From assembly GCA_030841025.1 (NCBI GenBank), contig JAVEDJ010000309.1:1-43549 (forward strand): 43,549 bases of DNA. The letters are read 5' to 3'. This stretch comes from Actinomycetota bacterium (GTDB lineage: Bacteria > Actinomycetota > Actinomycetes > JACCUZ01). Positions 1-43,549 of this stretch are shown in pieces (within the stretch, counting starts at the first letter, position 1; every line of letters starts with the position of its first letter). A program made the translations under genes and the position numbers. The notes beneath the pieces were generated by a model, which saw nothing but the letters and a program-made list of their open reading frames with translations, was not told the origin of the DNA and did not search any database.

Positions 1-1100
1 ACGACCGCCTCGTCGGGGCCGTCGACGGCCGCGGCCCGGTGCCAGGCGTACCGGTCCGGGTCGTCCACGGCGTCGAGGGCGGCGGCGAGGGCCCGGTGCG
101 CTTCGCGTCGCTCCATGCTGGTCGCCGCCTGGTACACCGCGGACCGGACCAGCGGGTGCCGGACCGCGACTGTGCCGCCGTCGACGACGAGCAGCCCGGA
201 CCGTTCCGCGGCGTCGAGAGCGCTCGGTTCCACGCCGAGGACTGCGGCGGCCTGGCGCAGCGTGGCGACCAGACCGGAGTCGTCCGCGGCGGCGACGAGC
301 AGCAGCGTCTGCACCGGCGGCGGCAACCGGCGGCACCTGTCCAGGAAGACGCGATCCATCCCGACGGTGAGGTGTAGATGGGCGGGCATCGGCGCGGCGC
401 CGGCCAGCTGTTCACCGGAGAGCGTGGTGGGGAGCTCGACCAGTGCGAGCGGGTTCCCGGCGGACTGGGTCATCAGCCGGTCCGCGACCTCGTCGGGCAC
501 CGTGTCGCCGGCCGCCTCGGTGAGAAGCGCGCGGGCCGCTGCGCCGGTCAGCGGCGTCAGCGCGACGCTGGGGAGGTCGTCGGGTGCGAACGTGCGGCCC
601 TCGCCGTCGCGGGCGGCGAACACAACAGCGACCCGATCGGCGCCCAGTCGCCGCGAGGCGACCAGGATCGCGTCCGCGGTGGCCTGGTCGAGCCACTGTG
701 CGTCGTCGATCACGCACAACACCGGCGCATCCTCGGCAGCCTCGGTCAGCATCGACAGGGTCGCCAGCGCCACCAGGAACGGCTGCACCGTGACGTCGTT
801 CTCCTGGCCGAATGCGATCCGCAGCGCACTGGCCTGCGGCCCGGGGAGCCGCTCGAGGTGGCCGAGCACGGGACGCAACAGCCGGTGCAGCGCGGCAAAC
901 GCCAACGGCGCCTCGGACTCCAAGCCTTGCGTGCGCAGCACTCGTACGTCGCTGCCGGTGTTCGCGACGAGGTCCTCGAGCAGCGCGGACTTCCCCACCC
1001 CCGGGTCCCCGTGCAGCAGCAGGGTTCCGGCCTTGCCCTGACGGGCGTCCTCGAGGAGCGCGGCGAGGCTGGCCCTCTCGGCGTCCCGCCCGTACAGCAC
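1..1100 (-). CDS. AAA-ATPase-domain transcriptional regulator, probably LAL/LuxR type (partial, runs off the window)
   Basis: Not in the ORF track because the stop is outside the window. Hand translation from GTG at 1100 gives MLYGRDAERASLAALLEDARQGKAGTLLLHGDPGVGKSALL (Walker A GDPGVGKS) and later VLCVIDDAQWLD (Walker B). The LuxR HTH is inferred, not visible. Confidence 0.88.
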   Translation of the reverse strand, partial: MLYGRDAERASLAALLEDARQGKAGTLLLHGDPGVGKSALLEDLVANTGSDVRVLRTQGLESEAPLAFAALHRLLRPVLGHLERLPGPQASALRIAFGQENDVTVQPFLVALATLSMLTEAAEDAPVLCVIDDAQWLDQATADAILVASRRLGADRVAVVFAARDGEGRTFAPDDLPSVALTPLTGAAARALLTEAAGDTVPDEVADRLMTQSAGNPLALVELPTTLSGEQLAGAAPMPAHLHLTVGMDRVFLDRCRRLPPPVQTLLLVAAADDSGLVATLRQAAAVLGVEPSALDAAERSGLLVVDGGTVAVRHPLVRSAVYQAATSMERREAHRALAAALDAVDDPDRYAWHRAAAVDGPDEAV

Positions 1101-1149
1101 AACCGTGACGCTAACGCCCCGATGTCGCCGAGGGGTGGTCTCGGCGGAT

Positions 1150-1171
1150 CCCGGCGCATTCGCCGGGGCGA
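1150..1171 (+). promoter_or_regulatory. Candidate operator, copy 1 (CCCGG-N7-GCCGGGGCGA)
   Basis: CCCGGCGCATTCGCCGGGGCGA between the divergent regulator and the HD gene; a near-copy lies at 2074-2095. Confidence 0.4.
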
Positions 1172-1262
1172 TCGTCACGGATCGCCGCGACCGTGGGGTA
1201 ACTCGGCACACCGGCGTGCCGGGACGGACCCGGCACGTTCGCCGCAGCTCAGTGGAGACGCC

Positions 1263-2030
1263 ATGACCCAGACACCCACCGACCTCGGCACACATCCCTG
1301 GGTGGAACGCAGCGGCGGGCGGCTCACCGCCGCGGAGCGCCGCAGCCTGCTCCGGCCGCTCGCGAGCACGCACGCGACCAACGCGGTCGGCCGGCTCTCG
1401 ATGCTCCTGCGCCTCAACTCCGGCCGCAGGGCGCCGATCACCCTCGGCCAGCGGCCGCCCCCCGACTCGGTCCTGACCCGGGCAGCCGAGGGACTGGCCC
1501 GGCGCCGGCTGAGCGCTGCACTGCTCAACCACTCCTACCGGACGTACGTGTTCGGGGCGGCGCTGGGCGAGCTGGACGACCTGGACGTGGACCGGGAGCT
1601 GCTGTTCGCGGCGGCGCTGCTGCACGACGTCGGGCTCCCGACCCCCGTACCTCAGATCGACTTCACGAGGGCCAGCGCCCGGGTCGCCCGCGGGGTCGCC
1701 GAGGACGTAGGGCTCTCGACGGCCGCCACCGACATCCTGCGGACCGCGATCACGCTTCACCACAGCCCAGGCGTAACCATGGCTCACGGCCCGGTCGCAT
1801 ATCTCCTCTCGGCCGGCGCCGGGCTCGACGTCGCGGGCCTGCGGTCCTGGCAGCTTCCCCCCGAGATGCTCGCCACGGTCACCGCGGCGCACCCACGGCT
1901 CGGGTTCAAGCGGGAGTTCGCCTCTGCGTTCCGCGCCGAAGCCGCCCGGGTGCCCCGCGGCCGGGCCGCGTTCCTGCGGCGGTACGGCGCGTTCGACCTG
2001 GCCATCAGGGCCGCCCCATTTCGCGGCTGA
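1263..2030 (+). CDS. HD-domain metal-dependent phosphohydrolase (cyanamide hydratase-like)
   Basis: LNHSYRTY...AALLHDVGL...AITLHH motifs; GGAG RBS before ATG 1263 (MTQTPT). The track ORF is over-extended upstream. Confidence 0.85.
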   Translation: MTQTPTDLGTHPWVERSGGRLTAAERRSLLRPLASTHATNAVGRLSMLLRLNSGRRAPITLGQRPPPDSVLTRAAEGLARRRLSAALLNHSYRTYVFGAALGELDDLDVDRELLFAAALLHDVGLPTPVPQIDFTRASARVARGVAEDVGLSTAATDILRTAITLHHSPGVTMAHGPVAYLLSAGAGLDVAGLRSWQLPPEMLATVTAAHPRLGFKREFASAFRAEAARVPRGRAAFLRRYGAFDLAIRAAPFRG

Positions 2031-2073
2031 GCACGCTTGTCGCCGGTCACCGCAGTTCGCACAAACGCGGGAA

Positions 2074-2095
2074 CCCGGTCATTCGGCCGGGGCGA
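2074..2095 (+). promoter_or_regulatory. Candidate operator, copy 2
   Basis: CCCGGTCATTCGGCCGGGGCGA about 80 nt upstream of the hydrolase start; matches 1150-1171. Confidence 0.4.
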
Positions 2096-2173
2096 CCAGC
2101 CGGCTTCGCGCCCACGCTCAGTACGTACCTCCCGCCCGGCTCGATCGCCTCACCTTCTGGAAGCGAGACCGTC

Positions 2174-3574
2174 ATGACGACCAGCACCCCCACCCCGACC
2201 GGCCAGTCCACCTTCGACGACGGCGCCACCGCCCATGAGGTGCCCGTCGCGCGTCGCCGTCTGCTCCCCGTCGGGGTGGCGGTGTCCATCGCGATGCTCA
2301 GCGGCCTGGTGAACGCCCTGGTTCTCGTCCTGGTCGTGTTCGCCGGCGCCAGCGAGCCCGTCATCACCGGTGCGGGCCTGATCGGCCTCGCCACCGGGTG
2401 GGCGCTCCTCGCGGCACTCACGACCCGGTGCACCGACCAGCCGCAGCGCTGGGCCGTTGTCCCGGCCGTCGTGATGGCCGCCACCGGTGCCGGGCTGCTC
2501 GCCGTTACCCCCGGTGACGGCGCGCTCGGCGCGGCCGGCTGGGTGTGGCCGCCGGCCGCCCTGGTCCTTGCCGTCTGGATCGAGCGCGCCGTACGCCGCG
2601 CCACGACCGGCCGGTCCCGCTGGCTGCTGTACCCGGTCATCGGCGTGGTCACCGTTGCGGCCATCGGCGGGATCGTCGAGAGCGTCGCCCTGACCCGCGA
2701 CGACGGCCGGTACCCGATGACCGGCACGCTGTACGACGTGGGTGGGCACCGCCTGCACCTGAGCTGCACCGGCACCGGCAGCCCCACCGTCGTGCTCGAG
2801 AACGGCCTGAACGAGATCTCGCCACTGTGGAGCGCCATCACCGCGCAGGTCTCGCGGACCACGCGGGTCTGCGCGTACGACCGGGCCGGGCAGGGCTGGA
2901 GCGACGACGTCGACGGCCCACAGGACGGGCACGCCGTCGCCGCCGACCTACATGCCCTGCTGGCCCGTGCCGGCGAGCACGCCCCGTATGTGCTGGCCGG
3001 TCACTCCTCCGGGGGCACATTGGCCATGACCTACGCCGCCCGTTATCCGGCACAGGTCGCCGGCATAGTGCTGCTCGACTCGTCCAGCCCGCACCAGTTC
3101 ACCGACCAGCCCGACTTCCCCGGCGCCTACGCGATGATGCGCCGACTGCTGCCCGTGTTCCCCGCCCTGGCCCGCGTCGGCGCGCTGCACCTCATGCCCG
3201 CGTCGACGTCGACCGCCCTCTCCCCGAGCGCCGCAGCGCAGGTTCAGTCGTTCGCGACCAGCCCCCGAGGCGCCAACAACATGCGCGACGAGCAAGCCCA
3301 GCTCCGGAACGTGTTCACCCAGGCGCAGGCGCTGACCACGTTCGACCCGAAGCCGCTGGCCGTGGTCACCGCCCGGGAGAACGCCGACGGGACGAAGGGC
3401 TGGTCCACCGCGCAGAACCATCTCGCGGCGCTATCGACCAACAGCACGCGCTGGGTCGCAGACACCACCCACGTCGGGCTCCTCGACGACAAGGCCGGGT
3501 CAGCCAACTCCATCCGCGCCATCACCGCGGTAGTCACCGCGGTCCGCACCGGCGCACCGCTGACCTCCCGATGA
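2174..3574 (+). CDS. Alpha/beta hydrolase with N-terminal multi-TM region
   Basis: About 5 hydrophobic segments, then YDVGGHRLHL, YDRAGQGWS, nucleophile elbow GHSSGG and a C-terminal His (TTHVG). Confidence 0.88.
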   Translation: MTTSTPTPTGQSTFDDGATAHEVPVARRRLLPVGVAVSIAMLSGLVNALVLVLVVFAGASEPVITGAGLIGLATGWALLAALTTRCTDQPQRWAVVPAVVMAATGAGLLAVTPGDGALGAAGWVWPPAALVLAVWIERAVRRATTGRSRWLLYPVIGVVTVAAIGGIVESVALTRDDGRYPMTGTLYDVGGHRLHLSCTGTGSPTVVLENGLNEISPLWSAITAQVSRTTRVCAYDRAGQGWSDDVDGPQDGHAVAADLHALLARAGEHAPYVLAGHSSGGTLAMTYAARYPAQVAGIVLLDSSSPHQFTDQPDFPGAYAMMRRLLPVFPALARVGALHLMPASTSTALSPSAAAQVQSFATSPRGANNMRDEQAQLRNVFTQAQALTTFDPKPLAVVTARENADGTKGWSTAQNHLAALSTNSTRWVADTTHVGLLDDKAGSANSIRAITAVVTAVRTGAPLTSR

Positions 3575-3648
3575 GCACGACCAGACCGGCGAGATCCGAA
3601 AGCAGGACCCGTCCCGCACCTTGCGCAGACTCGACCACAGGAGTTCTC

Positions 3649-5148
3649 ATGCACACCACCGAAACCGCAACCACCAGCACCGCACCAGCACCACACCCCG
3701 GCCCCCACGCAGCAGTGCACGGCGACCCGGAGCAGCCCGGCACCGGTGACCGCAAGTCGTGGGCTGTCCTCGCCCTCGCCCTCACCGCGCAGATCTTGGT
3801 CGTCCTGGACATCTCTGTCGTCAACACCGCGCTGCCGGCCATCGGGAGATCGCTGCGGCTGGGAAGCAGCGACCTGCAGTGGTTGGTCACGGCCTACCTG
3901 CTGCTCTCCGGCGGCGGGCTGCTGCTCGGCGGCCGCATCGCGGACCTGCTGCCCCGACGCAGGGTGTTCCTCACCGGCATGACCGTCTTCACCAGCGCCT
4001 CGCTGTTCAGCGGCTTCGCCGGCAACGCCGCCGAGCTCATCGCCGCCCGGGCTACCCAAGGGCTCGGCGCTGCGTTGATGACCCCAGCTGCGCTGTCAAT
4101 CGTGATGACCACGTATTCCGGCGCACAGCGCACCAAGGGCCTCGCTCTCTGGGGCGCGGTTGGAAGCCTCGGCGTTGCCGCAGGTGTCCTGTTCGGTGGT
4201 GCTCTGACCACGTGGGCCGGTTGGCAGCTCATCTTCTGGGTCAACGTCCCCATCGGCGTGGTCGCCCTCGTCCTCGGGCTCAAGATCCTCCCGAAGGACG
4301 TCACCGCGCGCGCAGACCTCGCCCAGTTCGACCTGCCCGGCGCCTTCACCGTCATCGGTGGGCTCGCCGCCCTCATGTACGGCCTGGCCAGCACGTCGGC
4401 TCACGGCTGGCTCTCTGTCCGCGCCCTGGTCGCGTTCGCTGCGTCGGCGGTCCTGCTCGCAGCGTTCATCCACATCGAGAAGCGTGCGGCCCGCCCGCTG
4501 GTCCCTCCGCACACCTGGAAGGTCACCACGCTGGTGTCCGGCACGACCGTGATGCTCGGCGCGACCGCACTGCTCGTCGGGGCCGTGTTCATGACCAGCA
4601 TCTTCTTCCAGACCGTGATGGAGTACTCCGCACTGCGCGCGGGCGTCGCGTTCCTCCCGCTGGCACTCGCCATCACGGCCGGCACCCACCACGCCAGCAA
4701 GCTGCTGGCCAAGGCGTCACCGCGCAACATCGCCGCCGGTGGTCTCACCCTCGTCACAGCTGGTGCCGCCCTACTGTCATCGGTCGGCTCGGATGCGCAG
4801 TTCGCGACCGACCTGCTGCCCGGGATGCTCGTCCTCGGGTTCGGTGTCGGCGTGGTGTTCGTCGCCGTGGCCGTGACGGCGATGGCCGGCATCCCGGCCC
4901 AGCACGCCGGCATGGCCTCCGGGTTCCTGATGACCGGTCACGAGGTCGGTGCCGCCCTCGGTGTCGCCGTCCTGTCCGCGGTCGCGACCACTGCCGGCAG
5001 CCTCACCGAGCCGGCCGGAGTCGCCGACGGGTTCTCCGCCGCGTTCGTCGCGGCCGCTGTCCTCGCCGCCGCCGTCGGTGTCGTCGCCTTCGTCCGGATG
5101 TCCGCCGCTCGGATGGACGGCGCCGCAGCGATGCACATGCACCACTGA
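3649..5148 (+). CDS. MFS efflux transporter, DHA2 (EmrB/QacA-like)
   Basis: LVVLDISVVNTALP, WLVTAYLL, GGRIADLL, RATQGLGAA, WQLIFWVNVPIG; AGGAG RBS before ATG 3649. Confidence 0.93.
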   Translation: MHTTETATTSTAPAPHPGPHAAVHGDPEQPGTGDRKSWAVLALALTAQILVVLDISVVNTALPAIGRSLRLGSSDLQWLVTAYLLLSGGGLLLGGRIADLLPRRRVFLTGMTVFTSASLFSGFAGNAAELIAARATQGLGAALMTPAALSIVMTTYSGAQRTKGLALWGAVGSLGVAAGVLFGGALTTWAGWQLIFWVNVPIGVVALVLGLKILPKDVTARADLAQFDLPGAFTVIGGLAALMYGLASTSAHGWLSVRALVAFAASAVLLAAFIHIEKRAARPLVPPHTWKVTTLVSGTTVMLGATALLVGAVFMTSIFFQTVMEYSALRAGVAFLPLALAITAGTHHASKLLAKASPRNIAAGGLTLVTAGAALLSSVGSDAQFATDLLPGMLVLGFGVGVVFVAVAVTAMAGIPAQHAGMASGFLMTGHEVGAALGVAVLSAVATTAGSLTEPAGVADGFSAAFVAAAVLAAAVGVVAFVRMSAARMDGAAAMHMHH

Positions 5149-5229
5149 GTTCCTACGCGGTCGCTCCAGACCCGGCAGGACAACGGCCCTCCCGATCTTT
5201 CGTGCACGCGACTCACCGAGAAGGACACC

Positions 5230-7449
5230 ATGGACAGCAGCAGAGCCTCGATATCGACCGCGACGATGCCGGCGCCCCCGCGTCGAGCGCTGCCATCAAC
5301 GGACCCGGCTCGACCGAAGCGGCACACCGCGCTTGGCCGTCTCGGTACCTTCTGCGCCCGCCACCGCTGGTTCGTGGTGGCGGCGTGGATGGGCCTGTTC
5401 GTGATCGGGATGGTGGTCGGCAGCCAGGTGTTCGTGCACCTGAAGGACTCAAACGGCAGCGGTGCCGCAGAGTCGGTCAAGGGCTTCGACATCGTGGACA
5501 AGGTGTCGACCCGGGGCGGTTCGATGGTGGCGGTGATCGACGGCGCTGAGGTTGGCGATCCGGCGACACGACGCGCGGTGATGTCGGTGAGCCGAAGGGT
5601 CGCCAAGATCCCGGGCGTGACCGACGTGACAACGGCCTACAACAGCAACGACCTGCGGCTGCGGTCCACCGACGGGCGAGGCACATTGCTCGTGGTGTCC
5701 ACCACGAAGACCGACGACATGGCCGTGTCACATCAACAGGTGTCCGACGTGCGGAAGGCACTGGCCGGCTCTGTTCCCGGCGCCACGATCAAGGTCGGCG
5801 GCGGCCTCGCCGTCATGCACGACCAGATGCTCACGACGCAGAGCGACCTGGTCCGTGGTGAGGCGATTGCTATCCCGGTCCTGCTTGTCGCGCTGTTGTT
5901 CGTCTTCCGCGGCGTACGCGCCGCGCTCATCCCCATCCTCGGCGCGCTGGTCACCGTCGCTGGCGCGCTCCTGCTGCTGCTCGCTGTCACCAGGCTCGTC
6001 GACGTCGCGTCGTATGCCATCGACGTGGTCGCTCTGTTCGGCATCGCGCTCGCCGTCGACTACAGCCTCCTGATGGTCAACAGGTTCCGGGAAGAACGGG
6101 GTGCCGGACACCACGTGGAGGACGCGGTCGCCCGATCGGTGGCCGCCGCGGGACGCACGCTCACGTTCTCCGCGCTGACGGTGATCGCTTCGCTCTCCGG
6201 GCTGTTCGTGTTCAACGACCCGACCTTCACCTCGCTCGCGCTCGGCGGCATCGCGACCACACTGATCGCACTGGCCGCAGGGCTGACCCTCGTGCCGGCG
6301 CAGCTCGCCGTGTGGGGAAACAAGATCAAGGCAGAGACTCGGGCACCGGCCGCCGACGGCTTCTTCGGCCGGCTGGCCCGCCGTGTGCAGCGGCACCCGC
6401 TGGTCTTGGGATGCGCCGCCGCGGCCGCACTGCTCGCGGCCGGCGCCCCGTTCCTGTCGGTCAACTACGGGCAGAACGACCCCCGCCTGCTGCCACGGGC
6501 GCTGGAGTCCCGCTCGGTCGCCGACACGCTGGCTGCCCGCTTCCCCGGCAAGCAAGCCGACCCCATCCAGCTCGTGGCACGACGCGCCGCCGCCGACCCT
6601 GCGGTCGTGGCCTACGCCCACCGGATCGAAGCGATGCCAGGCGTCAGCACAGTCTCGATCGACGCAATGCCCGACAACATCTCCATCACCAACGTGGTCG
6701 CGACCGGCTCAACCCAGGGGCCCGGCGCCCAACGATTGGTCACCGAGTTACGGGCAGACCGCCCGACCTACCGAACGTATGTCAGCGGCAGCGCGGCGTT
6801 CCTGATGGACTTCAAGCACACCATCGCGACCCGGCTGCCCTGGGCGCTCGCGGTGATCGGCACAGCCACGTTCATCCTGCTGTTCCTGATGACCGGCTCT
6901 GTCCTCGTGCCGATCAAGGCGCTCGTCATGAACGTCCTGTCTCTCGGCGCAACCTTTGGTGCGCTCGTCTGGATCTTCCAGGACGGTCACCTCTCCGGGC
7001 TGCTCGGATTCGACGCCTTCGGGGCGATCGAAGTCTGGGTGCCCGTCGTCGTATTCGTCTTCGCGTTCGGCCTGTCGATGGACTACGAGGTGTTCCTCCT
7101 CTCGCGGATCAAAGAGGCCTACGACAAAACCGGAGACAGCGACAGCGCTGTCGCGGTTGGCCTGCAGCGATCCGGCCGCATCATCACCTCCGCCGCCGGA
7201 CTGGTCATGATCGTGTTCCTCGGCTTCGCCCTCGGGCAGAACCTCGGCATCAAACAAATGGGTCTCGCCCTCGCCATTGCGGTGGCCGTCGACGCCACTC
7301 TCATCCGCTGCGTCCTGGTACCCGCCACCATGACCCTCCTCGGCAACGCCAACTGGTGGGCACCTGCTCCCTTACGCCGCCTACACAACCGGTTCGGCCT
7401 AGCCGAAGGAACCTCCGCGATCGAGGTGGACCGCGTCGATGAGATGTGA
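5230..7449 (+). CDS. MMPL family transporter
   Basis: Two MMPL repeats with ALAVDYSLLMVNRFREE and GLSMDYEVFLLSRIKE; C-terminal NWWAP; AAGGA RBS. Confidence 0.93.
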   Translation: MDSSRASISTATMPAPPRRALPSTDPARPKRHTALGRLGTFCARHRWFVVAAWMGLFVIGMVVGSQVFVHLKDSNGSGAAESVKGFDIVDKVSTRGGSMVAVIDGAEVGDPATRRAVMSVSRRVAKIPGVTDVTTAYNSNDLRLRSTDGRGTLLVVSTTKTDDMAVSHQQVSDVRKALAGSVPGATIKVGGGLAVMHDQMLTTQSDLVRGEAIAIPVLLVALLFVFRGVRAALIPILGALVTVAGALLLLLAVTRLVDVASYAIDVVALFGIALAVDYSLLMVNRFREERGAGHHVEDAVARSVAAAGRTLTFSALTVIASLSGLFVFNDPTFTSLALGGIATTLIALAAGLTLVPAQLAVWGNKIKAETRAPAADGFFGRLARRVQRHPLVLGCAAAAALLAAGAPFLSVNYGQNDPRLLPRALESRSVADTLAARFPGKQADPIQLVARRAAADPAVVAYAHRIEAMPGVSTVSIDAMPDNISITNVVATGSTQGPGAQRLVTELRADRPTYRTYVSGSAAFLMDFKHTIATRLPWALAVIGTATFILLFLMTGSVLVPIKALVMNVLSLGATFGALVWIFQDGHLSGLLGFDAFGAIEVWVPVVVFVFAFGLSMDYEVFLLSRIKEAYDKTGDSDSAVAVGLQRSGRIITSAAGLVMIVFLGFALGQNLGIKQMGLALAIAVAVDATLIRCVLVPATMTLLGNANWWAPAPLRRLHNRFGLAEGTSAIEVDRVDEM

Positions 7450-7742
7450 AGCGGTGTTGGGTCCGGGCAAACTCGCTCGCGGAACCGGGTGGGAGTGGTC
7501 ACAGCAGTGGTCAGACTCTGCCGGACACAGCGGCGCTGAGCGTCACGGGAAGAAGCGATCTTGCTGACGCCTTGCTCACAGCAGCAGCGGAAACCGGTGG
7601 ACGTGGACGGAAGATCCACTGACAAACCCGCAGGTCAGGGGGTTGCAAATGGATCGGGCAGGGCTGTGGCGAGGTGGGTAGGCGTCCGGCCAGCCCCAGA
7701 GCGCTCGCGCACGGGCTCGCCCGACGCCTAGCCACCCGCGGG

Positions 7743-7817
7743 TCAGCGCGCGAACAGGAACAGCAGCAGGATGACGGCGATGACGAGTGCCGCGATGGCG
7801 ATCATGCGAGTACTCAT
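7743..7817 (-). CDS. 24-aa single-TM small protein (MSTRMIAIAALVIAVILLLFLFAR)
   Basis: GGAAGGG RBS upstream of ATG 7817; basic N-terminus plus one hydrophobic helix; occupies an intergenic gap. Confidence 0.55.
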   Translation of the reverse strand: MSTRMIAIAALVIAVILLLFLFAR

Positions 7818-7970
7818 TGCGAGCAGTCCCTTCCGGAGTGTTGCTGGTGGCCCCCGCGCCTTGATCTCCCGGCCCGTGGGGCAGCAAACTCTCCGGCCCT
7901 TGACAGAATGCGCGGTGCAGGGCCCGGTGCCCTCTTGGCAGCGCTCACTGACACGTCGGACGGAGCCGCA

Positions 7971-8390
7971 GTGCAGGTCACGATGATGCTCGCCGACGCG
8001 GCGCAAGAGGTGAACGGCAAGCTCTACGTCCTCGGCGGCGGGTGGTCGGTGACCGGCCCCGGGCTGCCGCCGATGGCGCTCGCGGTCAAGCTCGACGTGC
8101 CGTGGAGCGACGCCAACACACTGCACGAGTTCGAGATCCGGCTTGTCACGGCGGACGGCCACCCGGTGCAGGTCGAGGGCGACGACGAGGCGCTCGAGGT
8201 TCGGATCGCGGGCAAGTTCGAGGTGGGCCGCCCGCCGGGCCTGCCGCCGGGCAGCGACATCGACTTCGCCTTCACCGTCAACGTCGGACCGCTACCTCTG
8301 GCCAGCGGGCGGTACGCGTGGCAGCTGTGGATCGACGGGGCGACGGCGGAGGAATGGCAGCGGCCGTTCCAGGTGCGCAGTCACGCCTGA
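7971..8390 (+). CDS. Conserved hypothetical protein (DUF6941-like)
   Basis: MQVTMMLADAAQEVNGKLYVLGGGW pattern; GGAG RBS before GTG 7971. Confidence 0.75.
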   Translation: MQVTMMLADAAQEVNGKLYVLGGGWSVTGPGLPPMALAVKLDVPWSDANTLHEFEIRLVTADGHPVQVEGDDEALEVRIAGKFEVGRPPGLPPGSDIDFAFTVNVGPLPLASGRYAWQLWIDGATAEEWQRPFQVRSHA

Positions 8391-8410
8391 GGCCCCGATA
8401 GCCTGCGCCC

Positions 8411-9559
8411 GTGACTGATCCCGTCCAGTCCCTGCCGCGACTGGCCGACGTCCTCGCGGTGCTCGATGGGCTGTACGACCCACGATGGGCGCAGAGCTGG
8501 GACTCGGTCGGACTCGTCACCGGAGACCTCGACCAGCCGGTCCGCCGGGTGCTGCTGGCAGTCGACCCGGTCGACGCGGTCATCGCCGAGGCGGTCGACT
8601 GGCGAGCAGACCTGCTGCTCGTGCACCATCCTCTGCTGCTGCGGGGCGTGCACAGCATCGCGACCAACCACCCGAAGGGACGGGCGGTGACCGCACTGGT
8701 GCAGGCGGGCCTGGCCCTGCACGTCGCGCACACCAACGCCGACGTGGCGAGTCCCGGCGTCTCCGACGCGCTCGCGCGAACGCTCGGTCTGCATGACCTG
8801 CGGCCCCTTCAGCCCGTCGCCGGTGACGCCCTCGACAAGATCGTGGTCTTCGTGCCGACCGCTGATGCCGAGCGGGTGCTGGACGCGATGGCGGACGCGG
8901 GGGCGGGCCGGGTCGGTGCCTACGAACGGGCTGCCTGGTCCACCGAGGGCATCGGAACCTTCCGGCCACTCGACGGAGCGCGCCCAGCAGTCGGCGAGAT
9001 CGGCGCCGTCGAGCAGGTCCACGAGGTCCGGGTCGAGATGGTGGTCAGCCCCCGCCGTCGTACCGCCGCGATCGAGGCACTTCGCGCGGCGCACCCCTAC
9101 GAGGAACCGGCCTTCGACGTGATCCCGACCGCGACCCCACCCGGCCCGCGGGGCGTCGGACGCGTGGGCGAGCTCCCCGAGTCCGAGACGCTGCAGGCCT
9201 TCGCCGCGAGGGTCTCGCGCGCGCTGCCGGTGACACCGGCCGGAGTGCGGGTTGCGGGCGACCTCGGCGCGGACGTACGCACCGTTGCCGTCTGCGGGGG
9301 AGCGGGCGACGACCTCTTCGACGACGTACGGCGAGCCGGGGCGGACGTCTATGTCACGGCAGACCTCCGCCACCACCCTGCCTCGGAGTCTCTCGCGCAC
9401 GGTGGGCCCGCTCTGGTCGACTGCGCCCACTGGGCCACCGAGTGGCCGTGGCTGGGCGTCGCCGAGCAGCAGTTGCTCGACGGGCTGGCCGCGCGGGGGG
9501 CTACGGTTGAGACTCGTGTCTCGCACCTCGTGACCGATCCGTGGTCCTTCCGTGTCTGA
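8411..9559 (+). CDS. Nif3-like dinuclear metal-centre hexameric protein
   Basis: AQSWDSVGL, LLVHHPL, HTNAD, PII-like insert with HPYEEPAFD, TADLRHH, AHWATE. Confidence 0.95.
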   Translation: MTDPVQSLPRLADVLAVLDGLYDPRWAQSWDSVGLVTGDLDQPVRRVLLAVDPVDAVIAEAVDWRADLLLVHHPLLLRGVHSIATNHPKGRAVTALVQAGLALHVAHTNADVASPGVSDALARTLGLHDLRPLQPVAGDALDKIVVFVPTADAERVLDAMADAGAGRVGAYERAAWSTEGIGTFRPLDGARPAVGEIGAVEQVHEVRVEMVVSPRRRTAAIEALRAAHPYEEPAFDVIPTATPPGPRGVGRVGELPESETLQAFAARVSRALPVTPAGVRVAGDLGADVRTVAVCGGAGDDLFDDVRRAGADVYVTADLRHHPASESLAHGGPALVDCAHWATEWPWLGVAEQQLLDGLAARGATVETRVSHLVTDPWSFRV

Positions 9560-9601
9560 CGGCGGATCGCAGCTGAACTACGCAGACCACTGGAGATTGC
9601 G

Positions 9602-10345
9602 CTGAAAGCCCCCGCCAACGATCAGCAGCGCCTGCTCGATGTACAGGCGCTGGACACGCGGATCGACCAGCTCGCGCACCGCCGTGAGACCTTGCCCGAG
9701 CATGCCGAGCTGCGCGAGCTCGAGACGACGATCGGCGCCCTGCGTGACCAGATCGTGGGCGCGGAGACCGAGGCCAGCGACGTCACCCGTGAGCTGGTCA
9801 AGGCCGAGGGCGACGTCGACCAGGTGCGAGCTCGGGCCGGCCGCGACCAGCAACGGCTCGACGCCGGTCAGGTCTCCTCGCCCAAAGAGCTCGAGGGCTT
9901 GCAGCACGAGATCGCGACGCTCGCCAGGCGGCAGAACGACCTCGAGGACGTCGTCCTGGAGGTCATGGAGCGGCTCGAGTCGGCACAGAGCCGCCAGGCA
10001 GAGCTGACGGCACAGCGCGAGCAGGCGGAGGCCCGAGTGGCCGCGCTGACCGCGTCGCGCGACCGCACGACCGTCGAGATCGACAACGAGGTCACGACGC
10101 TGCGCCAGCAGCGGGACACGCAGGCCGGTCGGATCGACGCCGACCTGGTCACGCTGTACGAGAAGATCCGGGCCCAGCAGGCCGGCATCGGGGCGGCCGA
10201 GCTGCGCCAGCGGCGGTGCAGCGGCTGCCGGCTCGAGCTGAACAACGTCGAGATCGGTCAGCTGCGAGCAGCGGACGACGACGAGGTGATGCGGTGCGAC
10301 GAGTGCCGGCGCATCCTCATCCGTACGTCCGAGTCCGGTCTCTAG
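9602..10345 (+). CDS. C4-type zinc-ribbon coiled-coil protein (DUF164 family), probable CTG start
   Basis: Long coiled coil plus CSGC...CDEC; usual position between nif3 and rnhA-cobC. The conserved-looking N-terminus KAPANDQQRLLDVQALD begins at CTG 9602, 6 nt after GGAG. Confidence 0.9.
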   Translation: MKAPANDQQRLLDVQALDTRIDQLAHRRETLPEHAELRELETTIGALRDQIVGAETEASDVTRELVKAEGDVDQVRARAGRDQQRLDAGQVSSPKELEGLQHEIATLARRQNDLEDVVLEVMERLESAQSRQAELTAQREQAEARVAALTASRDRTTVEIDNEVTTLRQQRDTQAGRIDADLVTLYEKIRAQQAGIGAAELRQRRCSGCRLELNNVEIGQLRAADDDEVMRCDECRRILIRTSESGL

Positions 10346-10349
10346 ACCC

Positions 10350-11522
10350 TTGACGCGATTCATCGTCGAGGCAGATGGGGGTTCGCGAGGGAACCCGGGG
10401 CCCGCTGCCTATGGCGCGGTGGTCCGGGACGCCGACACCGGTGAGGTGCTCGCGGAGCGAGCGGCGTACATCGGGACCGCCACCAACAACGTCGCGGAGT
10501 ATCGCGGGCTGATCGCCGGTCTCACGGCCGCACAGGAGATCGATCCCGCGGCACCGATCGAAGCGCGTCTGGACTCCAAGCTCGTCGTCGAGCAGATGTC
10601 CGGCCGCTGGAAGGTCAAGCACCCCGCGATGCGTCCGCTCGCCCTGGAGGCGCGCGACGTTGCGCCGCCGGAGCAGGTCACCTACACCTGGGTGCCCCGT
10701 GAACGGAACAAGCATGCGGACCGGCTGGCCAACGAGGCGCTCGACGCCACAGCGCGCGGCGAGGTGTGGTCCGAGTCGCAGAGCAGCGCGGCGCTCGATG
10801 TCGGTGCCGGGCCGTTCGTCGACGAGCCGTCGGTCGACGAGGCCGAGGTCGAGCCGCCGCCGGCCAGGACGCTGGTCGGGTGGGACGTCGGGCTAGGGAC
10901 TCCCACCGCGTTCGTCCTGCTGCGTCACGGGGAGACGGTGCACACCGGGGAGAAGCGCTTCAGTGGCAGCGGCAGCGCGGACCCGCCCCTGACCCCGACC
11001 GGTGAGGAACAGGCCCGCCGGGCGGCGCAGCTGCTGACCACCCGCGGCATCACGGCGATCGTCAGCTCGCCGTTGCAGCGCGCGAGGCAGACCGCCGACA
11101 TCGTCGCGGCGACCTTGAAGCTGCCGGTCCGGGTCGTGGACGACGTACGCGAGTGCGCGTTCGGCGAGTGGGAGGGACACACGTTCGCCGAGGTGCGCGA
11201 GCAGTGGCCGGACGAGCTGACCGCGTGGCTCGGATCGACCGCGGTGGCTCCACCGGCCGGCGAGTCGTTCGACGTTGTCGACACACGGGTCTGCCGCGCG
11301 CGCGATCAGATCATCGCGCGGTACCCGGGGGCCCGTGTGCTGGTGGTCTCGCACGTGACGCCCATCAAGGTGCTGGTGCGCCATGCGCTGGAGGCACCAC
11401 CCGCCGCGCTGTACCGGATGGAGCTCTCGCCTGCGTCGGTGACGGAGATCGAGTGGTTCACCAACGGCACGGCCTCGATGCGCTCCTTCAACGAAGCCGC
11501 TCACCTGCCGCCCTCGGCCTGA
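10350..11522 (+). CDS. Bifunctional RNase HI / histidine (acid) phosphatase
   Basis: EADGGSRGNPG, TNNVAEY, DSKLVVEQMSG, N.HAD.LAN (RNase HI); LLRHGET and VSHVTPIK (histidine phosphatase). Confidence 0.95.
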   Translation: MTRFIVEADGGSRGNPGPAAYGAVVRDADTGEVLAERAAYIGTATNNVAEYRGLIAGLTAAQEIDPAAPIEARLDSKLVVEQMSGRWKVKHPAMRPLALEARDVAPPEQVTYTWVPRERNKHADRLANEALDATARGEVWSESQSSAALDVGAGPFVDEPSVDEAEVEPPPARTLVGWDVGLGTPTAFVLLRHGETVHTGEKRFSGSGSADPPLTPTGEEQARRAAQLLTTRGITAIVSSPLQRARQTADIVAATLKLPVRVVDDVRECAFGEWEGHTFAEVREQWPDELTAWLGSTAVAPPAGESFDVVDTRVCRARDQIIARYPGARVLVVSHVTPIKVLVRHALEAPPAALYRMELSPASVTEIEWFTNGTASMRSFNEAAHLPPSA

Positions 11523-11611
11523 GCCGCCCGCCCCCACCCGCTGCGTCGATCATGCAGCAAGGGACACCATTGGCCCCGCGTTGGGACATGGCGCCCGGGC
11601 CCGTCCAGGCC

Positions 11612-12751
11612 TCAACTGACGGCGAGGGCTGCTGTGGTGGCCACGAGCACGATCGGTACGCCCAGAAGGCCGACGGCGGCAAAGTGTCGTGCGGACACCT
11701 CGACGCCCCGCGCCTTGCATCGCTCGCGCCACAGCAACGTGGCCAGTGACCCCCACAGCAGGACGAGCGGACCCACGTTGGTACCGATCAGCAGAGCCAG
11801 CAGCCGGACGGGCGAGGCACCCGCCGCATCGGGCTCCACGACCAGGTACGCGGGCAGGTTGTTGAGCAGGTTGCTGGCCACCGCCCCGACACCGGCGATC
11901 TGCAAGAGGTCGAAGCCGCCGTCACCGTGTCCCGTCACGGATGCGACGACGCGGTCCCCGCCGTGACGCAGGAACGCCTCAACCACCAGAGCGAGCCCCA
12001 GGACCAGCACAGCAAGTCGCCAGGGAACCAACCGAAAGCCCAGGGCGTCGCGGCGTCGTACGGCGAAGACCATGACCAGCAGCGCGGCCGCCACCGCCAC
12101 CACGACCGTGGGATCGCCCCCAAGCAGCAGCGCCGGCACGAGACCGAGGCATGCCGCGGCCGTCAGCACGAACAGCGGGCCGTCGTCGACCTGCGGGCGG
12201 GCCGCAGCCACGTACCTGCCGCGGACCTCATGCCGATAAACCAGCCCCAGCACCAGCACCGTCGCCACGACAGCGACCAGCGTCGGGAACCACATCCGGG
12301 TGAGGAACTCGTGCGGCTCCAGCTGCAGGCGCCGCAGCGCGAGCAGGTTCGTGAGGTTGGAGACCGGCAGCAGGAGGCTCGCCGTGTTGGCCAGCCACAC
12401 CGTGACCATCGCGAAGGGCAGCGGTGAGATCTCCAGCTGCTGGGCAAGCGACAGCACGACGGGCGTCAACAGCACGGCGGTGGTGTCCAGCCCGAGGAGG
12501 CCGGTCGTCGCTGTGGCAAGCAGGGCTACAAGCAGGAACAGCAGCGGCGTCCGCCCCCGCGCCAGGTGTGCCGCCTCGGCGGCAGCGACGTCGAAGACCA
12601 ACGCGACCTCGGCGAGCTCGGCGAGCACCGTGATCGCGACGAGGAACAGCAGGATCGGGGCCATCCGTCGCCCCACGTCCGCGGCGTCGTCCCACGGCAG
12701 CAGGCCGGTGGCCAGGACCGCGACGGCCGCGAGGGTGGTGAAGCGCCACAC
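11612..12751 (-). CDS. ArsB/NhaD/SLC13-type membrane transporter
   Basis: LDTTAVLLTPVV, LANTASLLLPVSNLTN, SNLLNNLPAY, GTNVGP; GAGGA RBS before GTG 12751. The 747-aa track ORF is over-extended. Confidence 0.88.
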   Translation of the reverse strand: MWRFTTLAAVAVLATGLLPWDDAADVGRRMAPILLFLVAITVLAELAEVALVFDVAAAEAAHLARGRTPLLFLLVALLATATTGLLGLDTTAVLLTPVVLSLAQQLEISPLPFAMVTVWLANTASLLLPVSNLTNLLALRRLQLEPHEFLTRMWFPTLVAVVATVLVLGLVYRHEVRGRYVAAARPQVDDGPLFVLTAAACLGLVPALLLGGDPTVVVAVAAALLVMVFAVRRRDALGFRLVPWRLAVLVLGLALVVEAFLRHGGDRVVASVTGHGDGGFDLLQIAGVGAVASNLLNNLPAYLVVEPDAAGASPVRLLALLIGTNVGPLVLLWGSLATLLWRERCKARGVEVSARHFAAVGLLGVPIVLVATTAALAVS

Positions 12752-12817
12752 GGTGTCCTCGGGCCTCCTTGGCTCGTTGGTGCGCACCCTATGAGGTGGG
12801 CTGCGTAGGCTGCCGGG

Positions 12818-14239
12818 ATGCCTCGTCGTCATCTCCGACTCCGCATCGTCGACGGCGCCCAGCTGCGGGCCGGATTCGCGAAGATCCGCACCGAGCTGGA
12901 GCTGCCCCGGGAGTTTCCCAAGGCGGTGGAGGCCGAGGCGGCTGAGGCCGCGCGGCAGCCAGCCCTTCCGTCGTACGACGTCTCCACGTTGCCGTTCCTG
13001 ACCATCGATCCGGCGGGTTCGATGGACCTGGACCAGGCGATGCACGTCGAGCGGCGCGACGGCGGCTACCGCGTCCGCTACGCCATCGCTGACGTGGCAG
13101 CATTCGTGAAGCCCGGGGGAGCGATCGACGTCGAGGCCCGGCGCCGGGGCGAGACCCTCTACAGCCCCGACACGAGGACGCCGCTGCATCCGCCGTCGCT
13201 CTCCGAAGGCGCGGCGTCTCTGCTGCCGGGAGAGCTGCGGCCGGCGCTGCTCTGGACCATCGACCTCGACGGCGCGGGGGAGGAGCGCGAGGTCGACGTA
13301 CGACGCGCGGTGGTGCGGTCTGTGGACCGCTTCGACTACGCCGAGGTGCAGGCCGCCATAGACAGCGGTACGGACGACGAACGACTGTTGCTGCTCGCCG
13401 AGGTCGGCAAGCTCCGCAAGGAGCAGGAGATCGAGCGCGGCGGCGTGAGCCTGCCGATCCCCGAGCAGGAGATCATCGAGGACAACGGACACTTCCGCCT
13501 GAGCTACCGGGTGCCGCTGCCGGTCGAGTCGTGGAACGAGCAGATCTCCCTGTTGACCGGCATGTCCGCGGCCGGCCTCATGCTGCACGCCGAGATTGGC
13601 GTGCTGCGCACGTTGCCGAAGGCCCCCGAGGAGGAGATCCGCAAGCTGCGCCGCGCCGCCCAGATGCTCGACGTCGAGTGGCCGGACGGGACGTCGTACG
13701 CAGAGGTCATCCGCGGTCTCGACCCGACGAACCCCCGACATGCCGCGCTGCTCGAGGACGCGACGACGCTGTTGCGGGGCGCCGGCTACACCGCCTTCGA
13801 CGGCGGGATCCCGGAGCGCGCCACGCATGCGGCCGTGGCGGCGGCGTACGCGCATGCGACTGCCCCGCTGCGCCGCCTGGTGGACCGCTTCGTCGGTGAG
13901 GTCTGCGTGGCGGTGTGCGCCGGCCAGCAGGTGCCGGACTGGGTGCGCTCGGCCCTGCCCGAGCTGCCCGGCCGGATGGCCGAGTGCGACCGGCGAGCGG
14001 GCGAGCTCGAGCGTGCGTGTGTCGCGCTGATGGAGGCCGCCGTGTTGCAGGACTCCGTCGGACAGGTGTTCGAGGCGGCCGTGGTCGACGTCAGCGACAA
14101 GGGCGGCGGCACGGTGCAGCTACGTGATCCCGCGGTACGGGCGCCCTGCGACGGTCAGCTGCCGCTGGGAGAGGTCGTGCGCGTACGGCTGGCCGAGGCC
14201 GATGTCGACAGGCGGTCGGTGCGCTTCACCCTCGCCTGA
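12818..14239 (+). CDS. RNB-domain exoribonuclease (RNase II/R family)
   Basis: TIDPAGSMDLDQA, YAIADV, RRGETLY, YAHATAPLRRLVD. Confidence 0.93.
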   Translation: MPRRHLRLRIVDGAQLRAGFAKIRTELELPREFPKAVEAEAAEAARQPALPSYDVSTLPFLTIDPAGSMDLDQAMHVERRDGGYRVRYAIADVAAFVKPGGAIDVEARRRGETLYSPDTRTPLHPPSLSEGAASLLPGELRPALLWTIDLDGAGEEREVDVRRAVVRSVDRFDYAEVQAAIDSGTDDERLLLLAEVGKLRKEQEIERGGVSLPIPEQEIIEDNGHFRLSYRVPLPVESWNEQISLLTGMSAAGLMLHAEIGVLRTLPKAPEEEIRKLRRAAQMLDVEWPDGTSYAEVIRGLDPTNPRHAALLEDATTLLRGAGYTAFDGGIPERATHAAVAAAYAHATAPLRRLVDRFVGEVCVAVCAGQQVPDWVRSALPELPGRMAECDRRAGELERACVALMEAAVLQDSVGQVFEAAVVDVSDKGGGTVQLRDPAVRAPCDGQLPLGEVVRVRLAEADVDRRSVRFTLA

Positions 14240-14259
14240 GGGCGACTACTCTGGAGGTA

Positions 14260-14642
14260 CGGCGGACGAGTCGGCCGGGCGACCGCGTCGAGAGCCTTCG
14301 GGCTCTCGCCGAGGAAAGTCCGGGCTCCACAGAGCAAGGTGGTGGGCAACACCCACCCGGGGTGACCCGCGGGAAAGTGCCACAGAGAACAGACCGCCGC
14401 CGGCCTCGGCCGGCGGTAAGGGTGAAACGGTGGTGTAAGAGACCACCAGCGCCCAGGGCGACCTGGGCGGCTCGGCAAACCCCACCTGGAGCAAGGTCAG
14501 ACAGGGAGCGTTCGAGGGCTGCTCGCCCGAGCTCCCGGGTAGACCGCACGAGGCTGTCGGCAACGGCAGCCCTAGATGGATGGTCGCCCGGCCGTCTTCG
14601 GACGGCCGACAGAACCCGGCTTACAGGCCGGCTCGTCCGCCG
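14260..14642 (+). ncRNA. rnpB: RNase P RNA, bacterial class A
   Basis: GAGGAAAGTCCGGGCTC, GAAAGTGCCACAGA, GGGTGAAACGGTGGTGTAAGAG and ACAGAACCCGGCTTA signatures; terminal helix CGGCGGACGAG/CTCGTCCGCCG; TACTCT -10 at 14247-14252. Confidence 0.97.
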
Positions 14643-14756
14643 CCTGAGCTCTGGTCGCGCGTGCGGCACGTCCAGCCTCCGGCACCGTCCCAGGGGGCGG
14701 ATGGTCGGGTGAAATGGTGATGGTCGAGGGTCCCGAAAGGGTGCGAGGATGCGTGC

Positions 14757-14978
14757 ATGGACGAGACCCAGTACGCGATGCTCGAGGACGGCAACTCCGA
14801 TGGTCAGGTCCGTAGGGTGCCCGCGGGGGCCGCGCCGTCACTCCGCGTAGGCGTCGAGCTGGGCGGGGAGCGCTGGACCGAGCTGTACCTCACCAGCAAC
14901 GGCCGGACAGTCGAGGACCCCGTGCACGGCACGATCCCCGTCCTCGTGTTCCGCCAGCGCCTGCACGCCTCGAGCTGA
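14757..14978 (+). CDS. Hypothetical protein (73 aa)
   Basis: GAGGA RBS, protein-like composition, high GC3, fills the gap after rnpB. Confidence 0.55.
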   Translation: MDETQYAMLEDGNSDGQVRRVPAGAAPSLRVGVELGGERWTELYLTSNGRTVEDPVHGTIPVLVFRQRLHASS

Positions 14979-15031
14979 ACGACGCGCAGGCTGCTCCACA
15001 GCTCCAGTCAGCCCCGGCCGCGGGGTGGTTC

Positions 15032-15580
15032 TCATCCGAACGGCGAGTTGAGCCCGTGCTTGTCCACGAGCTCGGGTACCCAGGTGGGGTCGAAGAACAA
15101 CCCGTACGACGCCGCGAGCGTCTCGAGTGCCGCTGGATGGGGCGGGCCGGCCGCGATCATGTCGGCCAGCTCGAGGAAGAAGCGTTCGAAGCCGGCCGGC
15201 GTGATGATTTCGATCATGCGCGCCTCCTCGGGCCCGGCATTCCACATCGTGTGCAGCTCGCCGCGCGGCTTGCTGATGTAGCCACCGGGCTCGAGGGTCA
15301 CCTCGTCGGTCCCGGACCGAAAACCGATCGCTCCGGCGGTCACGATGGAGAACTCGTCCTCCCGGGTGTGCACGTGGGGCGGCACGAGCGCCCCCGGCGG
15401 GAACGGGTGCTCGACGATGGCGACCTGGCCCCCGGTCTGCTCGCCACCGAGCCGGAACCCGACGCTGATCGAACCGATGGGCCGGTCCGGTGCGTGCGGG
15501 CCCGGCAGCACCGTGAGCGGCAGGAGGCGGCCGGCCGCGGTCGCCTCCTGGAAGGTGGTGGGGACTGACGTCGCGGTCAT
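15032..15580 (-). CDS. Cupin-domain protein
   Basis: VPPHVHTREDE and KPRGELHTMWN cupin motifs; GAGGGAG RBS before ATG 15580. Confidence 0.9.
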   Translation of the reverse strand: MTATSVPTTFQEATAAGRLLPLTVLPGPHAPDRPIGSISVGFRLGGEQTGGQVAIVEHPFPPGALVPPHVHTREDEFSIVTAGAIGFRSGTDEVTLEPGGYISKPRGELHTMWNAGPEEARMIEIITPAGFERFFLELADMIAAGPPHPAALETLAASYGLFFDPTWVPELVDKHGLNSPFG

Positions 15581-15643
15581 GCGCGGCTCCCTCGAGGTGT
15601 GCGGTGGTCGTGACGTCGCCAGGCGACTTCGTTGACCATGGAT

Positions 15644-15665
15644 GTACACTCGAATTCAGATGTAC
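15644..15665. promoter_or_regulatory. Candidate TetR operator
   Basis: Imperfect palindrome GTACA-CTC-GAATTC-AGA-TGTAC between the divergent cupin and TetR genes. Confidence 0.55.
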
Positions 15666-15689
15666 TCCTGAACGACGGAGGCGTCAAGG

Positions 15690-16337
15690 TTGGAAGAACA
15701 GCAAAGTTCACCGAAAGTGCGCGGTTACACGATGCGCGCCCGCCAGGAGAGCGTGGAACAAACGCGCCTGCGGATCACCCTGGCGACGATGCGGTTGCAC
15801 GAGCGGGTCGGCCCTGCCGCCACCACGGTGTCCGCGATCGCGGACGAGGCGGGTGTCACGCGGCTGACTGTCTACCGGCACTTTCCCGACGACGAGGCGT
15901 TGGTCAAAGCCTGTTCGGGACACTGGCGGACCCTGCACCCTCGCCCAGACGTGGACGCCTGGTCACGGATCGCGGACCCGGTTCAACGACTGCGGGTGGC
16001 CCTGGCCGAGACCTACGCATGGGCCCGCACCGCCGCAGCGATGATGACGAAGATCTACCGTGATCTCGACGCGATGCCGGCCTTCGTGGGCGAGTTCCTG
16101 GCGCAGGACGAGCGGTCCCGGGTGGCGGCCCTCGCTACGGGCTTCCGAGCGCGGGGCTCTGTCCGCCGTCTCCAGGCAGTGTTGGCACACGCCCTGCACA
16201 TCCGGACCTGGGAGTCGCTGTGCGTCGACGGCGGGCTGGCCGACGACGAGACGGTCGAGCTCATGGTCGCCGCCGTGCTGGCCGCGGTCCAAGCGCCGAC
16301 TGCAGCCACGGACGCGAGCCGCGTCAGGCCAGCGTGA
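15690..16337 (+). CDS. TetR/AcrR family regulator
   Basis: [24 protein letters not shown]; GGAGG before TTG 15690 (ATG 15732 is an alternative start). Confidence 0.9.
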
Positions 16338-17172
16338 GGATCTCCGCGCCGGCATCGGTCACGAGCAACGTGTGCTCGAACTGCGCCGACCGTTGGCGGT
16401 CCTTCGTGACGACCGTCCACCCGTCATCCCACATGTCCCAAGCGTGCGTACCCAGGTTGAGCATCGGCTCGATGGTGAACGTCATGCCGGGCTGCATGAT
16501 CGTGTCGTGGTCAGGGTCGTCGTAGTGCGGCACGACAAGACCCGAGTGGAAGGCCGTGCCGATGCCGTGCCCGGTGAAGTCGCGCACCACGCCGTAGCCG
16601 AAGCGTCGGGCGTAGGACTCGATGACCCGACCGATGACATTGATCGGCCGCCCGGGCCGCACCGCCCTGATTGCTCGGTTGAGGGACTCCTGCGTGCGCT
16701 CGACGAGCAGGCGTGACTCCTCGTCGACGTCGCCCACGAGGTAGGTGGCGTCCGTGTCCCCGTGCACGCCGCCGATGAAGGCCGTGATGTCGATGTTGAC
16801 GATGTCGCCGTCCTGCAGCACGGTCGAGTCGGGGATGCCGTGGCAGACCACCTCGTTGATCGACGTGCACAGCGACTTGGGGAAGCCTCGGTAGCCCAGC
16901 GTCGAGGGATAGGCGCCGTGATCGCTGAGGAACTCGTGACCGATGCGATCCAGCTCGTCCGTCGTCACCCCGGGCGCGATGTGCTCGGCCACCGCATTCA
17001 TCGCCTGCGCCGCCAGTCGGCCCGCGACCCGCATCCGCTCGATGGTCTCCGCGTCCTTCACCTCGGAGCCGGTGAAGCGCTCTGGTCGCTCCCGGCCGAC
17101 GTAGGGAGGGCGCTCGATGGAGCTGGGGACATCTCGGATCGGTGACAGCCGACCGGGCGAAACAACAGGCAT
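16324..17172 (-). CDS. map: Type I methionine aminopeptidase
   Basis: [44 protein letters not shown]. Confidence 0.97.
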
Positions 17173-17207
17173 GGTGCAGAAGTCTAGTTTGCGGGCACGA
17201 TGACCTC

Positions 17208-17390
17208 ATGAGCGATGACCAGCAGTGGTGGTACTGCCTCAAGCACGAAGCGGTGGAGCGCGGGGACGGGTGCGGCAACACGGACCGGTTAGGCCCCTAC
17301 GCGAGCTCGGAGGAGGCCGCGCGGGCCTACCAAAAGGTGGCGGAGCGTAACGAGGCGTGGGACAACGACCCCCAGTGGAACGACGACTGA
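17208..17390 (+). CDS. Small conserved actinobacterial protein (WWYCLKH...C...RLGPY)
   Basis: 60 aa, divergent from map, C-x2-H...C motif; ATG 6 nt after CACGAT, consistent with a leaderless start. Confidence 0.8.
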   Translation: MSDDQQWWYCLKHEAVERGDGCGNTDRLGPYASSEEAARAYQKVAERNEAWDNDPQWNDD

Positions 17391-17435
17391 GGCGGCCACA
17401 CCGGCCAGGGTGCCTTGGCCTGGGACAACAGGCAA

Positions 17436-17470
17436 GAGAGAGGGGCCGCCCACCGGGCGGCCCCTCTCTC
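17436..17470. terminator. Intrinsic terminator, probably bidirectional
   Basis: Perfect 16-bp stem GAGAGAGGGGCCGCCC-ACC-GGGCGGCCCCTCTCTC between convergent genes. Confidence 0.85.
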
Positions 17471-17488
17471 GTGCTCTTTCCGTCGGCG

Positions 17489-17959
17489 TCAGCGCTTTGC
17501 GGCGCGCTTCGCCGTGGACTTCTTGGCGGTCCGCTTGGCAGCGGTCTTGCGGGTCGTCGTCTTCTTCGCCGTGGCCTTCTTGGCCGTCCGCTTGGCCGCG
17601 GTCTTGCGCGTGGTCGCCTTCTTGGCGGTGCGCTTCGCCGCGGTCTTCTTGGCCGTTGTCTTCTTGGCCGTTGTCTTCTTCGCCGCGGTCTTCTTGGTGG
17701 CGCGCTTGGTTGCAGCCTTCTTGGCGGTCCGCTTGGCTGCGGTCTTCTTGGTCGCGCGGGTCGCTGCAGCCTTCTTCGCGGTGCGCTTGGCTGCGGTCTT
17801 CTTGGTCGCGCGGGTTGCGGCTGCCTTCTTGGCGCCGCGCTTGGCCGCAGTCTTCTTGGCTGCCGACTTCTTGGTCGCTCGTGCGGTGGTGGTCTTCCGC
17901 GTGGAACTGCTTGCGGCTTGAGTCACCTTCGTTGTGTTCTCTTCTTCTTTGGCCGGCAC
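17489..17959 (-). CDS. Histone H1-like Lys/Ala/Thr-rich basic protein
   Basis: GGAGG RBS before GTG 17959; almost entirely KKTAAK/KRTAKK/TRAT repeats; strong terminator downstream. Confidence 0.85.
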   Translation of the reverse strand: MPAKEEENTTKVTQAASSSTRKTTTARATKKSAAKKTAAKRGAKKAAATRATKKTAAKRTAKKAAATRATKKTAAKRTAKKAATKRATKKTAAKKTTAKKTTAKKTAAKRTAKKATTRKTAAKRTAKKATAKKTTTRKTAAKRTAKKSTAKRAAKR

Positions 17960-18186
17960 GCGTGCCTCCTGTGCTCGAGACGTCAAACCCCCTTGGTCGA
18001 CGTTCTTCACTCGAAAAGATCGCACTGTGTTGCGCTCGTTACCAGTATTTAGACGACACAGTTTTTGGCGCCGTTTGCGCGTGCATCAAGGACCGCACAT
18101 GTTCGCAGCAATACATCAGTCGGCGACACCGCAAAAAGTCGTTGCGCAGCAACCAGAATTCGCAGTCAACAAAACGAGAGAACCGG

Positions 18187-18801
18187 TCATCGCTCGGGTG
18201 CGGGCCCACTGACGCGTTCAAGAAGTTGTGACAACCGATCGCGTAGTTTTCGGCGTTGGTCGCCTTCGCCGGCCGCAACACTGACGAGATGCTGCACCGC
18301 GTCGAAGTCGACGGACACAAGACTCATGTCGACATCAGTCGCGATGTCGAGCTGTCTCGTCGGCACGTAGAGGCGGTCATGCGCGAGCCCCGCGAGGTCG
18401 TCATCGCCCTCGTCGATCGACAGGATCGTTGCGCCGATACGTCGTGCATCGGCGACACGTTCCAGCAGCTGCTCCGGGACGGCATCGGGGGCGACTACGA
18501 ACAACGTCTCGCCGCGCGCGGCAGCCTCGATGCGGTCGAGTCCGACGGCGAGATGTGCCGGAGCATTCGCGGGCGGTGACCACCGCACCAAGGTGGGTGA
18601 GAGCTCTGGTACCCCCGCGAACCGGGACTCGTCGCTGAGGTGGGCGGCGAGGTGCCACGGCTCCTCCTTCGGCGTGCCGACCAGCAGCAACCCGCCCGGT
18701 CGCGCCGAACGACGCAACGAGCTGGCGAACTCGCGCGTCCGCTCCACCCAGCCCGACGTCGCCAAGAGCTCGCGCAGGACATGCACCCGCTGACTGTCCA
18801 C
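18187..18801 (-). CDS. Conserved actinobacterial hypothetical protein (possibly SIS-like)
   Basis: GGLLLVGTPKEEPWHLAAHL...LLERVADARRIGATILSI; start estimated at GTG 18801. Confidence 0.75.
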   Translation of the reverse strand: MDSQRVHVLRELLATSGWVERTREFASSLRRSARPGGLLLVGTPKEEPWHLAAHLSDESRFAGVPELSPTLVRWSPPANAPAHLAVGLDRIEAAARGETLFVVAPDAVPEQLLERVADARRIGATILSIDEGDDDLAGLAHDRLYVPTRQLDIATDVDMSLVSVDFDAVQHLVSVAAGEGDQRRKLRDRLSQLLERVSGPAPER

Positions 18802-18845
18802 ACGCACATGCTGCCCGACGGCACCCGCGCTGGCAGGATCGACAC

Positions 18846-19634
18846 GTGGCGCGCGCCGGAGACTCACGGATCGACGACCTGGGCAACCCGGTAGAAGTGC
18901 CCCGGGAGGTCCGCCGCGTGGTCTCTCTCGTCCCCTCACTCACCGAGTCTGTGGCCCTGAGCGCCCCCGGGCTGCTGATCGGGTCGACCGACTGGTGCAC
19001 CCACCCGCCGGACCTCGACGTCGCACGCGTCGGAGGCACCAAGAACCCGGACGTGGCAGCCGTGATCGCGCTGCGGCCGGACCTGGTGGTCGCCAACGAG
19101 GAGGAGAACCGCAATCAGGACCTCGCCGCCCTGCGGCAGGCCGGGCTGGCTGTCTGGGTCACCGCACCGACCACGATCCCCGAGGCTCTTGGGTCACTGG
19201 ACCGGATGCTCAGTGCCTGCCGGTTGTCCACCCCGCTTTGGCTACGGGACGCGGAGGAGACGTGGACAGCGCCGTACGACGGGCCGCGTCGCCGCGCGTT
19301 CGTGCCGATCTGGCGCCGGCCATGGATGTGCCTGGGGCGGGACACGTTCGCAGGTGACGTGCTCGACCGTCTGGGGATCGAGAACGTGTTCGGCGACGAC
19401 GTGGAGCGCTACCCGACGGTCAGGCTCGACGCCGTCCGGCAGCGGCGGCCCGATGTCGTCGTGCTGCCCGACGAGCCCTACGCCTTCACGCGCGAGGAGG
19501 GCCGTCAGGTGTTCGACGACTGGGGCGTTCCCGTTGTACACGTCTCGGGACGGCACCTCACCTGGTACGGACCTTCGCTGGTGGAGGCACGCGACCTTCT
19601 GACGGCTGCGCTCGACATCGCCGCTCAGCGGTAG
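18846..19634 (+). CDS. Helical-backbone metal receptor (BtuF-like; no signal peptide)
   Basis: [41 protein letters not shown]. Confidence 0.9.
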
Positions 19635-20527
19635 GAGTGCTCCTCTGCGGGATAGCTGCGGGCCACGACATCGCTCTGGAACGCGCGCGCCGCCCCGTCG
19701 AGAGCGGTGCGCAGATCGGCGTACTGCTTGACGAACCGAGGCATCGGTGGCTTGCGCAGCCCCGCCATGTCCTGCCAGACCAGGACCTGACCGTCGCACT
19801 CGGGGCCGGCCCCGATGCCGATGGTCGGGATGGCGAGCTCGGACGTGATGCGCGCCGCGACATCAGCCGGCACCATCTCGAGCACGATGGCGAAGGCGCC
19901 TGCCTCTTCGAGCGCCAGGGCGGCCTTGACGAGGTCGTCGGCACTCTCGCCCCGCCCCTGGACGCGGTAACCACCGAGGGCGTGCTCGCTCTGCGGTGTG
20001 AAGCCGATGTGCGCCATGACCGGGATGCCGGCCTGCACGATGGCCTCGACGTGCGGCGCGACCCGGGCCCCGCCCTCGAGCTTGACGGCGTGGGCGCCGC
20101 CCTCCTTCATGAACCGCACGGCCGTGTCCAGGGCTTGCACCGGTGAGGACTGGTAGGCGCCGAACGGCAGGTCGGCCACGACGAGCGCGCGCCGCGCGCT
20201 GCGGGTCACCGCCCGGACCAGCGGGATGAGCTCGTCCACGGTGACCGGCAGGGTCGTGTCGTAGCCCAACACGTTGTTGGCCGCGGAGTCACCGACCAGC
20301 AGCACCGGGATGCCGGCCTCGTCGAAGATCTCGGCGGCGAACTGCTCGTAGGCGGTCAGCATCGCGAAGCGTTCGCCTCGCTCCTTCATCGCCCGCAGGT
20401 GATGGATGCGCACCCGCTTGCCCGGACCCGCGCCGGTGGACGACCCCGGACCGCTGCCATAGGGCGCGACACCGGCGTCATCGGTGGTCTCGGCGGCGTT
20501 GGGCAGATGGTCGCGTGACTGCGTCAT
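19625..20527 (-). CDS. panB: 3-methyl-2-oxobutanoate hydroxymethyltransferase
   Basis: MLTAYE, LLVGDSA, VADLPFG, VKLEGG, HIGFTPQ, IGIGAG, DGQVLV. Confidence 0.97.
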
Positions 20528-20543
20528 GGGTTACCTCTCGAGG

Positions 20544-20572
20544 CCTCGAGGCTCCCTGGTGGAGTCCCCGGA
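20544..20572 (-). promoter_or_regulatory. Candidate structured RNA in the panB leader (hairpin with two bulged A)
   Basis: UC-CGGGG-A-CUCC-ACCAG-GGAG-CCUCG-A-GG immediately upstream of the panB SD. Confidence 0.45.
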
Positions 20573-20612
20573 CATGACTCCAGGGTGACATGTCCCGGAC
20601 GACGGGTGACGC

Positions 20613-22418
20613 TCAGCCCGCAGGCAGCTGGGTCGGCGGCGACTGGTGCTCGCGCCACTTGTTGGTGATGGGCTGCCGGCGATCACGGCCGAAGGCCTTG
20701 AAGGAGATCTTCGGTCCTGGTGGGTACTGCCGCCGCTTGTACTCCGCGGTGTCGATCATCTTCAGCACCCGCTCGACGAGCTGCTGGTCGAAGCCGGCGG
20801 CAACCAGCTCGCCCGAGCCGCGATCCATCTCGACGTAGTGGTCGAGGATCTCGTCGAGCACTTCGTAGTCGGGCAGGGAGTCGGAGTCGAGCTGTCCGGG
20901 CCGCAGCTCCGCCGACGGTGGCTTGCTGATCGACGCATCGGGAATGGGCGGCGTCTCACCACGGGCTTCGGCGTCCTTGTTGCGCCACCGCGACAGTCGC
21001 CACACCAGCGTCTTGGGCACGTCCTTCAGCGGCGCATAGCCACCCACCGAGTCGCCGTAGAGGGTGGAGTATCCGACCGCCAGCTCGCTCTTGTTGCCGG
21101 TCGCGAGCACGAGGTGACCGTGTTGGTTCGACAGTGCCATCAACGTCGTGCCGCGCACCCGCGCCTGCAGGTTCTCCTCAGCGAGGCCGGTCAGCTCCAG
21201 CGAGCCGTGGAACGCGTCGACCATGGGAGCGATGGGCACGACCCGGAACTGCAGGCCGGTGCGGTCGGCGAGCTCGGCTGCGTCCGACCTTGAGTGCTCG
21301 GACGAGTAGCTGCTCGGCATCGAGACGCCGTGGACATGCTCGCTGCCGAGCGCGTCGACCGCAACGGCGGCGGTGAGCGCCGAGTCGATGCCGCCCGACA
21401 GCCCGAGCACGACGCTCGTGAAGCCGTTCTTCTGGACGTAGTCGCGTAGTCCGGTGACCAGCGCGGCGTACACCTCCGCCTCGTCCTCGATGCGCGGTGC
21501 AATGCCCGCGGTCAACGGGGGGTACAACGGCAGTGGCTGATCGTCGAGCGCTATCCGGCGGATGGTGATGCTGGACATGTCCGGTGCGGGGACGTCGCTG
21601 TCGACGCTGCCCTCGTCGGTGTCGCCGGGCGCGTCGGGCAGATGGAGGTCGATGACGAGCAGGCCCTCCTCGAACTGCGGCGCTCGGGCGATGACCTCGC
21701 CGTCGGTGCCCACCACGATCGAGTCGCCGTCGAAGACGAGCTCGTCCTGACCTCCGACCATGTTGACGTAGGCCAAGGTCGACCCGGCATCGGCCGCGCG
21801 GCGTCGTACCAAGTCCAGGCGCGCGTCGTCCTTGTTGCGCTCGTAGGGCGAGCCGTTGATGACGATGAGCAGCCCGGCGCCGGCCTCCCTTGCCGCGGCG
21901 ACCGGTCCGCCCTCCCGCCAGATGTCCTCGCAGATGACGACGGCGACATCGACAGCGTGCACGCGCGCCACTGTGAGCGAGGAGCCCGGCACGAAGTACC
22001 GGAACTCGTCGAACACCCCGTAGTTGGGCAGATGGTGCTTGGCGTAGCGGCCGACCACCTCACCGCCGTACAGGAACGCCGCGGCGTTCTGCGGCGCCCC
22101 GGCGGGCTTGCCCAGGACGGGGACGGCATCGGGAGCGCCGTCGAGGTGTCCTACGACGACCAGCCGGTCACCGAGGCCATCGGCCTCGAGCTGAGCCGCA
22201 ACGGCGGTCACCGCGGCGCGAGAGGCGTCCTGAAAGGAGCGGCGCAGCGCAAGGTCCTCCACCGGATAGCCGGTCAGGGCCATCTCGGGGAAGGCGATGA
22301 CGTGCGCGCCTTGCTCGGCGGCGTGGCGGCTCCAGCGCAGCACCTGCGCACTGTTGCCGTCGATGTCTCCGACCGTCGGGTTTATCTGGGCGAGGGCAAG
22401 GCGCAACTGGGCCACCAC
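20613..22418 (-). CDS. nadE: Glutamine-dependent NAD+ synthetase
   Basis: Nitrilase domain (FPE, KHHLPNYGVFDE, ICED) plus GLSGGIDS, ENLQAR, TGNKSE, KPPSAEL, EYKRRQ. Start may be the second GTG (22415). Confidence 0.97.
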   Translation of the reverse strand: MVAQLRLALAQINPTVGDIDGNSAQVLRWSRHAAEQGAHVIAFPEMALTGYPVEDLALRRSFQDASRAAVTAVAAQLEADGLGDRLVVVGHLDGAPDAVPVLGKPAGAPQNAAAFLYGGEVVGRYAKHHLPNYGVFDEFRYFVPGSSLTVARVHAVDVAVVICEDIWREGGPVAAAREAGAGLLIVINGSPYERNKDDARLDLVRRRAADAGSTLAYVNMVGGQDELVFDGDSIVVGTDGEVIARAPQFEEGLLVIDLHLPDAPGDTDEGSVDSDVPAPDMSSITIRRIALDDQPLPLYPPLTAGIAPRIEDEAEVYAALVTGLRDYVQKNGFTSVVLGLSGGIDSALTAAVAVDALGSEHVHGVSMPSSYSSEHSRSDAAELADRTGLQFRVVPIAPMVDAFHGSLELTGLAEENLQARVRGTTLMALSNQHGHLVLATGNKSELAVGYSTLYGDSVGGYAPLKDVPKTLVWRLSRWRNKDAEARGETPPIPDASISKPPSAELRPGQLDSDSLPDYEVLDEILDHYVEMDRGSGELVAAGFDQQLVERVLKMIDTAEYKRRQYPPGPKISFKAFGRDRRQPITNKWREHQSPPTQLPAG

Positions 22419-22424
22419 GCAAGC

Positions 22425-24995
22425 CTAGTGCGAGCGAAGATCTCCGTTGCCGGTACGCCGAAGCGGCGTGGGGGCCGCTGCGGGGTCGTCGCCCGACCCG
22501 GCCTCCGGCGTCCGCGTCTGATGCGGTTCGGTCTGCTGATGAAGTCGCGTGGCGAGGCTCGAGAAGTGCTCGGCGAGCCAACGGGTCATCTCGTCGGCCG
22601 GCATCGGCCGCGCGAGCAGGTAGCCCTGGATCAGGTCGCAGCCGAGCTCCTGGAGGATGATCCAGCCGGCCTCGTCCTCGACTCCTTCGGCGACGACACG
22701 CAGGCCGAGGTCGTGGCCGAGGCTGACGACCGCCTTGACGATCGCGAGGTCGTCGCTGTCATGGGCCAGGTTCGCCACGAACTCGCGGTCGATCTTTACT
22801 TCGTGCACCGGCAGGTTGCGCAGCCGGGTGAGCGACGAGTAGCCCGTGCCGAAGTCGTCGACGGACAGGCTCAGGCCCAGGTCGACCATCCGTTCCAGAG
22901 CGGTGACGGCGCGTTCGGGGTCGGAGACGATGGCGCTCTCGGTGACCTCGAGCTTGAGCAGTGCGGCGGGCAGGTTGGCGCGGACCAGCAGTCGGGCGAT
23001 GACGTCGGCCAGCTCGGGCTCGAGCAGGTTGCGCATCGAGACGTTGACCGCCATCTCCACGGGTGTGCCCGCGTCACGCCACGCGGCGCACTGCCGGATG
23101 GCGGTCTCGACGACGAAACGGGTCAGCGGCCGGATCAGGCCGGTGTGCTCGGCCAGCGGGATGAACTCGTCCGGGGCGACGTTGCCCCAGATCGGGTGCT
23201 TCCAGCGCAGCAGTGCCTCGACGCCGGCGACGCGGCCGGTGTCGGGTGCGGCCTGCGGCTGGTAGTGCAGCACGAGCGTGCGCTCGTCGAGCGCACGTGC
23301 CAGGTCGCTGATCAGTGACAGGCGACGTGCGCTGTACGGGTCGCGGTCCGCGGAGTAGTGAGCGACTCCGGCGAGCCGGCGCTTGGCGTCGTACATCGCC
23401 ACCTCGGCGCGACGCAGCAGCAGAGCCGCGGAGGACCCGTCGTGGGGGGCGGTGGCGATGCCGATGCTCCCGGTGACGTCGAGCTCGACCTCACCGAGGT
23501 AGAACGGGTTGCGAAAGTCGCGGCTGATGCGCTGCACCATGCCCTCGATGTGCACGTCGTCGTCGCCGAGGAGTACGGCGAACTCGTCGCCGCCCAGACG
23601 CGCGACGAAGGTCTCCTCGTGCTCGAGCCGCCGCAGCCGCTGGCCTACCTGCTCGATCAGCTGGTCACCGACGTCGTGGCCGAGCGTGTCGTTGACCTCC
23701 TTGAAGCGGTCGAGGTCCATCAGCAGCACTGTCGCCGAGCCGGTGGCGAGCAGGCGCTTCTCCAGCCGCTGCTGGAAGTGCAGCCGGTTGGGCAGGCCGG
23801 TGAGGTGGTCGTGCAGCGACAGGTGCTCGGTCTCGGCAGCCGCCCGCCGGGCCCGGTCGACCAGACCGCTGTTCGCGAGCGCAACGCCGGCGTGCCCGGC
23901 GAGGGCCTCGAACAGCCGGGCATCCTCCCGGTCGAAGGTGCTCACATCGTCGAGGCGGTCGGCCACGATGAGCACCGCGGTCACCTTGCCGGCTTCGCGC
24001 AGCGGCGCGGCCATGCCGTCGCTGTGGCCGCTGCGATGGAGTGCCGCATTGGTGTGCTGCCGACCGGCCCGCTCGATGCGGATGACCTTGCCCTCGCAGG
24101 CCTCACGCCACCAGAAGTCGGGGTCCGCGCCCGGGCCCGGGCAGAGCACGACCTCCGCGTGCTGGGCGCGCAGCAGGCCCCGGGCTTCCCGGACGATGGT
24201 CTCGATCACCGTCTCGTCCGTCACGGCTTCGTCGACAGACCGGGTGAACTGGTAGAGCAGGTCCAGGCGGCCGTAGCGCAGGCGCTGCACGTGGTAGCCG
24301 CGGTAGAGGACGTAGCAGAGGACGGCGAGAACGGCGAGCAATGCCAGTGCGGCCGGGTCGCGCTCGAGCACGAGTGCCGTGATGAGGCCGAGGTCGGTCA
24401 CGACCAAGGTCCCGGCCGCGCCGGTGACGAGGTTGCCTCGGAGGAGGCCGAGATCTGCCCGGCCCTCCCGCAAGGAGATGACCCCGAAGACGGCGACGGT
24501 CGAGACGATGTGGACGAGCTCCGTCGTGACGAGGATGGCCAGCCAAGACTTGGGGTCGCTGGGGTTCGCCGGGATCTGCAGGAATCTCAGCATCCCGCCA
24601 AAAGTTATTGCCGCGACCGTGGCCTGTGTCAGCCAGAGGGCCACATTGAAGGCGACCTTGACGAGCGCCGCACGGTAGAGCAACGCCATCGCGGCGCCCA
24701 CGCCGACCACACCCGCGAGCACGAGCTGGTCGACAGTCAAGAAGAACAGGCCGAGTACGAGCGGCGCCTCATTGAACGACAGCGAGTAGTTCTCGCGCCC
24801 GAACGGTACGTGGATCACAAATCGCTCGCTCAGGGCGAGCATCACCGCCAGGACCGGCCACGAGATGTGGCTGCTGAGCGGCGTCAGATCGGGCGCGAGG
24901 AACCACAACAAGGCGCCAACGACCGTGAGTCCGGCCGTCAACAGCCAGACCCGAAGGTCCGGCGAGGGACGGGTCACCTGGCCAGTGTGGAGCAT
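22425..24995 (-). CDS. Membrane-anchored diguanylate cyclase/phosphodiesterase (multi-TM sensor + GAF + GGDEF + EAL)
   Basis: About 7-8 TM segments, GAF-like region, DHLTGLPNR, DLDRFKEVND.LGH.VGD, RLGGDEF, GVEALLRW, DDFGTGYSSL, EVKID, AEGVE, QGY. Confidence 0.95.
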   Translation of the reverse strand: MLHTGQVTRPSPDLRVWLLTAGLTVVGALLWFLAPDLTPLSSHISWPVLAVMLALSERFVIHVPFGRENYSLSFNEAPLVLGLFFLTVDQLVLAGVVGVGAAMALLYRAALVKVAFNVALWLTQATVAAITFGGMLRFLQIPANPSDPKSWLAILVTTELVHIVSTVAVFGVISLREGRADLGLLRGNLVTGAAGTLVVTDLGLITALVLERDPAALALLAVLAVLCYVLYRGYHVQRLRYGRLDLLYQFTRSVDEAVTDETVIETIVREARGLLRAQHAEVVLCPGPGADPDFWWREACEGKVIRIERAGRQHTNAALHRSGHSDGMAAPLREAGKVTAVLIVADRLDDVSTFDREDARLFEALAGHAGVALANSGLVDRARRAAAETEHLSLHDHLTGLPNRLHFQQRLEKRLLATGSATVLLMDLDRFKEVNDTLGHDVGDQLIEQVGQRLRRLEHEETFVARLGGDEFAVLLGDDDVHIEGMVQRISRDFRNPFYLGEVELDVTGSIGIATAPHDGSSAALLLRRAEVAMYDAKRRLAGVAHYSADRDPYSARRLSLISDLARALDERTLVLHYQPQAAPDTGRVAGVEALLRWKHPIWGNVAPDEFIPLAEHTGLIRPLTRFVVETAIRQCAAWRDAGTPVEMAVNVSMRNLLEPELADVIARLLVRANLPAALLKLEVTESAIVSDPERAVTALERMVDLGLSLSVDDFGTGYSSLTRLRNLPVHEVKIDREFVANLAHDSDDLAIVKAVVSLGHDLGLRVVAEGVEDEAGWIILQELGCDLIQGYLLARPMPADEMTRWLAEHFSSLATRLHQQTEPHQTRTPEAGSGDDPAAAPTPLRRTGNGDLRSH

Positions 24996-25068
24996 CGACC
25001 ATTTGTACGCAGCGAAACGGCCGTGTTGCGCTCCGTGAGGAGCGCCGCACGGCTGCTGCGCGGTGAGC

Positions 25069-25188
25069 CTAGTGCCAGCCGGTCCCGGGGGTGATCAGGT
25101 GCCAGCCGGTGCCGGGGGTGATCAGGTGCCAGCCGGTGCCGGGGGTGATGAGGTGCCAGCCCGTGCCGGGAGTCTTGGTGTCAGACAT
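25069..25188 (-). CDS. 39-aa tandem-repeat peptide MSDTKTPGTGWHLITPGTGWHLITPGTGWHLITPGTGWH
   Basis: Hand translation; GGAG 6 nt before ATG 25188; TAG directly after the last His; all four differences between repeat units are synonymous third-position changes in this frame. Confidence 0.8.
   Translation of the reverse strand: MSDTKTPGTGWHLITPGTGWHLITPGTGWHLITPGTGWH
25072..25173. repeat. 27-bp tandem repeat, about 3.8 copies
   Basis: Unit GTGCCAGCCGGTGCCGGGGGTGATCAG, contiguous with no spacers. Confidence 0.95.
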
Positions 25189-25374
25189 GAGGAGCTCCAA
25201 AGTTGGTCAATACGCCTGTGGGGGTCGGCGTAAGTCCGACTATGGAGAGCGCATCACCACGGAACGCCCATGTGATGCCGTGCTGAATGTAAAACCTTTG
25301 ACTATCGGCATAGTTCGCCGTGACCTTGAGCCCCTTTTGCGCCCGATTTAGGGCAGATCGCACCGGATGTCCAC

Positions 25375-25390
25375 GTAACGTGGCCGAAAC
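25375..25390 (+). promoter_or_regulatory. GlnR box upstream of glnA2
   Basis: GTAAC-GTGGCC-GAAAC fits the gTnAc-n6-GaAAc consensus; CAAGAT lies 7 nt before the ATG. Confidence 0.75.
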
Positions 25391-25413
25391 ACCAGCCCGG
25401 CAAGATCGGCGGC

Positions 25414-26751
25414 ATGGACAAGCAGCAGGAATTCGTGCTCCGGACGCTCGAGGAGCGCGACATCCGCTTCGTGCGGCTGTGGTTCACCGACGTGCTGGGT
25501 TTCCTCAAGTCGGTAGCCATCGCACCGGCGGAGCTCGAGGGCGCCTTCACCGAGGGCATCGGGTTCGACGGCTCCGCGATCGAGGGCTTCGCGCGCGTCT
25601 ACGAGTCCGACATGCTGGCCAAGCCCGACCCCAGCACCTTCCAGGTGCTCCCATGGCGCTCGGAGATGCCCGGCAGTGCCCGGATGTTCTGCGACATCCT
25701 GATGCCCGACGGCACGCCGTCGTACGCGGACCCGCGTCATGTGCTCAAGCGCACGCTGAACAAGGCCGCCGACCTGGGCTTCTCCTTCTACACCCACCCG
25801 GAGATCGAGTTCTTCCTGTTCGAGGGGAGCCCGGTCCCCGGCCAGACGCCGGTCCCGATCGACTCCGGTGGCTACTTCGACCACGCCCCTCACGGGATCG
25901 GCCACGACTTCCGGCGTGACGCGATCACGATGCTCGAGTCGATGGGCATCTCGGTGGAGTTCAGCCACCACGAGGGCGCGCCCGGGCAGCAGGAGATCGA
26001 CCTGCGCTACGCCGACGCGCTGTCGACGGCCGACAACATCATGACCTTCCGCCTGGTGATGAAGGAGGTGGCGCTCGAGCAGAAGGTCTTCGCGTCGTTC
26101 ATGCCCAAGCCGTTCACCGACCATCCCGGCTCGGGCATGCACACGCACCTGTCGTTGTTCGAGGGCGACCGCAACGCCTTCTTCGAGGCGGGGGCGCAGT
26201 ATCAGCTGTCCAAGGTCGGGCGGGCCTTCATCGCCGGCCTCCTGCGCCATGCTCCGGAGATCACCGCGGTCACCAACCTGTGGGTCAACTCCTACAAACG
26301 ACTCTCGGGCGGCGGCGAGGCTCCGTCCTACGTCTCGTGGGGTCACAACAACCGGTCCGCCCTGGTCCGCGTGCCCATGTACAAGCCGAGCAAGGGCGGC
26401 TCCACCAGGGTCGAGATCCGCTCGCCGGACTCGGCGTGCAATCCGTACCTCGCGTTCGCCGTGATGCTTGCTGCCGGGCTCAAGGGCATCGAGGAGAACT
26501 ACGTGCTGCCGGAGGGCGCCGAGGACAACGTCTGGACGCTCACCGATGGTGAGCGACGCGCGCTGGGCATCACGCCGTTGCCGTCCAACCTCGCTGACGC
26601 GATCCGCACCATGGAGGGCAGCGAGCTCGTCGCCGAGACGCTGGGCGAGCACGTCTTCGACTTCTTCCTGCGCAACAAGCGCCAGGAGTGGCTGGACTAC
26701 CGCCGTCAGGTGACGCCCTACGAGCTCGACCGCTACCTGCCGGTCCTCTAG
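25414..26751 (+). CDS. glnA2: Glutamine synthetase-like enzyme, GlnA2 type (GSI-alpha-like)
   Basis: MDKQQEFVLRTLEERDIRFVRLWFTD, FDGSAI, HHEGAPGQQEI, FMPKPF...GSGMHTH, NRSALVR, EIRSPD. Confidence 0.93.
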   Translation: MDKQQEFVLRTLEERDIRFVRLWFTDVLGFLKSVAIAPAELEGAFTEGIGFDGSAIEGFARVYESDMLAKPDPSTFQVLPWRSEMPGSARMFCDILMPDGTPSYADPRHVLKRTLNKAADLGFSFYTHPEIEFFLFEGSPVPGQTPVPIDSGGYFDHAPHGIGHDFRRDAITMLESMGISVEFSHHEGAPGQQEIDLRYADALSTADNIMTFRLVMKEVALEQKVFASFMPKPFTDHPGSGMHTHLSLFEGDRNAFFEAGAQYQLSKVGRAFIAGLLRHAPEITAVTNLWVNSYKRLSGGGEAPSYVSWGHNNRSALVRVPMYKPSKGGSTRVEIRSPDSACNPYLAFAVMLAAGLKGIEENYVLPEGAEDNVWTLTDGERRALGITPLPSNLADAIRTMEGSELVAETLGEHVFDFFLRNKRQEWLDYRRQVTPYELDRYLPVL

Positions 26752-26762
26752 GGGTGGCAGTG

Positions 26763-27509
26763 GTGGCATCGCCTGGTTCACCGCGTGTGCTGGTCGTGCA
26801 GCACGACCCCGACACCGGAGCAGGATGGTTCGGCGAGTGGCTCGACGAGGCGGGCCTGTCCCTCGAGGTGTGCCGTCCCTACGCCGGCGAGGCGCTGCCG
26901 CCCTTTCCGTCGTACGACGCCGCGGTGGTTCTCGGCGGCGCCATGGCGCCGACGGACGACGAACGCTGCCCGTGGCTGCCGGTCGTGCGGCAACGGATGC
27001 GCGAAGCGGTCGACGCGGTGACACCGCTACTGGGCATCTGCCTCGGCGCGCAGCTCCTGGCGCTTGCCTGCGGTGGCACGGTCCGCCGCGGCGTGAACGG
27101 TCCGGAGCTCGGCGTACTCGACATCGAGCTCCACCCCGCTGCCGCCGCTGACGCGCTCTTCGCCCGCATGCCCCCGACGGCGCCCGTCGTGCAGTGGCAC
27201 TGGGAGGAGATCGTCTCGGTGCCCCCTGACGCCACCGTGCTGGCGGGCAGCGCGCTCTACGCCAACCAGGTGTTCCGCGTCGGCGGCCGCGCCTGGGGTG
27301 TGCAGGGCCACCCGGAGGTCACGGGGCACATCGCCCAGGCGTGGGCGCGCGAGGAAGGCCCGCTGGTGCTCGCCGCGGGGCGCGACCCGCGCGAGCTGGT
27401 GGCCGAGGTGCGTGAGCACGAGCCCGCGCTGGCGGGGACGTGGCGACCGGTGGCCGACGCGTTCGCCCAGCTGGTGCACGACCAGGTCGCCGCGTTCCCC
27501 GCCCACTAG
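26763..27509 (+). CDS. Class I glutamine amidotransferase-like protein
   Basis: VLVVQH, VLGG, LGICLGAQ (Cys nucleophile), QWH, QGHPE. Start uncertain among GTG 26754/26760/26763. Confidence 0.9.
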   Translation: MASPGSPRVLVVQHDPDTGAGWFGEWLDEAGLSLEVCRPYAGEALPPFPSYDAAVVLGGAMAPTDDERCPWLPVVRQRMREAVDAVTPLLGICLGAQLLALACGGTVRRGVNGPELGVLDIELHPAAAADALFARMPPTAPVVQWHWEEIVSVPPDATVLAGSALYANQVFRVGGRAWGVQGHPEVTGHIAQAWAREEGPLVLAAGRDPRELVAEVREHEPALAGTWRPVADAFAQLVHDQVAAFPAH

Positions 27510-27543
27510 TTTGGGCGGTTGTGACAGTTGGGCTGAGGTGAGG

Positions 27544-30537
27544 GTGAGCCGGGGAAGTGAGTCCGCGCGGCTGGCGCGGGTCGGCTTCACCGAGCCCGAT
27601 CGCGCCGCCGAGCAGCTCGCGACACCCCCGCTGGCCGCGCTGTCCGGCGACGACGGCCTGCTGACCGCGCTCGCCGCCACCGCCGATCCCGACGCGGCCC
27701 TGCACAACCTCACCCGGCTGGTTGGTGCCAGCGCCGACCCCGACCGTCTCGTCGCCGCCCTGCGTGACGACGAGATGCGCGAGGGGCTGCTGCATGTCCT
27801 GGGGGCCAGCGACGCACTGGCCGATCACCTGGTCCGCCACCCGGAGCACTGGCAGCTCCTGCGCCGACGCGACGACCACGGTGAGCAGCGAGCGCACTCG
27901 CGGGCCACCGCCGCCGGCCTGCGTACCGAGATGCTGCGGGCGGTGGGCGCGGATGCCTCGGCAGCGGAGCCGGTCGCAACCGCGGCCGACGCACCGGACG
28001 CGCTCCGGGTCGCCTATCGCGGCGCCCTCCTGCGACTGGCCGCGGGCGACCTCACCGCCGCGGTCGACGTCAGCGACGTGGCCGCCGAGCTGGCCGACCT
28101 GGCCGGGGGCACTCTCGACGCCGCGCTGGCCATTGCCCGGGCCGGCCTGCCGGCCGACGCGGCGCCTTGCCGGCTTGCAGTGATCGCGATGGGCAAGTGT
28201 GGCGGGCAGGAGCTGAACTACGCCAGCGACGTCGACGTCGTGTTCGTCGCCGAGGCGCACCCCGGTGGCGACGACGCGGCGGCGCTGCGCACGGCGAACG
28301 CCTTGGCGGTCGGCCTGATGCGCGCGTGTTCCGCGACGACGGCCGAGGGGACCATCTGGCCGGTGGACGCTGCCCTCCGCCCCGAGGGCAAGGCCGGACC
28401 CCTGGTGCGGACGTTGGCCAGCCACGTGGCCTACTACGAGCGGTGGGCCCACACGTGGGAGTTCCAGGCGCTGCTCAAGGCACGACCCGTCGCCGGGGAC
28501 CTCGCCCTCGGCAAGGACTACGTCGAGGCCCTGTCGCCGCTGGTCTGGCGAGCGGCGGAGCGCGACGACTTCGTTGCCGACGTGCAGACCATGCGTCGAC
28601 GCGTCGAGTCCACGTTGCCGTCCGACGCGAGCCATCGCCAGCTCAAGCTCGGCCCCGGGGGCCTGCGCGACGTCGAGTTCGCCGTGCAGCTGCTGCAGCT
28701 GGTGCACGGCCGCAGTGACGACACGCTGCGCAGCCCCAACACCCTGGCGGCACTCGAGGCGCTGTCGACGTACGGCTATGTCGGCCGCGACGACGCCGCC
28801 GAGCTCGACCGGGCCTACCGCTTCCTGCGCACCGTCGAGCACCGGCTGCAGCTCGCGCGCCTGCAGCGGACGCACATGATGCCCGACGACCCGGCGGAGC
28901 TGCGGCGGCTCGGCCGGTCGATCGGCATGCGCACCAACCCGATCCAGGAGCTCGAGGACGAGTGGCGGCGGCATGCGCGCGAGGTTCGGCGGCTGCACGA
29001 GAAGCTGTTCTACCGGCCTCTGCTTGCGTCGGTCGCGCGGCTGGGCCCGGCCGAGGCCCGGCTGACGCCCGAGGCCGCGCAGTCGCGGCTCGAGGCACTC
29101 GGCTACCTGGACCCGCCGGGTGCGTTGCGGCACCTGGAGGCGTTGACCACGGGCGTGAGCCGGCGGGCCGCGATCCAACGCACCCTGCTGCCGGTCATGC
29201 TCGGCTGGTTCGCGGACGCACCCGACCCGGACGGTGGGCTGCTCGCCTTCCGTCGCATCAGCGAGGCCATGGGTACGACGCCGTGGTACCTCCGTCTGCT
29301 GCGCGACGAGGGCGCCGTCGCCTCGCACCTCGCGCACCTGCTGGCCAGCAGCCGGTACGCCGTGGAGCTGCTCGAGCAGGCACCCGACGCGGTGCGGATG
29401 CTTGCCGACGACGCCGAGCTGCGGCCCCGGTCGCGGGTGGCCCTGCAGTCGGAGGTGCGCTCCTCGACCGAACGGCACGAGGACCCCGAAGCCGCGGTCG
29501 CCGTGGCCCGGGGGGTGCGTCGCCGCGAGCTGTTCCGCATCGCAGCCGGCGACGTCTTGGGCCTCAGCGGGGTCGAGGAGGTAGAGCAGGGGCTCACCGA
29601 CGTCGCGTCCGTGACGGTGTCCGCGGCGCTCGAGGTCGCCATCCGGCAGGCGGAGCGGGCGTCTGGTCAGCCGCTGCCCACGAGGCTGGCCGTCATCGCC
29701 ATGGGCCGGTTCGGTGGGCATGAGCTGGGCTACGCCAGCGACGCGGACGTGCTGTTCGTGCACGACCCGGCCGAGGCCGCCGACGAGCGGGCAGCCTCGG
29801 AGGCGGCCCACGCGGTGGTGCAGGAGCTGCGGCGCCTGCTGTCGGTGCCGTCACCCGACCCGCCGCTGGTGGTGGACGCCGACCTACGTCCGGAGGGCCG
29901 GCAAGGTCCTCTGGTCCGCACCCTGGCGTCCTACCAGGCCTACTACGAACGCTGGTCGCTCGTGTGGGAGGCGCAGGCCTTGCTGCGCGCTGAGCCATTG
30001 GCGGGCGACGCGGAGCTCGGGGCTCGCTTCCTCGACCTGATCGACCCGATCCGCTACCCCGCAACGGGGCTCGACGACTCGTCAGTACGCGAGATCCGGC
30101 GCGTCAAGGCCCGGGTGGAGGCCGAGCGGCTGCCTCGCGGCACGGACCCGGCGCGCAACACCAAGCTGGGGCCGGGCGGACTCGCCGACGTGGAGTGGAC
30201 GGTGCAGCTGCTGCAGCTCCAGCACGGCGCCCAGGTGCCGGACCTGCGGACCACGGGGACGCTGTCCGCGCTCGCGGCGGCGGCGCAGCACCGTCTGCTG
30301 GAACCCGAGCAGGCCGAGACGCTCGCCCACGCCTGGCGGATGGCGAGCCGGGTGCGCAACGCGGGCCTGCTGGTGCGCGGTCGGCCGGGGGACAACCTGC
30401 CCTCGGACTTGCGCGAACTGTCGGGAATCGCCCGGTTGCTGGGTTATCCTCCCGGCGCGGCAGGCGCGTTGGTGGACGACTACCGACGTGCGACCCGACG
30501 GGCGAGGACAGTGGTGGACGAGGTGTTCTACCGGTGA
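27544..30537 (+). CDS. glnE: Glutamine synthetase adenylyltransferase/deadenylase
   Basis: Two nucleotidyltransferase domains: AMGKCGGQELNYASDVD...DAALRPEG and AMGRFGGHELGYASDAD...DADLRPEG; KLGPGGL.DVE occurs twice. Confidence 0.96.
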   Translation: MSRGSESARLARVGFTEPDRAAEQLATPPLAALSGDDGLLTALAATADPDAALHNLTRLVGASADPDRLVAALRDDEMREGLLHVLGASDALADHLVRHPEHWQLLRRRDDHGEQRAHSRATAAGLRTEMLRAVGADASAAEPVATAADAPDALRVAYRGALLRLAAGDLTAAVDVSDVAAELADLAGGTLDAALAIARAGLPADAAPCRLAVIAMGKCGGQELNYASDVDVVFVAEAHPGGDDAAALRTANALAVGLMRACSATTAEGTIWPVDAALRPEGKAGPLVRTLASHVAYYERWAHTWEFQALLKARPVAGDLALGKDYVEALSPLVWRAAERDDFVADVQTMRRRVESTLPSDASHRQLKLGPGGLRDVEFAVQLLQLVHGRSDDTLRSPNTLAALEALSTYGYVGRDDAAELDRAYRFLRTVEHRLQLARLQRTHMMPDDPAELRRLGRSIGMRTNPIQELEDEWRRHAREVRRLHEKLFYRPLLASVARLGPAEARLTPEAAQSRLEALGYLDPPGALRHLEALTTGVSRRAAIQRTLLPVMLGWFADAPDPDGGLLAFRRISEAMGTTPWYLRLLRDEGAVASHLAHLLASSRYAVELLEQAPDAVRMLADDAELRPRSRVALQSEVRSSTERHEDPEAAVAVARGVRRRELFRIAAGDVLGLSGVEEVEQGLTDVASVTVSAALEVAIRQAERASGQPLPTRLAVIAMGRFGGHELGYASDADVLFVHDPAEAADERAASEAAHAVVQELRRLLSVPSPDPPLVVDADLRPEGRQGPLVRTLASYQAYYERWSLVWEAQALLRAEPLAGDAELGARFLDLIDPIRYPATGLDDSSVREIRRVKARVEAERLPRGTDPARNTKLGPGGLADVEWTVQLLQLQHGAQVPDLRTTGTLSALAAAAQHRLLEPEQAETLAHAWRMASRVRNAGLLVRGRPGDNLPSDLRELSGIARLLGYPPGAAGALVDDYRRATRRARTVVDEVFYR

Positions 30538-31856
30538 GCGAGCCGGCCACACACGTGGGCGGCGCCGTACCCGGTGGCATGGAAGTCGCCGGCACCGACG
30601 GTTTCGCGCGAACACGCGTTGGCCCGGCGACCTACCGGGAGGCGCTCCGCAGTCGCGAGTTCCGTGGTCTGGTGATCGCCCAGGTCCTGAGTGAATGGGG
30701 CGACCACATCGCTCGCGTCGCCCTGGCGGCGCTGGTGCTCGACCGGACGGACAGCGCATTCCTCGCGGTGCTCGCGTTCGTCGTCAGCTTCCTCCCGGCC
30801 GTGTTCGGCTCGGCCCTGCTCGGGGGGCTCGCCGATCGGTGGCCACGCAAGATCGTGCTGCTCGGCTGCGATCTGGGTCGGGGGCTCATCATCGCGGTGC
30901 TTGCGCTCCTGGCGGTGGGGAGCACGCCCATCTGGGTGCTGCTGCTGACGCTGCTGCTGGCGGAGGTGTTCTCGGCGCCCTTCGAGGCGGCCCAGCGCTC
31001 CGTCGTACCGGACATCCTTCCGCAGCCGCGGTTGGCACTCGCCGGCATGGGCTTGATGCGGGTGCTGTTCCAGCTCGACCAGGTGATCGGCATCGCGCTC
31101 GCGGGTGTCGTCATCTACTTCGTCGATGCCCGATGGGCGTTGCTGCTGGACTCGGCGACGTTCGGCGTGTCCTTCGTCGTGCTGGCGATCACCGTGCGCT
31201 GGCGACCGGCGTCGCAGCAGACGCAGGGCACGCCAACCACTCTGCTGCAGGAGTTCCGCGCCGGGTTCCGCCTCGTGTTCGACGACCCGGCGCTGCGCGC
31301 ACTTGTGATGCTGGGCTGGGGCGCCGCGGTGTTCATCATCGCGCCGGAGGCCGTGGCCCTGGCCTATGCCCGCCACGACGGCGCCGGAAGTGCGGTCGGG
31401 GCCGCCCTCATGGCCAGCATCCCGGCGGGGGCAGCGCTCGGTGCTTACCTCGTCGGCCGGCAGGGGCCGCTGCGACAGGTGCAGCTCCTCCTGCCGCTGG
31501 CCCTGGCCACCTGTCTGCCGCTGTTGGCCACCTGCGTGGCACCTCCGTGGGAGGTGGCCCTGGGGCTGTGGTTCCTCAGCGGCCTCGGTCAGGGCTTCCT
31601 GCTGCCGCTGATCGGCACCGTGAACCTCCTCGCGCCGGCGCACTTCCGCGGGCGGGTCAACGGCCTGGCCGGCGCCGGCTTCGCCCTGGCGAGCGCATCG
31701 TCCTTCCTGCTGGCCGGTGCGCTGGCGGACGTGACGTCGCCCCCGGTGGCCGTGACTGTCGCGGGGGCCGTGGGGGTCGGCCTCATCGGTGCGGCGCGCC
31801 ACTCATGGCCGCGCGGGGCCATCCGGCGGGCCGCGGCAGAGGTGTACGCCGGGTGA
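30534..31856 (+). CDS. MFS transporter (macrolide-efflux/DHA3-like)
   Basis: About 12 TM segments, GGLADRWPRK, APAHFRGRVNG; GTGA overlap with the glnE stop. Confidence 0.88.
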   Translation: MSEPATHVGGAVPGGMEVAGTDGFARTRVGPATYREALRSREFRGLVIAQVLSEWGDHIARVALAALVLDRTDSAFLAVLAFVVSFLPAVFGSALLGGLADRWPRKIVLLGCDLGRGLIIAVLALLAVGSTPIWVLLLTLLLAEVFSAPFEAAQRSVVPDILPQPRLALAGMGLMRVLFQLDQVIGIALAGVVIYFVDARWALLLDSATFGVSFVVLAITVRWRPASQQTQGTPTTLLQEFRAGFRLVFDDPALRALVMLGWGAAVFIIAPEAVALAYARHDGAGSAVGAALMASIPAGAALGAYLVGRQGPLRQVQLLLPLALATCLPLLATCVAPPWEVALGLWFLSGLGQGFLLPLIGTVNLLAPAHFRGRVNGLAGAGFALASASSFLLAGALADVTSPPVAVTVAGAVGVGLIGAARHSWPRGAIRRAAAEVYAG

Positions 31857-32080
31857 ACCCTCGGGCCGCCGGCTCCGTCCTTGGTTGACGACGCCCCCGC
31901 AGCTTGCTGACGCCGCTGCAGGGGAGTGGCACGATCGCTGACTGAGTGACAGATATGCGTGCAATCGTCCATTTTTACCCTACCTGGGTGTGCACACCGG
32001 TGCACAGCAGTCACACTGGAAACAGCCCGCCGTCGCGGTGACCTCCCTTCCCGCGCTTCCGCTCACGAAAGTACTCACTC

Positions 32081-33403
32081 ATGGACTTGGCTCGTCGCCA
32101 CCTCCCGGCCGCCGCGCGCGGCCTGGCCGCCACCGTCGCCGTCGTACTCGCGACCGTGCTCCTGCCGGCTCCCGCGGCGCCTGCCGCCACCGGTGTCACG
32201 GTGCCGAGGCAGTTCTTCGGCCAGCACGACAGCCGGCCGGAATCGTGGCCACGGGTGACCGTCGGATCGGTGCGGCTCTGGGACGCCGGGGTCACCTGGC
32301 GCGACATCGAACGGACGCCGGGCAGCTACGACTGGTCCCGACTCGACACGCTGGTCCGGGTCGCCCGGGCCAAGGGTGCCGAGATCACCCTGACCCTCGG
32401 CCAGACGCCCACCTTCCGGGTCGCCCAGCCATCGACGCAGCGGCCCGGCTGCGGCGAGGCCCCCACCAATCCCTACTGCGCTCGCTACGGGGCCGGGGCC
32501 ACGAGCATGCCGAACACGAACGCCTGGATCGCGTACGTGAAGGAGGTCGCCGCCCGGTATCGGGGCCGGATCGCGGCGCTGCAGGTGTGGAACGAGTCCA
32601 ACGTCCCCGGCTTCTGGAGCGGCACGCAGGCACAGATGGCCGAGCTGACTTATCTGGCCAAGAGAGCAGTCGGCAGCGGCATGCAGATCGTCTCGCCCAG
32701 CTTCGTGGGCCGGACGAACCGGAGCCTGATCAGCGCCTACTTCGCGGCCAAGCCGCACGGCCAACCGGTGCGCAACTTCTTCGACAAGGTGGGGCTCTCG
32801 CTCTACCCGGCGCCGACAGGAACCCCGGAGACGTCCACTGAGGACACCTTTGGCCCGCTCAAGGTCGTGCAGCGAATCCTGAAGAAGTACAAGGTCAACA
32901 AGCCCATCTGGAACACCGAGATCAACTACGGGCTCGCGTCCGGTGGCACGGGAGCCAAGCCGCCGACGATCAGCGCCGACCGGCAGGCCGCCTATGTCGT
33001 GCGCACCTACCTGCTCAACGCCGACGCCCGGATCCAGCGAGTGTTCTGGTACGCCTGGGACCTGCAGAGCATCGGCAACACGTACCTGAGCACCAGCAGC
33101 GGGTCACCGACGCTGGCAGGCAAGGCGGTCGGACTGACCGCGAGCTGGGTGGCCAAGTCGCGGCTCAAGAGCTGCAGCCGCGCGACCAAGGGCGCCACCA
33201 AGGGTCTCTTCGTCTGCACGCTGACCTACCGCGGCGGCGTGAAGCGCATCTACTGGAACACGCACCCGACGAAACGGGTCAAGGTGACGATGCCGAAGAC
33301 GGCGACCTACGGAATCAGCCTGTACGGTAAGAAAACGAAGATCAAGGGCGGCTCGAAGAAGTACGTCGACTATCGCCCGCTGCTGGTGCGCTCCAAGAAG
33401 TAG
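32081..33403 (+). CDS. Secreted clan GH-A glycoside hydrolase (GH39/GH5-like), paralog 1
   Basis: Signal peptide; VRLWDAGVTW, TLGQTP, QVWNESN (acid/base), IWNTEINYG (nucleophile), FWYAWD; Lys-rich C-terminus. Confidence 0.85.
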   Translation: MDLARRHLPAAARGLAATVAVVLATVLLPAPAAPAATGVTVPRQFFGQHDSRPESWPRVTVGSVRLWDAGVTWRDIERTPGSYDWSRLDTLVRVARAKGAEITLTLGQTPTFRVAQPSTQRPGCGEAPTNPYCARYGAGATSMPNTNAWIAYVKEVAARYRGRIAALQVWNESNVPGFWSGTQAQMAELTYLAKRAVGSGMQIVSPSFVGRTNRSLISAYFAAKPHGQPVRNFFDKVGLSLYPAPTGTPETSTEDTFGPLKVVQRILKKYKVNKPIWNTEINYGLASGGTGAKPPTISADRQAAYVVRTYLLNADARIQRVFWYAWDLQSIGNTYLSTSSGSPTLAGKAVGLTASWVAKSRLKSCSRATKGATKGLFVCTLTYRGGVKRIYWNTHPTKRVKVTMPKTATYGISLYGKKTKIKGGSKKYVDYRPLLVRSKK

Positions 33404-33454
33404 GGGGTAAGCGACCAGCAGACTCGATCCGTGCGCAACCACTCTGGGAGATCC

Positions 33455-34738
33455 GTGACTTTTCCGATCCATCCGTTCAGCCGTCCAGCTCTGACGCGAG
33501 CCTCGGTGCTGGGCGTGTCCGTGGTGCTGGCCGCATCTCTGCTGCCAGCGGCCTCCGCAGCGGCGGCACCTGCGCCGATCACGAGCCGCTACTTCGGCGT
33601 CTCCGACGGCGCGCCGGCCGGCACCTCCGCGGCGGGCTTTCCTCGGGCACCTGTGGGCTCGTTGCGGCTCTGGGACTCGGGTGTCACCTGGAAAGAGCTC
33701 GAGGTCGCGAAGAACAAGTGGAACTGGACCAAGCTGGACGCGATCGTCGCGACGGCGCGCGCCAAGGGTGCGAAACCGATGCTGGTTCTCGGCCAGACTC
33801 CCCGCTTCCACTCGACGCGGCCCGGATTGGTCGGGTTCTACGGCAGTGGTTCGCCCACGATGCCGAAGCTGTACTACTGGAAGCGCTATGTAGCCAAGGT
33901 CGCGCAACGATACGGGACCAAGCTCGACTACCAGGTGTGGAACGAGCCGAACGTCAGCGGGATGTGGCGCGGTACTCCCGCCCAGATGGCGCAGCTCACC
34001 GCCGTCACCCGGCAGGTCCTCAAGGCCTGGGCCCCTGGGGCGACGCTGGTGGCACCGTCGTTCCCGGTGCGTTTGGTGACTCAGCGGTCGTGGGTGTCCC
34101 GCTACTACGCGCAGCGGACCGGAGGACGCCCGGTCTCCGCCTACGTCGACGTCGTCTCGCTCAACCTCTACCCGCTGGAGAACGATCGCCCGGAAGAGTC
34201 GATGCAGCTGCTGCGGGCGTCCCGCCAGATCCTGTCCTCGCGCGGTGTGCGCGGAAAGCCGATCTGGAACACGGAGATCAACTACGGCCTCAACGGCCGG
34301 GGTACCGGTGCCAAGAACATCTCCCGGCGGCGAGAGGCGGCGTACGTCGCACGCACCTACGTGCTCAACGCCGCGAACAACGTCAAGCGCGTCTACTGGT
34401 ACGCCTGGGACCTGCAGCGTCTGGGCAACACGGAGATGACCTACCGCAACGGCGCGACGCTCGCGCCCGGCGGCAGGGCATTCGGCGTCGTCTCCTCGTG
34501 GCTGGTCGGCGGCCGGATGCGTGGGTGCACCGTGAGCTCCGCCGGGACGTACACGTGCACGGTGACCTACTCCGGTGGCGTCAAGCGCATCTACTGGAAC
34601 CCGTCGCGCGCGAGCACCATCCGCACCGTCGGCTCGGCGACCTACTACCAGGGCGCGCTGGGTGCGCAGACGCGGCTGCGCGGCAAGAAGGCTCTTCGGG
34701 TCAGCTACTCGCCCGTCATGGTGCGCTCGCGGCGGTAG
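33455..34738 (+). CDS. Secreted clan GH-A glycoside hydrolase (GH39/GH5-like), paralog 2
   Basis: GGGAG RBS before GTG 33455; signal peptide; LRLWDSGVTW, YQVWNEPN, IWNTEINYG, YWYAWD. Confidence 0.85.
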   Translation: MTFPIHPFSRPALTRASVLGVSVVLAASLLPAASAAAAPAPITSRYFGVSDGAPAGTSAAGFPRAPVGSLRLWDSGVTWKELEVAKNKWNWTKLDAIVATARAKGAKPMLVLGQTPRFHSTRPGLVGFYGSGSPTMPKLYYWKRYVAKVAQRYGTKLDYQVWNEPNVSGMWRGTPAQMAQLTAVTRQVLKAWAPGATLVAPSFPVRLVTQRSWVSRYYAQRTGGRPVSAYVDVVSLNLYPLENDRPEESMQLLRASRQILSSRGVRGKPIWNTEINYGLNGRGTGAKNISRRREAAYVARTYVLNAANNVKRVYWYAWDLQRLGNTEMTYRNGATLAPGGRAFGVVSSWLVGGRMRGCTVSSAGTYTCTVTYSGGVKRIYWNPSRASTIRTVGSATYYQGALGAQTRLRGKKALRVSYSPVMVRSRR

Positions 34739-34839
34739 CCGGCGTGGGCTAAACAGCCCGCGCGAGGGCATGATGGGAGCCAGCGCCGGCGAGCAGAGGA
34801 CGGCTCCGGCCCGCCGGCCTGGCAGGAGGACCGAGGAAC

Positions 34840-35058
34840 ATGGCCGTGGACGACATGGAGCTCAGGCTCCTTGGCACGCTCGAAGCATCCCTTGGTGCCC
34901 GCCAGCGGGCGGCCAACGGAGTGACCCCTGACGAGGAACGGTGCCGCCAGACGCTGGCCGAGATGATCGACCTGGAGCGTCAGATCGACGCCGAGACCAT
35001 CAAGGAACGCTCGACGCAGGAGCTCGACGGACCCGGCAGGGGACGCCACCGGCGCTGA
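34840..35058 (+). CDS. Hypothetical protein (72 aa)
   Basis: GAGGA RBS; helical charged composition; ends GRGRHRR; followed by a hairpin. Confidence 0.5.
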   Translation: MAVDDMELRLLGTLEASLGARQRAANGVTPDEERCRQTLAEMIDLERQIDAETIKERSTQELDGPGRGRHRR

Positions 35059-35107
35059 CCGGGCCACCCCCCGACCCCGCCCGCCGCACCACCTGCCGTC
35101 CGGACAC

Positions 35108-35135
35108 TGTCCGATGGTCCACCGACCATCGGACA
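35108..35135. terminator. 12-bp perfect hairpin (possible terminator)
   Basis: TGTCCGATGGTC-CACC-GACCATCGGACA, 50 nt after the 72-aa ORF. Confidence 0.45.
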
Positions 35136-35234
35136 CTGTTGCGACGCATCGGGACTGCGCAGACTGCAGGGACAGACCCGCGGGCTGCCCGCCCCTTGCC
35201 TCAGCGCGCGGACAGGTCATGAGGGGACACCTCA

Positions 35235-35531
35235 GTGGATCTTCGACTGGCGTCCGAGCACTACCGACGGGCGGAGCCAGAACATGCTCGGGGCAACGAC
35301 GCCCGCCCGGACGGCCCCCAGAAAGTCCCTGCGGGTGCCGTGGGCGCGCACTTACCGGGCGCCGCCCCTGCCGGGCGCCGGCACGCCTTCCGGCTCGGCT
35401 ACGAACGCGCTGTCTGTGGCGCCCGCCTGGAGCGGATGATCACCTGGCCTGCTCTGAAATGGCCGGGCGGCCCGGTGCCCGTCGAGGACCTGTGCGGCGT
35501 GTGCGCGGATCGAGCCGCACAACGACGGTGA
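35235..35531 (+). CDS. Small putative Zn-binding protein (H...C...CxxC)
   Basis: RHAFRLGYERAVCG...WP...LCGVC; GAGGGG RBS. Confidence 0.6.
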   Translation: MDLRLASEHYRRAEPEHARGNDARPDGPQKVPAGAVGAHLPGAAPAGRRHAFRLGYERAVCGARLERMITWPALKWPGGPVPVEDLCGVCADRAAQRR

Positions 35532-35591
35532 GCCGAGCTGCCAACAAGTCCGCACGAGCTGCCGTTGCCGGCGGCTGGTGCGGAACCGTCC

Positions 35592-35604
35592 ACAGGTCGA
35601 AGTA
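35592..35604 (+). repeat. 13-bp duplicate of the glnA 3' end (candidate att core)
   Basis: ACAGGTCGAAGTA is identical to 36521-36533. Confidence 0.55.
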
Positions 35605-35727
35605 CAGGCCCAGCTACTGTTCTGGCCCGCTGAGCTGTCTCTAGGGCCATGGTCCTGACCGACAGGTAACCGGAAGCGTCGCGGCGCAGCCTCGAGATTG
35701 CTGGCCGGCGCGGTCCCCCCGGGCCGG

Positions 35728-35991
35728 TCAGCACGATCTGTCGTGAAACAGTCCGCGACGGCCGGTGGCACCGGCTCTCCCTCGGGGGTGGAGCCGGCGA
35801 GCCCACCAGTGACCCCGGACCGGTACTCGTCCCAGGCACGTCAGGCAGGGCACACCGTCATCGGGCGGCCATTGCTGACCGGTCTCGAGCAGAAGCTCGC
35901 GTACGACACCGCACAGCGACGCCGTCGCGCCTCGGGGCAGCGCGTGACGTTGTTCCGGTTCACCGGCGCGCAGCACAGTGAGCAAATCCAT
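35728..35991 (-). CDS. Small putative Zn-binding protein (H...C...CxxC)
   Basis: GGAGG RBS before ATG 35991; RHALPRGATASLCG...WPP...PCLTC. Confidence 0.55.
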   Translation of the reverse strand: MDLLTVLRAGEPEQRHALPRGATASLCGVVRELLLETGQQWPPDDGVPCLTCLGRVPVRGHWWARRLHPRGRAGATGRRGLFHDRSC

Positions 35992-36015
35992 GGGTCCGCC
36001 TCCGTGAGACGCCAC

Positions 36016-36050
36016 GCGCCCCGCCGTCATCGCTCAAGACGGCGGGGCGC
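36016..36050. terminator. 13-bp GC-rich hairpin
   Basis: GCGCCCCGCCGTC-ATCGCTCAA-GACGGCGGGGCGC; no U-tract, role uncertain. Confidence 0.4.
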
Positions 36051-36396
36051 TGCCGCGGACTGCTTCACGGCAGGAGAGGCCCGAGCCGACACGGTCGGGG
36101 GCAGCACCAGCACGGGCCTCAGCTCACACCTTGGGGCCCGCCTGTTGCACCGGCGTTGCATCCCACCAAGGCGGCGGCCCGCACCCATCGGCGCAGGCTC
36201 GTTCCTGGTTGATCAGGCGGGCGGGCGGCCGGCCAGAGAGACTGATCCGCGACGAGGCCCAGGCAACATTGCGCCCGGGCCTCGCCCCAGCCCAGCCACG
36301 CTGCAGGACCGGGCGGTGCGTCCAGGTTGCCCCGAAATGGACTATCTATTCCGCCACGCTGCACCTGGGCCGGTTCTGACGGCGTGTCCAAGGGGT

Positions 36397-36534
36397 GCCT
36401 CGGCCAGGACGGCCCTCGACACCTACGGCCGTCTGTGGCCCGACGCAGACGGGTCCGCACGAGCCGCCGTTGGTGCGGTGCTGGCGGCTCGTGCGGACTC
36501 TGTGCGGACCGAGGGGGCCTACAGGTCGAAGTAG
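36397..36534 (+). pseudogene. Tyrosine integrase C-terminal remnant
   Basis: ASARTALDTYGRLWPDADGSARAAVGAVLAARADSVRT resembles the ...TLDTYGHLWPD... catalytic-Tyr tail of actinobacterial integrases; no upstream integrase body is visible. Confidence 0.7.
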
Positions 36535-37943
36535 AGCTCGAACTCGTGCGGGTGCGGCCGCAGACGGATCGGATCCACCTCGTTGGTGCGCTTCCAGTCG
36601 ATCCACGTCTCGATCAGGTCCGGGGTGAAGACCCCGCCCTCGAGCAGGTAGCCGTGGTCCGCCTCGAGGTGGTCCAGGACCGCCTCGAGGGACGCGGGGA
36701 CCTGGGCGATCTCGGCGTGCTCGTCCGGCGCGAGCTCGTAGAGGTCCTTGTCGACCGGCTGCTCCGGCTCGATCTTGTTCTTGATGCCGTCCAAGCCTGC
36801 CATCAACATCGCCGAGAAGGCGAGGTAGGGGTTGGACGAGGGGTCCGGGACGCGGAACTCGATGCGCTTGGCCTTCGGGTTCGCACCAGTGATCGGGATG
36901 CGGATGCAAGCCGAACGGTTGCGCTGCGAGTAGACCAGGTTGACGGGTGCCTCGTAGCCGGGGACCAGCCGGTGGTAGCTGTTCACGGTCGGGTTCGTGA
37001 ACGCCAGCAACGACGGTGCGTGCTTGAGGAGCCCACCGATGTAGTGCCGTGCGGTGTCCGACAGGCCGGCGTAGCCGAGCTCGTCGTAGAACAGCGGTGA
37101 GCCGTCCTTCCACAGCGACTGGTGGCAGTGCATGCCGGATCCGTTGTCACCGAACAGCGGCTTGGGCATGAAGGTCGCGGTCTTGCCGGCCTCCCAGGCG
37201 ACGTTCTTGATGATGTACTTGAACAGCATCAGCTTGTCGCCCGCGTGCAGCAGCGTGTCGAACTTGTAGTTGATCTCGGCCTGCCCTGCGGTGCCCACCT
37301 CGTGGTGCGCCCGCTCGACCTCGAGGCCCGCCTCGTTGAGACGCAGGCTCATCTGGTCGCGCAGGTCCGCGTAGTGGTCGACCGGCGGCACCGGGAAGTA
37401 ACCGCCCTTGTAGCGCGTCTTGTAGCCGCGGTTGCCGCCCTCCTCGACCCTGCCCGAGTTCCACGCGCCCTCGATCGAGTCGATGAAGTAGTAGCCCGCA
37501 TTGGCCTTGGTCTCGAAGCGCACGTCGTCAAAGACGTAGAACTCCGCCTCCGGCCCGAAGTAGACGGTGTCGGCGATGCCCGAGCCCTTGAGGTAGGCCT
37601 CGGCCTTGGCCGCGATGTTGCGCGGGTCCCGGCTGTAGGGCTCATCGGTGAACGGGTCGACGATCGAGAAGTTCAGCGCCAGGGTCTTCTCGGTGCGGAA
37701 CGGGTCCAGGTAGGCCGTCGCCGGGTCAGGGATCAGCTTCATGTCCGACTCATGGATGGCCTGGAAGCCGCGGATCGAGGACCCGTCGAACATCTGTCCC
37801 TCGGTGAAGAAGGTCTCGTCGACGGACTGCGCCGGCACGTTGAAGTGCTGCATCACTCCCGGCAGATCGCAGAAGCGGACGTCGACGAACTTGACGTCCT
37901 CCTTCTTGATGAAGCGCAGGACCTCGTCCGCGTTGCTGAACAT
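36519..37943 (-). CDS. glnA: Type I glutamine synthetase (GSI-beta)
   Basis: [52 protein letters not shown], adenylylation motif DKDLY; AGGAGG RBS. Confidence 0.98.
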
Positions 37944-38014
37944 TCATCCTCCTTGTGGGCGCGCGACGGTCGCACGCCAGCTGTGCTGCCGATCTGGAAC
38001 GTTAGGGGGGTGCG

Positions 38015-38052
38015 GTTTCCCGACCGTGACCCACGTGTTTCGGCCGTGTTAC
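38015..38052 (-). promoter_or_regulatory. Double GlnR box upstream of glnA
   Basis: GTAAC-n6-GAAAC-n6-GTCAC-n6-GAAAC, followed by TAACGT (-10) at 38004-37999. Confidence 0.88.
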
Positions 38053-38130
38053 GCCTCAGGCTGTCTGTGTGCACGCAGTGGGCGCAAGCAGGGGCGCGGG
38101 CGCGAGGGAGGCGCGACTAGGCTCGCAGGC

Positions 38131-38607
38131 GTGGTGGACAGGCGGGGCGTCGGCGGGTGGCTCGGGGGTCCAGGGTCGGCGTACGGCGGCGCCGGCGGGC
38201 GCGAGAGCGCAGGTGAGGCACCCGTGGGCGGCGCAGGACGGACGGGGGGCCCGCCGGGGCGCGGCCCCGGCTCGCCGGCCGGTCTCGGGCGCCGCTTCGC
38301 GGCCATCGCGATCGACTGGGTCGCGTGCCTGCTGATCGGCCGCCTCTTCTCGGACAGCCAGTGGACCCCGCTGCTGATCTTCGCCGCGGAGAACATCGTG
38401 CTGCTGCCCACGCTGGGCTCGACGTTCGGCATGCGCGTCGTGCGGATCGGCGTGCGCTCCCTGGACGGTGGCCGGCCGTTGTCGCCGCTGCCGGCGCTCG
38501 TGCGGACCCTGCTCCTGTGCGTCGTCGTACCCGCCGTCATCTGGGACTCGCAGTACCGCGGGCTGCACGACCGCGCCGTGCGCAGCGTCGTCGTCAACCT
38601 GCGCTGA
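38131..38607 (+). CDS. RDD family membrane protein
   Basis: GRRFAAIAIDW...RGLHDR; divergent from glnA as usual; TAGGCT 7 nt before GTG 38131. Confidence 0.9.
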   Translation: MVDRRGVGGWLGGPGSAYGGAGGRESAGEAPVGGAGRTGGPPGRGPGSPAGLGRRFAAIAIDWVACLLIGRLFSDSQWTPLLIFAAENIVLLPTLGSTFGMRVVRIGVRSLDGGRPLSPLPALVRTLLLCVVVPAVIWDSQYRGLHDRAVRSVVVNLR

Positions 38608-38643
38608 CGCCGGGCGCGGGCCCCGAGGTCTCCGCTGGATCGA

Positions 38644-39348
38644 TCAGGGGCGCGGGCCCTTGGGCATCCGCATGTTCTTGGGCATCGGGCCCTTGGGGAT
38701 GGGCAGGTTCATCGTCCCCACGGCCTTGAGCCGGCGGTTGACCTCGCTGACCTGGTCGTTCTTCAGGTTGCGCGGCAGCTTCATCAGGTGACGGTTGAGC
38801 TTGCGGAGCGAGACCTGCCCCTCCTCGTTGCCCGCCTGCACGTCATAGATCGGCACATCGGGCACGAACCGCGCGACCTTCTTCTTCTCTTGGGCGAGCA
38901 GGTTCGGCAAGCGGGTCGGGCTGCCCTCGGCGATGAGTACGACGCCGGGTCGGCCCACCGCGCGGTGCACCAGGTCCTGGTTTCGGGTGACGGCGACGCC
39001 AGGTGTCACCGTCCAGCCACGGCGCAGCATGTTCAGGGCCGCGGCAGCAGCGCCAGGCTGGCCCTCGACCTGGGAGAAGGCCGCCTTCTCGGCGCGGCGA
39101 CCGAAGACGATCGTGGCGGCCAGCACGCCGAGCATCAGCCCGAAGATGCCGACGTAGATCGGATGCCCGATCAACAGTCCGATGGCGATCGCCACCGCGA
39201 GGACCAGGAAGAAGGCCGCGGCAGTCACCCAGCCGACCATCCGGTCGACCTTGCGCGTCATGGTGTAGGCGGAGCGGATCTGACCGGTCCGGCTCATCTT
39301 CTTGGGGGCGGCAGCGCCGTCTGGGGCGCTGTCCTTGGTGCGTGCCAT
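38644..39348 (-). CDS. DUF4191 domain membrane protein
   Basis: 2 TM segments, EGQPGAAAAAL, DLVHRAVGRPGVVLIAEG, IPKGPMP; usual lipA-glnA context. Confidence 0.92.
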   Translation of the reverse strand: MARTKDSAPDGAAAPKKMSRTGQIRSAYTMTRKVDRMVGWVTAAAFFLVLAVAIAIGLLIGHPIYVGIFGLMLGVLAATIVFGRRAEKAAFSQVEGQPGAAAAALNMLRRGWTVTPGVAVTRNQDLVHRAVGRPGVVLIAEGSPTRLPNLLAQEKKKVARFVPDVPIYDVQAGNEEGQVSLRKLNRHLMKLPRNLKNDQVSEVNRRLKAVGTMNLPIPKGPMPKNMRMPKGPRP

Positions 39349-39404
39349 GACGCGCAGGATACGGTGCTCGCTGACCGAGTCGTGCAACGGCCGAGCAGGA
39401 GCAG

Positions 39405-40181
39405 ATGCGCTACCTCGACTTTCTTCGTGGGCTCCACAGCCACCTACAGCCATCCACCTACCTCGAGATCGGCATCCGCAACGGCGGCAGCCTCGCGCTC
39501 TCGCGGTGCCGCAGCGTGGGGATCGACCCCGCCTACAACCTCACCGCGGAGATCGACGGCGACCTCGCGCTCTTCCGCACGATCAGCGACGAGTACTTCT
39601 CGCGGCCCGAGCCGCTGGCGCCCTTCGGGAACCGGCCGATCGACCTGGCGTTCATCGACGGTTTGCACCTGTTCGAGTTCGCCCTGCGTGACTTCATCTA
39701 TGTCGAGCGGTACGCCGCCACGGGCGGGGTCGCCATCTTCGACGACGTCTTCCCTCGCACCGTGGACGAGGCGGCGCGCGACCGTCACACGGTGTCCTGG
39801 ACAGGTGACGTGTTCAAGGTGCTGCAGGTGCTCGAGCGATACCGCCCGGACCTGGCCTGCATCCGGGTCGGCACGCAGCCGACGGGTCTGTTCGTGGTGG
39901 CCGGGCTCGATCCGACGTCCACGGTCCTGCACGACCACTACGACGAGATCATCGAGCAGTACATCACCGCCGACCCGCAGGACGTGCCGGCCGAGATCCT
40001 CGACCGCGCGGGAGTGCAACCGCCGCAGCGGGTGCTCGACTCACCGGTCTGGGAGGTCATCCGAGCGGCCCGGGAGATCGGCGCGTCCAACGAGCAGCTT
40101 CGCCCGGACCTGGCCGAATCCCTGCGGACGAGCCTGGGCCTGTCACCGACGGGCGCGGCAGGGGCGGCAGGGACGGCCTAG
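39405..40181 (+). CDS. Class I SAM-dependent methyltransferase (Methyltransf_24-like)
   Basis: YLEIGIRNGGSL, DLAFIDGLHLFE.ALRDF, IFDDV, WTGDVFK; AGGAG RBS. Confidence 0.88.
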   Translation: MRYLDFLRGLHSHLQPSTYLEIGIRNGGSLALSRCRSVGIDPAYNLTAEIDGDLALFRTISDEYFSRPEPLAPFGNRPIDLAFIDGLHLFEFALRDFIYVERYAATGGVAIFDDVFPRTVDEAARDRHTVSWTGDVFKVLQVLERYRPDLACIRVGTQPTGLFVVAGLDPTSTVLHDHYDEIIEQYITADPQDVPAEILDRAGVQPPQRVLDSPVWEVIRAAREIGASNEQLRPDLAESLRTSLGLSPTGAAGAAGTA

Positions 40182-42172
40182 TTCCGACCCCGCGCCCCAC
40201 GCGGCACGCGACGTGCCGCGCTGGGAGCCGGCGGTGCCAGGCGCCGGCGTACCCCTCGGAGGGCCCGGCGCAGCCCCGGCACCCGCCGGACCACGGCCCG
40301 AAGCCGACGGCTCCCGGCGGACTGCGGTGCCGCGGTCGTCTTCCGCGCCCGCTCGATCTGCACGCGACCGTCCTGAGCGACGACGGCGACCAGCCCCAGC
40401 GGTGTCACCTTGCCCTGGAGCTCGAGCGAGAGGCGGTGTCGGCCGGGCACCGCGCTGAGCCAGGATTCCACCCGTGCCTGTCCCGTGGTGCCGGCCGCGA
40501 TGAGCCGTCCGGGCACCGGCAGCTTGCCGATCCGTACGGCGCACGGTCGCTCCCCGTCTCCGGACACGTGCAAGCCGGGCAGCTCGATCACCATCCGCGA
40601 GCCCGACGCCCCGTGCGTCACCTGGACGTCGCGTGGCTGTAGACGGAGCTTGGCGGCCAGCGGGACCTGCGGTACGTCCACGGCGAGGATCACGTTCCCG
40701 TTCTTGGTGACGGACGGGACAACCGGCGTCCCGTCCACGAGGGCTGGCTCTGGCAACGGCGTCGGCCCTGGTAGCGGCTCGGTCACATGGAAGCCGATCA
40801 GCCCGGTGACCGCCCGCAGCTGCCAGCGACCGGGGCCCAGCGGGGCATCGTCCTGCCCGGTACGGACGTCGAGGAGCAGGTGGTGCGCCAACGTCGGCGT
40901 CAGGTTGCCGTCGTCATCTTCCTCGAATGACTGCGTGGTCCCGCCCGGCAGCATGGTGAACATGCCGAGCTCGCTGTGTCGCACGAGTGGCCGGATGTCC
41001 GCCTTGGGCAGCTCGTCGGTCATGTCGAGCAGTGCCGGGTCGATGTTGGTGCCGACGTCGATGGGCGGCACCCAGAAGATGCGTCCCTCACGCCTGCGAA
41101 AGGTGATCGGGCGCCCGTCCGCATAGCGCATCGTTACCGAGACGTCGAGGTGGAGCACTCCGTCGCGCCACTGTGCGGAGCTGATGACGGGTGTCGCGGT
41201 CATTCGGGCGATCGCCTGGCCCATCGCCACGACCCGCTCCTTGTCGCCCGAGCGGAGCAGCGCGGACAGGACACGGCGGAATGGGCTGAGGTACCTGTCG
41301 GAGGACGCGAACCGGGTTCGGGACAGCTCGCCGCCGATCGTGATCAGCTCGTCCTGCTTCTGGGGGTCCGGGCGAGAGGTGTTGCGCTCGATGAAGTTCA
41401 GGACCTTGCCGTTGTACCAGCGCGCCAGCAGTGCCTCGCGCTCCGGGCCCGGCTCGGTGTTGGCCTCGACGATGTCGAGCACCTCGACCATGTGCGGGTA
41501 GTAGGTCGCGGGGTCGATGCCCCGCGAGTAGTTCGCGGTGTCGTCACGGAACACCCAGAAGTAGCAGGGGTAGTCGGCCAGCACCGAGATGACATCTGCC
41601 GCGAAGTAGGCGGGCAGCACGAGGGCGTGGTCCTCCAGGCGACGCTTGCCCTCCGGAAAGCGGATTCCGTGCTCGAGGAGGAAGGCCCGCCGGAAGAGCT
41701 TGTGCGGCGTGAGCAGGCCGATCAGCGGCCACCATGACAGGTCGACCCGCGGCCGGTTCTGGGCGAACAGGGCGGCGCCGAGCGGCTTGCCCCGCCCGAC
41801 TCGCTGCTCGCGCGCCACCAGCACGTCCGAGCTGTTGGCCTTCGCGTAGTCGTACATGCGGGCGAGCGCCTCGTCGCCGAAGAAGTCATCGTGGTCAGCG
41901 AAGAAGACGTACTCCCCGTTCGCCATGTCGAGGCCGATGTTGCGCGGCTTGCCTGGCCAGCCGGAGTTGGGGATCTGCGTGGTGCGGATGTTCGGGCGCG
42001 CGGCCGCGAGCTGCTCGAGCCGTTCGGCGGTACCGTCCGTCGAGCCGTCGTCGACGAAAACTGCCTCGAACTTGTCGGTGGACAGTGACTGCCGGTCGAG
42101 CGAGTCAACCAGCCTCTGGAGGCCGGTGCCGGAGTTGTAGGTCGCGACCACGACCGATACCAGAACCGTCAT
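40178..42172 (-). CDS. Family 2 glycosyltransferase (TarS-like N-terminal domain)
   Basis: VSVVVATYN, VDDGSTD, NSGWPGKPRN, FADHDD (DxD), TPHKLFRR, RLED. Confidence 0.9.
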   Translation of the reverse strand: MTVLVSVVVATYNSGTGLQRLVDSLDRQSLSTDKFEAVFVDDGSTDGTAERLEQLAAARPNIRTTQIPNSGWPGKPRNIGLDMANGEYVFFADHDDFFGDEALARMYDYAKANSSDVLVAREQRVGRGKPLGAALFAQNRPRVDLSWWPLIGLLTPHKLFRRAFLLEHGIRFPEGKRRLEDHALVLPAYFAADVISVLADYPCYFWVFRDDTANYSRGIDPATYYPHMVEVLDIVEANTEPGPEREALLARWYNGKVLNFIERNTSRPDPQKQDELITIGGELSRTRFASSDRYLSPFRRVLSALLRSGDKERVVAMGQAIARMTATPVISSAQWRDGVLHLDVSVTMRYADGRPITFRRREGRIFWVPPIDVGTNIDPALLDMTDELPKADIRPLVRHSELGMFTMLPGGTTQSFEEDDDGNLTPTLAHHLLLDVRTGQDDAPLGPGRWQLRAVTGLIGFHVTEPLPGPTPLPEPALVDGTPVVPSVTKNGNVILAVDVPQVPLAAKLRLQPRDVQVTHGASGSRMVIELPGLHVSGDGERPCAVRIGKLPVPGRLIAAGTTGQARVESWLSAVPGRHRLSLELQGKVTPLGLVAVVAQDGRVQIERARKTTAAPQSAGSRRLRAVVRRVPGLRRALRGVRRRLAPPAPSAARRVPRGARGRN

Positions 42173-42254
42173 CGGCCGCTGGTCGATGCTGCGGGCAGGG
42201 TCAACATGCGCCGCAGGATACGGGTTCCCCGACCTGCGGGTGGACGGGGCAGGC

Positions 42255-42467
42255 TCAGGCCGGGCGGCGGTGTCCCCCGGAGAGGCTGGCCGCCGTCGGG
42301 GCGAGGGCGGCCAGCAGCTGGGTAGCCGCCTCGCCGTCCTGCTGTCGCGCCTGGATCGCGGAGCTGGCGTTGCGGCGAGACCCCTCGGTGACGGCGGCGG
42401 TGGAGGTGCGCAGCGCGGCCCGAAGGAGTTCGGAGAAGGTGGCCATCGGTGGCATCGCTGGTGTCAT
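42255..42467 (-). CDS. Hypothetical small protein
   Basis: Ala-rich helical ORF filling the lipA-GT2 gap; weak RBS, start uncertain. Confidence 0.35.
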   Translation of the reverse strand: MTPAMPPMATFSELLRAALRTSTAAVTEGSRRNASSAIQARQQDGEAATQLLAALAPTAASLSGGHRRPA

Positions 42468-42530
42468 GAGACCCAGCGAACTCTCCACGGGTTACACCCG
42501 TGTGTCCCCTGCGCAAAACCTGTGGGTCGA

Positions 42531-43466
42531 TCAGGCAGGAGCGCCCGTGCGTGCGGCCACAGCCTGCTGGTAGAGCCGGCCGGCGCGGTAGGAGGAGCGG
42601 ACCAGGGGGCCCGACATCACACCGGCGTACCCGATCTGCTCGGCCTCCGCCTGCAGCTCGACGAACTCCTCGGGCCTGACCCAGCGCACCACGGGGTGAT
42701 GGCGGGGGGAGGGCCGGAGGTACTGGGTGATGGTGATCAGCTCGCAGCCAGCCCCGTGCAGGTCGCGCAGCGCCTCGCTCACCTCGCTGCGCTCCTCGCC
42801 CATGCCGAGGATGAGGTTGGACTTGGTGACCAGGCCCGCCGTTCTCGCCTGACGGATGACCTCGAGCGAGCGCTCGTAGCGGAAGCCCGGGCGGATGCGC
42901 CGAAAGATGCGCGGAACCGTCTCGATGTTGTGCGCGAGCACCTCGGGCTGGGAGCCGAACACCTCGGCCAGCTGCTCGGGCTTGGCGTCGAAGTCAGGGA
43001 TCAACAGCTCAACACCGGTGCCGGCGGTCCGCGCATGGATCTGCCGTACGGTCTCGGCGTACAGCCAGGCGCCACCGTCGGGCAGGTCGTCACGCGCCAC
43101 GCCGGTCACCGTCGCGTAGCGCAGCCCCATCGTGGCCACCGACTCGGCGACCCGCCGCGGTTCGTCGCGGTCGAGCTCGGCCGGCTTGCCGGTGTCGATC
43201 TGGCAGAAGTCGCAGCGGCGGGTGCACTGGTCACCGCCGATGAGGAACGTCGCCTCGCGGTCCTCCCAGCACTCGAAGATGTTGGGGCAACCGGCCTCCT
43301 CGCACACCGTGTGCAGACCCTCGCGCTTGACCAGCGACTTGAGCTCGGAGTACTCCGGACCCATCCGGGCGCGGGTCTTGATCCAGCTCGGCTTCTTCTC
43401 GATGGGCGTCTCGCTGTTGCGGACCTCGAGACGGAGCAGCTTGCGTCCCTCCGGTGCGATCGTCAC
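42531..43466 (-). CDS. lipA: Lipoyl synthase
   Basis: [12 protein letters not shown] and CTRRCDFC cluster motifs, TQYLRPS, VRSSY. Confidence 0.98.
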
Positions 43467-43549
43467 GGCATCAGGGTACGTCGCCCATGGTGGCCTCTTT
43501 TGCCGCGGCCCGCCGGCATAGGGCAGGCTCGTGGCCAGATCGGGGCGCC

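Follow-up and report, generated by a model that had tools for sequence, protein, structure and literature searches.

Can an unannotated open reading frame of 39 codons, built almost entirely from four copies of one heptapeptide, be a genuine gene, and if so, what would its product do? The question is raised by a 43,549-nt stretch of actinobacterial DNA (contig JAVEDJ010000309.1, hereafter the window), in which a reading made from the sequence alone had picked out four TPGTGWH cores and proposed that they are under selection at the protein level. That sequence-only reading was silent on the strand, on the downstream partner gene and on the missing signal peptide.

Coding signal of the repeat ORF

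Translation recovered all four cores and placed them on the minus strand (25188..25069, stop codon included; Table 1). The product, MSDTKTPGTGWHLITPGTGWHLITPGTGWHLITPGTGWH*, has the layout MSDTK-TPGTGWH-(LITPGTGWH)x3-stop. At the DNA level, Tandem Repeats Finder reports an array at 25072-25170 with a period of 27, 3.7 copies, 95% matches and a score of 177. The repeat units differ at exactly four points (ACT/ACC, ACG/ACC, CTC/CTG, GGG/GGC), all of them in third codon positions and all silent. Of the 306 single changes that the repeat could undergo, just 81 are synonymous, so that four silent differences out of four correspond to p ~0.005. In each of the other five frames, the repeat contains stops or its units become unequal. 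GC3 of the ORF is 0.95; the other two frames of the minus strand give 0.51 and 0.67. The silent differences, the GGAG Shine-Dalgarno sequence and the stop directly after the last core had all been described before, and all were confirmed.

An alternative start at TTG 25200 gives a 43-aa reading. Since that reading would swallow the Shine-Dalgarno sequence, we infer that ATG 25188 is the more likely start.

Table 1. Features of the locus (positions in the window)
Feature	Position	Strand	Basis or remark
39-aa peptide CDS, MSDTK plus four cores	25072..25188	minus	Translation and homologues; ATG 25188-25186, stop TAG 25069-25071
Core 1, TPGTGWH	25153..25173	minus	
Core 2, TPGTGWH	25126..25146	minus	Preceded by LI spacer, 25147-25152
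Core 3, TPGTGWH	25099..25119	minus	
Core 4, TPGTGWH	25072..25092	minus	C-terminus of the protein
GGAG Shine-Dalgarno	25195..25198	minus	6-nt spacer to ATG 25188
GC-rich stem-loop just past the ORF stop	25007..25061	minus	Fold; possible terminator or transcript stabiliser
TACAAA, putative -10-like box	25002..25007	minus	Read from sequence; 6 nt before the partner start codon
Partner gene, 856-aa membrane protein: multi-helix N-terminal domain, GAF, GGDEF, EAL	22425..24995	minus	Pfam, model, fold search, orthologues
Glutamine synthetase, glnA2-like, divergent neighbour	25414..26751	plus	Pfam, synteny; conserved synteny anchor, not claimed as part of the system

The encoded protein carries no signal or membrane helix: it starts with MSDTK and has no hydrophobic segment, and no hydrophobic ORF was found upstream in any frame. 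Rfam, applied to 24000-26000, returned a chance microRNA match alone (E 0.73). As to companions elsewhere in the genome, which the sequence-only reading had proposed to look for, the search for other repeat ORFs covered the 4.09-Mb assembly and returned none of the TPGTGWH-repeat kind; the assembly likewise yielded no protease with a W-motif array and no second receptor.

In three soil DNA runs, contigs break within the repeat, and no variant is listed inside the array. The same runs contain two variants in the five-residue leader, 25180 G>C (D3E) and 25174 C>G (K5N). In the RNA run X19 (soil metatranscriptome contigs), the glutamine synthetase part 25413-25650 alone is covered, which makes this run uninformative for the small ORF.

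A family of small repeat proteins and its cores

A search with the N-terminal domain of the partner enzyme found 34 loci. At 33 of them, the gene is immediately preceded by a same-strand small ORF with repeat cores; at the 34th, upstream sequence amounts to just 200 nt and the locus is not assessable, hence the count of 33 out of 33 assessable loci. At least 29 genera-level lineages have a homologous ORF that keeps the frame sense, a Shine-Dalgarno sequence and conserved W-[H/N] cores, and the Shine-Dalgarno sequences of the relatives (GGAG, GGGAG or AGGAG) lie 5-9 nt before the ATG. Within the taxonomic family, the profile of the small proteins matches 32 of 39 genomes, and 37 of the 39 carry an orthologue or paralogue of the partner. 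All the compared genomes are MAGs of uncultured soil actinobacteria, and since they are related, the counts overstate independence.

The first relatives were found with a DNA pattern that is unspecific by itself: it matches 8 times in 7 of 39 genomes, and the reversed control 7 times in 4 genomes. The case rests on synteny and on protein features. A DNA match in genome G030 was dropped, as it falls inside an unrelated coding region, and the (GWH)x7 array of G021 was set aside as non-syntenic, in a genome without a receptor match. The HMM matches P0048, P0051, P0054 and P0055 belong to longer repeat proteins that are unrelated, and the family counts leave them out. P0054 (KR-VIRPTDGWH x5) has what we take to be the look of a Kex2-type precursor; the resemblance of its ...GWH core is most likely convergent.

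The small proteins match no family in ESM Atlas, NCBIfam or Pfam, and our literature searches returned nothing on them. Our comparisons thus indicate that they are an undescribed family, always adjoining one membrane-bound putative c-di-GMP enzyme. In 29 of the 33 relatives, an Arg-containing N-terminus and a hydrophobic helix of ~20 residues are followed by small residues and Asp. The window's protein and that of locus L057 lack this N-terminal signal or anchor helix, and three further small ORFs (L051, L075 and L081) have broken N-termini.

The core consensus is A-G-x-x-W-[H/N], with 2-6 cores per protein, and T-P-G-T-G-W-H is the window's version of it. Across 209 cores the W is invariant, whereas the H after it gives way to N (74 cores), Q (4), R (3) or K (2). 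Sixteen different cores are found among 32 genes, and the copies within a gene are nearly all identical; the four TPGGAWH units of L057, for example, differ silently only. Successive W residues lie 6-17 residues apart, with one spacing of 26. Among 61 distinct family proteins, 57 have at least three cores and 43 end exactly at a core; K stands at +2 after 76 of the 166 internal cores. Such a layout resembles a linear motif more than a repeat that folds, and a free C-terminal carboxylate directly behind H/N seems to have been selected.

In the cores within a gene, 77 codon changes are synonymous and 2 non-synonymous (32 genes). This bias, together with the syntenic small ORF at every assessable locus, strongly supports the earlier proposal of protein-level selection, and these relatives weigh more than the window's own four silent differences. 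The 39-aa ORF is almost certainly a real gene under such selection. An accidental ORF in a neutral intergenic minisatellite might look similar in this genome, where short-read contigs break inside the array and where the array would be young because its four 27-bp units are 95% identical. Neutral decay, which the sequence-only reading had named as an outcome that would speak against its proposal, is not what the relatives display: their homologous ORFs, the 77:2 synonymous bias and the high GC3 of the window's ORF leave the minisatellite reading effectively refuted.

The partner enzyme and the intergenic region

The neighbour that accompanies the small ORF lies 73 nt downstream on the same strand. 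Pfam recognises EAL (7e-71, 238.7 bits; cutoff 31.3), GGDEF (2e-39, 135.7 bits; cutoff 23.8) and GAF_2 (4e-8, 34 bits; cutoff 28.6) in it, and the architecture in relatives is 7TM-GAF-GGDEF-EAL. With GGDEF and EAL both above the gathering scores, the partner is a predicted GGDEF-EAL c-di-GMP turnover protein. Given the conserved synteny, the small ORF is probably its functional partner.

The structure model of the enzyme (pLDDT 82.9) places the membrane part at residues 45-218. In a wide VIA-align search with this part, ECF S-components were the sole kind of membrane protein among the matches listed (12 of 50). They reach Z 10.3-13.7 over 146-181 aligned residues, in a range where, as the tool warns, helical bundles can arrive at ~13 by chance; the best of them is 4huq_S (Z 13.7, rmsd 3.6, 155 of 164 residues aligned). 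Pfam assigns no family to the membrane domain: one of nine members gives ECF_trnsprt at a non-significant E of 0.49. The predicted fold of residues ~45-218 is thus a borderline likeness to the small-ligand-binding S-components (FolT, RibU, ThiT, BioY, BtuM, CbiM/NikM). Unlike them, the partner has extra helices before and after this part, is fused to GAF-GGDEF-EAL and shows no significant sequence match. A hairpin of the form H-x-P-F-G-R-x-N is invariant in the partner.

The listed matches include S-components of the CbiM/NikM type, which bind Ni/Co (4m5c_A, Z 12.5; 5x3x_M, Z 11.5). Together with the four Trp-adjacent His among 39 residues, this would suit a peptide that binds a cofactor or, as suggested before, a metal through His and Trp. 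The His is not conserved, however, being replaced by Asn in 74 of the 209 cores and elsewhere by Q, R or K, and the cores offer no Cys, Asp or Glu ligands. We consider such a role highly improbable.

A complex prediction for receptor residues 1-400 and the 39-aa peptide, with an alignment as input for each, scored 0.01, which is evidence neither way. In an alignment of 28 rows, receptor column 109 (R-N-PPIK versus R-[A/S/G/D/H]) separates N-type from H-type cores with no overlap. This split is a lead only, because it follows the tree, except in the clade of L063 and L080.

Between the two genes, the stem-loop past the ORF stop folds at -43.2 kcal/mol (z -3.9), and none of 200 shuffles folds as well. 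It has no T-run and does not appear in the output of the terminator scan. In the MFE fold, the one fold examined, it is the single strong hairpin after the stop, and there is no alternative pairing with the ORF. The TACAAA box stands so close to the partner start codon that the partner mRNA would be leaderless; relatives have CACAAT- or GACAAT-like boxes in this position as well. The box was not recovered by a scan with the sigma-70 consensus. Across 24900-25450, the promoter and terminator scan picked up nothing promoter-like, and its single terminator-like site falls within the downstream gene.

Four W-H codon pairs, a strong hairpin after the stop and a same-strand gene a short distance downstream are also the ingredients of a cis-acting leader peptide, in which ribosome stalling at the Trp-His codons, when Trp or His is short, would control whether the hairpin is read through into the next gene. 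The sequence-only reading had offered a Trp/His-sensing leader of this sort, and the layout is that of the trpL and hisL leaders: a gene is preceded by a short ORF with many W and H codons, and a hairpin follows the ORF. Cys-rich leader ORFs are known from mycobacteria. The relatives speak against it. Their H codons are not conserved (74 of the 209 cores have N, and 9 have Q, R or K), 29 of 33 encode a membrane helix, and the strong protein-level selection around the W would be needless for a stalling leader. The downstream GAF-GGDEF-EAL gene is unconnected to Trp or His metabolism and has an apparent -10 box, hence a putative promoter, of its own. The hairpin lacks a T-run and, in the MFE fold, an alternative pairing, and just 8 of 33 intergenic regions, counting the window's, have a hairpin with z <= -3. 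We therefore regard a leader peptide as very unlikely.

Paralogues of the enzyme carry a related motif in other settings. Some have a signal-bearing S8 subtilase with a C-terminal (GATWA)n or (GKAWA)n array directly upstream. At all 11 group-A paralogue loci there is a helix-less ORF of 30-37 aa that ends in PGATWV, PGASWV or PGASWI. Since the GATW motif of group A is constant across genera, core diversification is not general to the W-motif theme. The glnA2-linked locus has no conserved protease or transporter. With the helix absent from the window's protein, and a W-array protease and a second receptor absent from the source assembly, there is no visible machinery to export or process the window's protein.

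A proposed multi-copy peptide signal for the enzyme

The proposal of a multi-core precursor, also made from the sequence alone, stands in one respect: it is the best-supported description of the layout, with identical cores, variable spacers, 2-6 copies and 43 of 61 proteins ending at a core. Release of peptides from it is our proposal, and no maturation enzyme was found in the window. By analogy with duplicated Phr pro-peptides, the small protein could be a multi-copy peptide signal for the adjacent predicted c-di-GMP enzyme, a mechanism to which, taken whole, we give slightly less than an even chance.

According to this proposal, the 39-aa ORF would be translated as a signal-less member of a W-core family dedicated to the downstream enzyme. 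In most species, the pro-peptide would be exported via the N-terminal signal or anchor helix and cut into identical Trp-peptides of 5-7 residues; the last core, as the end of the protein, would need no cut on its C-terminal side. The peptides, or cores that are still linked, would be bound by the ECF-S-component-like membrane domain of the enzyme, and the binding would tilt the enzyme between making and degrading c-di-GMP. Species specificity would lie in the two variable residues that precede the Trp and in the H or N that follows it, and the number of cores would set the dose. The window version appears to have lost the export helix, as has L057, and so its product would have to leave by another route or act inside its own cell.

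The closest parallel is the Rap-Phr pair of Bacillus (RRNPP). According to PMC5199041, the autoinducer is duplicated within the gene in some Phr pro-peptides, and in some of these every copy is the same. As in that system, a small gene here adjoins a putative receptor gene, a Sec-type N-terminus is present in most of the family, a short core lies at the very C-terminus, one pro-peptide can hold several copies, and cores differ between lineages. The differences are that the partner is a membrane protein and predicted c-di-GMP enzyme rather than a cytoplasmic TPR receptor, that the organisms belong to Actinomycetota, that multi-copy cores are as a rule identical (at least three in 57 of 61) and not a transient state, and that the window member has no export signal. 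Nor is there a sequence relation. Pfam found no TPR-type receptor such as Rap, NprR, PlcR, PrgX or AimR among the 33 window ORFs; the neighbours are the membrane GAF-GGDEF-EAL protein and the glutamine synthetase. In NCBIfam the window peptide has no match, and a relative scores 14.3 bits on phero_PhrK_fam (cutoff 35), through its hydrophobic helix only. Fungal repeat precursors of the alpha-factor type, processed by Kex2, also combine a signal peptide with tandem identical short cores and spacers, and the frequent K at +2 recalls their basic sites. They are eukaryotic secretory products with dibasic sites, however, and no homology is implied.

It is worth considering whether the cores might be modified instead by enzymes encoded elsewhere, for example by Trp cross-links, to give a RiPP product unrelated to the neighbour. 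A multi-core layout with invariant aromatic residues is typical of several RiPP classes, and cyanobactin PatE likewise carries several cores per precursor. The S8 proteases that accompany the motif at paralogous loci are subtilase-type relatives of the cyanobactin proteases, though their score on the PatA/PatG model, 44.6 bits, is well short of the cutoff of 421. Against this, Pfam revealed no maturase in the 43.5-kb window: its 33 ORFs include no P450, YcaO, cyclase, lanthionine synthetase, prenyltransferase, dedicated protease or transporter set, and the sole radical SAM protein is a lipoyl synthase (Radical_SAM plus LIAS_N, 42534-43466). The neighbour that is invariant at 33 of 33 loci is a signalling rather than a tailoring enzyme, and the leader, where there is one, is of the Sec type, which is unusual for bacterial RiPP leaders. 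A RiPP precursor thus seems improbable.

A more serious, if still doubtful, alternative is that the protein is not processed at all. Its uncut W-motifs would then be short linear motifs that together engage several equivalent sites, for example on the protomers of an oligomeric enzyme, or a common ligand or the membrane interface, and the protein, tethered by its helix in most species and soluble in the window, would act like the accessory proteins that tune sensor kinases. DbfQ-DbfRS and MgrB-PhoQ likewise pair a very small, often anchored or periplasmic protein with a membrane sensor encoded beside it. They differ in having histidine kinases as partners, no tandem identical cores and no lineage-specific switching of cores.

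The synteny and selection data fit a multivalent binder equally well, and identical cores could as easily serve binding without cleavage. The helix of ~20 residues is more anchor-like than a typical signal peptide, and the helix-less proteins of the window and L057 are easily explained if the target can be reached from the cytoplasm; the protease tails, in addition, show the W-motif working within a large protein. On the other side, the spacing of 6-17 residues, the 2-6 copies and the predominance of core-ended proteins match what released peptides need, not what a scaffold needs. Moreover, if the anchored motifs lie outside the cell, as the N-terminal Arg suggests (N-in/C-out), cytoplasmic variants would miss the same site.

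Peptide-based cell-cell signalling is textbook knowledge for Firmicutes. In Actinomycetota it is, as far as is known, essentially undescribed, and a peptide signal is not known to be sensed directly by a c-di-GMP enzyme. It is conceivable, and we put it forward tentatively, that the locus belongs to a new class of actinobacterial peptide signalling. Lineage-specific Trp-peptides from multi-copy pro-peptides, from the tails of secreted S8 proteases or from PGATWV-ending mini-ORFs would be bound directly by an S-component-like domain that gates GGDEF-EAL; the signal-less multi-core variants would have turned recently, twice within genera, to a signal that is private or exported in another way. 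Direct binding of this kind would mean that a peptide pheromone is wired straight into c-di-GMP.

At the level of the family, the evolutionary signature is unusually clean: cores are kept identical within a gene by purifying selection and are replaced wholesale between species. With such a signature, a receptor-ligand specificity code would be directly testable with synthetic peptides. The small proteins also offer a candidate ligand class for an unannotated membrane sensor domain and link this domain to S8 proteases with Trp-pentapeptide tails. Finally, the locus illustrates that an unannotated ORF of 39 codons can be a conserved gene.

The repeat gene and its relatives

The minus-strand ORF reads MSDTK-TPGTGWH-(LITPGTGWH)x3 before its stop. 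The only differences among its four units fall at four third-codon positions and are silent; the remaining five frames either contain stops inside the units or render the units unequal. Sequence reading, Tandem Repeats Finder and this frame comparison confirm what the sequence-only reading had described, namely a 39-aa four-core ORF with a GGAG SD and all-silent unit differences. GC3 is 0.95 in the ORF's own frame versus 0.51 and 0.67 in two other frames. The repeat could undergo 306 single changes, of which only 81 are synonymous, so four silent changes out of four would arise by chance with p ~0.005. On their own, these differences would carry little weight, as the array, at 95% identity, is young. 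The proposed search for further ORFs of the TPGTGWH-repeat kind was run on the entire genome (G000; 4.09 Mb, 433 contigs, GC 70%) and revealed no second one.

At first, a DNA search of 41 related genomes found conservation only in the glutamine-synthetase start region, plus one repeat match in genome G012. There, an ORF at the same position ends in …AGNGWHKSGTTVAGNGWHKTLLGNGWH and a stop, with a hydrophobic helix N-terminal of it. A match in the unpublished genome G030 was spurious and was dropped. A nucleotide pattern encoding three GWH cores occurred in 7 of 39 family genomes, 6 times at the syntenic site; as the reversed control also matched (4 genomes), the pattern alone is weak. In seven further genera, the interval between glutamine synthetase and the GGDEF-EAL gene holds the same kind of ORF, with cores AGTSWH, AGASWN, AGATWN, AASIWN, AGASWH and AGAVWN; relatives' ORFs start behind GGAG-type SDs.

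When the 66-aa protein of G012 was used in a word-based search, 33 predicted proteins of 55–99 aa were returned; 18 were examined, and each of the 16 intact ones carries 2–4 GNGWH cores. Searching 1.84 billion representatives with a profile gave 23 matches at E <= 0.001. Among these, 19 small proteins look like family members, their cores including ASNGWQ, SNGWK and AGAGWR; the other 4, unrelated longer repeat proteins, were left out. No family in Pfam, NCBIfam or the ESM Atlas covers the small repeat proteins, and literature searches for the core motif strings or for small repeat proteins encoded next to GGDEF-EAL genes yielded nothing relevant among the matches listed. The small ORF is a real gene of a new small-protein family.

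Two other GWH-containing sequences were observed. P0054, a metagenomic protein of 182 aa that has a signal peptide as well as KR-VIRPTDGWH x5, resembles a eukaryotic Kex2-processed repeat precursor, and its GWH core ending is probably convergent. A (GWH)x7 array (locus L045), which may or may not be coding, adjoins a chemotaxis-like gene in a genome without the receptor.

Over 61 distinct family proteins, the core consensus is A-G-x-x-W followed by H (126), N (74), Q (4), R (3) or K (2), and the commonest residue after the core is K. The proteins carry 2–6 cores (three in 31 proteins, four in 23) at a W-to-W spacing of 6–17 residues, with one of 26, and 43 of the 61 end exactly where a core ends. 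When 5-residue cores were compared within each of 32 genes, we counted 77 distinct-codon changes that are synonymous and 2 that are not; between the genes, 16 distinct cores occur. This ratio argues that core identity is kept by selection, not by recent gene conversion alone, and bears out the protein-level selection suggested from the sequence. Specific tests weakened the view of the array as a neutral repeat, and likewise its reading as a metal-binding peptide.

Partnership with the c-di-GMP enzyme

Two motifs from the N-terminal domain of the enzyme were searched for in a single genome from each of 185,579 species. This yielded 34 loci, all in uncultured Actinomycetota MAGs, some labelled Sporichthyaceae or Frankiaceae. 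A repeat-core small ORF lies directly 5′ of the enzyme in 33 of them; the 34th has 200 nt of upstream sequence only. The genomic partnership of the small ORF and the c-di-GMP enzyme is firm. A hydrophobic helix is present in 29 of the 33 small ORFs, and three others (L051, L075, L081) have broken N-termini, probably assembly errors. The ORF of L057, MQHVLSPLTT(TPGGAWH)x4-stop with SD AGGAG, is helix-less like that of the window. In family-genome tallies, which include the unpublished G016 and G043, the enzyme's N-terminal domain was found in 37/39 genomes and a profile of the helix-bearing form matched 32/39, with no match in G000 or G044 (apparently L057's genome).

Within genera, the helix is absent from G000 and present in G001, absent from G044 and present in G043. 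In a quick maximum-likelihood tree of the enzymes (first 400 residues, 28 rows, SH-aLRT support only), the window's enzyme clusters with those of the helix-bearing loci L053 and L050 (support 89 and 93), and L057 falls outside the window's 7-row group, inside a common 9-row clade (support 99). The export helix was thus probably lost twice, each time inside one genus, the second case depending on the unpublished G043. Both helix-less forms consist of four T-P-G-x-x-W-H units, and one alternative is a shared origin via gene replacement.

At receptor residue 109, N occurs in 16/18 receptors whose small protein has W-N cores and in 0/10 of those matched with W-H cores; L063 and L080, the pair of W-H receptors nested in the W-N clade, carry H there. 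The residue is a candidate specificity contact, a pattern that mostly follows phylogeny.

The sensor domain and Trp-pentapeptide arrays

Sequence searches with the enzyme's membrane domain gave nothing significant. An AlphaFold2 model of residues 1–400 (28-row alignment, pLDDT 82.9) places helices at 14–33, 46–58, 76–85, 88–106, 111–139, 148–177, 182–212 and 216–260, followed by the GAF domain; the most conserved motif, H-x-P-F-G-R-x-N (residues 60–73), forms a beta-hairpin in it. When the model was scanned against 48,161 PDB representatives, residues 213–396 matched GAF domains (Z up to 16.2). For residues 45–218, the sole membrane proteins listed were ECF-transporter S-components, 12 of the 50 rows, including 4huq_S (Z 13.7), 4m5c_A (Z 12.5), FolT, RibU, ThiT, BioY and BtuM, although such Z values are possibly generic for helical bundles. 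The modelled domain is probably S-component-like. The ligands that S-components bind from outside are small and often aromatic, so a Trp-peptide would fit as ligand.

Paralogues of the 7TM-GAF-GGDEF-EAL enzyme number 1–5 in most family genomes but are absent from G000 and G001. Upstream regions of 20 paralogues were examined. At 11 loci (group A), W-pentapeptide arrays, (GATWA)n with up to 11 copies, lie upstream of the paralogue, forming the C-terminal end of a long open frame in 10/11 (our script detected no tail in L108). The sole group-A frame scanned, in G013, is 610 aa long; its N-terminus is signal-like, and it contains an S8 subtilase domain (Pfam 3e-45). Between long frame and paralogue, all 11 loci have a helix-less ORF of 30–37 aa ending in PGATWV, PGASWV or PGASWI, a type to which the window's P-G-x-x-W-H cores are similar. 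In group B, the long frame abuts the paralogue and has (GKSWS)n, (GKAWA)n or (GRSWA)n tails; subtilase models match the G013 copy. Further loci carry (ANRWS)n, (RARWS)n, (GSSWA)n or (GAAWT)n. The protease tails match no Pfam family, and G000 has neither a W-array protease nor an enzyme paralogue. Overall, motifs of the form G-x-x-W recur beside the receptor family in several formats, within small proteins or secreted ones, as seen at loci L099–L120.

Locus context and mechanism

Features of the locus, the rest of the window and related loci
Feature	Position	Remarks
Small ORF	25188..25069 (-)	ATG 25188; TAG 25071-25069; 39 codons
SD	25198-25195	GGAG; 6 bases 5′ of ATG
Repeat array	25072-25170	period 27; copies 3.7; matches 95%
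Leader variant D3E + K5N	25180 and 25174	soil metagenome contigs; majority in runs X2, X3
Stem-loop	25007-25061	directly 3′ of small-ORF stop; -43.2 kcal/mol, z -3.9
TACAAA box		6 nt 5′ of GGDEF-EAL start codon
GGDEF-EAL gene	22425..24995 (-)	73 nt downstream of small ORF, same strand; 856 aa; hydrophobic N-terminal 230 residues, then GAF, GGDEF, EAL
Receptor residue 109	24669-24671	column of receptor alignment A5; after invariant R108
GTAAC-n6-GAAAC	25375-25390 (+)	24 nt 5′ of glutamine synthetase start
Glutamine synthetase	25414-26751	upstream, divergent from small ORF
Class-I amidotransferase, glnE		beyond glutamine synthetase
nadE		far side of GGDEF-EAL gene
Complex tandem repeat	17507-17878	periods 15, 27, 54, 99
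Plus-strand ORF	17415-17918	no Pfam match
Adjacent ORFs	32081-33400 and 33431-34735 (+)	~440 aa each; GC3 0.87-0.90; strong coding signal
L045, (GWH)x7	G021:C25:19694-19753 (-)	9-bp repeat
L119	G013:C1:965500-973500	paralogue; upstream S8 subtilase, Trp-pentapeptide tail
L120	G013:C1:3278500-3286500	paralogue; upstream S8 subtilase, Trp-pentapeptide tail

The other window genes are housekeeping, and the sole radical SAM protein in the window is lipoyl synthase; the reading as a RiPP precursor was weakened by specific tests. So was that of a leader peptide controlling the downstream gene. Rfam gave no match at the small-ORF locus. The TACAAA box at the enzyme's start codon, with CACAAT-like boxes at relatives too, suggests a separate, leaderless enzyme mRNA. 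A consensus scan of the locus found no promoter. The GTAAC-n6-GAAAC site fits the GlnR box consensus, and the 47 nt around it are the sole intergenic part conserved in DNA (76–91% identity, 8 genomes, DNA search). The divergent promoter of the small ORF may share nitrogen control.

The window stretch is present in public soil metagenomes (20 runs, 17 studies, among the matches listed), whose contigs break inside the repeat; no variants inside the four cores are listed on them. In the one RNA run examined, coverage was confined to the neighbouring conserved gene. Elsewhere in the window, the reverse complement of the complex tandem repeat would encode Ala/Lys-rich repeats, presumably like those of actinobacterial histone-like proteins, and the two adjacent plus-strand ORFs matched no Pfam family at E <= 1e-5.

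Most likely, judging by analogy, the small protein is a multi-copy pro-peptide, which would supply a signal for the adjacent c-di-GMP enzyme. For Phr pro-peptides, duplications of the autoinducer within the gene have been described, some with every copy identical (PMC5199041); the likeness is several signal copies in one pro-peptide beside its receptor. However, the receptor class, the curated model match and, for the window protein, the signal peptide all fail, which places the small ORF outside the Phr family. The main rival is an uncut protein acting as a multivalent partner of the enzyme. The window's 39-residue peptide would have to reach its target without an export signal. The pro-peptide reading and the peptide-signal mechanism it implies are plausible, and that they would amount to a categorically new peptide-to-c-di-GMP signalling system is a tentative suggestion that we hold to be rather doubtful.
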